From positions 25,420,001 through 25,484,000 of the forward strand of contig OX638156.1 of assembly GCA_951804945.1 (NCBI GenBank): a DNA stretch of 64,000 nt. Reading direction: 5' to 3'. Below, in pieces: positions 1-64,000 of this stretch. Position 1 is the stretch's first letter, and the number at the start of each line of letters is the position of its first letter. This DNA comes from Podarcis cretensis. Lineage: Eukaryota. The translations under genes and the position numbers were made by a program. Under the pieces are notes generated by a model that was given only the letters and a program-made list of their open reading frames with translations, was not told the origin of the DNA and searched no databases.

Positions 1-2048
1 AGTATTAAGAAGCCACACATCTCCAAATATCAGTAATATATGATTGGAATGTTCAACACTTCCAAGATCTGTGGGTTACAAATTTAATTGGTATTAATCT
101 GAAGGCAAGGTAGCCATGATCTATACTGTGTAGTCAAAGCAACATAAAATTTAGTGGTTCTAGAATAACAAGAAATACAAAAAAAGTTAAATTAGTTGAA
201 ATATAGCAAATGGCCTATGCGAGGAAAATAGCCCCACTCTGCTGTGTGAAAGCAGCTGTCTACACTTTTTAAAACATGCATTCAGAGAAAAAGCTTATGT
301 GATGACATTCTATTTCCAGGTTTTAAAATTATTTGCAGAATTAAGACATAAACTACTATAATATCAGTGCTTTTAAATGCTACTGAATGATTTGTTAATT
401 TTGGGGAGATGGAATATATCTCCCAAGAATCATATTAGTACTAATTTGGTGGTAGAGTACATGTTCTTCAGGAAAAGGTTCCAGGTTCAGTCCCTGTCAT
501 CTCCAGATACGGCTGGGAAAAACTTATATCTGAAACCTAGAGAGGCATTACCCGTTAGCATAGGACAACTAAGCTAGGTAAACCAATTGTTTGACTTGGA
601 ACAAGGTACTTTCCAATGATCATCCAGCAATTATGCATTCAGAATGCTCCTTGGGCTTGATCTCCTGCCACTGTCACTAGTTTTTTTTAAAGCAGTACTG
701 TCCTTTTACATAAAAAAATGTAAGAGCATACAAATGCCCCAGCAGAAACTAAAGTACACAAAATAAATGCAGTACACCTAGCCTCAGTGAACTGAAAAGA
801 ATGAAAATGGTGAAGCAGAACTGCTTGGTGGATTGTGACCATGGTTCCCTAGTAATTCTACTAGATATATTGCAAATCACTAAGATGGCAGAGCTTAGTT
901 TGCTGGGGAAACAGTCCTTGGTACTAAAATAAACATAAATTGCAGGTAGCTTTGAAGTCAGCTGTCCAGGACAGAAATCCTCAAACTAGAGGAAGATTGC
1001 CATTTGCAACTTTGGGTGGGATGGAAGACAGGCATACTCTCCAATCACTAGGTATTACTACTCAATTTGCTTCTACTGACAAACCCTTATAACTTTCCTT
1101 TATGCAGGATATGAAATTAAATATCCAGTTCTGCTAATACTTTTCTTGTACTCTTCCTTACAAGGTACCCTGAGTTCCAGTTAGTGCTAGAGCCAAATCT
1201 GAGTAACTGTTTACTTTTGTTCTTTCAAAAGGAAAAGCATCAATTGATGGTCTCTTTGGTAGAACCTTAGACCACATTTTGCATATAGCATGCATAGTCT
1301 GCCCTAATTTAAGGCTGCAATCCTATACGTAGTTTCTTGGGAGTAAGGCTACTGTCCTCAATCAGATTCACACTGGAAATCTAGGCAACACCTCTGCCTA
1401 CTTACAGAGTGGGCTTTTCTACCAGGAAGATTCCTCCACCACTACCCTTCTTTTATTTTGTTTAGTGCCTAAAGAGTTATGAGGATCTTAAATATTTATC
1501 TACTGCTTTATAATGGCTTCATTAATCCCAATGAAAATATTACCCTACTGGTATTTCCTAATTTGTAGCAATTCTTCTACTATAACCAACAACTATCCCT
1601 CTATACACCAGGAGGGGGAGAATTGCCCTTCTGATGTTACTGAACCCTCAACTCCCATCAACCCCAGGGATGATGGGAGTTGTAGTCCAACAATATCTGG
1701 TGGACACAAGTTAGTCACCCATGCATCGTATCTTAAAGGAAAAGGCACTGAATAAAGATCAGGGCACAAATTTAGTGTTCTGTCAGAACCCTATTAATTA
1801 TCTATTCTCAAGTTGGTAATGGGCTTACTGGAAATAGAATGGCATCACAAAATGCAACTCTGAAAACTTGGCTACTTGCTTGGTTCCTCGTGGCCCTTGA
1901 CTTTTTGTAGACAGCCATGTAATCAAGTCGTCGAGCTTTTAGAAAACACTCAAGTGAAAAACTATCCCAATCACATATTTTTCAGGTAAATTCAAGAAGA
2001 AAAATCTAAACAGGTAGGAAAAATGGCTGTATAGTGTCATGTTTATTG

Positions 2049-2090
2049 CATGCAAAAGCCTATTTCAACGTCTTCATGCAACAGCATGCA
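2049..2090 (-). promoter_or_regulatory. RBFOX (UGCAUG) intronic splicing-enhancer cluster downstream of exon 16
   Basis: Three TGCATG on the gene strand (plus-strand CATGCA at 2049, 2075, 2085), ~110-150 nt after the exon 16 donor; same arrangement as the known mammalian exon 16 enhancer. Confidence 0.85.
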
Positions 2091-2197
2091 AAACAAAAAC
2101 AAAACAAATGTAGCAGCAGAGGAGGAAAAAGAGTTCAGCAAAGAATGCAGAGGGTCCAGGCAAACGCAACCGAAAGAAGCTTCAAATTCATACAAAC

Positions 2198-2260
2198 CTC
2201 CAACATTAAATTGCTATGTCTTATATAAATGTTTTCACCATCTAGTCTCTTTGATCTTTT
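2198..2260 (-). CDS. EPB41: EPB41 alternative exon 16 (63 nt, spectrin-actin-binding domain)
   Basis: ctttcacag|AAA; KRSKRLDGENIYIRHSNLMLE; weak donor GAG|GTTTGT as in mammalian exon 16. Confidence 0.95.
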
Positions 2261-2996
2261 CTGTGAAAGTGAAAGAAAGGGGGGGAACAAACAAAAAAAA
2301 AGCACAAAAAAAATTAAAAGGTTGTTGTTGCAGGAATTTGCAAATCGGAAAACGAAAAAGGTTAAATTAACGTTCGGAGAGCTGTGATATGCCAATGGGG
2401 TGTAGGGTATGGAGCCACAAGATCATGTGAAGAATCTGAGGGAAATGAAAAGTTTTGCCCGTGAATCATGGGGAAATGTAATGAGTTCCCTTTAAAAAAA
2501 CAGTCCCTAGGGCTTCGCTGGCCTATTTGTGTTGTGAGCGTTCTCTCAGTAAAGAAATGATCATGCGCTTTCTGTGGAAGGCAATACATTTTGAGGAATA
2601 CAGCTGCATGGGACATCAGAATGTCCTGCTGGGTTAAAATCGGTATTTATTAATATTAATAAATGATATACTTAAATATATGTATGCAATCTGAAATATT
2701 TTAATCTGTTCCTTCTTATATTACTTCTGCAGTCAAGCATTTTTCACTTCCTTAAATGCTGACTTTTCACAGTTCTCATAGATGAATGACTAGATTTTTA
2801 TAAGGAGCCAAGAATTAAGTTGTTATCTGCAACGTGTAAAATCTAGTCCAAATCATCTGGACAGAGAAGACTGTAAATATAAATTAACAACTACTGATTT
2901 TTTAAAAGGCACGTGAAGCAACCAGGACACTGTCTTTTTAAATATGCATGAATGAGATGGTAATTTTGCTTTGATGAAAGTGAAGAAACAGCTAAC

Positions 2997-3038
2997 CTTC
3001 CTCATTCTTATTGGTTCCTCCTCTTTTCCTGCACGCTG
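2997..3038 (-). CDS. EPB41: EPB41 alternative exon 15-equivalent (42 nt)
   Basis: aaacag|CAG; QRAGKEEEPIRMRK (human KLAEKTEDLIRMRK, from memory); donor AAG|GTTAGC. Confidence 0.87.
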
Positions 3039-3174
3039 CTGTTTTGTGATAGATTATATAAAAAATGGGGAGAGGGAGGAAAAAATTGTTCATTTATTTA
3101 TTTTGGAACTTTCATCTTTCAGCCTTAAAAATAAAAAATAAAATAAAGAATACAAGCAACCTAACCAGACAAAC

Positions 3175-3231
3175 CTGATTTTGGTCACCATTTGTGGTGG
3201 GTACTGACACTTCGATATGCACTTTCCCCAC
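3175..3231 (-). CDS. EPB41: EPB41 alternative exon 14-equivalent (57 nt)
   Basis: aatgtag|GTG; VGKVHIEVSVPTTNGDQNQ (human VEKTHIEVTVPTSNGDQTQ, from memory); donor CAG|GTTTGT. Confidence 0.9.
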
Positions 3232-3602
3232 CTACATTAAAAAAATAAAGTGGCAAAAACATTTTTTTGCTTTGTTAGTAGGATGTTGGAAACAGGTTTG
3301 TTTCAAAAACAGCTATTCGTTTTTGAAACATTTGTAAGCATGCATTAAGTAACATGCAGATTTTAAAGAGTTACAGAAATAAGTGACACCATACCTTTAC
3401 AGTGACAATTTGTTAGTTCACCATAACTTACTTTGAATTTAACATTTTATAATGTTTTTATAGATATTTTTCAGAAATAAAATATATAGAGAGAAATAAA
3501 ATACAGTAAGAAAACAATTTTGGAACAAGTTCTAGATTCAATTTTCCTATCCACTCTCTGATCAAAATTAAGGGTTAATACATTTTAATAATGCTAATGA
3601 TG

Positions 3603-3603
3603 C

Positions 3604-3638
<35 letters not shown>

Positions 3639-3826
3639 TATTTATACCCCACCCATCTGGCTGGGTTTCCCCAGTCACTCTGCACGGCTCCCAACAGAAT
3701 ATATATAAAAAGTGACAAAACATCAAACATTAAAACCGTTCCTAAACAGGGCTGCCTTCAGATGCCTTCTAAAAGTCAGACATCTGATGGGAGGGCGTTC
3801 CACGGGGCAGGCGCCACTACCGAGAA
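3603..3826 (-). mobile_element. L2-clade LINE 3' fragment (internally deleted relative to the 17.5-kb copy)
   Basis: Same 3' terminus and (TTA)n tail as 17457-17895. Confidence 0.75.
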
Positions 3827-5831
3827 TCAATACCAAAGATCCCAAAAATTTCTTTAAACATGCCTAAATGCTTGCACACATCCAGTGTGTTTTTTCACTT
3901 ATTCTCCCTTTGAAGACTGGAAAGAATATCACAACATACTGCCTAAACTTTTTCCCCACCCTAAACAGCTTGCCACATGGCCTGCTTCAAGATCCTTGAG
4001 CACGTGGAACTATTTATTTTATTTGTATGCAGTTTCGTAAGAGCTGTGAATAAATACCACAAAGCAATCGAACTCAAAACAACATGCACATGATCATATA
4101 ATAAACATCAATATAATCACAAATAACTAAGTAGTTGTCTAGTTCTTTTGATCCCCAGTTTAAGAGTAATATACGTAAGGAAGTAACTCTTCTCACATAT
4201 TTAAGGAACAATCTAATTTTAAAAGTTATATACTAATAGACATTTCGAGGGCACTTTTGGAGAGGCTCCCATGCAAGCCCCACTGGATATTTTTAGTATT
4301 AAAGTTTTTGTGTGCACAATCTGAAAGTGGACTCATGTGCTGCACCATAAACCAACTGTGAAACTCTCCCAAATTTTAAGTCTGGTTTGCAGTGAAGCAT
4401 GATATATGTACATGGATATGCGCTTTTGGGTGGAGGAAAGAAGACTAAAACCCTACTATGTGAAAATCTAGCTACATGATCCTTTGGGATACAATGATTG
4501 AAATAAATGTACATTGTGTGGTGGTCCTATCAACTCCACTAATTCCTATCTGTCAACTTATTGACTTTATCTGAATTACTCCTATTTCTGGGTATACACA
4601 CAAATACAGAACTGGTTCATGCTGTCAATTCTGGCTCCACTGAAAATGCCTTCTCAGCTGGTATTGCAATAGCTGAAAATGTATATCAATGGAGATTCTG
4701 GTTCTTATGTGACCATCTCCATACAAATCACTTGGAAAGCGCTGTAATGGAGATGAAAATGACCCTGAGAACTGGCTCTCAGATTTCCTGTTGGGTCATA
4801 AAAATGCCTTGCCGGAATTGACTCACCAGTGGGAAGCTAAATGCTCCACAGAACTCACAAGTAGAGCATGATCAATGGAAAGACCCATTCCCTGATATCA
4901 TTGTATCTGGTGACAATGAATTATGCAGTGCAAATCATAGGGCGTCCTATTGTAGTGTCCTGAACTTGTTGGCAATCATAATCATTCAATGACCCACAAG
5001 TTCCAAAGCTGAGAAAATAATTTCACACCTTTTCCAAAAACCTCTCTTGCCTATTCCCCTCCCCTGATTATTCTTTAAGCTTAAAATACCCAACCTCTTC
5101 CAAAAGGCTTAAGAATTAATGCTACAAAGCCCTGCTCATTTCATTTGTCTTTTCCACTTTCTCCCAACTATAGGGACACAAGAACTATACCACACAGCCA
5201 TTAACTGAAGTCACACCAACAAACGAAGTGTATGTTCTACTGTACATGACACAAATATATGTAAGAGATGAGCAGAAAAATGCTAAAGTAGTCCTCTCCT
5301 AAGAAGCTTCTATCATGGAGGGTTTTTTTTATATATCATGTAAAGAATGACAATCAACCTGTGTCTAGTTGTCAGCATAAAAAGAACTTGTTAATTCAGG
5401 GAAAGCAAATAAACTGACATTCTGTAGCTGCTGAAAGATTCAGTAAATGCACAAGCTCAGCCCAAGAACAGGCCTGATCACTGACCAGAATTAGTGGAAT
5501 TGCAAAGGCAATCAAGCCATGTCATTACAAGTCATATGATCAAGCCATACATTTTGGTTTTGCTTTCTAGCAGGCCATAATTTGTAATAGCAATTAAGTC
5601 CCCATACACTCGTATAAAGTGTTGCATATCTTTGCAGCAAGAGTGTTAAAATCAGAACTTTTCATGGAGAAAATAGATTGTACCTCTCATCACAACAGTG
5701 TTGTCACCAAGCCCAAAGGACATCTGAGTACAGCCACAATATGGGACTTAAGAACAAAATTTTCTCCTTACTTCCTACAGATTTCAATGGGAGTAAAATA
5801 TGTTTCACTGTTTTCAAATGCAGCACTGAGA

Positions 5832-5894
5832 TCACTTGGGACACCAATAAAGCCATGTCCAATAAAGTCACTTGGGACACCAATAAAGCCATGT
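5832..5894. repeat. Local tandem duplication (36-bp period)
   Basis: tcacttgggacaccaataaagccatgt occurs twice. Confidence 0.9.
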
Positions 5895-6472
5895 GCAAAC
5901 TGTTTGCAAATGCCACAGTGAATACCAGAGTAGACCCCTCTGACAGAGCACAGGCATTTTGGAAGGAACCCAAAGACTCTGTGTTCTCAGAAGAGCCAGA
6001 AGGTGAGCAACTCTCTCCAGCTGCAGGTATGCAGAGTTGGAAAGTACAGTCATCCCCCTACCTAGGCAGAATAGTCAGACAGGAAAAAAGAAAGGACTAC
6101 TGGAAAGTATTGGTTACAAGGTTCATATGGCATATTAGTCACAGTGGGAATTGTTTGGCCACTGAGGACAACTGTGACAAATGTTCAGCTTGAGCTTTCT
6201 CCTGTGTCAGGAGGCAGGGACAGGAGGGCTGGGCAAGTAGTGTAATCTGCCATTCCAACTCTAACCTACGTCCAGAATACAGAACAAAGAGAAAATAAGG
6301 GCACACTTTTCCTGGTGAGCCAAGGAGACACCTTTACTAGCTGCTTTTGGCAACAAGGTGTATTTGACGGACCCTGACTGAGATGAACTCCTACATAAAG
6401 GACCCTTCAACTTTATATTTTCCTCACACACAAGCAAACAATATATAATTTAACAGCGGTAGTCTAACATAC

Positions 6473-6678
6473 CTGGGATCCTTCAGCAGGCTCTGTTTTG
6501 GTTTTCTCTGGCAGAGTTTGTTCGTGTTGTACCTCTTTTCTCTCCTTCTCAGCTTTAGTGACCACTGGCTCCTTGCTTTCAGATACAACTGGAGGAGTTG
6601 GTTCGGTTACATGGCTCTGAGCAATAGCTGGTGCAGATGTAGGCCGTGGGCTTCGGTCTGGTGTAACCACTGCTACTG
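6473..6678 (-). CDS. EPB41: EPB41 exon 13-equivalent (U2 region, 206 nt)
   Basis: ctactcag|CA GTA GCA GTG; (A)VAVVTPDRSPRPTSAPAIAQSH...TEPAEGSQ; the DRSPRPTSAPAI motif matches 4.1R; donor CAG|GTATGT; phase 1-0. Confidence 0.93.
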
Positions 6679-8218
6679 CTGAGTAGAAATATATTTTGTT
6701 TTAGTGAGAGTGAGGCAAACCCCCAAAATCCGACCCCAAAGAATGAAAAAACCAGGAGGAAAGGAGTCACAGCAATGCAAAAGAAAGAAGTGCAAAGCAG
6801 CTGGCACTGGTTTAATGTGGAAGGCTAAGTTTGTTTTTAGCATGTGTTGAATAAAAGTTAAGAAACCAAAATTAGATATCACTCAAGAGCCACACACTTA
6901 AAATGCTAGTCAAATCCACACTGTAAAAGCACTTCATTTCAAATGCTGTTTTTATAAAAACAGCTAATTGTGGTTTGAATAATCACCAATGTTACAGCAA
7001 AAGCCAGATTACTGCTGTTTACCTAATACCAATACACTCAAAACCCAAGACCCAAGAAAATATGAACTTGTTGACTATAAACATGTTTGTTTAAAATGGT
7101 GGACAGGCCTCAACACTAATGGCCCTTGTGATGTGACTTGCAATACTGCAGTTCTTTCCTGTGCTGTGAGGATAGCATCAAAAGCCCTAGGTTGTATGGG
7201 AGAATCTACACCACCTTTCTACAAAACCTCCCTTGGAAACTGGGTCAATGCTTGCATCAGGAGGTGACACAATGTGGACTCTTCCTACATGATATTGGGC
7301 TGCTGACATGTTTGAAGTGCAGATGGGCACCACACAATAACAATGTCAGAGGGCGCTAAGAAAAACCGCTAAGGATGCAAGAGAATGTGCAAGTGCAGCA
7401 CCACCTCCTGCTCCCAACACAAAACACATTAAATGTATTTAGTATTAATTAATAGCACCGAGAAATTCTTATCAGCCCACAATTGTATATGTTCCCCCAG
7501 AAGAGCCACTGCCTTCACAAAAGACATTTTCAAAGGTTAAATTCAAATACCAAGTACATGTTTAATCAATTAAATATACTTAATAATCAAAAACTAAGCT
7601 GCTCAAGTTAAAGTATGATCTTGGACACCAATCTATGTCTTGCACTCTTTAGCATTAACTAGAAGCACTGTAAGTATGGTCAAGAAATTGTGAGCAGGTT
7701 GTAGGATCATGCACTTCCTCCTCTGCCTATTAAGCTCTTTACGGACCCCAAAAGGCAGGAACCTTTTGTGTTTTCCCTCCGCACTGTGGGCCTACTCTGC
7801 TACTACTGGAAGTTCATGCTTACCTACACTGATCATGCAATTTCTCTAGAGTACGTAAAGTCAAGGGCCCCGCAAAACACAAACACCCCAGAGCATGCAT
7901 TCTGCAAAGGTTAGAACGGCATTCAATCTACATACAGCCCTTTTCAAAACTGCTATATATGGATGTTCCCTAACTTTCACAATGCTATTTGGTGCTTAAA
8001 GAATGATGGTAATTTAAATTCTTCTTTAACAGTTCTCAACAGAGCTGTTGCTTCTTTGAAATCTCATACCATTCTGTGAGAGTGCCATGCCACTAGTAAG
8101 TTTTTGTCACTGCAGTGAGCACTAGTGAATTCTTAGGTGGTAGAAGCAAGAGAGAGTTTTTTAGCTACAAAGGAGAAAATATTAGCCACGCAAGTGTGAA
8201 AAGCTATCACTGTTATAC

Positions 8219-8344
8219 CTGACTCCTCCTGAACTGTTTCAAGTAATAGCGGTTTTTGTTCTAGATTCTGCACCACAATTGTTTTTTCTTCCTTCTCCTC
8301 TTCTTTTATTGGGCTTATGTCAAACTTTTCAAGAACATGTATGG
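8219..8344 (-). CDS. EPB41: Candidate EPB41 cassette exon, repeat C (126 nt, phase 1-1)
   Basis: cttttttttag|CC...TCAG|GTATAA; AIHVLEKFDISPIKEEEKEEKTIVVQNLEQKPLLLETVQEES; same motif spacing as repeats A and B. Missed by the ORF track. Confidence 0.65.
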
Positions 8345-8484
8345 CTAAAAAAAGTTATGCATTCGTTTTAAAACTGTTAAGAATAAAAGGGAAAGACTAC
8401 TAGGACTACATTTGCTGGCAAATCTTGCTTTGCCTGAATGCTAACCTTACAGAGTATTTATTATTCCTTATCTTAAGCTTTTAA

Positions 8485-8865
8485 GGGACGCAGGTGGCGC
8501 TGTGGGTTAAAGCCTCAGCGCCTAGGGCTTGCCGATCGAAAGGTCGGCGGTTCGAATCCCTGCGGCGGGGTGCGCTCCCGCTGCTCGGTCCCAGCGCCTG
8601 CCAACCTAGCAGTTCGAAAGCACCTCCGGGTGCAAGTAGATAAATAGGGACCGCTTACCAGCGGGAAGGTAAACGGCGTTTCCGTGTGCGGCTCTGGCTC
8701 TGGCTCTGGCTCTGGCCAGAGCAGCGATGTCACGCTGGCCACGTGACCCGGAAGTGTCTCCGGACAGCGCTGGCCCCTGGCCTCTTAAGTGAGATGGGCG
8801 CACAACCCCAGAGTCTGTCAAGACTGGCCCGTACGGGCAGGGGTACCTTTACCTTTACCTTTACC
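8485..8865 (+). mobile_element. Sauria SINE (young, full length), antisense to EPB41
   Basis: tRNA-like head (GTGGCGCTGTGG A box, GGTTCGAATCC B box); (ACCTTT)n tail; 16-bp TSD tatcttaagcttttaa (8469-8484, 8866-8881). Confidence 0.92.
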
Positions 8866-9125
8866 TATCTTAAGCTTTTAAAAATAAGATTCAAGTAATA
8901 TGTTTCAATAAATCATGCACTATACAAAGACAGATACAACATAAAATTGCTATTGATTTATTTAGAAAGGTTGCATACTTTTGTGTATGGTATGGTTAGT
9001 TCAGCGACTATCGTGTGGGGTTTATATTATTGATATTAGCCTTTAGGATCTTAATATTCTCAACAGGGGAGAAAGCAGAAAGGAATGTTAAACCACACTC
9101 ATATGAGAAGCTGTCACACTTGTAC

Positions 9126-9242
9126 CTGACTGTTTTTCTAATGATTCCACTAATTTTGTTTCTGGAACAGGAACTTTAAATACTTCAAACTTCAGCTCTT
9201 CCTCAGTCACTATTTTTTCAAAATTCTCAAGCGTATCTTTCG
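9126..9242 (-). CDS. EPB41: Candidate EPB41 cassette exon, repeat B (117 nt, phase 1-1)
   Basis: ttcttctag|CG...TCAG|GTACAA; AKDTLENFEKIVTEEELKFEVFKVPVPETKLVESLEKQS; 13/39 residues identical to repeat A without gaps. Confidence 0.68.
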
Positions 9243-11052
9243 CTAGAAGAATTGCACAGTTAATAAACCGCCAGTAAGATTTCAATTTTTAAAACCCTCT
9301 AGGTTGTATCAAAGTTTTACTCAAAGCAGACCCATTTAAATTAATGGGCCTACCTAAGTTGTTGTTGTCGGTGTTTACTGTTCATTGGATTTCTTACCTA
9401 CCCTTCACCCTAAGGTTCCAGAAAATGTTACAATAATATAAAAATACATTATTAAAACACAGTTTTAAAAAATAATTTCAGACTAACGGTATGGGTCCTA
9501 AAATCTCTCTCTCTCTCAGGTGTCAAAGGCCAGGGTAGAGAGCTGGAGCTTTAGCGTATGACAAAAGCTATACTGTGAAAGTGCCAGCTGTATCTCTGTA
9601 TGGAGAGAATTCCATAGCTTAGAGGCTGCCACGGAAAATGTCCTCACCTGGATCACCAACCTTCAAACTTCTGAGGGTGACAGAACTACAAAGGCTGCTG
9701 CTGCCTTTTGACAATCCTAACACTTGATATATTAGTCATGTCCATTAATTTCAATGGGTTTACTCTGAGTATGACTAACTGGATACAACCGTTCCTCTAA
9801 AATGCGAAAGTCCAATAGTCAGCCAACAGGCAGAGCTTTAAAAAAAGTTTTACCTATATGAAGAATTTAGTGTATTAGTGGTACAATCATTATGGTTATA
9901 TTGTTCTTATCTACAACAGAGGCACACATCTGAGAAAAATACAGTTTGTTTAAAGTCACTTAAGAAGTTAGATCCCCATCACAACTCCACCACCTGCACA
10001 CTAAAATAAGTACAAAGAGCATGCTTTTGTATGAGCTAAGATGTTGTTCTGTAGGAGGCCACATCTCTCAAGTACTTTTGTTCAGCCTTATAGTATGCAA
10101 TGTTAATACTGTGCACAAGAAATGATTCTCCAGTGCTCAAATAATAAAAAACCCACTAGATTTCTAAAATGAATTCATGCAGAAAGAAATGTACAGGGAT
10201 AAACCCTACTTCATTTGCATAAAGCTAAAGAGGAGCTCCCAATATCAATAAGCAGAATGCTCAGACTAGATCCTGTTGATAAGAATATAACAGAAGAACG
10301 TGAAAGGTGAGCGTGAAGAAGCCAAACTGAAAACTAGTTCAAGACCCATTGTAAGAGTCTTTTCATTACGTCAGAAATGTGCTCAGCTAACATAGCAAAT
10401 GCAAATGTATATTAGATGAGAAGCTATGCAGTTTCTAAGTATCAGTTTTTGGGGAAAGTATTATGAAAAATTATATGTCTTTAGAGACACACTTAAGTTT
10501 TGGTAAGAAACTTAAGACCTCATTAACATGAATTCTGAAACAACTGAAAGAAGCAAGCGTGTCCTATACACCTGGGAGAGTTTGAATACAATTTTAGGGT
10601 TACAAATCTATTATTTTCCAGCACAGCAATTACAAAGCTCTCAGTCTGAGAATTCAGATGTGGGGTGGTGAGGGGCAAGAGTGTGGGGGGGGGGGACAGC
10701 TCCATCTCAAGTTCTTTTCTTTCCATTCCATTATGTTGCAATTTGATACAGCATGAGCAAATATTTGTATTTCAGTCACCTGACTATTAATTCAAAGTGC
10801 AAAGCATTTTTGCCAGTCCTCTGAAATCTATGCTACTGCTGATGCAAGGGCTTTTATGGAGTGAAGTACAGAAGTGGCCAACTGTGTTCTGACCAATTAA
10901 GACATTGTTTTATTTCTTTGAAGGGGAAAAAATGGGTGCCAGAACATATGAAGCATTTCAGATTCAGATAAGATGTCTCAGCTCATGAAAGGATAGAAAA
11001 GGCACCGCAGAGGCAAGAAGAGAGAGAGAATCAGAGCTACCCACAGCGATAC

Positions 11053-11169
11053 CTGGCTTCTCTCGAATTTGTTCCACAGGTTCTGATTCCGGAACCCCAA
11101 CCAACACCACATCCTCCTGCTTCTCCTCCTCTACGGGTCTGAACTCTATTTTTTGAGAGCCACGTTTAG
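11053..11169 (-). CDS. EPB41: Candidate EPB41 cassette exon, repeat A (117 nt, phase 1-1)
   Basis: tttcttcag|CT...CCAG|GTATCG; open in the frame set by the FA exon: AKRGSQKIEFRPVEEEKQEDVVLVGVPESEPVEQIREKP. A second in-frame donor GTGG|GTAGCT lies at 11041. Confidence 0.7.
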
Positions 11170-11940
11170 CTGAAGAAATTGTGTACATGTTACAGAATAT
11201 TCAGGATATAGTATATATAAAGAGAACATTGTAGATTTTAGTCTGGATATAATTATTGTTTGCTCTTATTCTTTGTTGTTGGTTCTTCAATTTGAGTTTC
11301 AGCAGGGCAATGATGGAAAGTGGAATTTTGCCTCATTCCAAAATAATTTACTTTATCTCAAATTGTACAGCTGTTAGTTATAATTAACAGGATGCATTCA
11401 AAGGCACACGATTTAATTTGGGGGGAGGATAATATAAAAGCTACCTTTATGAACGTTCAGAATTTTAGAGTCTAGTTCTTACATTATCTCAACAGCTTGG
11501 GATTCATTACAAAGCAAGTCCTTCTCATGCCTTGTCCCGTGTAACCTTGGACTAAATGTGAAGAGCCTATGTTGTGACTTCTCCTCACACGAGCATAAAT
11601 GCTATTAGAAACCGGCTCCTCACATTTCCCAACAGAGAAGGCATGGAGTTGCAGTGGCACCCATGTGTTCAGGATGTGGTAAGAACTGTGTATAAGTTAC
11701 TGAGTTCTACATTCTTTCTTCCCCTAGGGCACATACCATGGACAACCTTGTAAAACAAATTAATTTAATAATTTAAAAAAGAAAACACCACTTGATAAAG
11801 AAAAAACCTTTAAACGAATATGAACATCTGACAACCAAATTAAACTGAAGCTCTGAGCAGAATCTGTAAACCGAAAATCTACCGATTAAGACTAGTATAA
11901 GGGGGTCCCTATAGCAAAGCAGGGAAGTTTAGGTACTCAC

Positions 11941-12113
11941 CGCCATCAAGACTTCTAGAGGCCCGTTTACTTGCTGTCCGTTCAAACTGTGGTGCAGGTC
12001 TGTCAATCAGGGCACTAGCTTGTCTTGTCTGTGCCTGTGTCCGACCACTGTATCGAAATTTTGAACCCAATACCAGGAACCTGCTCTTGGGAATTGCTTC
12101 AGTGGATGTTAGC
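11941..12113 (-). CDS. EPB41: EPB41 FERM-adjacent (FA) exon, exon 12-equivalent (173 nt)
   Basis: ttttag|G; (R)[57 protein letters not shown]; donor GCG|GTGAGT; ends in phase 1. Confidence 0.96.
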
Positions 12114-12754
12114 CTAAAATGCATGTGAATATTTCCACATTATTCATCTCCAACCAATAATGACAAGTCAAATAAGATCCAGCATGGTGGCAATTACTGT
12201 ATTTGCATAAGATAAACCCATAGGAACTTAAATTGTATGAGTTAGACCATGGTGGCCATCACAACCCCAATGGTGTCACCAAGTGCTCCCCCTATATTTC
12301 CCCCACATATGAGTACCATTCACTCATATGAGAAAAATAAACAACTGCACTTAGGGTAACAAGCCATGGGGAAAGGTCACAGTTCAGCAGTAGAGCAGAT
12401 GTTTTGCATGCAGAAGGGCTGGGAGGAACTGCTACCTGAAACCCAGGGGAACCACTTCCAGTTCATGTCAACAATACTGAGGAATCAATAGTCTGCTCCA
12501 GTATAACGCAGCTTCCTATAATCTTAGCATTACATTGAATGAAGACAATGACTCATCCAAGATGGTTCTGAGAAAGCCATGTGGAGATCTGAACCCAGGT
12601 CCCCCTAGTTCACCCACCCTACTGTACCACACTGGTCCTCAGTTAATGAAATCCCTTTATGAGCACTCATTCCTAATACCACATTCTCATTTCTTCATTC
12701 TTCCTATGGTAAAAGTTGACTACCTATATTTTATTAAGCATTTGCAGATTAATG

Positions 12755-12929
12755 GCCTTAGCTCAGTGGCAGAACATCGCTTTGCGTACAGAAGGTCCCC
12801 AGAATGTCCAGGTAGGGCTAAGAAAGACTCTTCCCTGGAACCCTGGAGAGCTGCTGCCAGTCAGTGTAGACAATACTGAGCTAGATGGACCAAGGGTTTG
12901 ACTAGGTGTAAGGCAGCTTCCTATGTTCC
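12755..12929 (+). mobile_element. Older tRNA-derived squamate SINE (Squam3-like; family name tentative). Related copies at ~447-617, ~12366-12520, ~20150-20260
   Basis: TAGCTCAGTGG A box; shared body gctgccagtcagtgtagacaatactgagctagatggacca; ends gcagcttcctatgttcct. Confidence 0.6.
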
Positions 12930-13026
12930 TGCTTTCCTGTCTGAACAATTCTGTGCAAATTAGAGGCTTCCTTCGCAACTCCTGACAATGTATACCAACA
13001 ACTGGAATAAAAACTTACAGCTTTTA

Positions 13027-13047
13027 CACACACACACACACACACAC
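13027..13047. repeat. (AC)n microsatellite just downstream of the 98-nt exon donor
   Basis: Seen directly; reads (TG)n on the gene strand. Confidence 0.9.
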
Positions 13048-13082
13048 CATTTGTCATATTGGATGGGGGAAAAGAAACATAC

Positions 13083-13180
13083 CTGAAAAATGTATGATGC
13101 TCAACACAAACTTTCCACAGCTTCTTAGCTGCCCGATAACTAGGAAGCTTGAATCCAATTGTACTTTCATATTGTTCATG
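13083..13180 (-). CDS. EPB41: EPB41 FERM C-lobe exon (98 nt)
   Basis: ctctacag|CAT; [32 protein letters not shown](R); donor CAG|GTATGT; phase 0-2. Confidence 0.95.
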
Positions 13181-13396
13181 CTGTAGAGAGCAACAGTACA
13201 GAGTAAGTTTGAGGACAGCCTCACATAAAGTGCATTGTAAGTATCAAGCCAGAAAACTATCATGTTAGACCTCTGTCCACTGCAATACAATTTGGACAAT
13301 CTGCAGAACAGTTCATTTGCTCTGTCAATATTTTTCTTAGACAGAAGTCAGATTTTTTAAAAAGGAATGAAAATAGTATATAACTCCAAAGCCTAC

Positions 13397-13549
13397 CTCG
13401 CCAGGTCGAATTTTGATAAAAAAGCTGCTGCGCTTGTAGGAAATCTTCAACACTTTGGGCCAAGGGAAACGGTTGATTCTCAATTTATCTTTGTAGACAA
13501 GAAGGCCACTGGAGCAGACTCCCAAAGTAATATCCACACCTTCCAAGTC
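13397..13549 (-). CDS. EPB41: EPB41 FERM C-lobe exon (153 nt)
   Basis: ttttgtag|GAC; [51 protein letters not shown]; donor GAG|GTAGGC. Confidence 0.96.
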
Positions 13550-14834
13550 CTACAAAAGCAGAGTTTGGAACACACTTCACACATGTTGACAACATGTATT
13601 TGCAGACATGGCAACTCTTTCCACTACCTCTTATGTGAAAAACGCTTCTCCCTAAGTGTCCTGTACTGCATTATCTTCAAACAATTGATTATCAGGGGGA
13701 CCTCTGTAGGTCCTGTTACTGAGAATCACTGTCCCAGACGGAAGAGCAATGACAAAAAGGCCATAAGCAAGTTTATTTATAAGTCCTAGGGTAGAAAGAA
13801 AATTCTACTTAGGCTATATACACACTACCAGGAACTGACTTTTCTACTCACAAAAATAGAAAGATTCAAGTGGAAATAGATGAGTGAAAAACTTCCACCC
13901 CCGGACAAGCTATTTTTGTTTAGAAACTAGGATACTAGGACACCCAGCAGTCACAGTTGTGCTCTGATTATTTAATGATTGGCTCAGTACAAAAGCATCA
14001 ATACTAAAATCTTTCCAGTCGAGTTTTTATTGACCATCTCATTAAGATTATTCTGCCACACAGTGACAAATTTAGATCTTTTCAAAAAATACAACTCACC
14101 TTTCTGAACCAAAGACTACTTAATGCACAATCAACTATAAAACACCAATTTAAAAAAAAACTTTATCTAGCAGCATAATACACACAGGCCAATAAAATAC
14201 ATTTAATATGCTCCATGCCCTATAACAGGTCCCACAAGCTCAAAGCAACTGGGTATGATGGAACATCACCTGCAGAATTCAAGAGATTCTAGAGCAATGA
14301 TGAGTTCTAATGAAACTCCCTCCTTTGGGTAGAGAATAATGAGGGTGTACAGGCTAGCAATCAAATACATGTCTACTTAGAAGTAAGCCCCATTCAGTTT
14401 AATGGAACTTACTCCTAAGTGTGTACAGGACTGCAGCTTATGTCTTTGTGGGACAGTCACTCAGATACACTACAGAATGAAATGTGACAGCAGATTCCAT
14501 AGGAATGAATTCACCCCAAAGTATCCAACAGACCCTTATCTATAAACTGAAAGATATACTGATTTAGTTACTATGTGGTTGTAAACATCAAATATATAGC
14601 AACCATTTTTAAACGGTCAAGAATGTTATTTCTGAATGAGGTATGAACTCTGTCATCTGTAGGGCGGACACCACATTTTAGGCTGTAAACCCATTCCAAG
14701 TATGATTAGATTAACTAGATCACATGAGGAATTCCTTGGCTTCAACCTCTGTTGCAATAATCCAAAATTGTCATGCCTAGCCATGAACCAGTACCATACA
14801 GATAGTTCTCGGAGAACAAACCCAACACCCTTTA

Positions 14835-15076
14835 CAGTGGTACCTCAAATTACATACACTTCAGGTTACATACACTTCGGGTTACAGACTCCGCTAAGTC
14901 AGAAATAGTACCTCGGATTAAGAACTTTGCTTCAGGATGAGAACAGAAATTGTGCTTCGGCAGCGCGGCAGCAGCAGGAGGCCCCATTAGCTAAAGTGGT
15001 GCTTCAGGTTAAGAACCATTTCAGGTTAAGAACAGACCTCCAGAACGAATTAAGTACTTAACCCAAGGTACCACTG
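14835..15076. mobile_element. Tc1/mariner (Tigger/pogo-like) MITE, family 1
   Basis: TIR CAGTGGTACCT...AGGTACCACTG with TA on both sides; same body at 23265 and 51380. Confidence 0.85.
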
Positions 15077-15733
15077 TACATCAAAGATATGGGGGAGGAG
15101 GCAAGATCCCTTGGAACAAGTGCTGAGGATCACCTGGAAGGAATCTCCAGAGGGAGATTTGCTGAAGAACCATCAGTATTGTCAGAGGAGGAAGTAAAAT
15201 CCCACCCCCAGCCCTTGAGAATGTCAGTGCCAAAAGGTCCAAGTCCAGGTTGAAGAGTAACAACACAGCATGTGTCTATGGATCTAGCATAGAGGTCTCA
15301 TTGAGAGCAAGCAAGACTGGAAACAACAGCTGTGGTCCAGGAAGGCCGCTGTCCATTTGACTTGGAAACAACATAGATCTCTGGTTTCTTGAATCTGAAC
15401 CTAGTCTCCTCTGCCTGCTGTGTTGTATCCTTGCCTGGATTTGACCTGGGACTGTTACCTGCCTTTGTCTATGGATTACAGTATGGTCCTGTGCATGACC
15501 TTTGCTTGTTTTGGACACTGCTGGAACATCATCCCAGTTCTCTGTGAATATCTTGGGAGAAGACATACTTCTCTGGACGGGATCCTAGACCCTGAGGGGC
15601 ACCTACTGGAGCATGACAAAAACCAAGAACCCTCCCTACTCATGGTATCGAGTAGGAGGGAAAAGATGAAAACCAAGGGCTTTGCACATTAAAAGTAAAA
15701 ATATTGTGATATGAAACAAGTATTTTCTTCTAC

Positions 15734-15821
15734 CTTGGCGTGATGAAGATCAACTCCATACATAGACAGCTTTTTGGCATTCTCAAGAAATTCCAGATCA
15801 GCTTGAGCAGGAGTCATACAT
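15734..15821 (-). CDS. EPB41: EPB41 FERM exon (88 nt)
   Basis: ttctgtag|A; (R)[29 protein letters not shown]; donor AAG|GTAGAA; phase 2-0. Confidence 0.95.
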
Positions 15822-17456
15822 CTACAGAAATATAATGGAAAATGATACAGCAAGCCCACTATTTGCTTACTTCGCAGGGTGGTTTAAAAAAAATAAATCA
15901 TTAGCAGATACTACAGTACATGCATTTATCAAAAGAAATAAAAAAATGGACCCTGCAAACCTCTTGTTTTTTTAACCCTTCAGTGAGTTCTTTAGCACTA
16001 GAATGGTAACTTTCTAAAATAATAATTATTATTGTTATACAACATCCTAGGAATTATCTATTTGCTACAGATTCTCCAAAAGAGGCTAGCTTGCAAGAAT
16101 GTGGTTAACAAATTAAACTAGACAAACTAAAGAAGACAGAAACATATGGCCAAAAGGTACCAGAAAAATGTATCTCAGATATGTGTACAATAAAAACATT
16201 GGAACAGTAGGGGAGTAAAAAAAAGTAATAAATCAACAAATCAATAACAAAGCAGTTAAGGTTACAAACTTATGCATGGCTTCCTGGGAGTGAACTTCAC
16301 TTAACACAGTGCCAGTTTCTTGAGTAACCAGGCTTAGAACTAAGCTGCAGCTCTTGAAAATTAAAAGCAAGGGCATATGAAATCACTTAAGGGAAAAGAC
16401 ATGCTAGGGACAAGTAAAGTAAATATGGAGTTATGTGAACTTATGCTCAATATGAGGCTGTTTTCTGTCTTGAACTTTACTAACAAACTTCATCTCAGTG
16501 GTACAGCAAGACAGCGCTTCACAGATGCTTTGTTTAAATGTTTAAACCTCCCACCTCCTTTCTAGTCTTGCTGTGTATTCATGGAACAGAAGGACTGGTG
16601 TATTTATAGAAGTTATTCCTAACAGTATGAGACGTCTCTTCCAGCCATATGGTGCATTGAGAATTGAGCCACAATCTATTACTGAAAAGAGTTTCAAAAT
16701 ACACATCAGGGTAACTGTAACAAGTATTGTTATAAAATATTTTTTATCCAGCTCAAGCATCAAAAATGCTTTGAAGTGAGTCTTAAATCACACCCAGTGC
16801 GAAGTTCCATGTCATTTTTTTATGTTAATTAAACATAAGTCCAATTGAAGATCCATACACACGGGTTTGAATAATTCACAACAGTAGCACAATTAAGGAA
16901 TGCTTCACATGAAATGGACAAAAGATAATCTCCAATGGGGGGGGCATGTTTGAAGGCCTTGAAAGTATTTTGCAAATGTCTGGAAGCTACTTCACAGAAC
17001 AGGTTTCAAATACTTGTACTTGTCTTCACACTTACACGTTCTTCAACTTTATCTTATTTTTATTTTATTTTTTTGGTGCGTGCAACTTAGAACAGGAGAA
17101 GCCAATATGGCCCCCTCCAGATGTTGCTGCCAGCATGGCCAATGGTCAGGAATGGTGGGAGTTGCTGTCCAACAACATCTGGAGGTCACTATACTGACAA
17201 TCCCCGACTTACAAGAAACAAATGAAGAAAAATCTGCTTCCTGACCCCTGCAGCAGTCTCAATGCTAGTCATCAGGCTTAGTTTCTGGGGTACCAATTGT
17301 TACTGGGGACCTGGATTTTTGCACCCCTATTCACCCCTATATGAAATTTCTTTTTAGCATATTTATTTTATTATTTCAATTTCTATTCGGCCCCTCATTG
17401 ATCCAAAATCCCAGGGAGGTTTACAATAAGTATCATAAGCATCAATAAAATGAAGC

Positions 17457-17500
<44 letters not shown>

Positions 17501-17895
17501 TATTTATACCCCGCCCATCTGGCTGGGCCTCCCCAGCCACTCTGGGCGGCTTCCATAGAAAGCAAAAATACAGTAAAATATCACACGTTAAAAACTTCCC
17601 TGAACAGGGCTGCCTTAAGATGTCTTCTGAATGTCAGGTAGTTGTTTATCGCTTTGACATCTGCTGGAAGGGCGTTCCACAGGGCGGGCGCCACTACCGA
17701 GAAGGCCCTCTGCCTGGTTCCCTGTAGCTTTGCTTCTCACAATGAGGGAACTGCCAGAAGGCCCTCGGCGCTGGACCTCAGCGTCCGGGCAGAATGATGG
17801 GGGTGGAGACGCTCCTTCAGGTATACTGGACCGAGGCCGTTTAGGGCTTTAAAGGTCAGCACCAACACTTTGAATTGTGCTTGGAAACGTACTGG
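17457..17895 (-). mobile_element. L2-clade LINE 3' fragment with (TTA)n tail
   Basis: Minus strand encodes QFKVLVLTFKALNGLGPVYLKERLHP (L2-type ORF2 C-terminus) and ends in gccgcccagagtggctgggg...gatgggcggggtataaataa plus tail. Confidence 0.8.
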
Positions 17896-17948
17896 AAACG
17901 TAATGGAAACATTAAAAAGTCATATAAAAATGCTAAATTTAAAATTAC

Positions 17949-18167
17949 CTATAGGTCTTATGTAGTTCCATGACCTTGTCTTCCAGTTCCTTTGTCTGAT
18001 TTGGGGCCAGCTTGAATTCACTGACATAATCTGGGCTATGAAGATCTGGGTCAAAGTCTCCTAGTTCTGACTGGATTGTGTAAGAACCCAGCAAAGCTAA
18101 TGTAGCAAAGGAGCAAGGAAGCCGTCCAGTGAGAATGTCTTTTCTTAGCTGGAGACACAAATAGTAC
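17949..18167 (-). CDS. EPB41: EPB41 FERM exon (219 nt)
   Basis: ctttgtag|G; (R)[40 protein letters not shown]...ELHKTY(R); donor TAG|GTAATT; phase 2-2. Confidence 0.96.
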
Positions 18168-19620
18168 CTACAAAGGAGGAAAAGAAAGCCTCAGAATGGG
18201 GAATTCAAATTCTGATGACAAAACAGTGGACATTGGTTCATTAGAAATATGTTAGTGTGCTTCTCGCTAGGAACAGTCTACCCCTACTTTCATATGACTG
18301 GAAATTGTACCAGGCCATATGGACAGAGAACCCACATGAATAAAGTATTGCTTGTCTGTATTTAACATAGACAACAACAATCAGGCGAGGATGCTCATAC
18401 TACACAATCTGGAACAGGCACTTGGTTATCACTAACATAGCATAACACTCAGTCTCTTTTCTCCTCTGTTATTTACAGCTGACTGATAGCAGAAAAATAA
18501 AATAAGTTCCTCAACAAGAAAATAACACTGGACCTGTATAATGAGCAAGATCCTATATCCAATAAAATGGAAGATGGGATACAGAAACCTCTGAGTGTAC
18601 AAATGGAGCGGACACTAGGTGTGCAGGGCAGCCAGCACCATATTCTTTCCCCAGGGGTTGATGGATTCCTCAGGTCTCTGACTGTTGATCTGCAATTGTG
18701 CCTCCTAGCAATGAAACTAGCCTCTCGGGTCTCGGCTGGCCCTTGTACACAAATTACTCCTGTCTAAGAGGTTCCCGATGGATCCTGGTTACATCTGGTA
18801 GAGATCACACCTGGAGAGGGAACCCTCTTGAGTTCTGCAGCCAAGCCACCAATCTACTCAGCCTCCTACTGCTACCTTTTAGCTACCATACCATCGCCCG
18901 GAAAGCGCAAGATCCAGGGATACTTTCCCTAGCATGGGACACGAACCTGCAGATCCAACAGTGCAGTCAGAGGCATGCCACTGAGCACCTGTTCTTTCCA
19001 GCACTCACGTGAAAGACTGGATACCATCCATTGTTCATGGCTTGTTTAGAGCTTAAAAAGGTTTACAGTCTTAAATTTCTCATGCTCACAACTGCCTTTT
19101 TACAGGCCAGTTTTCCCAAATTTTGAAAGTTGGAAATATGAATGGGTCTGTAAGCTAGTATAAAGAACGGAGTTTGCTTTTTAAAGAAGGTATTACTTTT
19201 GCAGGGACACAACCTATTTCCAAGTTCTCTAAAATGCTCCACTGAGTTCCCTTATTACCAGACATTAAGTCTGTCATGTTACTAAGTTGACAAGCATTGT
19301 AATAACTGTTTGAATTTAGGATTCCCTATTGTTCGTTCTACATACATATACATAGGGTTGTAATTTTTTACTGATTTTACTGTTTTATCTTTCATAAGCA
19401 ATCTTGAGGGGGGGTTTACAATCAAGTAGTGTATAAATTTTATGAACTAAATAAATAATAAACATTCAAAAACATTGTATCACAAACAGCTTTTCAAACA
19501 CCTTTCTTTTCCAAAGCTGTTTGTCATGCGTCATAAGGTAGCTTGTCAAACAGAAATGCAAGTTTAAGAGTCCTTAGGCTTGTAGAACTAAGCACACAGT
19601 TCTCTGAATCCTGATGAGTG

Positions 19621-19777
19621 CAGTCGTACCTCCATTTACGTAAACTTCAGGATGTGCGCGCAGCAAACCCAGAAGTATTTTACCGGGCTTTGCTGCGCAT
19701 GCATGTGCAGAAGTGGAAACCTCGGGATCCGACCAGATCTCTGGAACGGATCCCATCCGCAACCGGAGGTACCACTG
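19621..19777. mobile_element. Tc1/mariner MITE, family 2 (internally deleted)
   Basis: CAGTCGTACCTC...GAGGTACCACTG termini; body shared with the 50204 copy. Confidence 0.7.
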
Positions 19778-19886
19778 TATTTATCAATTTCATTCATTAT
19801 TTGTCACAATTATATCCTGCCTCCCATTACCCTTTCCTAAATTACAATATTACTTGATTGTTAGCTTTCCTAAGAGCACTACAGAC

Positions 19887-19962
19887 CTTGTTATGTCCTC
19901 TGTCAGCTGTGCTGGATCTGGAGGATAAAACTTGACATTGAAAGTGAAATTCCATGGGCCTC
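19887..19962 (-). CDS. EPB41: EPB41 FERM exon (76 nt)
   Basis: ttgcag|GA; (G)[24 protein letters not shown](R); donor AAG|GTCTGT; phase 1-2. Confidence 0.94.
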
Positions 19963-20270
19963 CTGCAATTAAAACCAGATTGTTGTGAGTTTTCCTTTAT
20001 AATATTGCTTTCAAGTAATATTAAATACTGCAATATAGTTATCATGAGATAAAAATAAACACAATGAATATGACATTGTCCCACTGGTATGTCTCACCGT
20101 CAACAAAACAATGGTTCCCTGACATCCTTGGGATCTCCAGGTAGGACTGGGAAAGACTCCAGTCTGAAAACTTGATGAGCCACTGCTAGCTGGCATAGAC
20201 AAAAGATAGATGAACTAGGTGGACTAATGGTCTGACTCAGTGTAAGACCGTTCTATGTGTTCCTCTAGTG

Positions 20271-20520
20271 CAGGGGTCACCAACATGGTACCTACAGACA
20301 CATCTGCAGAACTCCCTTTGCACCCATAGGTTGTCCTCCCCCTGCTGAAATAAGTCTTGAAAGAAACATTCTATTGTAGCCAATAGAATAGTTGCTTAGT
20401 TGCAGTGTGTGTGTGTGAGAGAGAGTGAGAGTGTGTGTGTGTGTGTGTGTGTGTGTTGCTCATAACAGTTTATCCAGTTTGCAAATGTACACATGGACCC
20501 AAAGAGGTTGATAACCCCTG
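20271..20520. mobile_element. hAT MITE containing a (TG)/(AG) microsatellite
   Basis: CAGGGGTCACCAAC...GTTGATAACCCCTG; 8-bp TSD ctctagtg/ctctagta. Confidence 0.75.
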
Positions 20521-20805
20521 CTCTAGTAGATCCTGGCCCATAACCATGAGGGCTTTTCAGTAGGGGCTCCTCCACATAAATGGAACTCGCTCCACACTGA
20601 CGCAAGTAAATATGAATCTCTTCTGTGAATTTTTTAATTCACAGAAGTGGTTTAGATTAATTTGACGAATTTTCCCCTGCTGTACTACATTATGATTTTT
20701 TATGTTCCAGCTATAATTTGGTATAGTTTTTATTAAATTTGTATTTGCTTCATTTCTGTACACTACCCTATGATTGTAAACAAAAACAAACACAGCAAGT
20801 TTGTG

Positions 20806-21135
20806 TGTTGAGACCCCGAGGCCACCCCCTCGTTGATGAATGAGACACAAGGACACAGATATTAGGTTAATGTCACTGGGCAAATTTATGCCACAACTTT
20901 ATTGGTTACAGAATGTGAACGGTATTGGCTTAGGCATTGGAATTGATCCGACTATATCTGACTCCTGCCTGTCACGCAGGGAGTCCTGTAAGGGTCAAGC
21001 ACCAGTAGGGGGAGCTCAATGAAGCCCGCCCCCCCCCCGCCAGCCATCAGATTAGCTGGCTGGATCTAAGACGCGGCTGGGACCTCCAGGGGACGAGGGA
21101 CTTCGTCCCCGCCCCCAGAGGGGAGTGGGTGGCCA
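20806..21135 (-). mobile_element. Possible solo LTR or LTR fragment
   Basis: TG...CA termini with an imperfect 5-bp flank repeat (ttgtg/ctgtg); minus-strand AATAAA (~20898-20903), GC boxes, locally high CpG. Confidence 0.4.
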
Positions 21136-21735
21136 CTGTGTTCCACTGCAAGTCCTCCCCACTGGGAAGTGGAGCAGATTTATCATCCCAAAATAAAGAA
21201 AAGTTAAATCAGTGGTGGGGAACATCCAGCCTACAGATCTAATTAGGCCTACCAAACCTCTCAGTTTAGCCCATCAGGACATATTGGGTGGACCACACCT
21301 AACTATCACTCACCAGAGATCAAATGTAGGGAGTGCACACCTGATTTTTCCTTTGCAGCAGTGGCTTTCATTTGGCACTGTTCAAATTTGGTGCTGGATG
21401 CAAGCTGTGTTGACAATGGGTGTTTTAACCAGAAGTGACTTGCAAGTCCACCCTTAATTTTCAGTGATGTTGCTATATTCTAAATTTAAACAATTCCTAC
21501 TTTAAAAAACATAACCTATACAAACTGTCCTTCTGTAGAAAAGCAACAGTTTTATTAAAAGAAAAACTACTACATAATATGGAAAACAGAGGACTTGCAC
21601 TCTGTTTAAATTTGTCCTGATCCATTCTATCACCCTTACATGAACTCCAGCAATGCTGAGTGCTTCTTTTGATTGCATGCCAAGGCTATAAATATCTACC
21701 ATTTCTTTTATAAAAAACAGACTTGAGCCACTTAC

Positions 21736-21778
21736 CATGAACTTGTTTTTTTATCTCTTTGGCAGCATCCAACCATGT
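21736..21778 (-). CDS. EPB41: EPB41 FERM exon (43 nt)
   Basis: ttcttgcag|ACA; TWLDAAKEIKKQVH(G); donor ATG|GTAAGT; phase 0-1. Confidence 0.94.
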
Positions 21779-23264
21779 CTGCAAGAAAACAGTAGCAATT
21801 AGTCATATAGAGTCTGACAACAGTTGCAAAGAATATGGCCTGAAAATGTACTGTCACTGAGTTCAGTAGCAACCATCATTGGATGCCAATTGGGTTATCT
21901 TAGATTGCAAAAACACTGCATATAGGATTAATTAAAATTTGATCTTTGGGGGCACTGACATAATCAATAGATTAGGCTTTAACTATGGACAAGCAGCCAT
22001 GGTTTTATTTAGGCACAGTTAATTTTTCTCTGACAGCCAGACTACAACAAACATTAAATGTGGGTTTGCAATTAACATGCATAGTTTTTAAAAATGGTTA
22101 TTCAAAGCCACTTGGGGACTGATGATTATTGGGATTGTAGCAGGCGGGGAGGATAATCTAATCATTTTTTTCCATGCTGTAGTCATGAACAAAAAACCCA
22201 AAAAAACCTCTCCTCTGAAGTTGTTATGTGCATTGGACAATTACCAGTGAAATGGATGGTGCCATTTTTGCTTCACATTGAGTTATTATATAGTATTTGA
22301 AAAACTCATTACATAAAAGACACAGAGCTCTAGTCCATGAAAACATAGACATACCTATGCTTTTGATGAATAAAAACTAGCCTAAATCACCCCCTGGCAA
22401 TAATAAAAAGTGGCAAATTAAAACAAATTAAGAACCAGCGGAACCCAAACCTTACAAAATAAAACTTATTTATTTGGCAAGGAAAACGTAGTTAAGATGT
22501 TGCCCAACAGGCCTCCCTAGGAAGAAAAACAAAACTATCTTTCCATTGCCAGCATTTGAAAGTTCCCAATTCAGTCACTAAGCCTACTATTCTATGGCTA
22601 GCAACTGGAACTGGGTGCACATCTGGTCTTGCTGGCTCACAACCATAATATTTCACTAATATGAACTCATACAGTAATCTTGAAGATTGACATATATAAA
22701 TAATCTCTTACAAGATGCTTGGTGGGGCTCCAAGTGGTTCAAAGTTCTCTGAATTTGCCTCACTTAAACAGCTTACTGACAGAATGTGAGTTCAAAGTTA
22801 TTTCTGCCATACTACAGCATTAGGCAAGTTAGTAATTAGGAAAATGAACATCCATGCAGCTGTAATTGCTTCTGGAAAGTGTCATTAAAAAACCCCTTAA
22901 CTCAAAATAACTTTTAGGAACCAGTTATTTCCACACGGTGTCTGCATACAAAGCCATGGTTTTGGCTCCTTGCCAGTGCTCAGGAGCAACAACTATGACT
23001 CTTGGCTTAGTGTTGCATCCAAACCAGGAATCAAGGTTTGTAACGTTAAAACAAACTATCATTAGCAAGTCAAGACGAAACCTTGGCTTCAGAACTTGGT
23101 TGGTTTGGAGTGAAACAAATCATAATCCCTGGTTCAGATGTAGCGCTTGTGATGTAGCACTTGTGATATTTTTGCTCCTGCTAGTTAACTGGGGGGAGGT
23201 GTGGGAGGGAGAGAGAGATGAGGGGGAGGAGATCAAAGCAGGAACGATCTGCATATTCATGGTA

Positions 23265-23746
23265 CAGTAGTACCTCAGGTTACATACACTTCAGGTTGCA
23301 TGCGCTTCAGGTTACAGACTCTGCTAATGCCCCTTCCGATCTTCAGGAGGAGGGGGGGTTGTGGGATCACGACCCCGCCCACACTCGCTCTCGCGAGGCT
23401 GGCGTCAGCCTCGCGGGAGACAGGGATTCACCCAATTAGCATACCCTGTGGCGCCAGCCAATCGGCTGGCGGCAGGGGCGGGCCTTCGTAGGGCCACTTA
23501 AGGTCAGGGCGGCCCCTGGGTCGCCCCCTTTCTTCCCTGGAGACGACGCGGTTACAGACTCTGCTAACCCAGAAATAGTGCTTCAGGTTAAGAACTTTGC
23601 TTCAGGATGAGAACAGAAATCGTGCTCTGGCCGTGCGGCGGCAGCAGGAGGCCCCATTAGCTAAAGTGGTGCTTCAGGTTAGGAGCAGTTTCAGGTTAAG
23701 TACGGACCTCTGGAACGAATTAAGTACTTAACCTGAGGTACCACTG
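23265..23746. mobile_element. Tc1/mariner MITE family 1 with a nested 222-bp insertion
   Basis: TA-flanked TIRs; body interrupted at 23328-23549 with an 18-bp direct repeat. Confidence 0.85.
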
Positions 23747-26028
23747 TAAACCATTAACTGTGGTTTACCACAATGTGTCAAAGTTGCCAATTTGTCAGCT
23801 GCAAAGTTTCTGCTACTTCAAGTGCTTTTCTGGTCACCATTTAAAAAAACAGCCTTGATTTTGTGATTACAACATAATATGGCAGTTCGGTGGACTGTTT
23901 ATTTATTTGAGCCATACTTTTACATGTCCCTGTAAAACCTTGGCCACAGCTTATGACTGAGAGATCTTATACCACAAATCTGTGCTCAGACTACACAATA
24001 AGCCAAAACATGGTTTAACTGCTACACCAAGGGGAAGTGAAACAGTGAGAAGCAAAATGGGTGTGATCCGTGGGAGCCAGAGTGCATTCATGCTAAGCCA
24101 TAGTTTGGCTTAGCATTATGTAGGATGCAGCCTTGCTATCTTTAGAAAACACTTTTGTTTCTTCTGCCTATATTGTAGTTTGTTCAAATAGTGTAAATAT
24201 AGTTAATACATTAATAGTGCAATCCTATAAACGCCTGATCAGAATTTAGTCTTACTGAGTTCAGTTGGAATGACTTCCCAGTTGTTATTATTATAAATAA
24301 TTTAGCCTTTGCAAACCAGTCACTCAAAACTGCTAAGCGTTTACATTTTGATAATAGCACTTTGGCTCTCAATACCAGGCAGTACAATATTCCGGTACTG
24401 TGTACAGAAACTAGAATGAGGTTACCTGTTTCATTTTCACGTGACTTAAGCAGGATTTAGAAATCAGGTCTAGTGAGGTGAAAGAATAGCCTACTTATCC
24501 CTTAAGCTCATCTTTCTTAGCCCACAACATTTTACTCTACATGTAATTGGTACAGTTATGGTTAGGTAGTTAGGTTTAATATGAAGTACTTTGCCATCAT
24601 TCTAATTGATTGAAGTGTTACAGAATCCACGCAACTGAGCACAAAGGCCATTCATATTAACTGTTGTGGATCTGCAATTTTGCAAGCCAGGCAATTTTTT
24701 TTAGAACATGCAAATGCTTATGCTGCAACTGTTGGCTTTGCACAGCAATAAAAAATAAAAAATCCAAACACGGCCATACAGTGTCTGAATGAAATCATGC
24801 ATTCATAAAACTCATTCTGTCTGACTTAATCAAAAAGACAATGAGGAGTCTAAGTAATTAATGATACATTTATCCTTTTATTATGTCAGGAATCAGTGGG
24901 AAATAATGCTCTCTTACAGGAAAGCATTAAGTTCTACAGAAACTCTTCCAGTGCTTCAAAGATAAACTATTAACTTTTGCTCTCTGGATCACAAGGGGGG
25001 GGGGAATCCCTTTCTTGGAAATAAATTATTTCTCACATGCAAGAACAAAAGATGTTATTGCTGCACACAGTACTATATACATATACACTATAAGCTCATT
25101 AGAGTTGCACATGGAGCTGTTGCATACCTGCCTACAATTGCCGTATTTGTTCAAATGACCAACAAGAACTACCCATGAATATATGCCTTCTGTCATTGAC
25201 AAAGGGGCATGGAGAGAATGGAAGTAAGAGGTGTTGTCCTCAGTGTTTACTTCAAGTGCAGGAATCAATCTAAGATCCACCTGCAGACTTCTACATTTTG
25301 CCAGCAACATCAAGCTCACAGGTAAAGTAAATGGGTCCTATAATTCCTTTATTTGTACTCATTAGATCTGTGGCGATATACATAAATTGATCCAAGACTG
25401 CCATGAAAAGACATTTTGATTAGTCATAATACAGCCATCTTCAACTATAGGTGTTCTCTTCTAGGAGTCTATCTACGGGCTGTGTGTCTCTTGGACAGCC
25501 CAGAATATTCTGTTTAAAGACTCATCTACGTCTTAACCATAATATTTCCTACTCCATTTGCAACACAATGGGGCATCCAGTTTTAATGCCATCTTTCAGC
25601 ATTGACTGGATCAAAATCTCCAAGTGACATTAAATTCTACAGCACAGGCTTAATTGGATAAGAATGAACAATGTAGAATGCCTCCACAAAAGATGTCTCT
25701 CCTCCCACTTCAAGTACAGCTTTGCCCTGCAGAGGCGTTTCCAAAACAGTTGGAGAGAGATGCTGTCCACGGTACTGATTGTCAAGAAAATCCTTTATGT
25801 GTGGAGCATTATGTGGTTTCTGCATATTTTAGCACCTTTCAGTGTTAAAGCTAGCTTGTGCAAACTTGCATCAGTATGAAGTCAGACTAGAGAAGTAGGT
25901 ATTACCTTTATTTTCAATATGCATTTCAAAGTTTTATTTCTGTTTTCCCAATACAATTTCTTCTTTAATTAAATGCTTTAACATTCAATCCTAAGCAGGT
26001 CAACTCTCTGTTTTTGCATTCTACTTAC

Positions 26029-26133
26029 CTTGGAGCTTGGGGTATCCCAGATGGCCAGTCCAAAGTAGTCTTCTTCCAAAAGATTGAGGTGATCACATAC
26101 TTTCTTAAGAAGATCCTGCCCTTTGGCATGTTT
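26029..26133 (-). CDS. EPB41: EPB41 FERM exon (exon 5-equivalent)
   Basis: ttgcag|AAA; KHAKGQDLLKKVCDHLNLLEEDYFGLAIWDTPSSK; donor AAG|GTAAGT; 105 nt. Not in the ORF track. Confidence 0.95.
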
Positions 26134-26968
26134 CTGCAATGAACACAAATCTGTCATATGTGGTCACTTTTGCTTTGTGCATTCTAATACTCAAATCCAC
26201 TGGGTTATTGTATACAGTATGTCTACCTTCCTTAGGCATTGACTTGAATATTATTAGCCCTTAAAATGAACACTGATCACTTTTAGATTGTTTCATTAAG
26301 ATGGCTCACTTGGATGCAAAGAGAAAAAGGATATTTTGGCAGAAAAGAGACCTCGCGCTGCTCAGAAAAATATCTAGGAAATTCCTTCCATTTCAGGAAC
26401 ATTACTTTAGCAAATGCAGGTTCCCCAAACCATGGTTACTGTGGTGATGCAAATGCAGGAGGAAAAGAAGCCTTTCCTCCCTGATTAGTCTTGCTTCTGG
26501 TTTTGAATGGTTGGTGGGAAGGGAATGAAGCACTAATGAGTATCTCCTGCAAGTGTACACATATTTACTTGCCTTATAAAAGCAAAACAGAATTGAGAAC
26601 CTAATGGTCCCCTTGTAACATCTGTTCTGTTTGACTAGTCAGCTGTTCTCTTAGAAAGTAGAAGGTCCCCAAACTCCTGTTCATATTTATTTGATATGGT
26701 GGAAAGTAAGATGCAAGTTTGTGGTGAGGGAGTAATTCAACTTAACCAGGTAACAGGCAGGTGAATAAACAGCCTGTTTAATCTAACCAGCAGTTCGCTA
26801 TAAGTTTGTACATGTGTGTTTGGCTAAGAGCCAAACCAATAATGTCCCCTGGAGCCCCAAAGACATAAATCAGCAAAGCAACATTCTTTGTTTGCCAAGG
26901 CTTGAATTTCTATGCTCCAACAATGCCTTGCCCTCAGCTAACAGACCCCATTAAAAATACCCTAAATA

Positions 26969-27737
26969 CAGTGGTGCCCCGCAAGACGAACGCCTCGGAA
27001 GACGAAAAATTCGCCAGACGAAGGAGTTTTTCGTTTTCTTAGCTGCTTCGCAAGACGCATCTCCCTATGGGCTTGCTTCGCAAAACGAAGCTTGCCCCGC
27101 AAGCTCCGGGGATAGCGGGGAAGTGCAGCGCGTCTTCCCCGCTGTCCCTGGACCTCTTTTGAAGCAAGGGGCGGCGGGGAGAAGATCGCTTCTCCCCGTT
27201 GCCAGCCCCGCAATCTCCGGGGACAGAGGGGAAGGCGCGCACCTTCCCCTCTGTCCCCGGACCCCTTTTGAACCAAGGGGCGGCAACGGGGAGAAGCGAT
27301 CTTCTCCCCTCCACCCCTTGCTTCAAAAGAGGGGACAGAGGGGAAGGCGCGCGCGCCTTTCCCTCTCTCCCCGGACCCCTTTTGAACCAAGGGGCGGCAA
27401 CGGGGAGAAGCGATTCTCCCCGCTGCCCCTTCCCTTCCTTTAAAACAGGTCCGGGGACAGAGGGGAAGGCGCGCGGCGCTTCCCCTCTGTCCCCGGAGAT
27501 TGCGGGGCAGGCAACGGGGAGAAGCAATCTTCTCCCCGCCGCCCCTTGCTTTAAACAGGTCCGGGGACAGAGGGGAAGGCGCTCGGCGCTTGCCCTCTGT
27601 CCCCGGACGGTCTCCATAGGAACGCATTGATTGATTTTCAATGCATTCCTATGGGAAACCGTGCTTCGCAAGATGAAAAACTCGCAAGAAGAAAAAACTT
27701 GTGGAACGAATTAATTTCGTCTTGCGAGGCACCACTG
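26969..27737. mobile_element. Tc1/mariner-type non-autonomous element with an internal GC-rich inverted-repeat array
   Basis: TA-CAGTGGTGCCCCGCAAGACGAA...TTCGTCTTGCGAGGCACCACTG-TA; internal modules repeat in both orientations. Confidence 0.85.
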
Positions 27738-28487
27738 TAGCTGCTTTATACTATCAGAACATTGTCTGTTTTGGTTAGGAACAGTTCTCCAGGATTTCAA
27801 ACTGGGTTCCTTTACTCAAAGACACTGGAGAGTGAACATGGGACCTTATGCAAGGTTAGCATGTGTTCTACCGCTGAACTATGGCTCCTTACCACATGCA
27901 TCAGCATGTCAAGTAGCTTCTACATCATTGCAAGAAGCTAAACCCCCTTCTACGCTCTGCACACAGGATGAAGATCTAAAGTTTATAAACACCACACTCA
28001 AGTAAAGCCACTGCTGTATTAGCAGGCAGAAGCTAATCTTATGCAATAGTAATTGTATCATTAGTGTTGTACATGGATGAACTGACCTAATTATACAGGA
28101 TCATTTAAGGTAACTGTTTTGCTCAAGCAGTCATGAAAACCCAGCCAAGATACGTATCTGCCCTGAGATTTAACTAGGAAACCTGAGATCATCTTATGGA
28201 AAAGGAGAGACTGCGATGCATCTTGACACTTGAACCCTTTCGATTTCACTCTGTAAAATTCTATTATTATTGTTAGTAGTAGTAGTAGTAATATTCCTGA
28301 TAATGTCCTCAAATCAAGTGGGCTAAAAGTCCAAACAAAATACTTCTACTATTATCGTCTTCTAGACATTACTAAGCAATTTATCTTAAAACTGCAAATT
28401 GTATTCTTTAAACTATATTAATAAATTCTGATAGTGTTAAAAATCATTTTTCTTTTTAATAATAAAAATAGATAAAGATATGCTTAC

Positions 28488-28718
28488 ATCCAGGGAACAC
28501 TCAAAAATTGTGTCATCCAGCAAAATAATCTTGCAGTGCATGTTGTTTCTGGGTCTTCTGGCTGTTTTCTGAGAACCTTTTAAGTCTTTGTCTGCTTTCA
28601 CCTTGGTATTCTCCTTTTTTTCGTCCACCTGCTCCCCCTGCTCTCCTTCTTCCTTAATTTCAAGATCTCTATTTTCTGGATCTTGATCTTGATCTTCTCT
28701 CCTATCTTCCTGAGCAGG
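28488..28718 (-). CDS. EPB41: EPB41 exon 4-equivalent, containing AUG2 (MHCK, ATG at 28541) and start of FERM domain
   Basis: ttccag|CCT...; PAQEDRRE...RRPRNNMHCKIILLDDTIFECSLD; donor GAT|GTAAGC; 231 nt, phase 0-0. Confidence 0.95.
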
Positions 28719-29665
28719 CTGGAATTAATGGATAAAAGTTAGCAATTTTGAACCAAAACACAAAAGTGGGTCTATTCTGAGTAAAACATAAATGTTTACA
28801 ACCCATAGGGAAAAAATAGGGCATAGCCACAAGGAGAAGCTGAGAAGGTTCTGCTTCCATTTTAGTACTTTAGTCTTTCTGTTTTAGTGGGGGGCAAGCT
28901 AGGTTCATAAGCCATAGTTTTCTCTAAGCATACTGTACATGGCCATGACTTCCAAAACTAGCAAACTACAGTTAGCACCGTGCCTCCATGTTTTAATTTG
29001 CAACCACAGTTTAAAGGATTGGAGACAATTCTAGCCACAGTTTGAAAATTCATATACGTTAGAGAAAACCAAGAGATGTTAGGGGTTATTAGCATACAAT
29101 AGGGGAAGAAGGTGCATAAAGGTCTACAGGATATTCACAAGCCTCCAGACCATGGTTTGGAGGACTGGGGTTGTTGTTTTGCAAGCCTTCAAAAGCTTCT
29201 TTAATGCTTTTTATATTTTTAAAATTCATACATATAATTGGAAACTGGGAAAGAGCATAAAATGTCAAAAGTTGGTTATATAGGTAATGTTGTATAAATT
29301 TCCTTTTATTAAGCTGCTTTGAGATTTTTGATTAAGTGGTATATAAATCTAACAAAATAAATAATTATATAAACTAGAGCCTACTGAAATGCTTACCTTA
29401 ATCTTTGGAACATATTACAATTTGCAATAGATTAAACCTCTTACCAATTAGATACTAAAGGTTGTATCTAACATTAGCCATATTTAGATAGACCCACTGA
29501 AATTAATGAACATGACTAACTTGGATTCATTAACTTCAATGGATTTACTTCAAGTAGAACTTACCTGGATACAAATCTGAGGCTGCAGTTCTAGTCACAT
29601 TTACTTATTAAAGTCACAAGTGTATGAGCAGGCTGCACATGTTCTTGAATGTCTATTAATCAAGT

Positions 29666-29932
29666 TAAAGGTAAAGGTACCCTTGACTATTAGGTCCAGT
29701 CACGGACAACTCTGGGGTGAGGCGCTCATCTTGCTCTATAGGCCGAGGGAGCCGGTGTTTGTCTGCAGACAGTTTCCGGGTAATGTGGCCCGCATGACTA
29801 AGCCGCTTCTGGCAAACCAGAGCAGCGCATGGAAACACTGTTTACCCTCCCGCCAGAGTGGTACCTATCTACTTGCACTTGATGTGCTTTCGAACTGCTA
29901 GGTGGGCAGGACCTGGGACCGAACAATGGGAG
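29666..29932 (-). mobile_element. 5'-truncated Sauria SINE, second subfamily, ~30 bp from the exon 2 donor
   Basis: Aligns by eye to the 36080 copy; (ACCTTT) tail at ~29666-29680. Confidence 0.8.
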
Positions 29933-29960
29933 ACAGAAAACTAGTTTGTGTCATATTTAC

Positions 29961-30407
29961 CTGTGTTTCTGCACTGCTCAATGAGTGAAGATCTAAAGAT
30001 GGGTCAGTCCTGAGCTCAGGTTCAGGAGCTGCTATTGGGGCTTTCAGCAGAATCTCCTCATTGAGATCGAGGTCTGTCTCTTCCTGGCCTCCTTCACCAA
30101 GTTCCTTTGTTTCTGTCTCGTTACCTTCTTCCTCAGAGACCTGAGATTTGGGCCTCTTGAGGAATGATGAAAACAGGCGTGACAGGCCCCGACTTTCAGA
30201 AGTGCGCTCTTTGTTCTTGCTCTGGTCCTCTCGTGTAGGCGTGTCACCATTGGATGCTTTTAGCTTCTTCTTTGACTGATTATCCCCCTCAGGTGCTTTC
30301 TCCAAGAAAGCTTCCTGTGTTCCTGTTTCAGCAGCTACCTCCTCCTCTTTTGGCGGCTGCTGCTTGGGAGTCTCAGCCTCTGCCACTAAACTCTTTTCAG
30401 TTGTCAT
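29961..30407 (-). CDS. EPB41: EPB41 exon 2: AUG1 and N-terminal headpiece (U1), 149 codons
   Basis: Acceptor tttctgtcaacag|AAACATG (exon starts 30411), ATG at 30407. Translates MTTEKSLVAEAE...SRGLSRLFSSFLKRPKSQVSEEEG...KAPIAAPEPELRTDPSLDLHSLSSAETQ. Donor CAG|GTAAAT, phase 0. Confidence 0.96.
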
Positions 30408-30809
30408 GTTTCTGTTGACAGAAATGTACAAGAAACCTAACTGAATAAATGCTATGTGATCACAAAACCACTGCAAACTGATCACAAAGCTCCAAAGGTG
30501 ACAAGGACCACTTATAGGGTGCTCCTGGTGTCCGCTTATCAAAGCTGCAATTATTAATGGGCGCAGCAATTCTTGTTGTTCGAAACTATTTTCACATACA
30601 AGTATAGCCTTGCATGCAAGTGCACATTGTTATGCTATATAAACATCTAGCTAGTTTTGTTACTTCAAGAATGTCTAGAATTTTCATTCTCAATTATGAT
30701 CACAGAAGGAGCACAAAGACAGATGACCAAATCTGCCAAACTGGGTGCTAAACTCCAATCAACAGCACATAAACTGTGTGAAATAAATAAATAAAATGTT
30801 GTCATCTTA

Positions 30810-31171
30810 AGGTAAAGGTAAAGGTACCCCTGCCCATACGGGCCAGTCTTGACAGACTCTGGGGTTGTGCGCCCATCTCACTCAAGAGGCCAGGGGCCAG
30901 CGCTGTCCGGAGACACTTCCGGGTCACATGGCCAGCGTGACATTGCTGCTCTGGCGAGCCAGAGCCGCACACGGAAACGCCGTTTACCTTCCCGCTGGTA
31001 AGCGGTCCCTATTTATCTACTTGCACCCGGAGGTGCTTTCGAACTGCTAGGTTGGCAGGCGCTGGGACCGAGCAGCGGGAGCGCACCCCGCCGCAGGGAT
31101 TCGAACCGCCGACCTTTCGATCGGCAAGTCCTAGGCGCTGAGGCTTTAACCCACAGCGCCACCTGCGTCCC
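30810..31171 (-). mobile_element. Sauria SINE (young, full length)
   Basis: Near-identical reverse complement of 8485-8865; 13-bp TSD tgttgtcatctta (30797-30809, 31172-31184). Confidence 0.92.
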
Positions 31172-32659
31172 TGTTGTCATCTTAGAAATCAATATTAGAA
31201 TGCCGGTATCAGAACTAGCCTACTGCACAGCAGGTATTTGTTGTTGTGGAACTGTTCTTGCCAAATGCTCAGGGACTCAGAGCTCTCAGAGAGCATTCAC
31301 ACTACCTCAAACACACTACCAACTATACTGCATTGTCCCTCTCCTAAAACAGAACAAATGCAGTTCCACACAGAAGTGAATAACCTTTCTGGTCCACTAG
31401 GCCAGACCCTTAACTGTCCCATCCTGAAGGCCAAGTCTGACAGGTGGGTAGGCGAGACAATCACCTGTTCATCACTATTTCACTGCAAACATTCCCCACA
31501 AGTAACTGATGGCACATTACAACCCTAGTTAAATTCAAATATTGGTAGAGAAGAGTTTTTATACTTTCTCTTTATACTTTCATCCAAAATGCAGGGGGCA
31601 TCAGCATGGTGCAGGTGCACACGTGCCTGCGGAGGCCTTTCCTGGCAACAACAGAGTCACACACCCCTCCCAAAATAGACTTAAAACAAGAATTCTTTTG
31701 CAGCAAATAGAACAGGATACAGTATGTGTCTAGTTACAGGTTGTGTATATGGTCCTTTGTAAACTGCTTTGTGGTTTTTTGAAACAAGTGATACATAAAT
31801 TTTATGAAACAAAAAAATAGAAATAATAAATTAGTTTCTGGGCCTGAAAATGGTGCCAATCTGCCCAAATGCATTGTGACTGATCAGAGTAATTTGTCCA
31901 TATTTTGGTGACCTGTTTGAAAAGTGGCCACCCCTAATTTTTAACTATAGGCTGATTCAGACATAACCTGGGTCATACATAACGCTGATCCGGTAAACTA
32001 TGTATTAGCAGATCAGGAGCAAAAGGTTTGCTTGAACATTACTTCCTCAGGCCTCAGTTTTCCTAGTTTCTGAAACCATAACACATAATATAAAAGTCTC
32101 TTCAGCTCCTGTTATTTTGTTTACATAGATTTCTACCCTATCCTAAGGACATCCAGTGAATTTCATAAATTTGAACCCAGACCTCCAAATCCAACAGTAT
32201 ATTAATTCAAAAGCTAGTGTCATGCTCTATAGAATTTCATGCAATAACATTTCCAGAGGTTAAGTGAAAAACACACTTTTGTTGCAAAATCATCTATAAC
32301 TTTGAGCAATTTGACTTGATCCAGACACACTAAACAGCTGAAATCTGCCATTCTGCTTGTGCAAGGCTATCCTTGCATTTCAAGAGAGCAGGGGAAGAGT
32401 GCATCTTTCACATTTCTGAAGTGAATGTTTTCTGTTATTATCTTAGTAATCTTCACAACAACACGGGCCCCAGTGGACTCAGCAGGACTTGCTTCTGTAA
32501 GTTACTGCTAACGAAACAAGGGCAAGGCAGCATAAAGCCAGCATGCATTTTAGTTTAAACTTAAATGTGGATATTTTTCATTCAATTTCTATGTAAGAAA
32601 CACATCTGAAATGGGATATTTCCTCCTAAATTAAATAGAGAAATGTAATTTCAGTACAT

Positions 32660-32843
32660 CAGGCATGTTGAAGAGGTTGATCGCGATTGCCCAGTTGATC
32701 GCAGGGGTATCTTAGATTCTCTCCCAAAAAAGCTCAACAACTTAAACCCCCCCCCTAAAAAGCTCAACAACTCTTGGGTAGATCACAGCTGGTCTTTTTG
32801 TACTGTGAGTAGATCGCAGTCTCTTGGGAGTTGGACATGCCTG
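32660..32843. mobile_element. hAT MITE
   Basis: TIR CAGGCATGT...ACATGCCTG; perfect 8-bp TSD cagtacat. Confidence 0.85.
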
Positions 32844-33115
32844 CAGTACATGATACCCTTTACCCTGTATCATCCAAACCCATCAATTGATATCATTGAG
32901 TGGAGCACTGATAGTGGCTCCCCTTTGGGCCAAAATCACAACTTATGTCAATGAAGAGTTGTGTCTTCAGTGTTCTGTTCTAAAGACAACTTCATGGAAC
33001 TCCATACCACAGGAAGTTATAAACAGGCACCATTCCTACTGAGTTTCAGACACCTGGTATCCTGGTTTTCTCTGTTAGCGAACTTGAACCCACAGCTCTA
33101 GTTCTGCTTCTCAGA

Positions 33116-33335
33116 CTTTATTTTTATTATTATTATTATTATTACGGCTATTAGCACGGCTATTACAAACACAAAAGCACAAAAGTATAAAAACCAATAC
33201 ATCTAACAACAGAAGGGGAACACCTCGACGCAAGGGTGGGTCATTGAGCAGTGACAAATAACGGCTTGGGGCCCGGAAAGATCCAGAAGGGACGGTTCGC
33301 AGAAAATAAAACTGGAGGTGAGATCCGTCATGCAG
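33116..33335 (-). mobile_element. Unclassified 5'-truncated retroposon with (TAA)n tail
   Basis: 12-bp TSD ctgcttctcaga (33104-33115, 33336-33347); minus-strand tail (TAA)n. Confidence 0.7.
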
Positions 33336-36079
33336 CTGCTTCTCAGATGTTTTCCTTTTTGAGATTCTAAATTCTTGAGGTTTTACATTTTGTAGGTTTA
33401 ATTTATATTTTATATTTTATTGCTGTAAGCTACTTTGCGACCTTTATGGTGAAAAGCAGGGTATAAAATTTTAAAGAAATATAATGCCTGTTTGCTGAAA
33501 TTGGAAAATCACCATTTGCAGTATTTCACCATATAATAAAACAGCTTTTCAACTAGTTCAAGTTCAGAGTCCATTCTTTACACCAGTAAAAATTATCCAG
33601 CCATCCCCGACTACTCTGGTAGCCAATATTCATTTTCAAATGGTATAAATTTAAAGTCTCTTGACCATACACCTCTGAAGAAAAGTGCTTGGAAAAATAA
33701 ATAAGGCTGTTTCTTATTTATAATTACACCAGATAGTGCAATGAGAGCTAAGATGGCCTGATGAAAGTATATGAACAAACATTTTCCCGCAACCTGCTGC
33801 CCTTCTGATATTTTGAGCTACAATTCCCATCAGCCAATGGCCAGGGATAATATCAGTTGTAGTTCAGCCTGGAGAATCCTGCAAATAATTATACCATCAT
33901 CATACTGGGCTCCCTGCTATTTAGCTTGTGTGATGGAACTCCATCCTAACTGTGATCAGAGAAACTCCTTTCCTTGATAGTTTTAAACAGGCCTTTAAAC
34001 CTCACTTTTTATTGAAGCTGTTAAGAATTATTTTACCTGTCGTAAGTTGGATACGCTAGATGGCCACTTTGTTGTCTTGCTGGTCTGTATATTTTTAGGA
34101 TGCTAAATTGATTCTTTAAATGTTGTGATAGGTTTTTTGTGTTTATTTTATGGATTTAATAGAATCATGAAATTGTAGAGTTGGAAAGGACCCCCAAGGG
34201 TAATCTAGTCCAACCCTCTGCAATGCAGGGCACTTTTACCCAACGTAAGACTCAAATCCACGACCCCTAGATTAAAAGTCTCATGCTCTAATGACCGAGC
34301 TATCTAAGAGGCAGAGCCTGCTTGCTTGAGTGTCTATTTTATTTGTATACCACGTTGGGAGGCAACTGCCTGAAAAGCAGCGTAGAAATATTTGAAATGA
34401 AGTGAAATAGATATGTTTCCATTCAGCCCTATCATTAGAAAGAATGAGGGGACACAGGCAGCAGATGCTGGGGATGTGGGGCAGGATTGGCAGACACAAG
34501 GCTGTTTCTCCTGAGCCTCCTGGTTCCCTTCGGCTGGAGGATGTTTGTAGGCTGTGTTACCTGTCACACATCACTAGGCTAGTCAGCTGCCCAAAGGTGT
34601 CATACACAATACTACGCTGCTGCCAGTACTGAAATAAGATTCAGCTTATATTCTAGTCTGTCTGAACTTAAGAGTGGTAAGGGTCTTAAGAGTGGTATCT
34701 TGTCCTTCGCCTCTGAAAGCAAAATGTCTTGGACTGGTCCTACCATTCAGAGAGAAACAGAACTATACTTTGGGCTGAATGCCAAAACAACCTGCTTTGT
34801 TATCGAATTCTATCCAATCAACTGGGGAAAATACAAACAAAAACATCATGCCTTAGAAATCTTTCCAATCTACCACTCATGGCTTTGAAGTGGGGAATGA
34901 GGTATTAGTTTATGTGCAACTGCAGCCCTAATTGCTATTTCTACAAAGTAAGCAAGACACGCCTTTAAAAAAGCCATTTCCAGTTTTAAAAAGTAAACTT
35001 GGGACAACAAAGATTGTCGCAGGACTGTTTATACTGGCCTGTTGTATTCACAGGATATACAATTCATAGCTGGGGTTTGCTTAGATAAATTAATGTCTCT
35101 AAGTCTTCCTGAGAATAACAATACTTTTTACAGGGAAGCCTTAGTAGCATCAGCCAAATAAGCTTAGCAGGAAAAACAAGAGGATGCAGAGATGGGCACA
35201 TACAAGCAGTTCCTTTTCCTCTTATCTCCTTTGCTCCTTCATTGTGTTCTTATTCTGTTTTTAGACCCCCTAAGTATGATCACCTGGAGTCTTTTTTCTC
35301 TCTCCTTTCAAATGAAACCTGGCAGCCTTAGCAGGATGTAAAACAAAGCACTTTTTAATTTTAAAAACATAATTATTTTAGAAATAATTAACAGGGAACT
35401 TTTTTTAAAAAAAAAATCTAAATAAACAACGAGATGGAGCCAAACATGCCCTTCTGCTCATAGAAAGCTCTTCTGCTTATGGAAAAGTTTTATAGCTAAC
35501 ACTAGTGCCTTGTGTGAGAAAAGTTAAACTAAATGCAATTTCCTGCACAAGCAGAAACATGAGATCTGTTACAGAACCTATTATAGCACTACACAAATTC
35601 TTAAGCGTTTGCAAAACAGGCCAGTTGCTATATTCCTTCCGTTCATGGTTTTTTGTATCCAACCCTATAATCTGTCTCCAAAACATTATTACCACTATAA
35701 ATGTCACACACATACAAAAATCCAACCTCAAAGTCAACCAAGTTCTGTCTAGTTCTGTAATTCAACAGCAGCCAATGGGGTACAGTGGGGGCAGAAAAAT
35801 GAATAGCAGGATATCTTAGGGAAAGTAGCACTAAGCACACAGAAAATGTGAATAACTTGACCCAAACATCATAGTAGACGGGGGAGGAGTTAATCTGCTT
35901 TCTAAGTGAAAGGCAGAATGCTGGAGAGTTGCTTCTGTGGTGAGAGTATGAATGCAGTTCAGAAACAAATCTCTAAGACGGCTTCTTGGTCATTTTGCTT
36001 TACATTGTTTGGTTTGATTTACCATACTCCTCTCTTATATTAACATTATGTTCACCACTCTGAGAGCCTTTGAGTCAGA

Positions 36080-36437
36080 TAAGGTAAAGATAAAGGGACC
36101 CCTGACCATTAGGTCCAGTCGTGACCAACTCTGGGGTTGCGGCGCTCATCTCACTTTATTGGCCGAGGGAGCTGGCGTGCAGCTTCCGGGTCATGTGGCC
36201 AGCATGACTAAGCCGCTTCTGGCGAACCAGAGCAGCGCATGAAAACGCCGTTTACCTTCCCGCTGGAGTGGTACCTATTTATCTACTTGCACTTTTGACG
36301 TGCTTTTGAACTGCTGGGTTGGCAGAAGCAGGGACCGAGCAACAGGAGCTCACCCCGTCGCGGGGATTCAAACCGCCAACCTTCCGATCAGCAAGCCCTA
36401 GGCTCTGTGGTTTAACCCACAGCGCCACCCGCATCCC
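36080..36437 (-). mobile_element. Sauria SINE, second (more diverged) subfamily
   Basis: Same head and (ACCTTT) tail but a different 3' segment (gaccattaggtccagtcgtgacc); partial TSD ttgagtca. Confidence 0.85.
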
Positions 36438-37426
36438 TAATTGAGTCATATAGCAGTATACAAAAATATCATAATGTAGCATAATATAACATCCTGAATG
36501 GGATGTGGTAGTAATATGGAAAAAACAAAAAGACTCATTGCATTTTCACATGGAACCCTTTGTTATTGAGCAGAGGCTACCAGGCAAGGGACTGTTTATG
36601 AGCACCACTGTTTAAAAACTGTGGAAAAATTAAATTCTTTCAGCTTGTTTGTGGCTGAAAATAATTTTAAAAACATATGCTATATAAATTGTTTATCTGT
36701 TGATAACTGTGGGGCACAATCAAGCCAACTTCAGCACTTTTAGGTCTCACTGATTTCAAACAGTAAAGTCACATATTTCACATATTTAACTAAGCCGTCT
36801 TTCTAGATCATGATGAAGCAGCAGCTTTAGACAAGATTTAGATTTATACAATCATTCAATTGTCTGTTCAGCCATGAACTTACTGGAAAGCGACTTTCCG
36901 TTTCAGTTCCTCATTTGTAATCTAGTACCTCATAATGTCACTGGAGGATGAGTGGTAGGGCTTGATAATCTCACCTGCTCCTCTTGCCAGCCTCAGAGGC
37001 CAAGATGAGTCTGAAGCCAGAGCTACAGAAGCAGGCTGTACTCTGAGCTTGGATAACCTATCAGGCACAGAAGCAGAGCAGGCTCAGAACTAAAGGAGGG
37101 AGGTGGAAGCTTGCATCCACAACTGAGGGGCACTCCAAGCTCAGAGCACCAGTTGGGTTCAGAGGCAACTCAAACTTCTCTGCCTGCCTGCGCCAGCTCT
37201 GAGTTATTGGGAAGAACTTATTTTCTACCCTCCTCCCAGTTCCAAGGTTAGAGCTCGGAAGAGGATGAGTTATTTATTGCTTTCACTTCATTCTGCATAT
37301 GAGAAAAGGGAGAAAAAGGAGAGAATATCAGGAAGAATCTCCCAATTTCTTTTAAATGTTCATACTCTGAGTATATCCAGGTCTTTTCCAAAGTGGTACA
37401 TTCCTGAGCTACATCCTTGCGTTAAT

Positions 37427-40400
37427 GTTGTTGTTGTTGTTTAGTCGTTTAGTCGTGTCCGACTCTTCGTGACCCCATGGACCAGAGAACGCCAGGCACT
37501 CCTGTCCTCCACTGCCCCCCGCAGCTTGGTCAGACTCATGCTGGTAACCTCGAAAACACTATCCAACCATCTCGTCCTCTGTCGCCCCCTTCTCCTTGTG
37601 CCCTCCATCTTTCCCAACATCAGGGTCTTCTCCAGGGAGTCTTCTCTTCTCATGAGGTGGCCAAAGTACTGGAGCCTCAGCTTCAGGATCTGTCCTTCCA
37701 GTGAGCACTCAGGGCTGATTTCCTTCAGAATGGAGAGGTTTGATCTTCTTGCAGTCCATGGGACTCTCAAGAGTCTCCTCCAGCACCATAATTCAAAAGC
37801 ATCCATTCTTCAGCGATCAGCCTTCTTTATGGTCCAGCTCTCACTTCCATACATCACTACTGGGAAAACCATAGCTTTAACTATACGGACCTTTGTTGGC
37901 AAGGTGATGTCTCTACTTCTCAAGATGCTGTCTAGGCCTGTCATTGCCCTTCTCCCAAGAAGCAGGCGTCTTTTAATTTCGTGGCTGCTGTCACCATCTG
38001 CAGTGATCATGGAGCCCAAGAAAGTAAAATCTCTCACTGCCTCCATTTCTTCCCCTTCTATTTGCCAGGAGGTGATGGGACCAGTAGCCATGATCTTCGT
38101 TTTTTTGATGTTGAGCTTCAGACCATATTTTGCACTCTCCTCTTTCACCCTCAATAAAAGGTTCTTTAATTCCTCTTCACTTTCTGCCATCAAGGTTGTG
38201 TCATCTGCATATCTGAGGTTGTTGATATTTCTTCCGGCAATCTTAATTCCGGCTAGGGATTCATCCAGCCCAGCCTTTCGCATGATGAATTCTGCATATA
38301 AGTTAAATAAGCAGGGAGACAAAATGCAGCCTTGTCGTACTCCTTTCCCAATTTTGAACCAATCAGTTGTTCCATATCCTGTTCTAACTGTAGCTTCTTG
38401 TCCCACATAGAGATTTCTCAGGAGACAGATGAGGTGATCAGGCACTCCCATTTCTTTAAGAACTTGCCATAGTTTGCCATGGTCGACACAGTCAAAGGCT
38501 TTTGCATAGTCAATGAAGCAGAAGTAAATGTCTTTCTGGAACTCTCTAGCTTTCTCCATTATCCAGCGCATGTTTGCAATTTGGTCTCTGGTTCCTCTGC
38601 CTCTTCTAAATCCAGCTTGCACTTCTGGGAGTTCTCGGTCCACATACTGCTTGAGCCTTCCTTGTAGAATTTTAAGCATAACCTTGCTAGCATGAGAAAT
38701 TAGTGCAATTGTGCGATAGTTGGAGCATTCTTTGGCACTGCCCTTCTTTGGGATTGGGATGTAGACTGATCTTCTCCAATCTTCTGGCCACTGCTGAGTT
38801 TTCCAAACTTGCTGGCATATTGAGTATAGCACCTTAACAGCATCATCTTTTAAAATTTTAAATAGTTCAGCTGGAATACCATCACTTCCACTGGCCTTGT
38901 TATTTGCAGTGCTTTCTAAGGCCCATTTGACTTCACTCTCCAGGATGTCTGGCTCAAGGTCAGCAACCACACTACCTGGGGTATATGAGACATCCATTTC
39001 TTTCTGGTATAATTCCTCTGTGTATTCTTGCCACCTCTTCTTGATGTCTTCTGCTTCTGTTAGGTCCTTTCCACTTTTGTCCTTTATTATGGAAATCTTT
39101 GTACGAAATGTTCCTTTCATATCTCCAATTTTCTTGAACAGATCTCTGGTTCTTCCCATTCTATTGCTTTCCTCTATTTCTTTGCATTGCTTGTTTAAGA
39201 AGGTCTTCTTGTCTCTCCTTGCTATTCTTTGGAAATCTGCATTCAATTTCCTGTATGTTTCACGATCTCCCTTGCATTTTGCTTGCCTTCTCTCCCCCGC
39301 TATTTGTAAGGCCTCATTGGACAGCCACTTTGCTTTCTTGCATTTCCTGTTCATTGGGATGGTTTTCGTTGCTGCCTCCTGTATAATGTTACGAGCCTCC
39401 ATCCATAGTTCTTCAGGCACTCTGTCCACCAAATCTAAATCCTTAAACCTGTTCCTCACTTCCACTGTGTATTCATAAGGGATTTGACTTAGATTGTATC
39501 TTACCGGCCCAGTGGTTTTTCCTACTTTCTTCAGTTTAAGCTTGAATTTTGCTATAAGAAGCTGATGATCTGAGCCACAGTCAGCTCCAGGTCTTGTTTT
39601 TGCTGACTGTATAGAGCTTCTCCATCTTTGGCTGCAGAGAATATAATCAATCTGATTTCGATGCTGCCCATCTGGTGATGTCCATGTGTAGAGTCGTCTC
39701 TTGTGTTGTTGGAAAAGCGTGTTTGTGATGACCAGCTTGTTCTCTTGACAGAACTCTATTAGCCTTTGTCCTGCTTCGTTTTGATCTCCAAGGCCAAACT
39801 TGCCAGTTGTTCCTTTTATCTCTTGACTCCCTACTTTAGCATTCCAATCCCCTATAATGAGAAGAACATCCTTCTTTGGTGTCACTTCTATAAGGTGTTG
39901 TAAGTCTTCATAGAATTGGTCAATTTCAGTTTCTTCAGCACCAGTAGTTGGTGCATAAACTTGGATTACTGTGATGTTAAAAGGTCTGCCTTGGATTCGT
40001 ATCGAGATCATTCTATCATTTTTGAGATTGCATCCCAGTACAGCTTTTGCCACTCTTTTGTTGACTATGAGGGCCACTCCATTTCTTTTACGGGTTTCTT
40101 GCCCACAGTAGTAGATATGATGGTCATCCGAACTGAATTCACCCATTCCCGTCCATTTTAGTTCACTGATGCCCAGGATGTCAATATTTATTCTTGCCAT
40201 CTCATTTTTGACCACCTCCAACTTACCCATGTTCATGGTTCTTACATTCCAGGTTCCTATGCAATATTTTTCTTTACAGCATTGGACTTTCCTTTCGCTT
40301 CCAGGCATATCCGCAACTGAGCGTCCTTTCGGCTTTGGCCCAGCCGCTTCATCAGCTCTGGATCTACTTGTACTTGCCCTCCGCTCTTCCCCAGTAGCAT

Positions 40401-40652
40401 GTTGGACGCCTTCCAACCTGAGGGGCTCATCTTCCAGCGTCATAACTTTTATATGCCTGTTGTCTTTGTCCATGGAGTTTTCTTGGCAGGGATACTGGGG
40501 TGGCTTGCTGGTTCCTCCTCCAGGTGGATCACATTTGGTCAAAACTCTCCACTATGACCTGTTCATCTTGGGTGCCCTACTCGGCATAGTTCATAGCTTC
40601 TCTGAGTTCTTCAAGCCCCTTCGCCACAGCAAGGCAGTGATCCATGAAGGGG
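37427..40652 (-). mobile_element. Full-length BovB (RTE clade) LINE, ~3.2 kb
   Basis: Perfect 12-bp TSD ccttgcgttaat (37415-37426, 40653-40664); (CAA)n 3' tail; single EN+RT reading frame. Confidence 0.95.
37441..40542 (-). pseudogene. BovB ORF (APE endonuclease + reverse transcriptase) broken by one premature TGA at 37812-37810
   Basis: Endonuclease motifs GTWNVRT, GISELKW, GDWNAKVG, IDYIL, SDHQLL; RT motifs QGCILSP and RYADD. The 910-aa and 121-aa ORFs are in the same frame, joined by CGC TGA AGA ATG. Confidence 0.92.
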
Positions 40653-40905
40653 CCTTGCGTTAATACATTATTATTATTATTATTATTATTATTAATCAGA
40701 GACTGGAGTTATTTGTTAAATCTGTGAATTTAGCTTGGATATAGGAACATTAGAATTGTAGAATGCTTTTCAATAGTAAAAAATTAATAATAGTTTCCAT
40801 ATCAATCTGTGAGGAATACTTTTAAACATTACAATAACCCATGATGCTTGTGGTAGTACATATACTGAACACTTCTTTTGTTCCCCAATTATGATAGGCT
40901 CTGCA

Positions 40906-41281
40906 CAGTATTAGAAACTGAGATACGAAAGCTAGGAGCTAAATGATACCTTAAACCTAGGTTATGGGCACAAGAACGGAATGTCTAGGCACTCTTTTTT
41001 ATAACAAGAATACAAAGCTGAAAATAAATAATCTTATGTTCATTTTTCACATGGTCTAGTCCTTCCCTTGCCCACCCCCTAATATTCTTAAGAAGTCTCT
41101 TCTCTAGTCTTCAGAGAGTGGCTGGAAGTGGGGAGGCAGAAAAAGGTCCTCCTTTCCTTCCACTCTGCAGTTTTAATCTGAAATCTTAGGCACAGTACTG
41201 CGCCCAGAGCTCAGAAACTGCTCACGCTAATGAAATTCCCTGTCGCAAATTTGCCTAGAACAATGGGAGTTTTGAACACTA
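40906..41281. mobile_element. hAT MITE, same family as 49603-49977
   Basis: Colinear similarity over its full length; degraded TIRs and TSD (gctctgca/actctgaa). Confidence 0.78.
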
Positions 41282-41485
41282 ACTCTGAAACCAGCCCATG
41301 GAGATGCAATACTATTGGCAGGAGTCTCTGGTTTTCCTGTATACCTTAAAGAAGTATGTCAAATTTGTGACCTAGTGTGTCACAAATAGATCACTGTCAG
41401 CACAGCTGCGCACCAGCACGAAAGCTATTTCCTTTGGAATAGGGATAGGCTGAAGACTATGCAACAGTTATGCACATAATGTATA

Positions 41486-41857
41486 AAGATAAAGGTAAAG
41501 GTACCCCTGCCCGTACGGGCCAGTCTTGACAGACTCTGGGGTTGTGTGCCCATCTCACTTAAGAGGCCAGGGGCCAGCGCTGTCCGGAGACACTTCCGGG
41601 TCACGTGGCCAGCGTGACATCGCTGCTCTGGCCAGAGCCAGAGCCAGAGCCGCACACGGAAACGCCGTTTACCTTCCCGCTGGTAAGCGGTCCCTATTTA
41701 TCTACTTGCACCCGGAGGTGCTTTCGAACTGCTAGGTTGGCAGGCGCTGGGACCGAGCAGCGGGAGCGCACCCCGCCGCAGGGATTCGAACCGCCGACCT
41801 TTCGATTGGCAAGCCCTAGGCGCTGAGGCTTTAACCCACAGCGCCATCTGCGTCCCC
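41486..41857 (-). mobile_element. Sauria SINE (young, full length)
   Basis: Same subfamily; 13-bp TSD cacataatgtata (41473-41485, 41858-41870). Confidence 0.92.
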
Positions 41858-44215
41858 CACATAATGTATACATATGTGTAAAATAAGTGAGGGGCACTGT
41901 CTTTTTTACATCTATATTCTTCTTTTCCTGCAAGAAGCTTTAAAAAATGTACATTATTCTGGCCCTATGTTTTATCCCCACAACCCCATGAGGTAAGTTA
42001 GGCTGAGAGAGAGTGATGGCTAAAGGTGAGCTTCATGGCTGAGTAGGGCTATGAATGTGGGCTTCCCCAATCTGCTCAACACTCCACCTATTAAAAGAAC
42101 AGGAACCTGTGGCCATCCAAATGTCGCTGAACTACAGCTCCCAACATCTGTGACCATTGGCCACAGATGGCTGGCTGAGACTGATGGGAGTTGCAAGTTC
42201 AGATACTTTTACAGACTCACAGGTTCCCCACCTCTGCACAAGAGAATAGGCTAATATTATCTACCTAGGATATTTAAATTCTTTCCTCAAGCCAGTTATC
42301 TCAGCATGCAACAAGGAACAAATATCTCATTGCGTCATTTTTTAAAACAGCCGGCAATAAGTGTTTATGTATTATGAGCTTGTTCTGTATTATATTATAT
42401 TGGATAAAACACTTAAAGCAGTCAAAATCATATTCTCTTGTTTCTGATGTATATGGTGACTTTAAACACCCTAAGAAGCTATTAGGTGTTTAACATTGCC
42501 ATTATTATCTAACAACCCTTTCAACTGAGTAGTTAAGCATATCTAGGATGGAAAAAGTGTTTCTGATAGCACTCTGTGATCCTGCCAAAGCCCTGGTCTT
42601 GCTGTGGAATGACAAGATGCTGAGTACAACCAATACAATTGCTCTGAAGCACCCTCTCCAATACAGGAAAAAAATGTTTTAGCCCTATAGTATACTGGGG
42701 ATCTGCATTCTATGAAACCAGCTGGAAGACAGCAGGAAAACAGGTGACAAAAGTTCTGCTGTGAAGCTGGCTGAACGTGAATTGTGCCTATTTGATGGTG
42801 AAAGCAGCAAAAAGGAAATATTTTGCTAGCTCCATCACATCTTCAATGAATCATCCAGCAGAGATTTCAGGTCCATGAATTGTTGACATGTGTATCAGTG
42901 GACAGTGTCCAGAGCACCTCAGAGACCTGCTGTGATTTGCCTTGCTAGCCACTCTGAAGACAAATTTGTCTACCTCCATAGCAGACTTGACACCACAGTT
43001 GACACAGCTCCAATTAAGCAATTCTGCTACCTAGCAGAGTTCAGAATGCATGTACATGCAAGGTCCGATACAGCTTGTTATCAGGTTACTTGAGAGACCA
43101 TGTTACCCCCTTACATACTCAGTACATTCTGCCAGAGACTCTCCTTGAAGTCCCTAAAATATCAGACACCTGCTGTACAGCAACTTAGAGCAGGGTTTTC
43201 TGTGGGGCTGCCTGTGTTTCGAGATGCGTTCTGAGATCCGTGTTCAGATGCTCACTATTTGTAGGTCCAGTTTTTGGAAACAGTTGAAGAATTTAGGGGG
43301 AAATTAGTCCACATTTCAATTAAAAATAATTTCCAAAGTTCATATCAAGAATAAAAAACAAGAATATCCAACAACAAACAAAATAGCATAGATGGCATTA
43401 ATGCAGGGAAAATTAGGACCAACAATAATACCTGAAATCAACAAAGACCAATTTTGTTGTCTTGTGGTGTGCAAATTGATGTATTCAGTGATTTAAGTCA
43501 TTCAGTCCTCAACTCACATTTACATTATCAATGTAATGCCTCAATTCAGAATAGGTTATAATTTACTCAGACTAATCTGTAAATTTCCATGTTCAATTTG
43601 AACTTCTGAAGTCTGGTCCCCTTTCTTTCATCAGTCAAACCACACAGTCCTCCCCACCTCACCTTATAAATGGGCTTATTTTCTCTTTGTTCTTGCCATT
43701 AATATTGGATTTCCCTCTTCCTTTTGTCCAGAACTTCTTTTCCAATAGATATCCAGCTGATAAAGATTTCCCCAATGTATCCCTGGTCCCAACCAGCTGC
43801 CCGATTAAGCTTCTGTTTCATTTTGTATTAAAAACACTCAACTGGGAAATACTTAATATCCCTGATTCCATTTAGGAGAACCTCCAACGCAGATGTTGCT
43901 AGGAAGACAGCAGGGGGGGCGTATGCTATGAAAACCTGGGCCAGTTTTAAAGCAATCTTTTGATTTCCCCCTTCTCTCTGTTGTGCTAAATACAGGCTTC
44001 TTTTAGAACCCTCAGACACAGGACAATCAGTCTGCAATTTTCAGTTTTCATTTTCAAAGACAGCCCGTGTGTGTGTTTACTTAGAAGTAAATCCCACTGT
44101 GTCCAGTAAGGTTCACTCCCAAATAACTGTTCAGTCTTACTGCAGCTTAAATGATTCCCAAGATGCTAATTCAAACAGGAAACTATATTAAGTAAAAGAC
44201 AAAACCATCACAATA

Positions 44216-44392
44216 CAGTGGTACCTCTGGATACGAACAGGATCAGTTCTGGAAGCATGTGTGTGACGTCATTTTGAGTGTTTGCGCATGCACAAGCAGC
44301 GAAAGCCGGAAGTAACACATTACTTCCGGGTTGCCGCGGTGCGCAACTCAAACACGCTCAACCCGAAGCGCATTCAACCCGAGGTATGACTG
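44216..44392. mobile_element. Tc1/mariner MITE, family 2-related
   Basis: TA-CAGTGGTACCTC...GAGGTATGACTG-TA. Confidence 0.75.
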
Positions 44393-47300
44393 TATAGCTA
44401 ATGTCAAAAACAAAGTAGAAAAGGGGTGGGTTATACAATGGAAACACTGACTGGGCAAGATCCACAATAGCGTTAAGCATGCATCTGTTCATGCCACAGA
44501 GATTCTCCTCTCCCCTGTACCCCCAAAATCTACTTCAGGAGTCAGCGAAATTTCCAGAGCAGAATGGAGGGGTGCAGGGACTAGAGTGGGGAAAAGAGAA
44601 ACAAAAGGTTTCACTTGTGCAAGCAGATTTCCATTGCAGAAATGAGTGAACATCACTGAATGTCATCCACTATGGCCAAGTTCAGATATCATTTTTTGTA
44701 TTTTGATGGAACTATTAGGAATAATCAGTGTTCCCAGATTTAAGCTACTGTTTCATGTTAAGTGTCTTAGGTTTCAACCCACTTCTCAATGAAATTCAGG
44801 ACAAAACTGACTGATTTTAGCTGACCTTATTTACCTTTCGTAGGGCAAAACTAGACATTATATGGAAGACCAGTGTAAAATTCACTTTATTTTACTTCAT
44901 TATGTTTTATGATTAGCACCCAAAGGAGGTTATGATTTGGTCAGAGAAGTGCTGAAGGGGATTTTTTCTGATCACAGTCAATCTCCCAACCTGCTTTTCC
45001 ACCTGCAGAGAAAAAGATACCACCTTGCTCCCATTGCAATGGAAAAGCAGCTGAGAGGCAATTTTGTCTGGTCTGGAAAAAGCAACCCACAACCATTTCA
45101 CTGTTTGTGTGATCAAATATGTAGCCTCCCACAAATGTGGGTTTTTTTCGTGTTAGAGTCAGGAAACTTTTGTATTTTACTTCACAAAATTCACAATAAT
45201 AAGTCATTTGCTTCATGCCCTCAATGCACTTTTTAAAAAATTGCTGTTTGCAATTAGAGAGGCATAACAAAGTCCATGGTTTAGAAATATCTTTCTTAGA
45301 GTTCTACAGAATTCTTCACCAGGCTGTTAGAAACTCAGATATATAAGCTAGGCACCAAATGGTGCCTTAAATATATGATCTGTCACCACAACAGAATGTC
45401 TATTTGCCATGGAGTTGAACTAGATAACCCTCAGGGTTATCTTCCAATGCTATGATTCTATGATCTCAAATGCATTGCTTGACTGTAGCTTGCTCTTACA
45501 ATAATTCACTTGTCCCAGTATGCTGCAAGCAGAAAAAACAGAAATGGAAGTGGTATTAACAATGGACTAAGGCAGAGGTTTTTAAACTATGGGTGCCAAC
45601 CTAACACCCAGAAAACTCCATGTAGTTGCAAATGGACCTTCTCCAGTAGCAAAACATGCCTGACACCTGGGGAATTTCAAACAATGGTCTTGATGTTATG
45701 ATGAAGAGTTATGAAGGATTTGAAAGCTTACTCACTATTTTCTGACATTCTGGTTGCACCTAATAGGTAATGCCTCACAATGGATTCTGCAATACTTCCT
45801 AATCAACACGGCTTCCTTTGCTTTTATCTGTCTAAGACTCTAAGCAAACAACGCATTAGCCTCCAAACAAGTATTCATCTTCAATTTGCACCCAATAAGT
45901 TACATCCAGATCCAAAATAATTCTGATTATTAAAGGCATAATTCCAAACATATTACCTATTAGCTTCAGCATGTAGATGTAGCTTACAGCAGAACCAACA
46001 AGACAATTTTGTAAAAATCCACATTCAGAGTATAAAGGAATAAAAAGCCACACAAATCCGCTTTTCTGCAAACACTGTTGATATCATTGTTAGAGTTAAA
46101 ACCACAGTGATGAAGCCCCTTTAAACAAATCCAGCATAAAAATGCAGCGCAGGACCAAAAAGCTGGCTATGATCATACTCTGTGCTAGCCAGAAAATGCC
46201 TGGTTTCTGCTGATGTAATCAAAATCTTCTTAAAGCCACCCTTTCTATATTTCCTCAAAAGCAAATTAAAACAAATTTATTTGGTATACTATCATAAGAA
46301 CTAAGGGATCAGAAGCACTTTCATGAAAAACCCACTTTTTTAAAGTAAACAATTATACCTGATTAGTGAAGTAGGTATATTTCTTATGTGCCAGGTGATT
46401 ATAACATAGATGACCATCACAAACCTATCAATTTTTCATAAGATAAGCAGTAATCAAAGTCTACAATCCTTGCTCTTTCACATTGTGAACTTAAATAGCA
46501 GTAAGGAGCTATCCGGCAAGCTGCATTAAGTAAGCCTGCAATCCTGAAGTGTAAATCCCACCAAACTTAGTAGCTGCAAGATTCACAACCTGATCCTATG
46601 TTCACTCAGCAATAAGTTCAATGGAGTTTGTTCCCAAGTAAACATACATATGATGGCAGCCTTGTTTTTATCAGTTTTACTAGATAAGAAACAGAGAAAA
46701 GCAGACTTGATGCTACAAGTCCTATGAAATATCAGAACGAAGCTGATTTCAGAAGCACATGCCTAGCTTTGGCTCACAATACATCATGGCTGGGATCCAA
46801 ACAGCTACCTGAGGTGAACCCTATGAGTTGTCTGCCCAGTAGTTTCCCAGTACTTTTTCTTCTTTCAACACCAGACCTACAATTTTTTCTCCAAAGTTTG
46901 TAGTATCAGAGTGAAGCCAAACATTGATTTTAGTTTTATAAATCTGTCATTTTATCAGAGAAAATCACAAGATAGAAAAAAGTTAGTATTATCAATAGTT
47001 TTAACATTTACAGTGCATTTCTATACATGCCTATGTAGAAAGAAGTCCCATTTCATTCAATGGCTCCTACTCCCATGAAACCTTGTATAGACTTGCAGCC
47101 TTACTACAGCAGACTACAGTCTTCATGTAGCAGAATGATGCAAGAAAACAGGATGTAAAAAATACACTTGACCTTTGTAACACTGTACATACAACACACC
47201 CATTTCTGGTGAAGCAGCACAGTTACTTGCAGAAGGAGAATGTTACCAATATAGAGATTTCCTACTGCATAATAAGCAACAGGAGAAATCACTCCCAGAA

Positions 47301-49602
47301 AGGGACATGGGGCAATATTAGCAGGAAAAGGGCATTTCAGTGAACAATTGCATTCACCTTGCTGTCACTTGGACTACTAAGGATGAATTATATTGCCACC
47401 AAATTTCTATATGAAAATCACTTCCATGTGCCAATATACATCACTGAGAGCAAGATTACACAAATATGGAAAATCTTCACACACTAGGACCTACAGGGAT
47501 ATGACTTTAATGTAGACAGATGAATAAATTGGAATAAAGGTGCCAGAGCATACAAAGTTACCCAGTGCATTCCTCAGAGGGTTGAAATAAATGTCTCCCA
47601 GATATATTATGACAGAGGTGTGAAGTCTCAGATGCCCGGGGGGGGGGGGTGTTGATGCAACCCTCCAGGCTTCTCCATCCAGCCTTCAGGAGCCAGGCTG
47701 GAATGTTCCTTAACTATGATAATACTTGTTTGCCTTGATGGAGTTGGGATATACAGTATTTGTGTGTGTGCAGAAACTTCTAACTTTTGTGTGACTGGAC
47801 GTAACTTACTATGCAAAAAGCGAAGAGTTACATCCTACCTACTTTTCCCTCTGGCAAATGTCAGTGCTCCCTATCAAAGGTTTCCCACGCAAGATTGCAG
47901 GCCCTGAGCTGAGAAAGGTTCCTCACTTCTGTATGAGGTTTTTAATATTAGACATACTTGGAGTCTACATGTTAAAATCAAACGATCTAAGTTAATATCA
48001 ATCATTTCAATGGGTCTACCATGAGTATAACTTAGAATACTGTATCCTGCATCTCTTAAGATAGAATAAAAAATGTCATCATAGAATCATAGTACTGTAG
48101 ACTTGGAAGGGAATCTGACAGTCATCTAGTCCAACCCCTGCAATGAAGGAATAGCAGCTAAAGAATCCCTGAAAAATGCCCATTAACCTCTGCTTAAAAT
48201 CAAAACTTAAAAGCTATACTTATTCTCATTCATTGCTGTAACATATACAAATCAAAATTATTCACTCAAAAAATTTGATTCATTCTATTAAAACAAATAA
48301 GATAGAAAGCCAAGTAATGAGGTCAATGCAGAATTCTAATCCTCACTGAGAGACAGGTACAACAAGGTAATCCACAACAGAAGTTGAGATGAGACACCAT
48401 TCGTGGTCATTAATTAGAGCAAATCCACATCCTTTATTAAAATAACATTAACCCTAAGATTTTCTGTTTGGGTGAATATTTTGTAAGTCTGCACAGGGTT
48501 GCTGCTATGTCAGTACTTGTGCCAGTGTAAATACCTGGCATCCTGTGGCTTGTACTTTGGACTACCACCCTCCTGTAAGGGTTCCACTTGTCCCACATCT
48601 GTTATGACTTAGGAAACTTTCACATTCCAACATATTGTCAGGAAAACACACAAATGAAATAAACTCCCTATTTTTCCCTCCAAGTGATGACAAGCTTAAT
48701 TGATGCTTTGAGTTAAAACTGTTTCCACAATGAAAACAATTAGATATTGGTAATATGCATTTTCTGTGACTTTAATTATTTGTGCTGCCTCACCAGAAAT
48801 GAATTCAAACTCGTTTGGGATTATTTATCGACCAGCCCTAGATATCATGGTCAATGATATTGAAAGTCAAAGAGAAATTGAAGAGAATCAGCAGGGTCAC
48901 ACTCACACTATTTCTCTCCTAACACAGGTCATCAAGCAGGGTGATCACAGTATATAGTTTTACTGTCCTGAGGTGGTGGGCCAACATAAAATTGACAACT
49001 TGCAACACTGCATTCAGTGAGCCTGAGCATATCCAATTTTTACTTTGCACAGCAGACCTTAGGAAGAGGTTATAAAACACTTTAAAAAAGCATAGATTAT
49101 TTAGAAACAAATTCCATTCCACCCAATGGCACACTGCACAGTAATGTGTTCAGAATGGAAACGCCAGATTCAAGATTATTGCTCTCCTAGTCTGTCATGG
49201 TCACTGCGAATGAGGATGCAGAGGAGAAAATGACACAACAGTGAATATAGCACAAACTTTTCAGATGATTTGTGTTTTGTGTAAAAACATTTTCCGTAAC
49301 CTGCTATATTTTAAGTTTATTTCCTCTGTTTTTATTTCCTCTGCTTTAAGCAAACCATAAAGAACACTACAGACCTAAATACTTTCCGAAAATTAATACT
49401 TTGAACACTAATTTCCAAAAGGCAAAATAAGATTTATTTTGCCGAAGCAAAAACACGTGTGACCACGTTAGCAGAAATAATATAAGCAAAGAGATAGGAG
49501 ACCATATCAGTAAAGCACACAGGGAAAATGTGTGACTGATATGAATGAAACTGATAATATTGAACCATGTAAGACCTGTATCATTAAAAAGAGGCTAAGG
49601 AG

Positions 49603-49977
49603 CAGTGTTAGAAACTGAGGTGTGAAAGCTAGGAGCCAAATGGCACCTTAAATCTAGATTATGGGTGCAACAACAAAATGTCAAGGCACACTTTTTATAA
49701 CAAGAATACAAAGCTGAAAATAAGTGAACTGCACCTAAAATCTTATGTTCATTATGTCCTTCCCCTGCCCACCCCACTAATATTCTTAAGAAGTCTCTTT
49801 TCCAGTCTTCAGAGAGTAGCTGGAAGTGGGGAGGCAGTAAAAAGTCCTTTCCTTCCACTATGCAGTTTTAATCTGAAATCCTAGGTGCAGTACTGCACCC
49901 AGAGCTCAGAAACTGCTCATGCTAAGGAACTTCCCTGTTGCAAAATACGACTAGAACAATGGGAGTTTCGAACACTG
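49603..49977. mobile_element. hAT MITE (CAGTGTT termini)
   Basis: TIR CAGTGTTAGAAAC...GTTTCGAACACTG; perfect 8-bp TSD ctaaggag. Confidence 0.85.
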
Positions 49978-50203
49978 CTAAGGAGTAAACCCTACACAAA
50001 TCCGGAGTGGAGTCCCTAAAACGGTTGGATGGTGCCAGTGTTCAAAATTAGCCTGGCTATTGACCACATGTGACCAAGTGAAGATGCCTAGTGGTCCAAG
50101 TGTCTATATAATAAGCCCATCAAAAGTAGTAGCCTGCACTGATCAAGACCATTAATCTACGGTAGGTTGGCTGCACTGAATTTTCTGCATTTGCCTTCAT
50201 GTA

Positions 50204-50447
50204 CAGTCATACCTCATGTTACGTTTGCTTCAGGTTGAGCATTTTCAGTTTGCATCCCGCAGCGACCTGGAAGTACCAGAAAGGGTTACTTCTGGGTTTC
50301 GCCACTTGCACACGCGCAAAATGATGTCACGCACATGTGCAGAAGTGGCGAATCGCAACCTGCACACGCGCAGACACGGGTTGTGTTCCTTTCAGGTTGT
50401 GAACGGGACTCCGGAACGGATCCCGTTCGCTACCAGAAGTACCACTG
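50204..50447. mobile_element. Tc1/mariner MITE, family 2
   Basis: TA-CAGTCATACCTC...GAAGTACCACTG-TA. Confidence 0.75.
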
Positions 50448-51379
50448 TAATCCCTTCTAGCCCATGGCTACCAGGCTGGTTTCTATCCCAACCCAACCCT
50501 TCTGAATGCAAGGTTAAACTTGACAGTCTCAGGTTTTCAAGTAAATGGTAGAGTGCAGCCTGCTCATATACTTTTAAGAACAGAAGTCTGGGTTTATCCT
50601 ATGAATACTAAACACAACAAGGCTGCCTATGTGGATGTTACTATCATGGGGATTTACTGTGCCATAGGCAGTCACTTAAGAGGAAAAACTTTGCTATTTC
50701 ACCTCCTCACATGAGCAAAATTTGGCTAAGCAGTAGTGCCACTGCACCATAAATGTGCCAGTAGTACATCCATGGTAGACTTCCACCTTTCTCTTAAAAA
50801 CAACTTGCACAACTGTGATTCCATGCACTAGTAACGGACCACAGATTATACAGCAAAACAAGAAGGAATTAAACGTATGCAAATCAGCAGCCAATAATTT
50901 CTAGGGTAACTCTTTTCCTACTATATCAATAACACAAATGTTATCACATGCTCATTGGAAAGTTTGGCTGCTGCTTGAGTTAGAAAAACTAAGATGGATC
51001 CTACAGCCAAATCATATATATTTTAAAGCCAGTATGTTCTGCTTCTCGTGACACAGGCAACCTAATAAAAGATTTTCCTTGCATTCATAAGAATTCATTC
51101 ACGTGCTGAACCTACAAGAAGCCCTTTCAATAAATGTCAGCAATATCACATTGCTCTGATTTCCCAACAACAGATGGGAAAAACTATCCATCATGGCATG
51201 TGGGAGGGCAAGTACAAAACTTCACAAGATGAAAGAGATGCACATTTACCAGCACAGATGCTTTCCCTATGAACACACAAATGAAGATAAATACACTAAT
51301 GATATGGTTTTCTATCACAGCCCAATTTTTTTTAAGTTGCCTATCTAAATAAATACAACAGCACTTCCTAGGCAGTGTA

Positions 51380-51621
51380 CAGTGGTACCTCGGGTTAAGT
51401 ACTTAATTAATTCCAGAGGTCCGTACTTAACCTGAAACTGTTCTTAACCTGAAGCACCACTTTAGCTAATGGGGCCTCCTGCTGCTGCCGCGTCGCCGGA
51501 GCACGATTTCTGTTCTCATCCTGAAGCAAAGTTCTTAACCTGAAGCACTATTTCTGAGTTAGCGGAGTCTGTAACCTGAAGTGTATGTAACCTGAAGCGT
51601 ATGTAACCTGAGCTACCACTG
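51380..51621. mobile_element. Tc1/mariner MITE family 1 (opposite orientation)
   Basis: Reverse complement of 14835-15076; TA flanks. Confidence 0.85.
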
Positions 51622-54072
51622 TATTTGTGGTCAGGCACTCGCTTGTCAAATGACAGATACAATGATTATAATAGTTACAGATTTCACAAAGCCCTGCTTA
51701 TGAGAATTCCAAAATTTTACTAATGCTTCTTCCTACCCCCAGAACTAGCAAACCCTACCCAAAAAACTAAACAGCTCCTTTAAATGAGAACTAGAACAGC
51801 ATGAGTTAATATCTGGAAGTTTAATGTGGAACTACTGCTCACAAGATTAAACAGGACAAGCATTAACAACTAATATTATTATCTGGATTAACTACAAGCC
51901 ATGAACATTCCAATCTAATCCATTTCATAAACAAAGCCAAATCTGTCTGCACTTCAGTGTACTACTCTCTGAAAAGTTTTATAATCTCATCCCCTACTAC
52001 AACAGTGGTTTCCAAACTGTCGTCTTTCAGGGATTATTTTCCACGCTGGCTTATCTGCCAAGGAACCCCTGAATGATTATTCTGTGAAACAACTATGTTG
52101 CAAAAGATTTGGGATATGATCAGATTCTAGCACACACATTCACTTTATGCAGGACACTGGCCAGACAAGTTGAGACTCACCACTACTCCTCATGAACCAA
52201 GTGTGTGACTTAAACATGCCCAATACAGTACTTATCTCACTGAAGAACTCCAATAGACTTACATAAGTTTGAAAATCTTAAACCAACAATATCTACACAG
52301 TGGGTTGTAGCCATTACTAATCCAATTCAGAGTACACCCATTAAAATTGTACTGGGCATGACTACGTTAGGTCCATTAATTTCAACAGATGTACTCTATG
52401 TAGAGCTTAGCTCAAGAGAAAATGTGAACAAATGCACAGTTATTTTATTGTATTGTTTATGTTTGCACGTTGTTGGAAAAATTAAATAAAAACATTTCTT
52501 TTTAAAAAACTTAATTAGGTTAAGTGGGGTGGTTGTTATTCCATGTTATTTTGAAAAATCAATTAAATATATTTAAAAGATACTCCATTGGGTACCTTAG
52601 TTAAACTAACTTACAAGCTACTTAAAGGCAGATTCTCCTATGTGAATCTGCCCATCCCCTAAGGTCAAATGATATAACTTTATTGTGCGTTCAACTGATA
52701 GCAATGCATGAAGGGGTCTCATACGTGACAGCAGAACTCACTGCCTCAATAACTTAAAGATTAAGATAATCTATTTTTCCACTGAAGACTTATCACTTTC
52801 AGCAAGCTTTAACTCTGTCATTGATTAAGTTAACTATTATTTACTGAACGGTTTCTTAAGCTTTGTCTTATGTTTTTTGCACCTATGTTACTTATTTTAT
52901 TGTTTTAATAATGTAGTTTAATGTTTTAATTCTGTTGGATTTTGTAAGTAATATTGAGCACCTCTCTAAGGAGAAGAGAAGTGGGATAAAATGTTTAATA
53001 GATGTGATGTCAATCAAAGTGCATATAACAAATTGCTATAAGGAAATCTGCTTATTCTGTGTTTTACAAACAAGTACATAATTTGGAAGAAATGTTTGTG
53101 ATAATACTGAAAATACTGCATCCATTCACAAACAGGAAGATTATCTGTGTATAGTTGCATATGCTCTTCACTGAACTATAGCCTTTTTAGATAACTGCTT
53201 GTTGAATTTTGCTGTGGTGTCTTAGAAGTAATGAAATTCCAGCAGGGCAAATCAAAATGGCAAAATTCAATGCCACATTCAATGTCACATTCATTTATTG
53301 CAAGTAAGACTGAAGATCACTTCACCCTGTTATACAGAGCAGCAAACACAAAACATCAATCGACACAGCAACAAAAACATAGTATCAAACAATACTTGAA
53401 TACAAGGGGTTTAAAACTGTGAAGGAGTAAGTTATCTTGCTGATGGTTCGAAAACTACAGGAGTCATTTTCCATTACACAATAAGCCACAATTACAGTTC
53501 ATGAGAGAATTTATCTGACAACTACCTTCCAAAACTAAGCCTTTGAAAATGCGCTTGCAGTTTGCGGGGGAGGGGGACTTTTCAAATGAGATAAATTCAC
53601 ATGGGACTATAAACAATGATCATCCGCATGACTACGGTATATATTTTGGCTTAGATCTAACAAGAGTCCTACAGCCATGCTGGTATGTTTTTATCGCATA
53701 AAAGAGTTTAAACTTCATAGCTGAGCACTTTTTAAGTAAGACGTTTCCACAACCAAGGATGTTGTTTTGAATGATTGGATTATCCATGACAAATAGGCAC
53801 AAATGATTTAAAGTTTGACATCATAAGGGATAAAGTTGTCCTCAGCAATGCCAGGTGGCCTACTGGGCACTACCGCTCAGATTAGATAGTGAACTTCTAT
53901 CCTCCAATATCACTAAGCGCTCCTCAAGCTGTTCATACAGAAAACCTAACTATTTACAACCCACCACAATAGTCATTCCTGGGTGCATAACTCCATCAGC
54001 TCAACAGAGATTTGGTAGAAAGCATGCTGTGCGAAGTTTGGCTACATACAATCCTCCGGACTGAGAAAATGA

Positions 54073-54227
54073 TTAATAATAATAATAATAATTTATTATT
54101 TATACCCCGCCCATCTGGCTGGGCCTCCCCAGCCACTCTGGGCGGCTTCCATAGAAAGCAAAAACACAATAAAATATCACACGTTAAAAACTTCCCTGAA
54201 CAGGGCTGCCTTAAGATGTCTTCTGAT
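54073..54227 (-). mobile_element. L2-clade LINE short 3' fragment
   Basis: Near-identical to ~17490-17631; flanked by tgattaa on both sides. Confidence 0.75.
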
Positions 54228-55189
54228 TAAGCTGATATTGAAGCGTAAAGCAGTAGGCACGTCACCAAGAACTGACGTGACAGCTCAGCCCTTTTGCACA
54301 TTGCCCCAGTGTCTATTTTCAGCCATTCAAAATTTAGTGTACATTATAATAATTTATTTGAAGTTTTCAAGTATCTTCATCCATCAGTTTCAACCCCAAA
54401 AATCTACTATCAGTCACCTCAGACTGCTTTATAGTCAGATCAGCCAAAGAATGAATGTAGAAAATCTAGTGCCTTAGCAAGAAAACCAACACTTCATTAC
54501 CCCGTTGGTTTACTCAATGAAGCAATAAAACACAGCATCGTATAACTAATAGATTGAGTTAAAGATTCAGTTACAGGAAGCCACATATAGCTTGACTTTG
54601 TACAGTCCAGGTCTCTTTGAGATTGATAAAATGAGTAAGTGTGCAACAAATAAATATGAAATTTAAGGCCCAATATATTTTGACTGTTTACAAAAGGCAA
54701 ATGAACTGCTTCAATGCATTCAGCAGCTGGAATTCTCTTATTAACACAGGATTACATCATTAAACAAAACTCTGACAGCTGGTACAACTGATAAAGCTGC
54801 CAGTGGACTCAAGATAAAGTGTATATTGCTAAAACCCTGAATACTAGATTCCTAGGAGAGAAATTGTATCTGAAAAACCTTTTCTCCACACACCTTTATT
54901 TTACAGCTTGATACTGCAATATTTCATCACAGTACGTATACATTTGTAATATACAGCCTTTACTACCAGCTTATACAGAAAACTTGAAGTGCAAATTAGA
55001 TCAGAAAGACTACAGATACATTAAGTTACAGTCTGAGACCTCACACATGTAATCCTTATTACAGCATTCTGTAATATTAATTTTAATAACATCCATCTTT
55101 ACTATTTCCAGAACAGCAACTGTGTTAAGTCTATTGCAGCAAAAACAACCAAGATTCCTGTGGTGTCTTAAGGACCTCATACTGCAATA

Positions 55190-55418
55190 CAGTGGATGCT
55201 CGGGTTGCAAACATGATCCGTGCCGGATGCACGTTCGTAACCTGCAGCGTTTGCAACCCACAGCGGCGCATCTGTGCATGTGCGGGTTGCGATTTGGCGC
55301 TGCTGCGCATGCACGACCGCTGAAACCCGGAAGTAACCAGTTCCGGTACTTCCGGCTTTCAGCGGTCCACAAACTGAAAAAATGCAACCTGAAGCGTCTG
55401 TAACCCGAGGTATGACTG
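55190..55418. mobile_element. Tc1/mariner MITE, family 2-related
   Basis: TA-CAGTGGATGCTCGGGTTGC...GTAACCCGAGGTATGACTG-TA. Confidence 0.7.
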
Positions 55419-55532
55419 TATAAGCTTTTGTGGGCCAATACCCACTTCACCATATGCTATGTATACATCCATGTGCTGCTTGCTACATGGATGTAGTTAA
55501 AACTGCTGCATCAAATTTTGAATGAACATTTA

Positions 55533-56462
55533 CCGTATTTTTTGCACCATAACACTCACTTTTTTCCTCCTAGAAAGTAAGGGGAAATGTCTGTGTGTGT
55601 TATGGAGGGAATGCCTACGGGTGGCGGGGGGGGGGGATCTGCTGCAGTCGTGAGCAGAGGTTCCATGGTTCCCCTTCCTTCCCTCCTCCGTGGCTCGCTT
55701 TGAAACAGCAAAGCGGGAGAAGAGCCGCTGAGTGGGGAGGAGAGAGGGACAGAGAGCCTGCTTCTTTAAAGGAGCAAAGCGGGAGAGGAGAGGAGCCGCT
55801 TACACAAGTGTAGGCAGCTCCTGTCTGGTTGGTTCCTTTAAAACAAGCAGGCTCTCTGTCCCTCTCTCCTCCGCACTCAGCTCGCTACATAGCAGCAAAG
55901 TTTTTCAGCTCACTAAGCCGGGGATGAGCGGGGAGGAGGAAGAAAAGCAGAGCCTGCTTGCTTTAAAGGAGCAAAGTGGGAGAGGAACCTTCTCCCCTTA
56001 TACCCCTCTTCTTCATTATTAGCAGCATCCTTCTCCACCCACCCCACACGTGCTCCTTGTCCCTTGAGTGCTTTTCCTTCCCTCCCCACTTAAAACGTGG
56101 TTACAAAGCACAGATCCACATGGATCCTCAGGATTTTTGCACTGGGTCACCCCAAATTCACCATCAGATCACATAGCATGTCCATGGCTACATCTTGCAC
56201 CAAAAAAATCACGCACCCACTGTTGCCTGGGGCCGCAGTGGTGCAAAAATGTGGTTACAAAGCATGGATCCACATGGATCCTCAGGATTTTTGCATTGGG
56301 CTACTCCAAACTCACTGTCAGATCACATGTCTGTCGCCACAGCATGAACCACAAAAATCATACATCCACTGTTTCGTTTAGAATATTTTTGTTCTTGTTT
56401 TCCTCCTCTAAAAACTACATGTGTGTTATGGTCGGGTGCGTGTTATAGAGCGAAAAATACGG
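55533..56462. mobile_element. Tc1/mariner (Tc2/Kanga-like) non-autonomous DNA transposon
   Basis: TA-CCGTATTTTTTGCACCATAACAC...GTGTTATAGAGCGAAAAATACGG-CA; internal ~50-bp direct repeat at ~56097 and ~56251. Confidence 0.75.
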
Positions 56463-58379
56463 CACTTGAAGCTTTTTAAAAATGTGGTTTGGGTATGTGC
56501 AGTCACAACTGGCCACATCGGCAGGCAGGGCCAGGAAGCTGTCACGTAGTTAAGTCTGGTGAGCTCTCTTAGCCACTTTAAAGGCAGCCCTGTGACTTAC
56601 TTTCAGGTCTATGGGACGCACTGGCAGGGTAAGGAGGCCAAGGCCAACCTGCAGCATTCAGCCCTAGTTGTGAAGGCCAGGAGGAGATGAAGCAGTAAGG
56701 CCTCCTTACTTATCTCAAAGGGTGCAGATTAAGCAAAGTGGGTAGACAAAATGCTACCTCTTGCCTTAGGCAGGGTTGGCTCACCGAGTTTATATGCTGT
56801 TAATATCCCACTCTCTTTGTTTCCTTCTGCAGACCTTTGGTGTTAAATGAATGAAATGTGACACAGTTCAACGAATATTTGTATCTTGCCTCCTTATTTC
56901 CCCGTATGATCAAAATTTGTAGCTCCAAGTTACTACAATTTCAAAGTTGGGGTAAATATCACAGTCTCATCTAAGAAACACCTACCCATCCTATTTCCCA
57001 TGGTTGAAAAAAAAAACCCACAGGAAATAAACACATTACCCATCAAATATTGCAGCCAGTTCAAATAAAAAAATATCCCAAAGATTTCCCATAACCTTTA
57101 TTTTAAATATGAGAGGTAAAAATCATTGGGTGTCCATGAATAGTTTAGCTTTATATCACTTTGAAATTTCGAACTACTTCTGCTACCTACATAATATTCT
57201 TTGATGTTCACAGGAGCAAATGCAAAAAAATTATTCTGAACTGTATTTGGGAAGACGTGTATGAATGCGATCAAAACAAAACAAAAATGAGGAAGATTGA
57301 GTGCTCACAACTAACAGTATGTTTTGTTTTTAAGGCAGCTACAAAGTTCTCTGTAAGCAGAACACACATGTGAACAGCATCTGCTAGCAACAACTGACTG
57401 CTCGGACTCCATCTCAATGTTGCAAGCCATCCCCCTCTACCTGAGCTGCTTTGTTTCTCTCCCCTCCCCCTCCTTCCAACGCTTATACAACTGCGGAAGA
57501 AGGTCCTCTCTATCCCCCCCACCCCGTTCAGACTCCAACCTGTCACTGCCATATCCTCCTGCCCACCATCATCCTCCTCCTTTCCTGTCATTACGACGAC
57601 AAAAAAAAAATACCAAAAAAAGAAGGTTAAAAAATGGGAGGAGGGAAATAAGAGGGAAGAGAGATTTTAATTTAGCGCATCTATATTTTTCTCTCTCCGC
57701 CCACCCTGCAAGCAAATCTCCAGGAGGAGGAGGAGGAGGGAGAGCAGGACACTAAATGGATGCCATCCCCCCGATGCTAACCCGCCATCTCTCCTTTTAA
57801 TTCCTTCCTCTCCCCGCCCCTCACAACCCTTCCCCACCAACAATCCAAGGCGATCTTCTTATGGAGTCACACAGCCTACCCATCCCATAATTCTCCCCAT
57901 CCCCTGGCAGGGATGATGCGAGGCACACACACAAGCGCGCGCCCGAGCACACAAGCGCGCGCGCACACACACACAGAGCACACACGCATACGGTTTTCAA
58001 GAGGCGCCGCTAGCGCTAAACGTGGTTTTTCTTCAGCGCCAGGCAGGGATCCAGCCGAGAGAGAGAGAGAGAGAGACCACCCCCTTTCCTTCCCTTCCCT
58101 GCGCCACATCCCGATGCCCCCCGCTTGGCGCAACGCAGGAGGCTCCCGCTGCGCCCCTTTTCCCCACCATGAGGCTCGCCTAAGGCAAAGGACGGCACCT
58201 TAAAATGCGACCCAATTCCCGGGGGCCATAGAGCTCTCTCCCCCCTGAGCCTTCCCCCCCCACCGCCGCTCGCCACCCCGCGCATTTCCCTCAGCGCTCG
58301 CCAACCGTCTCCCTCCACACAAACAAGATACACGCGTCCCTCTCTGAGGTAAAAGCGAAAAAAAAACAACGGCCGGGAG

Positions 58380-58399
58380 GCGCGCGCGCGCGCGCGCGC
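58380..58399. repeat. (GC)10 alternating repeat
   Basis: gcgcgcgcgcgcgcgcgcgc seen directly. Confidence 0.95.
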
Positions 58400-58448
58400 T
58401 GTGGAATCTCCCCCCCCCCCGACCCCCACTCCGCTGTTCTCCCCTTAC

Positions 58449-58573
58449 CCCGCCGCTTATGGTCGCCTCACTTGCCTGCCTTCTTCCCCAGCGGCTGATG
58501 CTGGGCGCTGATAGTGGTTGCCGAAGGCGCCCAACGAAGGAGGAGAAAAGGAGGCGGGGGGAAAGAGGGGCCC

Positions 58574-58620
<47 letters not shown>
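58449..58620 (-). other. EPB41: Probable non-coding first exon of EPB41 (start approximate)
   Basis: Donor GCGGG|GTAAGG at 58449/58448 just downstream of the CCAAT and GC boxes; no ATG between ~58640 and the donor. An alternative donor GCAA|GTGAGG lies at ~58472. Confidence 0.5.
58578..58617. repeat. (CT)n/(GA)n microsatellite in the promoter / first-exon region
   Basis: About 20 CT units seen directly. Confidence 0.95.
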
Positions 58621-61510
58621 CAACCACCTCCCGCTCCCCCGCCCCATAACATAGTAGTAAGTTTCTATTGGCCGGGAGGGGAAGGCGGAGCCGCTTTGCT
58701 GCTCAGCCATTGGGGGAAGGGAGGGGAGAAGAGACAGAGTGTGTGCGTGTGGTTATTATAAGGGGGGGGGGAGAGAGATGGGGGCAGCAAGCTCGCCTGT
58801 CTGCCTGCCCGCGCGGCACGCGAAGGGGAGGATGGTTTATTTGAGGAGGGGGGGGAGTAGTGGAAACGGAAGGTATAAAAGCGCGCGCACCAGATGGAGC
58901 GAGGTGGGGGGCGGGAGAAAGGTTGCGCGCGCACAAAACTGAGGGGTGCTTCTGTTGAGGCGGCTCGCCACCAAAAAAAGGGGGGGGAAGAACCCGAATG
59001 AGACCAACGGCCATCTGGGTCAGTGTGAAGGGATGGTGCGCGCTCGACCGCCGCCTCCTCTCTGTCCACCTCCCCACATAAAGAGGAGGGGGGATGCGCG
59101 CGCTAAGAAATATTTATTTCTTAAAAGGATTTTTTTCTTTGGCCATACGCACAACAACCCATCCTCTTACCAAGGGGTGCGCAGGTTTCATAAGCAAAAC
59201 GGCATCACACCGAAAATGTAATACGTTTTGGGAACCACAATACACAAAGGGGGTGGTACACACAGTACCACCCCCATTTGGATCAAAGCTGGCTGGAGAT
59301 GGGATAGAGCATATGATAAGGAGGAATATATGGTCGCCTGTACGCCTCTTCCCAAACCAGGAGGAGCAAGCACTGGTCAATGGGAGCATGTCCGCACAAC
59401 CTTGGAGCACCGCTGCTGGAACAGGCCAAGGAGCCCATCTGGTCCAGCATCCAGTTGCCAAGAGCCACAACCGGATGCCTCCAAGGGAGCAGCACACCTT
59501 CCCCATTGTGCCTGGCACCTGGCGTTAGCAGGAATAGCAGCTGTAGAAGGAGGAGAGGCCAGAGGGCGAAGGAAGAGCTGTGTGTGGAGTGGGGGCTTTT
59601 CCCCATCCTCTGGACCACCCGCCAGCCCAGGGGGGGGGACTCAACAAACTTGGAACTGGGTGCAGAGTATTGCTGAATTTGGACACAGCTGTGGTCAGGA
59701 AGTACCATCCGCCTTGGGCCTGCCCATATAAAGCAAGTCTAGCATGAGAGACTAGGGTAATGTCCGTTGTTTCCAGGAACACTTCTCAGGATGAGACTTT
59801 TGTGGGTGAGCTGAGAGTTTGCTCGGACCCTAGGTGAGGCTGAGGGGGACAGTGTGTCCAAAGGAAAATGAATTTATATTCATTTATATATATTAGTATT
59901 TTTTGTATTAATGTAACACTTGTAACTGTATTTTATTTTTTTTATTATTTAAGGTGCCTGTTTCAGTTTTTTGTACACAACTCGGAGATATTTTTAATCT
60001 ATTAAGCGGTATAGAAATTAAATAATCAATTGGTTTGCCTGCAGGCCCCAACTGATAAAAACTAGCATTATTCCTACACACAAACACACTTCAAACAAAC
60101 AAAAACTCCCATGCTACTTATTTTGGTTCGCTGTAATAACTTCATACGGAAAGCAAAAGCACCAGTAGTATCCCTTATTCTTTTTAAATCATGTGCATAA
60201 TCACAGTAACATGTTTTGCAACAGGCATCCTGCTTCTCAGTCTTTATTTTGGTGGAACACATGGCTGGTACCCATAGGTCTGGTAGAGCAGCCGACCAAA
60301 GATAGAGCCAATGACAGCGACAGGCTAGAGGAGGGCTAGTTTGCCACTTCCCTGACCATCACTGGAGCTGTTTTTACACCCCTCCTGAATCCTGCACCAA
60401 CTTCTCACCCTTACCTTCAAAACCCTACATGGCTTTGCTCTAATTTGACCAATTCTTCCCTGTTCTCCTTGCTCATCCACCTCCAGCACCCCCAGCCTCC
60501 GAAAAGTTTCCTTCCCCCTGAAACAACCCTGCCTTTTCTTCCATTATTATTATTATTATCATCATCAACAACAATATATTAATTGCCTTCTACACAATCA
60601 TCTCAAGACAATGTACAATGAAATCAGATAAAAACTGATACATTTAAAACAAAACTAAAACAATACAAAACAAACACTCATGGCAAAGACCCATTTATCC
60701 AGTTGGGAATGCCAGTTGGAACAAAAGTGTCTTAAATTATTTCTAGAAAGGGCAGATAGAGGGGCCTGTCATTTCTCGATAGGAACAGGGGCAAACCATA
60801 GAGTTACTGCAGAGCTGGTGTTTGAGATCTTTGGAACTTGCAGGATAATCCTCCCCACAGATCCCAGGGATCCACTGGACATAAAAAGAGCAAGGCAGTC
60901 TCTCATGTAACTTGGTCCTGAATTATCTAGGGCATTAATGTGTTAGTTATCAACACAGTGAACTTGGCCTGGTAGCAGATTGGCAATCAGTGCAAATCCT
61001 GATAGCAAGGTGTTATATGTGGGTGATATTTTGCCTCCACAAGCAACCTAGCCACCACGTTCTGCACCAGCCACAGCCTCCATAGATAAACCCCAAAGGT
61101 AGCACACTGCAGTTATCCAATCATGCCATTACCAATGGCCAAGCTTCCCCAAGCCAGGAACTTGATCCTTATACATGGACCTGTTCCCCATTGTGTGATC
61201 ACCACTCTTACTTCCCCCAAATTCCTCTGCCAAATTCACCTTTTTCCAGGAAGCCTTTTGATCAATGCATTAACCTCTTGTGACTAAACTAAAGTACTCA
61301 TAATCACAACAATCACGCATCTGCCCCGTTTACCCTTACCTCCATTTTTCTCCCTTTATCTTTTCCCTGTGTCTATTTTTAGACGTGTTTACTTATTTTT
61401 AGTATTTTTACCCTGCTCCTTGGCTGAAGAAGGCTCCCAGAGCGGCTTAGAAAAATCATTAAAATAAGATAGTCTCTGCCCTCAGGCACACAATCTAAAA
61501 GGCACTACAC

Positions 61511-62002
61511 CAGGGGTCTGCAACCTTTAAGACAAAAAGAGCCACTTGGACCCGTTTCCGAAGAAAAAAAAACTGGGAGCCACAAAACTCGTCATTATAA
61601 AAATAACTTTTTTGTCACTTTTTATTATTTCTTTGTTTGACCCCTCAGAATTACTCCTCCTCATAGAAATAAACGTTAAATTAACAAGTTACCTTTTTGT
61701 GTGTGTGTGTTCTTCACTCCCCTTCAAAACAGTGACCAGCGTACATGCCCCCTTTCAATGCAGTCACCAGCGTACATGCCCCTTACAATGTAGTGGGCGG
61801 GCGGGAAGGTGACGTCGGGACGGTGCGTGACTAATGCACGCACCGCCCCCATGCGACGTCACAGCCAGTACAGTGCCCGCCACAGTGGGGAGTGTTGGGG
61901 CGCACAATGCGCCTCCTCCCCTCGCTAGTATCTGCCCCGGAGCCGCGGCAAAGGTGTAAAAGAGCCACATGCGGCTCCAGAGCCGCGGGTTGCAGACACC
62001 TG
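61511..62002. mobile_element. hAT MITE
   Basis: TIR CAGGGGTCTGCAACC...GGTTGCAGACACCTG; perfect 8-bp TSD cactacac. Confidence 0.88.
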
Positions 62003-63286
62003 CACTACACAAAAGAAAGAGGCTGGGACATGGATGGGGGAAGCAAACTCAGGAACCAGATTGTAAACCCTTTGGGTAGAAACCTGTCAAACATGTACAT
62101 TGTAAAAGCACCAGATGCATAGACTGCATTATATAAATTATAACGCTAATTTGTGAGAACTAAAGGCAGGGTCAAACTTTCTTTTTCCAGATCAACTCCT
62201 ACCCCCAAACACGGAGAAGGCCACAGCTGCCAGAGATTGAGATAAAGGATACTTCATCCCTAAAGTGTTTGTGACTGGCAGGGATTATGACTACTTACGC
62301 ATCAATGAAGAATACACAGATTTGCATAAACTTTGCATGTGCTAATTTGTATGCATAGGAGAAAATTTGGAAGTACACCTCACCATTGTAGGAAAGACTG
62401 TGACCAGGTGACCAGGGTGTCTACAATCAATCCGTGATTTGTGCAGGGGTTGCGTTCCAGATAATCCCACATGACTGCAAAGCGCACATAAGACCGCTCC
62501 GCCCCATTACCCCCCATTCTGCCCCCTATTCCTGCCACTTCCGGGTCACCACAATCTGCGCATGGAGAGTCATGCACCAATTGGACATGTGTAAATCAGC
62601 CATTGCCTGTACTTCATCCATTGTTCACATGCTGCCATTGATGGGCAACTTCAAGACAGATGCTCTCCCTTCTTACGATACTTTAAACCAACTTGGGCAG
62701 ACAGCCTTGCAGATAGAGCACTGTCCTCTGTGAAGTCAGGTCTTTGCCACCTTAGTGGCAATGGGGGAATAGGCACTGCTTCCGAGTAGTGGTGCTACCT
62801 TCTACTGCCTCCCTTTGCTCATCTCATTTTTTTTTCAAAATAATATTTATTACTTTTAAAAGGAAAAAAGACAGAAGAGAAAAAACAAAAGACGGAAAAA
62901 AAGACAATACAATTCCCTTTGCTCATCTCAGAGACTTCCCAGAGGCAGGCCACTGTGGAAACGGAAGGAGTCTAAATGGAGATGGGCCTTTGCTCTAATC
63001 AAACAGGACTCCTCTGACGTTACCAGAAACTTGACAGGTGACTGCTACTGCGTTTATTTTTTGTAAGAGGAGATACCTCCTTGACGTTTATTTGTAATCT
63101 CCTTGAGGCAAGGACCTGTCTTCTTCTACAAAGCCATGCACATTGATACCACCACAATAATAGCAAGTAACAAAATCAGGAAGAATTGTCACCTAACCAT
63201 ATATTTTAATAAATAATTAAAAACTGTTCCAGCAGCATCTTAGAGTATCATAAGAGACCATTTAGTTGGTTTCTAAGGTGCTACTG

Positions 63287-63532
63287 CCAACCTAGCAGTT
63301 CGAAAGCACCTCCGGGTGCAAGTAGATAAATAGGGACCGCTTACCAGCGGGAAGGTAAACGGTGTTTCCGTGTGCGGCTCTGGCTCGCCAGAGCAGCGAT
63401 GTCACGCTGGCCACGTGACCCGGAAGTGTCTCCGGACAGCGCTGGCCCCTGGCCTTTTAAGTGAGATGGGCGCACAACCCCAGAGTCTGTCAAGACTGGC
63501 CCGTACGGGCAGGGGTACCTTTACCTTTACTT
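63287..63532 (+). mobile_element. 5'-truncated Sauria SINE
   Basis: 3' two-thirds of the young subfamily; 13-bp TSD taaggtgctactg (63274-63286, 63533-63545). Confidence 0.9.
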
Positions 63533-64000
63533 TAAGGTGCTACTGGACAAGTTTTTAATTTTTTTTATTTATTTCTACTGCATCAGACCAACACAGCTAC
63601 CTACCTGAAACATATCTTTTAAGTTCGTCTTGTGTGTATTTTTAAAACCTAACCCCTGAAGGAACACCAAATTGCTCAACTCCGATCTGAAGAAGGAACT
63701 CGTAAGAAGAAGGAGCCTTTGAATGAGGAACAGTTCCTACCAAATCTTTGTTTTGAATGAAAGCATATATCCAGGGCAGAATCCTGGCAAGTAAAGGCCA
63801 GGGCAAGAGCTTAACGATTTGGGATTGTCCCTTATGTACACCTTATTTCCGCCTTACTTCAAACTACTACAGTACCACAATGTGAAGCAATTCTGCTACA
63901 TCTGTTCGGTGGAGAAAAGTGAGATACAACATCTCGAAACCCTTATTTCCGAAGAGTTGTGATGGCACATTAAAGAAGTGCATTCCCTTAAAACAAAAGG

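Follow-up and report, generated by a model that had tools for sequence, protein, structure and literature searches.

Three tandem coding exons next to the FA domain of lizard EPB41, shared with gecko and bird protein 4.1 models

In a window of 64,000 nucleotides from the lizard Podarcis cretensis (the window being the whole stretch of DNA that was analysed), we examined three short segments, here called exons A, B and C, that lie in a single intron of EPB41, the gene for protein 4.1R. We interpret them with considerable confidence as linker exons of EPB41 that were duplicated before the split between squamates and birds and that are mostly included, with exon A as a likely motif module. According to this interpretation, they would be three phase-1/phase-1 coding exons, tandem-duplicated before the squamate–bird split and orthologous to exons of gecko and bird protein 4.1 models, and the ~120 residues they encode would open the variable linker (V2/U2) behind the FERM-adjacent (FA) regulatory domain. 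All three would usually be included, as in bird models, where the exon that is skipped at times is C, and rarely A. The product would be an acidic, proline-poor stretch without predicted structure, in which exon A may provide a short binding or phospho-regulatory module adjoining the FA domain, and B and C would be its diverged copies.

Exon anatomy of the EPB41 locus

The host gene of the three exons is EPB41, encoded on the minus strand, where the window carries in order exon 2 (MTTEKS...), the FERM exons, the FA-domain exon, exon 13, a 19-aa exon and an exon with KRSKRLDGENIYIRHSNLMLE. Both this exon order and the mapping of orthologues agree with the gene assignment made in the original prediction. 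The FA-domain exon (11941..12139, minus strand) was read directly to end in ...KRASRSLDG at a phase-1 donor (...GATGGCG|GTGAGT), and the tblastn matches of a gecko model (P0001) and an owl protein (P0187) to this exon, at ~90% identity, stop near 11939, ~2 bases beyond the donor. Exon 13 (6470..6678, minus strand) encodes AVAVVTPDRSPRPTSAPAIAQ...; its start was read directly as AG|CAGTAGCAGTGG, and its match extends to 6470. Exons A, B and C are all located on the coding strand within the intron of ~5.2 kb between the end of the FA-domain exon at 11941 and the start of exon 13 at 6678.

Exon A (11053..11169, minus strand) is 117 nt long and encodes 39 aa (AKRGSQKIEF...QIREKP), the best conserved of the three peptides. 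Exon B (9126..9242, minus strand) has the same length of 117 nt and 39 aa (AKDTLENFEK...SLEKQS), and exon C (8219..8344, minus strand) spans 126 nt and 42 aa (AIHVLEKFDISP...TVQEES). The acceptors follow pyrimidine-rich tracts (ttcttcAG for A, ttcttctAG for B and ttttttAG for C), and the donors read CAG|GTATC, CAG|GTACA and CAG|GTATA, respectively. Each exon is stop-free in one frame only, which is the phase-1 frame, with 1–5 stops in the other two, and the open frame begins with the G left from the preceding exon. The coordinates, lengths, splice sites, single open frames and peptides given in the original prediction were all reproduced from the letters. Recomputation likewise returned the same 13/39 ungapped identities between A and B, and the same P+E+V+K counts of 23/39 for A, 22/39 for B and 21/42 for C.

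Open segments between an AG and a GT are nonetheless common in this intron. A splice-site scan, whose matrices were rough and which serves only to show how common such segments are, returned 107 open phase-1/1 AG..GT segments of 60–240 nt in the 5.2-kb intron, so the weight of the argument rests on the similarity of A, B and C to one another and on their orthologues.

Orthologues, conservation and kinship of the three exons

The peptides of A, B and C were aligned, one row per exon, and the resulting profile was compared with 1.84 billion representative proteins, a library of 50%-identity representatives in which missing taxa are no sign of absence. Nine matches were obtained. The match P0001 (E 9e-24, three matched stretches) is A0ACB8FSV5 of the gecko Sphaerodactylus townsendi, a partial uncharacterized model of 304 aa that reads ...SRSLDG, A, B, C, VAVVTPDRS.... 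The match P0003 (E 1e-8, three stretches) comes from the macaw Ara ararauna ('protein 4.1 isoform 26-T27', 931 aa) and has A, B and C between SRSLDG and exon 13, as in the gecko. The remaining seven were short genomic ORFs in which exon A is read through into the intron. On the window, the gecko model is colinear over 12139–11939, 11182–11045, 9243–9139, 8345–8220 and 6679–6470; like the lizard gene, it has the three exons between the FA exon and exon 13, joined in the way originally proposed, but its exon B is 38 aa long and the model is partial.

Searching the macaw insert (residues 549–664) against a collection of 5.8 billion proteins at E<=0.001 gave 1340 matching proteins, the best 120 of which were all bird protein 4.1 isoforms (RefSeq XP and GenBank) with 99–100% coverage. 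A search with the region of the gecko model, which reached proteins of 167–532 aa, added a single bird fragment and a single genomic ORF; spliced transcript fragments were not among its matches. The bird protein 4.1 isoform models, such as XP_061305961.1 of Pezoporus flaviventris, XP_055562176.1 of Falco cherrug and KAM8997281.1 of Ara ararauna, resemble the lizard gene in that three exons stand in the same order between ...SRSLDG and A.AV.TPERSPRP, and birds and lizard have common motifs in A (AKRxTQKVEFRxxEEEKQE...), B (AKxxLExFxxxPI.EEEE...) and C (A...LG..EISPIEEEE...). They differ in exon length, as B is 43 aa and C 34–37 aa in birds whereas the lizard exons encode 39 and 42 aa, and the bird copies resemble one another more than the lizard copies do. 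Whether automated sauropsid gene models already include the exons had been left open in the original prediction; they do, in the gecko A0ACB8FSV5 and in many bird models. As judged from sequence, A, B and C are genuine coding exons of EPB41, and they are already known to annotation, an ordinary part of it and no hidden feature. No description of the exons was found in the literature searched.

Exons A, B and C were 74, 47 and 43% identical between lizard and macaw, against 46% for the constitutive exon 13; the corresponding values between lizard and gecko were 85, 46, 83 and 70%. By this measure, exon A has changed less than the constitutive exon 13 since squamates and birds diverged. Exon A was also open in 15/15 further genomic ORFs from lizard-like or bird-like sequences, with a length of 39 aa in 14 of them and a 2-aa in-frame deletion in the other (P0009). 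The conservation continues into the intron. In the flank 3' of exon A (10967..11052, minus strand), which is kept among lizard-like assemblies in the read-through ORFs, the first four intron codons (~12 nt) read G-I-A-V in both lizard-like and bird-like sequences, and ~30 further codons are alike among the lizard-like ORFs. The acceptor region (11170..11190, minus strand) is read through as ..C-T/P-I/V-S-S in lizard-like to bird-like assemblies. Related species with stops, frameshifts or a loss of splice sites had been named as evidence that would speak against the exons; no such defect was found for exon A in the genomic ORFs or for A, B and C in the models. The three exons are evidently old and under constraint, and the conserved intron flanks suggest that their splicing may be regulated.

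The kinship of the exons was evaluated against composition shuffles. The local alignment score of lizard A and B was matched by 6/5000 shuffles and that of A and C by 2/5000, so that the A/B similarity, which the original prediction had itself offered for comparison with composition-shuffled peptides, is better than expected from composition. In a six-frame search of the full 64 kb with A, the best non-self matches were C and B, each in the correct strand, frame and register; exon 13 and an N-terminal exon were also hit weakly (E 0.56–1.5), which we ascribed to composition. For lizard B and C, the protein similarity was not significant (1705/5000 shuffles). Despite this null result, we accepted their kinship on the basis of the intron flanks and the bird copies. 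The ~50 nt of intron directly past the donors of B (9072..9125, minus strand) and C (8169..8218, minus strand) are homologous, with a score of 16 against 7.3+-1.3 that was reached in 0/3000 shuffles. In three birds, every exon pair exceeded the composition shuffles (A/B, A/C and B/C reached by 0–46/5000), and in Accipiter gentilis the B/C score was 79 against 30.5+-5.7, with A/B and A/C at 64 against ~30. A, B and C are thus, by their alignments, tandem exon duplicates that are homologous past shared composition. Because all three copies are present in squamates and birds, the duplications are older than the split between the two, which dates back roughly 280 million years. The claim of ancient tandem duplicates accordingly stood, with the lizard A/B and A/C shuffles, the B/C flanks, the bird pairs and the squamate–bird sharing all in its favour.

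Taken by itself, the abundance of open AG..GT segments in the intron would also suit open frames that arose by chance, or decayed pseudo-exons, spread by automated pipelines, as would the fact that the bird and gecko support consists of models and not of reads. However, the gecko, many birds and the 15 independent genomic ORFs preserve frame, length and splice sites, exon A is more conserved than a constitutive exon, and the three exons are mutually homologous in register. We regard an origin of this kind as hardly conceivable.

Exon usage in bird gene models

In human 4.1R, SRSLDG is followed directly by exon 13, and no such insert is known there. The original prediction had proposed that the lizard exons can be included in any combination, as a freely combinatorial, length-tunable elastic spacer of the PEVK type. 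The gene structure would permit this: since the junctions of the FA exon and exon 13 are both phase 1, and A, B and C are phase-1/1 exons whose lengths are multiples of 3, every subset of them preserves the frame. We listed 68 bird isoforms from five 90%-identity clusters, a census of gene models, not of reads, in which long isoforms are favoured, as are clusters that were seeded by proteins containing the insert. All three exons were present in 56/68 isoforms, A and B in 11/68 and B and C in 1/68, and insert-free isoforms were 0/68. The AB and BC subsets are in keeping with combinatorial use, but only these three of the eight possible combinations occur in the census, and inclusion in any combination therefore found no support among the bird models. 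Exon C was the exon most often skipped, in models of parrots, falcons, eagles, hawks, owls and penguins. Alternative isoforms in the NCBI pipeline are normally built only on transcript evidence. Among the 120 listed matches to the macaw insert (the best 120 of 1340), the 118 classable bird models all contained A, B and C, which is expected because the search puts full matches first; the cluster sample is the less biased of the two. In sum, the array looks near-constitutive, with C as the main cassette and without a free combinatorial ladder, and we infer the same usage in the lizard as in birds.

The three exons could, on the other hand, be fully constitutive in the lizard and have seemed hidden only through comparison with the human protein. 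The gecko model, which has all three exons, and the predominance of complete arrays among the bird isoforms, together with the lack of insert-free ones there, are in line with this. Several features are less easily reconciled with it: the donors are without a G at +5 and have modest scores (obtained with a rough matrix), the flanks of exon A are shared by lizard-like and bird-like assemblies and the flanks of B and C by the two copies, as is typical of regulated exons, and skipping of C and of A has been modelled in several bird species. Fully constitutive use in the lizard is possible, though in our judgement it is not the probable case, and we favour near-constitutive inclusion with C as the main cassette.

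The product and a putative motif in exon A

With exons A, B and C, the protein gains 120 residues, whose net charge is -3 in A, -4 in B and -6 in C (about -13 in total). They contain four, two and two prolines, respectively, and P+E+V+K make up 59, 56 and 50% of their residues. In the AlphaFold2 model of the gecko P0001, which stood in for the lizard protein, the insert (residues 92–210) had a pLDDT of 40–50 and no secondary structure; the underlying alignment comprised 17 sequences only, so that the low pLDDT is a weak sign of disorder, with which the predicted insert is compatible, and it carries no information on elasticity.

Titin PEVK repeats are about 28 aa long and proline-rich, with about 70% P+E+V+K. 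The EPB41 array is like the titin PEVK modules in its tandem-duplicated exons of symmetric phase and in encoding a charged stretch, for which in EPB41 no structure is predicted. It differs from them in having no sequence homology, three copies only and 2–4 prolines per 39–42 aa at 50–59% P+E+V+K. An identity as titin-type PEVK modules was rejected on composition (P = 4, 2 and 2; P+E+V+K below the titin level of ~70%), and the PEVK-like character ascribed to the exons was not sustained, both the prolines and the P+E+V+K share lying under the titin level. The spacer claim fared better in part: ~120 acidic residues without predicted structure are indeed placed between the FERM/FA region and the remaining linker, but a mere length element fits poorly with the conservation of exon A, at 74% between lizard and macaw against 46% for exon 13. 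That the sequence, beyond the composition, is so strongly kept speaks for a specific motif instead of a pure length element. Although E, V and K are abundant in the exons and the insert lacks predicted structure, as would be expected of a freely tunable PEVK-type spacer, we consider such a spacer quite improbable in view of the few combinations among the bird isoforms, the low proline and P+E+V+K content and the conservation of exon A.

At its N-terminus, exon A has K-R-G-S in the lizard, K-R-T-S in the gecko model and K-R-A-T in the bird models, which corresponds to the basophilic-kinase consensus K-R-x-S/T, and a further motif, E-F-x-x-V/I-E-E-E-K-Q-E-D/E-V-V-x-V-x-V-P-E, is retained. Since both the K-R-x-S/T site and the acidic-hydrophobic motif are conserved, exon A may constitute a binding or phospho-regulatory module; judged by conservation alone, a putative motif of this type is the most likely role of the exon. 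PKC and other kinases phosphorylate the neighbouring FA region, and this phosphorylation has a regulatory effect on the FERM and SAB interactions (PMC10887211).

A lineage-specific extension of the same linker has been described in the alpaca, where 4.1R-90 has a V2 linker with a Pro/Glu-rich exon 13 extension and exon 14, leading to a hyperstable membrane skeleton (PMC9926112). Like the sauropsid array, the alpaca 'PE region' and exon-14 cassette form a Glu-rich extension of V2 between the membrane-binding domain and the SABD (PMC9926112). The alpaca additions, however, are Pro/Glu repeats at the C-terminal end of V2, beside the SABD, whereas the sauropsid array is N-terminal, right past FA, and proline-poor; the two are unrelated in sequence, and the paper is silent on the sauropsid array (PMC9926112).

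The human-centred numbering of EPB41, in which exon 12 is joined to exon 13, does not apply to birds and squamates, whose protein 4.1R models have ~120 extra residues right past the FA domain. As the exons are already contained in hundreds of public bird records, the discovery is a modest one, and what remains of interest is a well-conserved insert of ~120 residues beside the FA domain on which apparently nothing has been published. A more far-reaching proposal, which we put forward tentatively and consider unlikely, is that birds and squamates have a near-constitutive, three-copy acidic module directly past FA, with exon A as a putative binding or phospho-switch element that has no counterpart in canonical mammalian 4.1R, and that this module might contribute to the organisation of the membrane skeleton in sauropsid red cells. 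If exon A does act as such a motif module, the array might contribute to the distinct membrane skeleton of the nucleated, ellipsoidal sauropsid red cells, for which the V2 additions of alpaca 4.1R in camelid cells would offer a parallel (PMC9926112).

Start of exon A and its upstream acceptor

The first codons of exon A, the linker exon of EPB41 at 11169-11053, encode a basophilic kinase consensus, K-R-x-S/T, at 11158-11167 on the minus strand. The motif is conserved at this exon start, as KRGS in the lizard, KRTS in the gecko and KRAT in birds. An acceptor upstream of that of exon A is used in some protein 4.1 models of the penguin Aptenodytes patagonicus (P0097, P0202 and P0204), in which exon A is preceded by 20 extra residues (VCSLLPSAVWAVVNMCPVSS) that correspond to read-through of the conserved acceptor region of this exon. 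Among the bird protein 4.1 clusters defined at 90% identity, cluster 3 also contained P0178, a 52-aa JGI/IMG protein labelled 'glutathione S-transferase', whose membership is a quirk of the protein collection and is unrelated to the EPB41 locus.

Hexamers and repetitive sequences in the introns

The intron that separates exon C from exon 13 contains a cluster of three TGCATG hexamers, at 7898, 7838 and 7712 on the minus strand, with an AGCATG at 7819 in their midst, and additional copies of TGCATG were located at 8918 and 10180. Exon 16 of EPB41 is regulated by RBFOX proteins.

Exons B and C are separated by an intron that carries, at 8500-8860, a SINE-like repeat that is rich in GC and includes a (GAGCCA)n run, and near-identical ORF peptides (e.g. 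...AHGNAVYLPAGKRSLFIYLHPEVLSNC) were found at three further sites in the window, at about 41425-41933, 30865-31050 and 63370-63558. An intact 910-aa ORF also lies within an EPB41 intron, on the same strand as the gene (37810-40542, minus strand); judged by eye from its sequence, it is apparently a non-LTR retrotransposon with an endonuclease and a reverse transcriptase.

Extent of EPB41 in the window

Both a 19-aa exon at 3175-3231 and the SAB exon with KRSKRLDGENIYIRHSNLMLE at 2198-2278, each on the minus strand, matched owl isoform X1, and the part of EPB41 covered by the window thus begins with the MTTEKS exon and extends as far as the beginning of the SAB domain.
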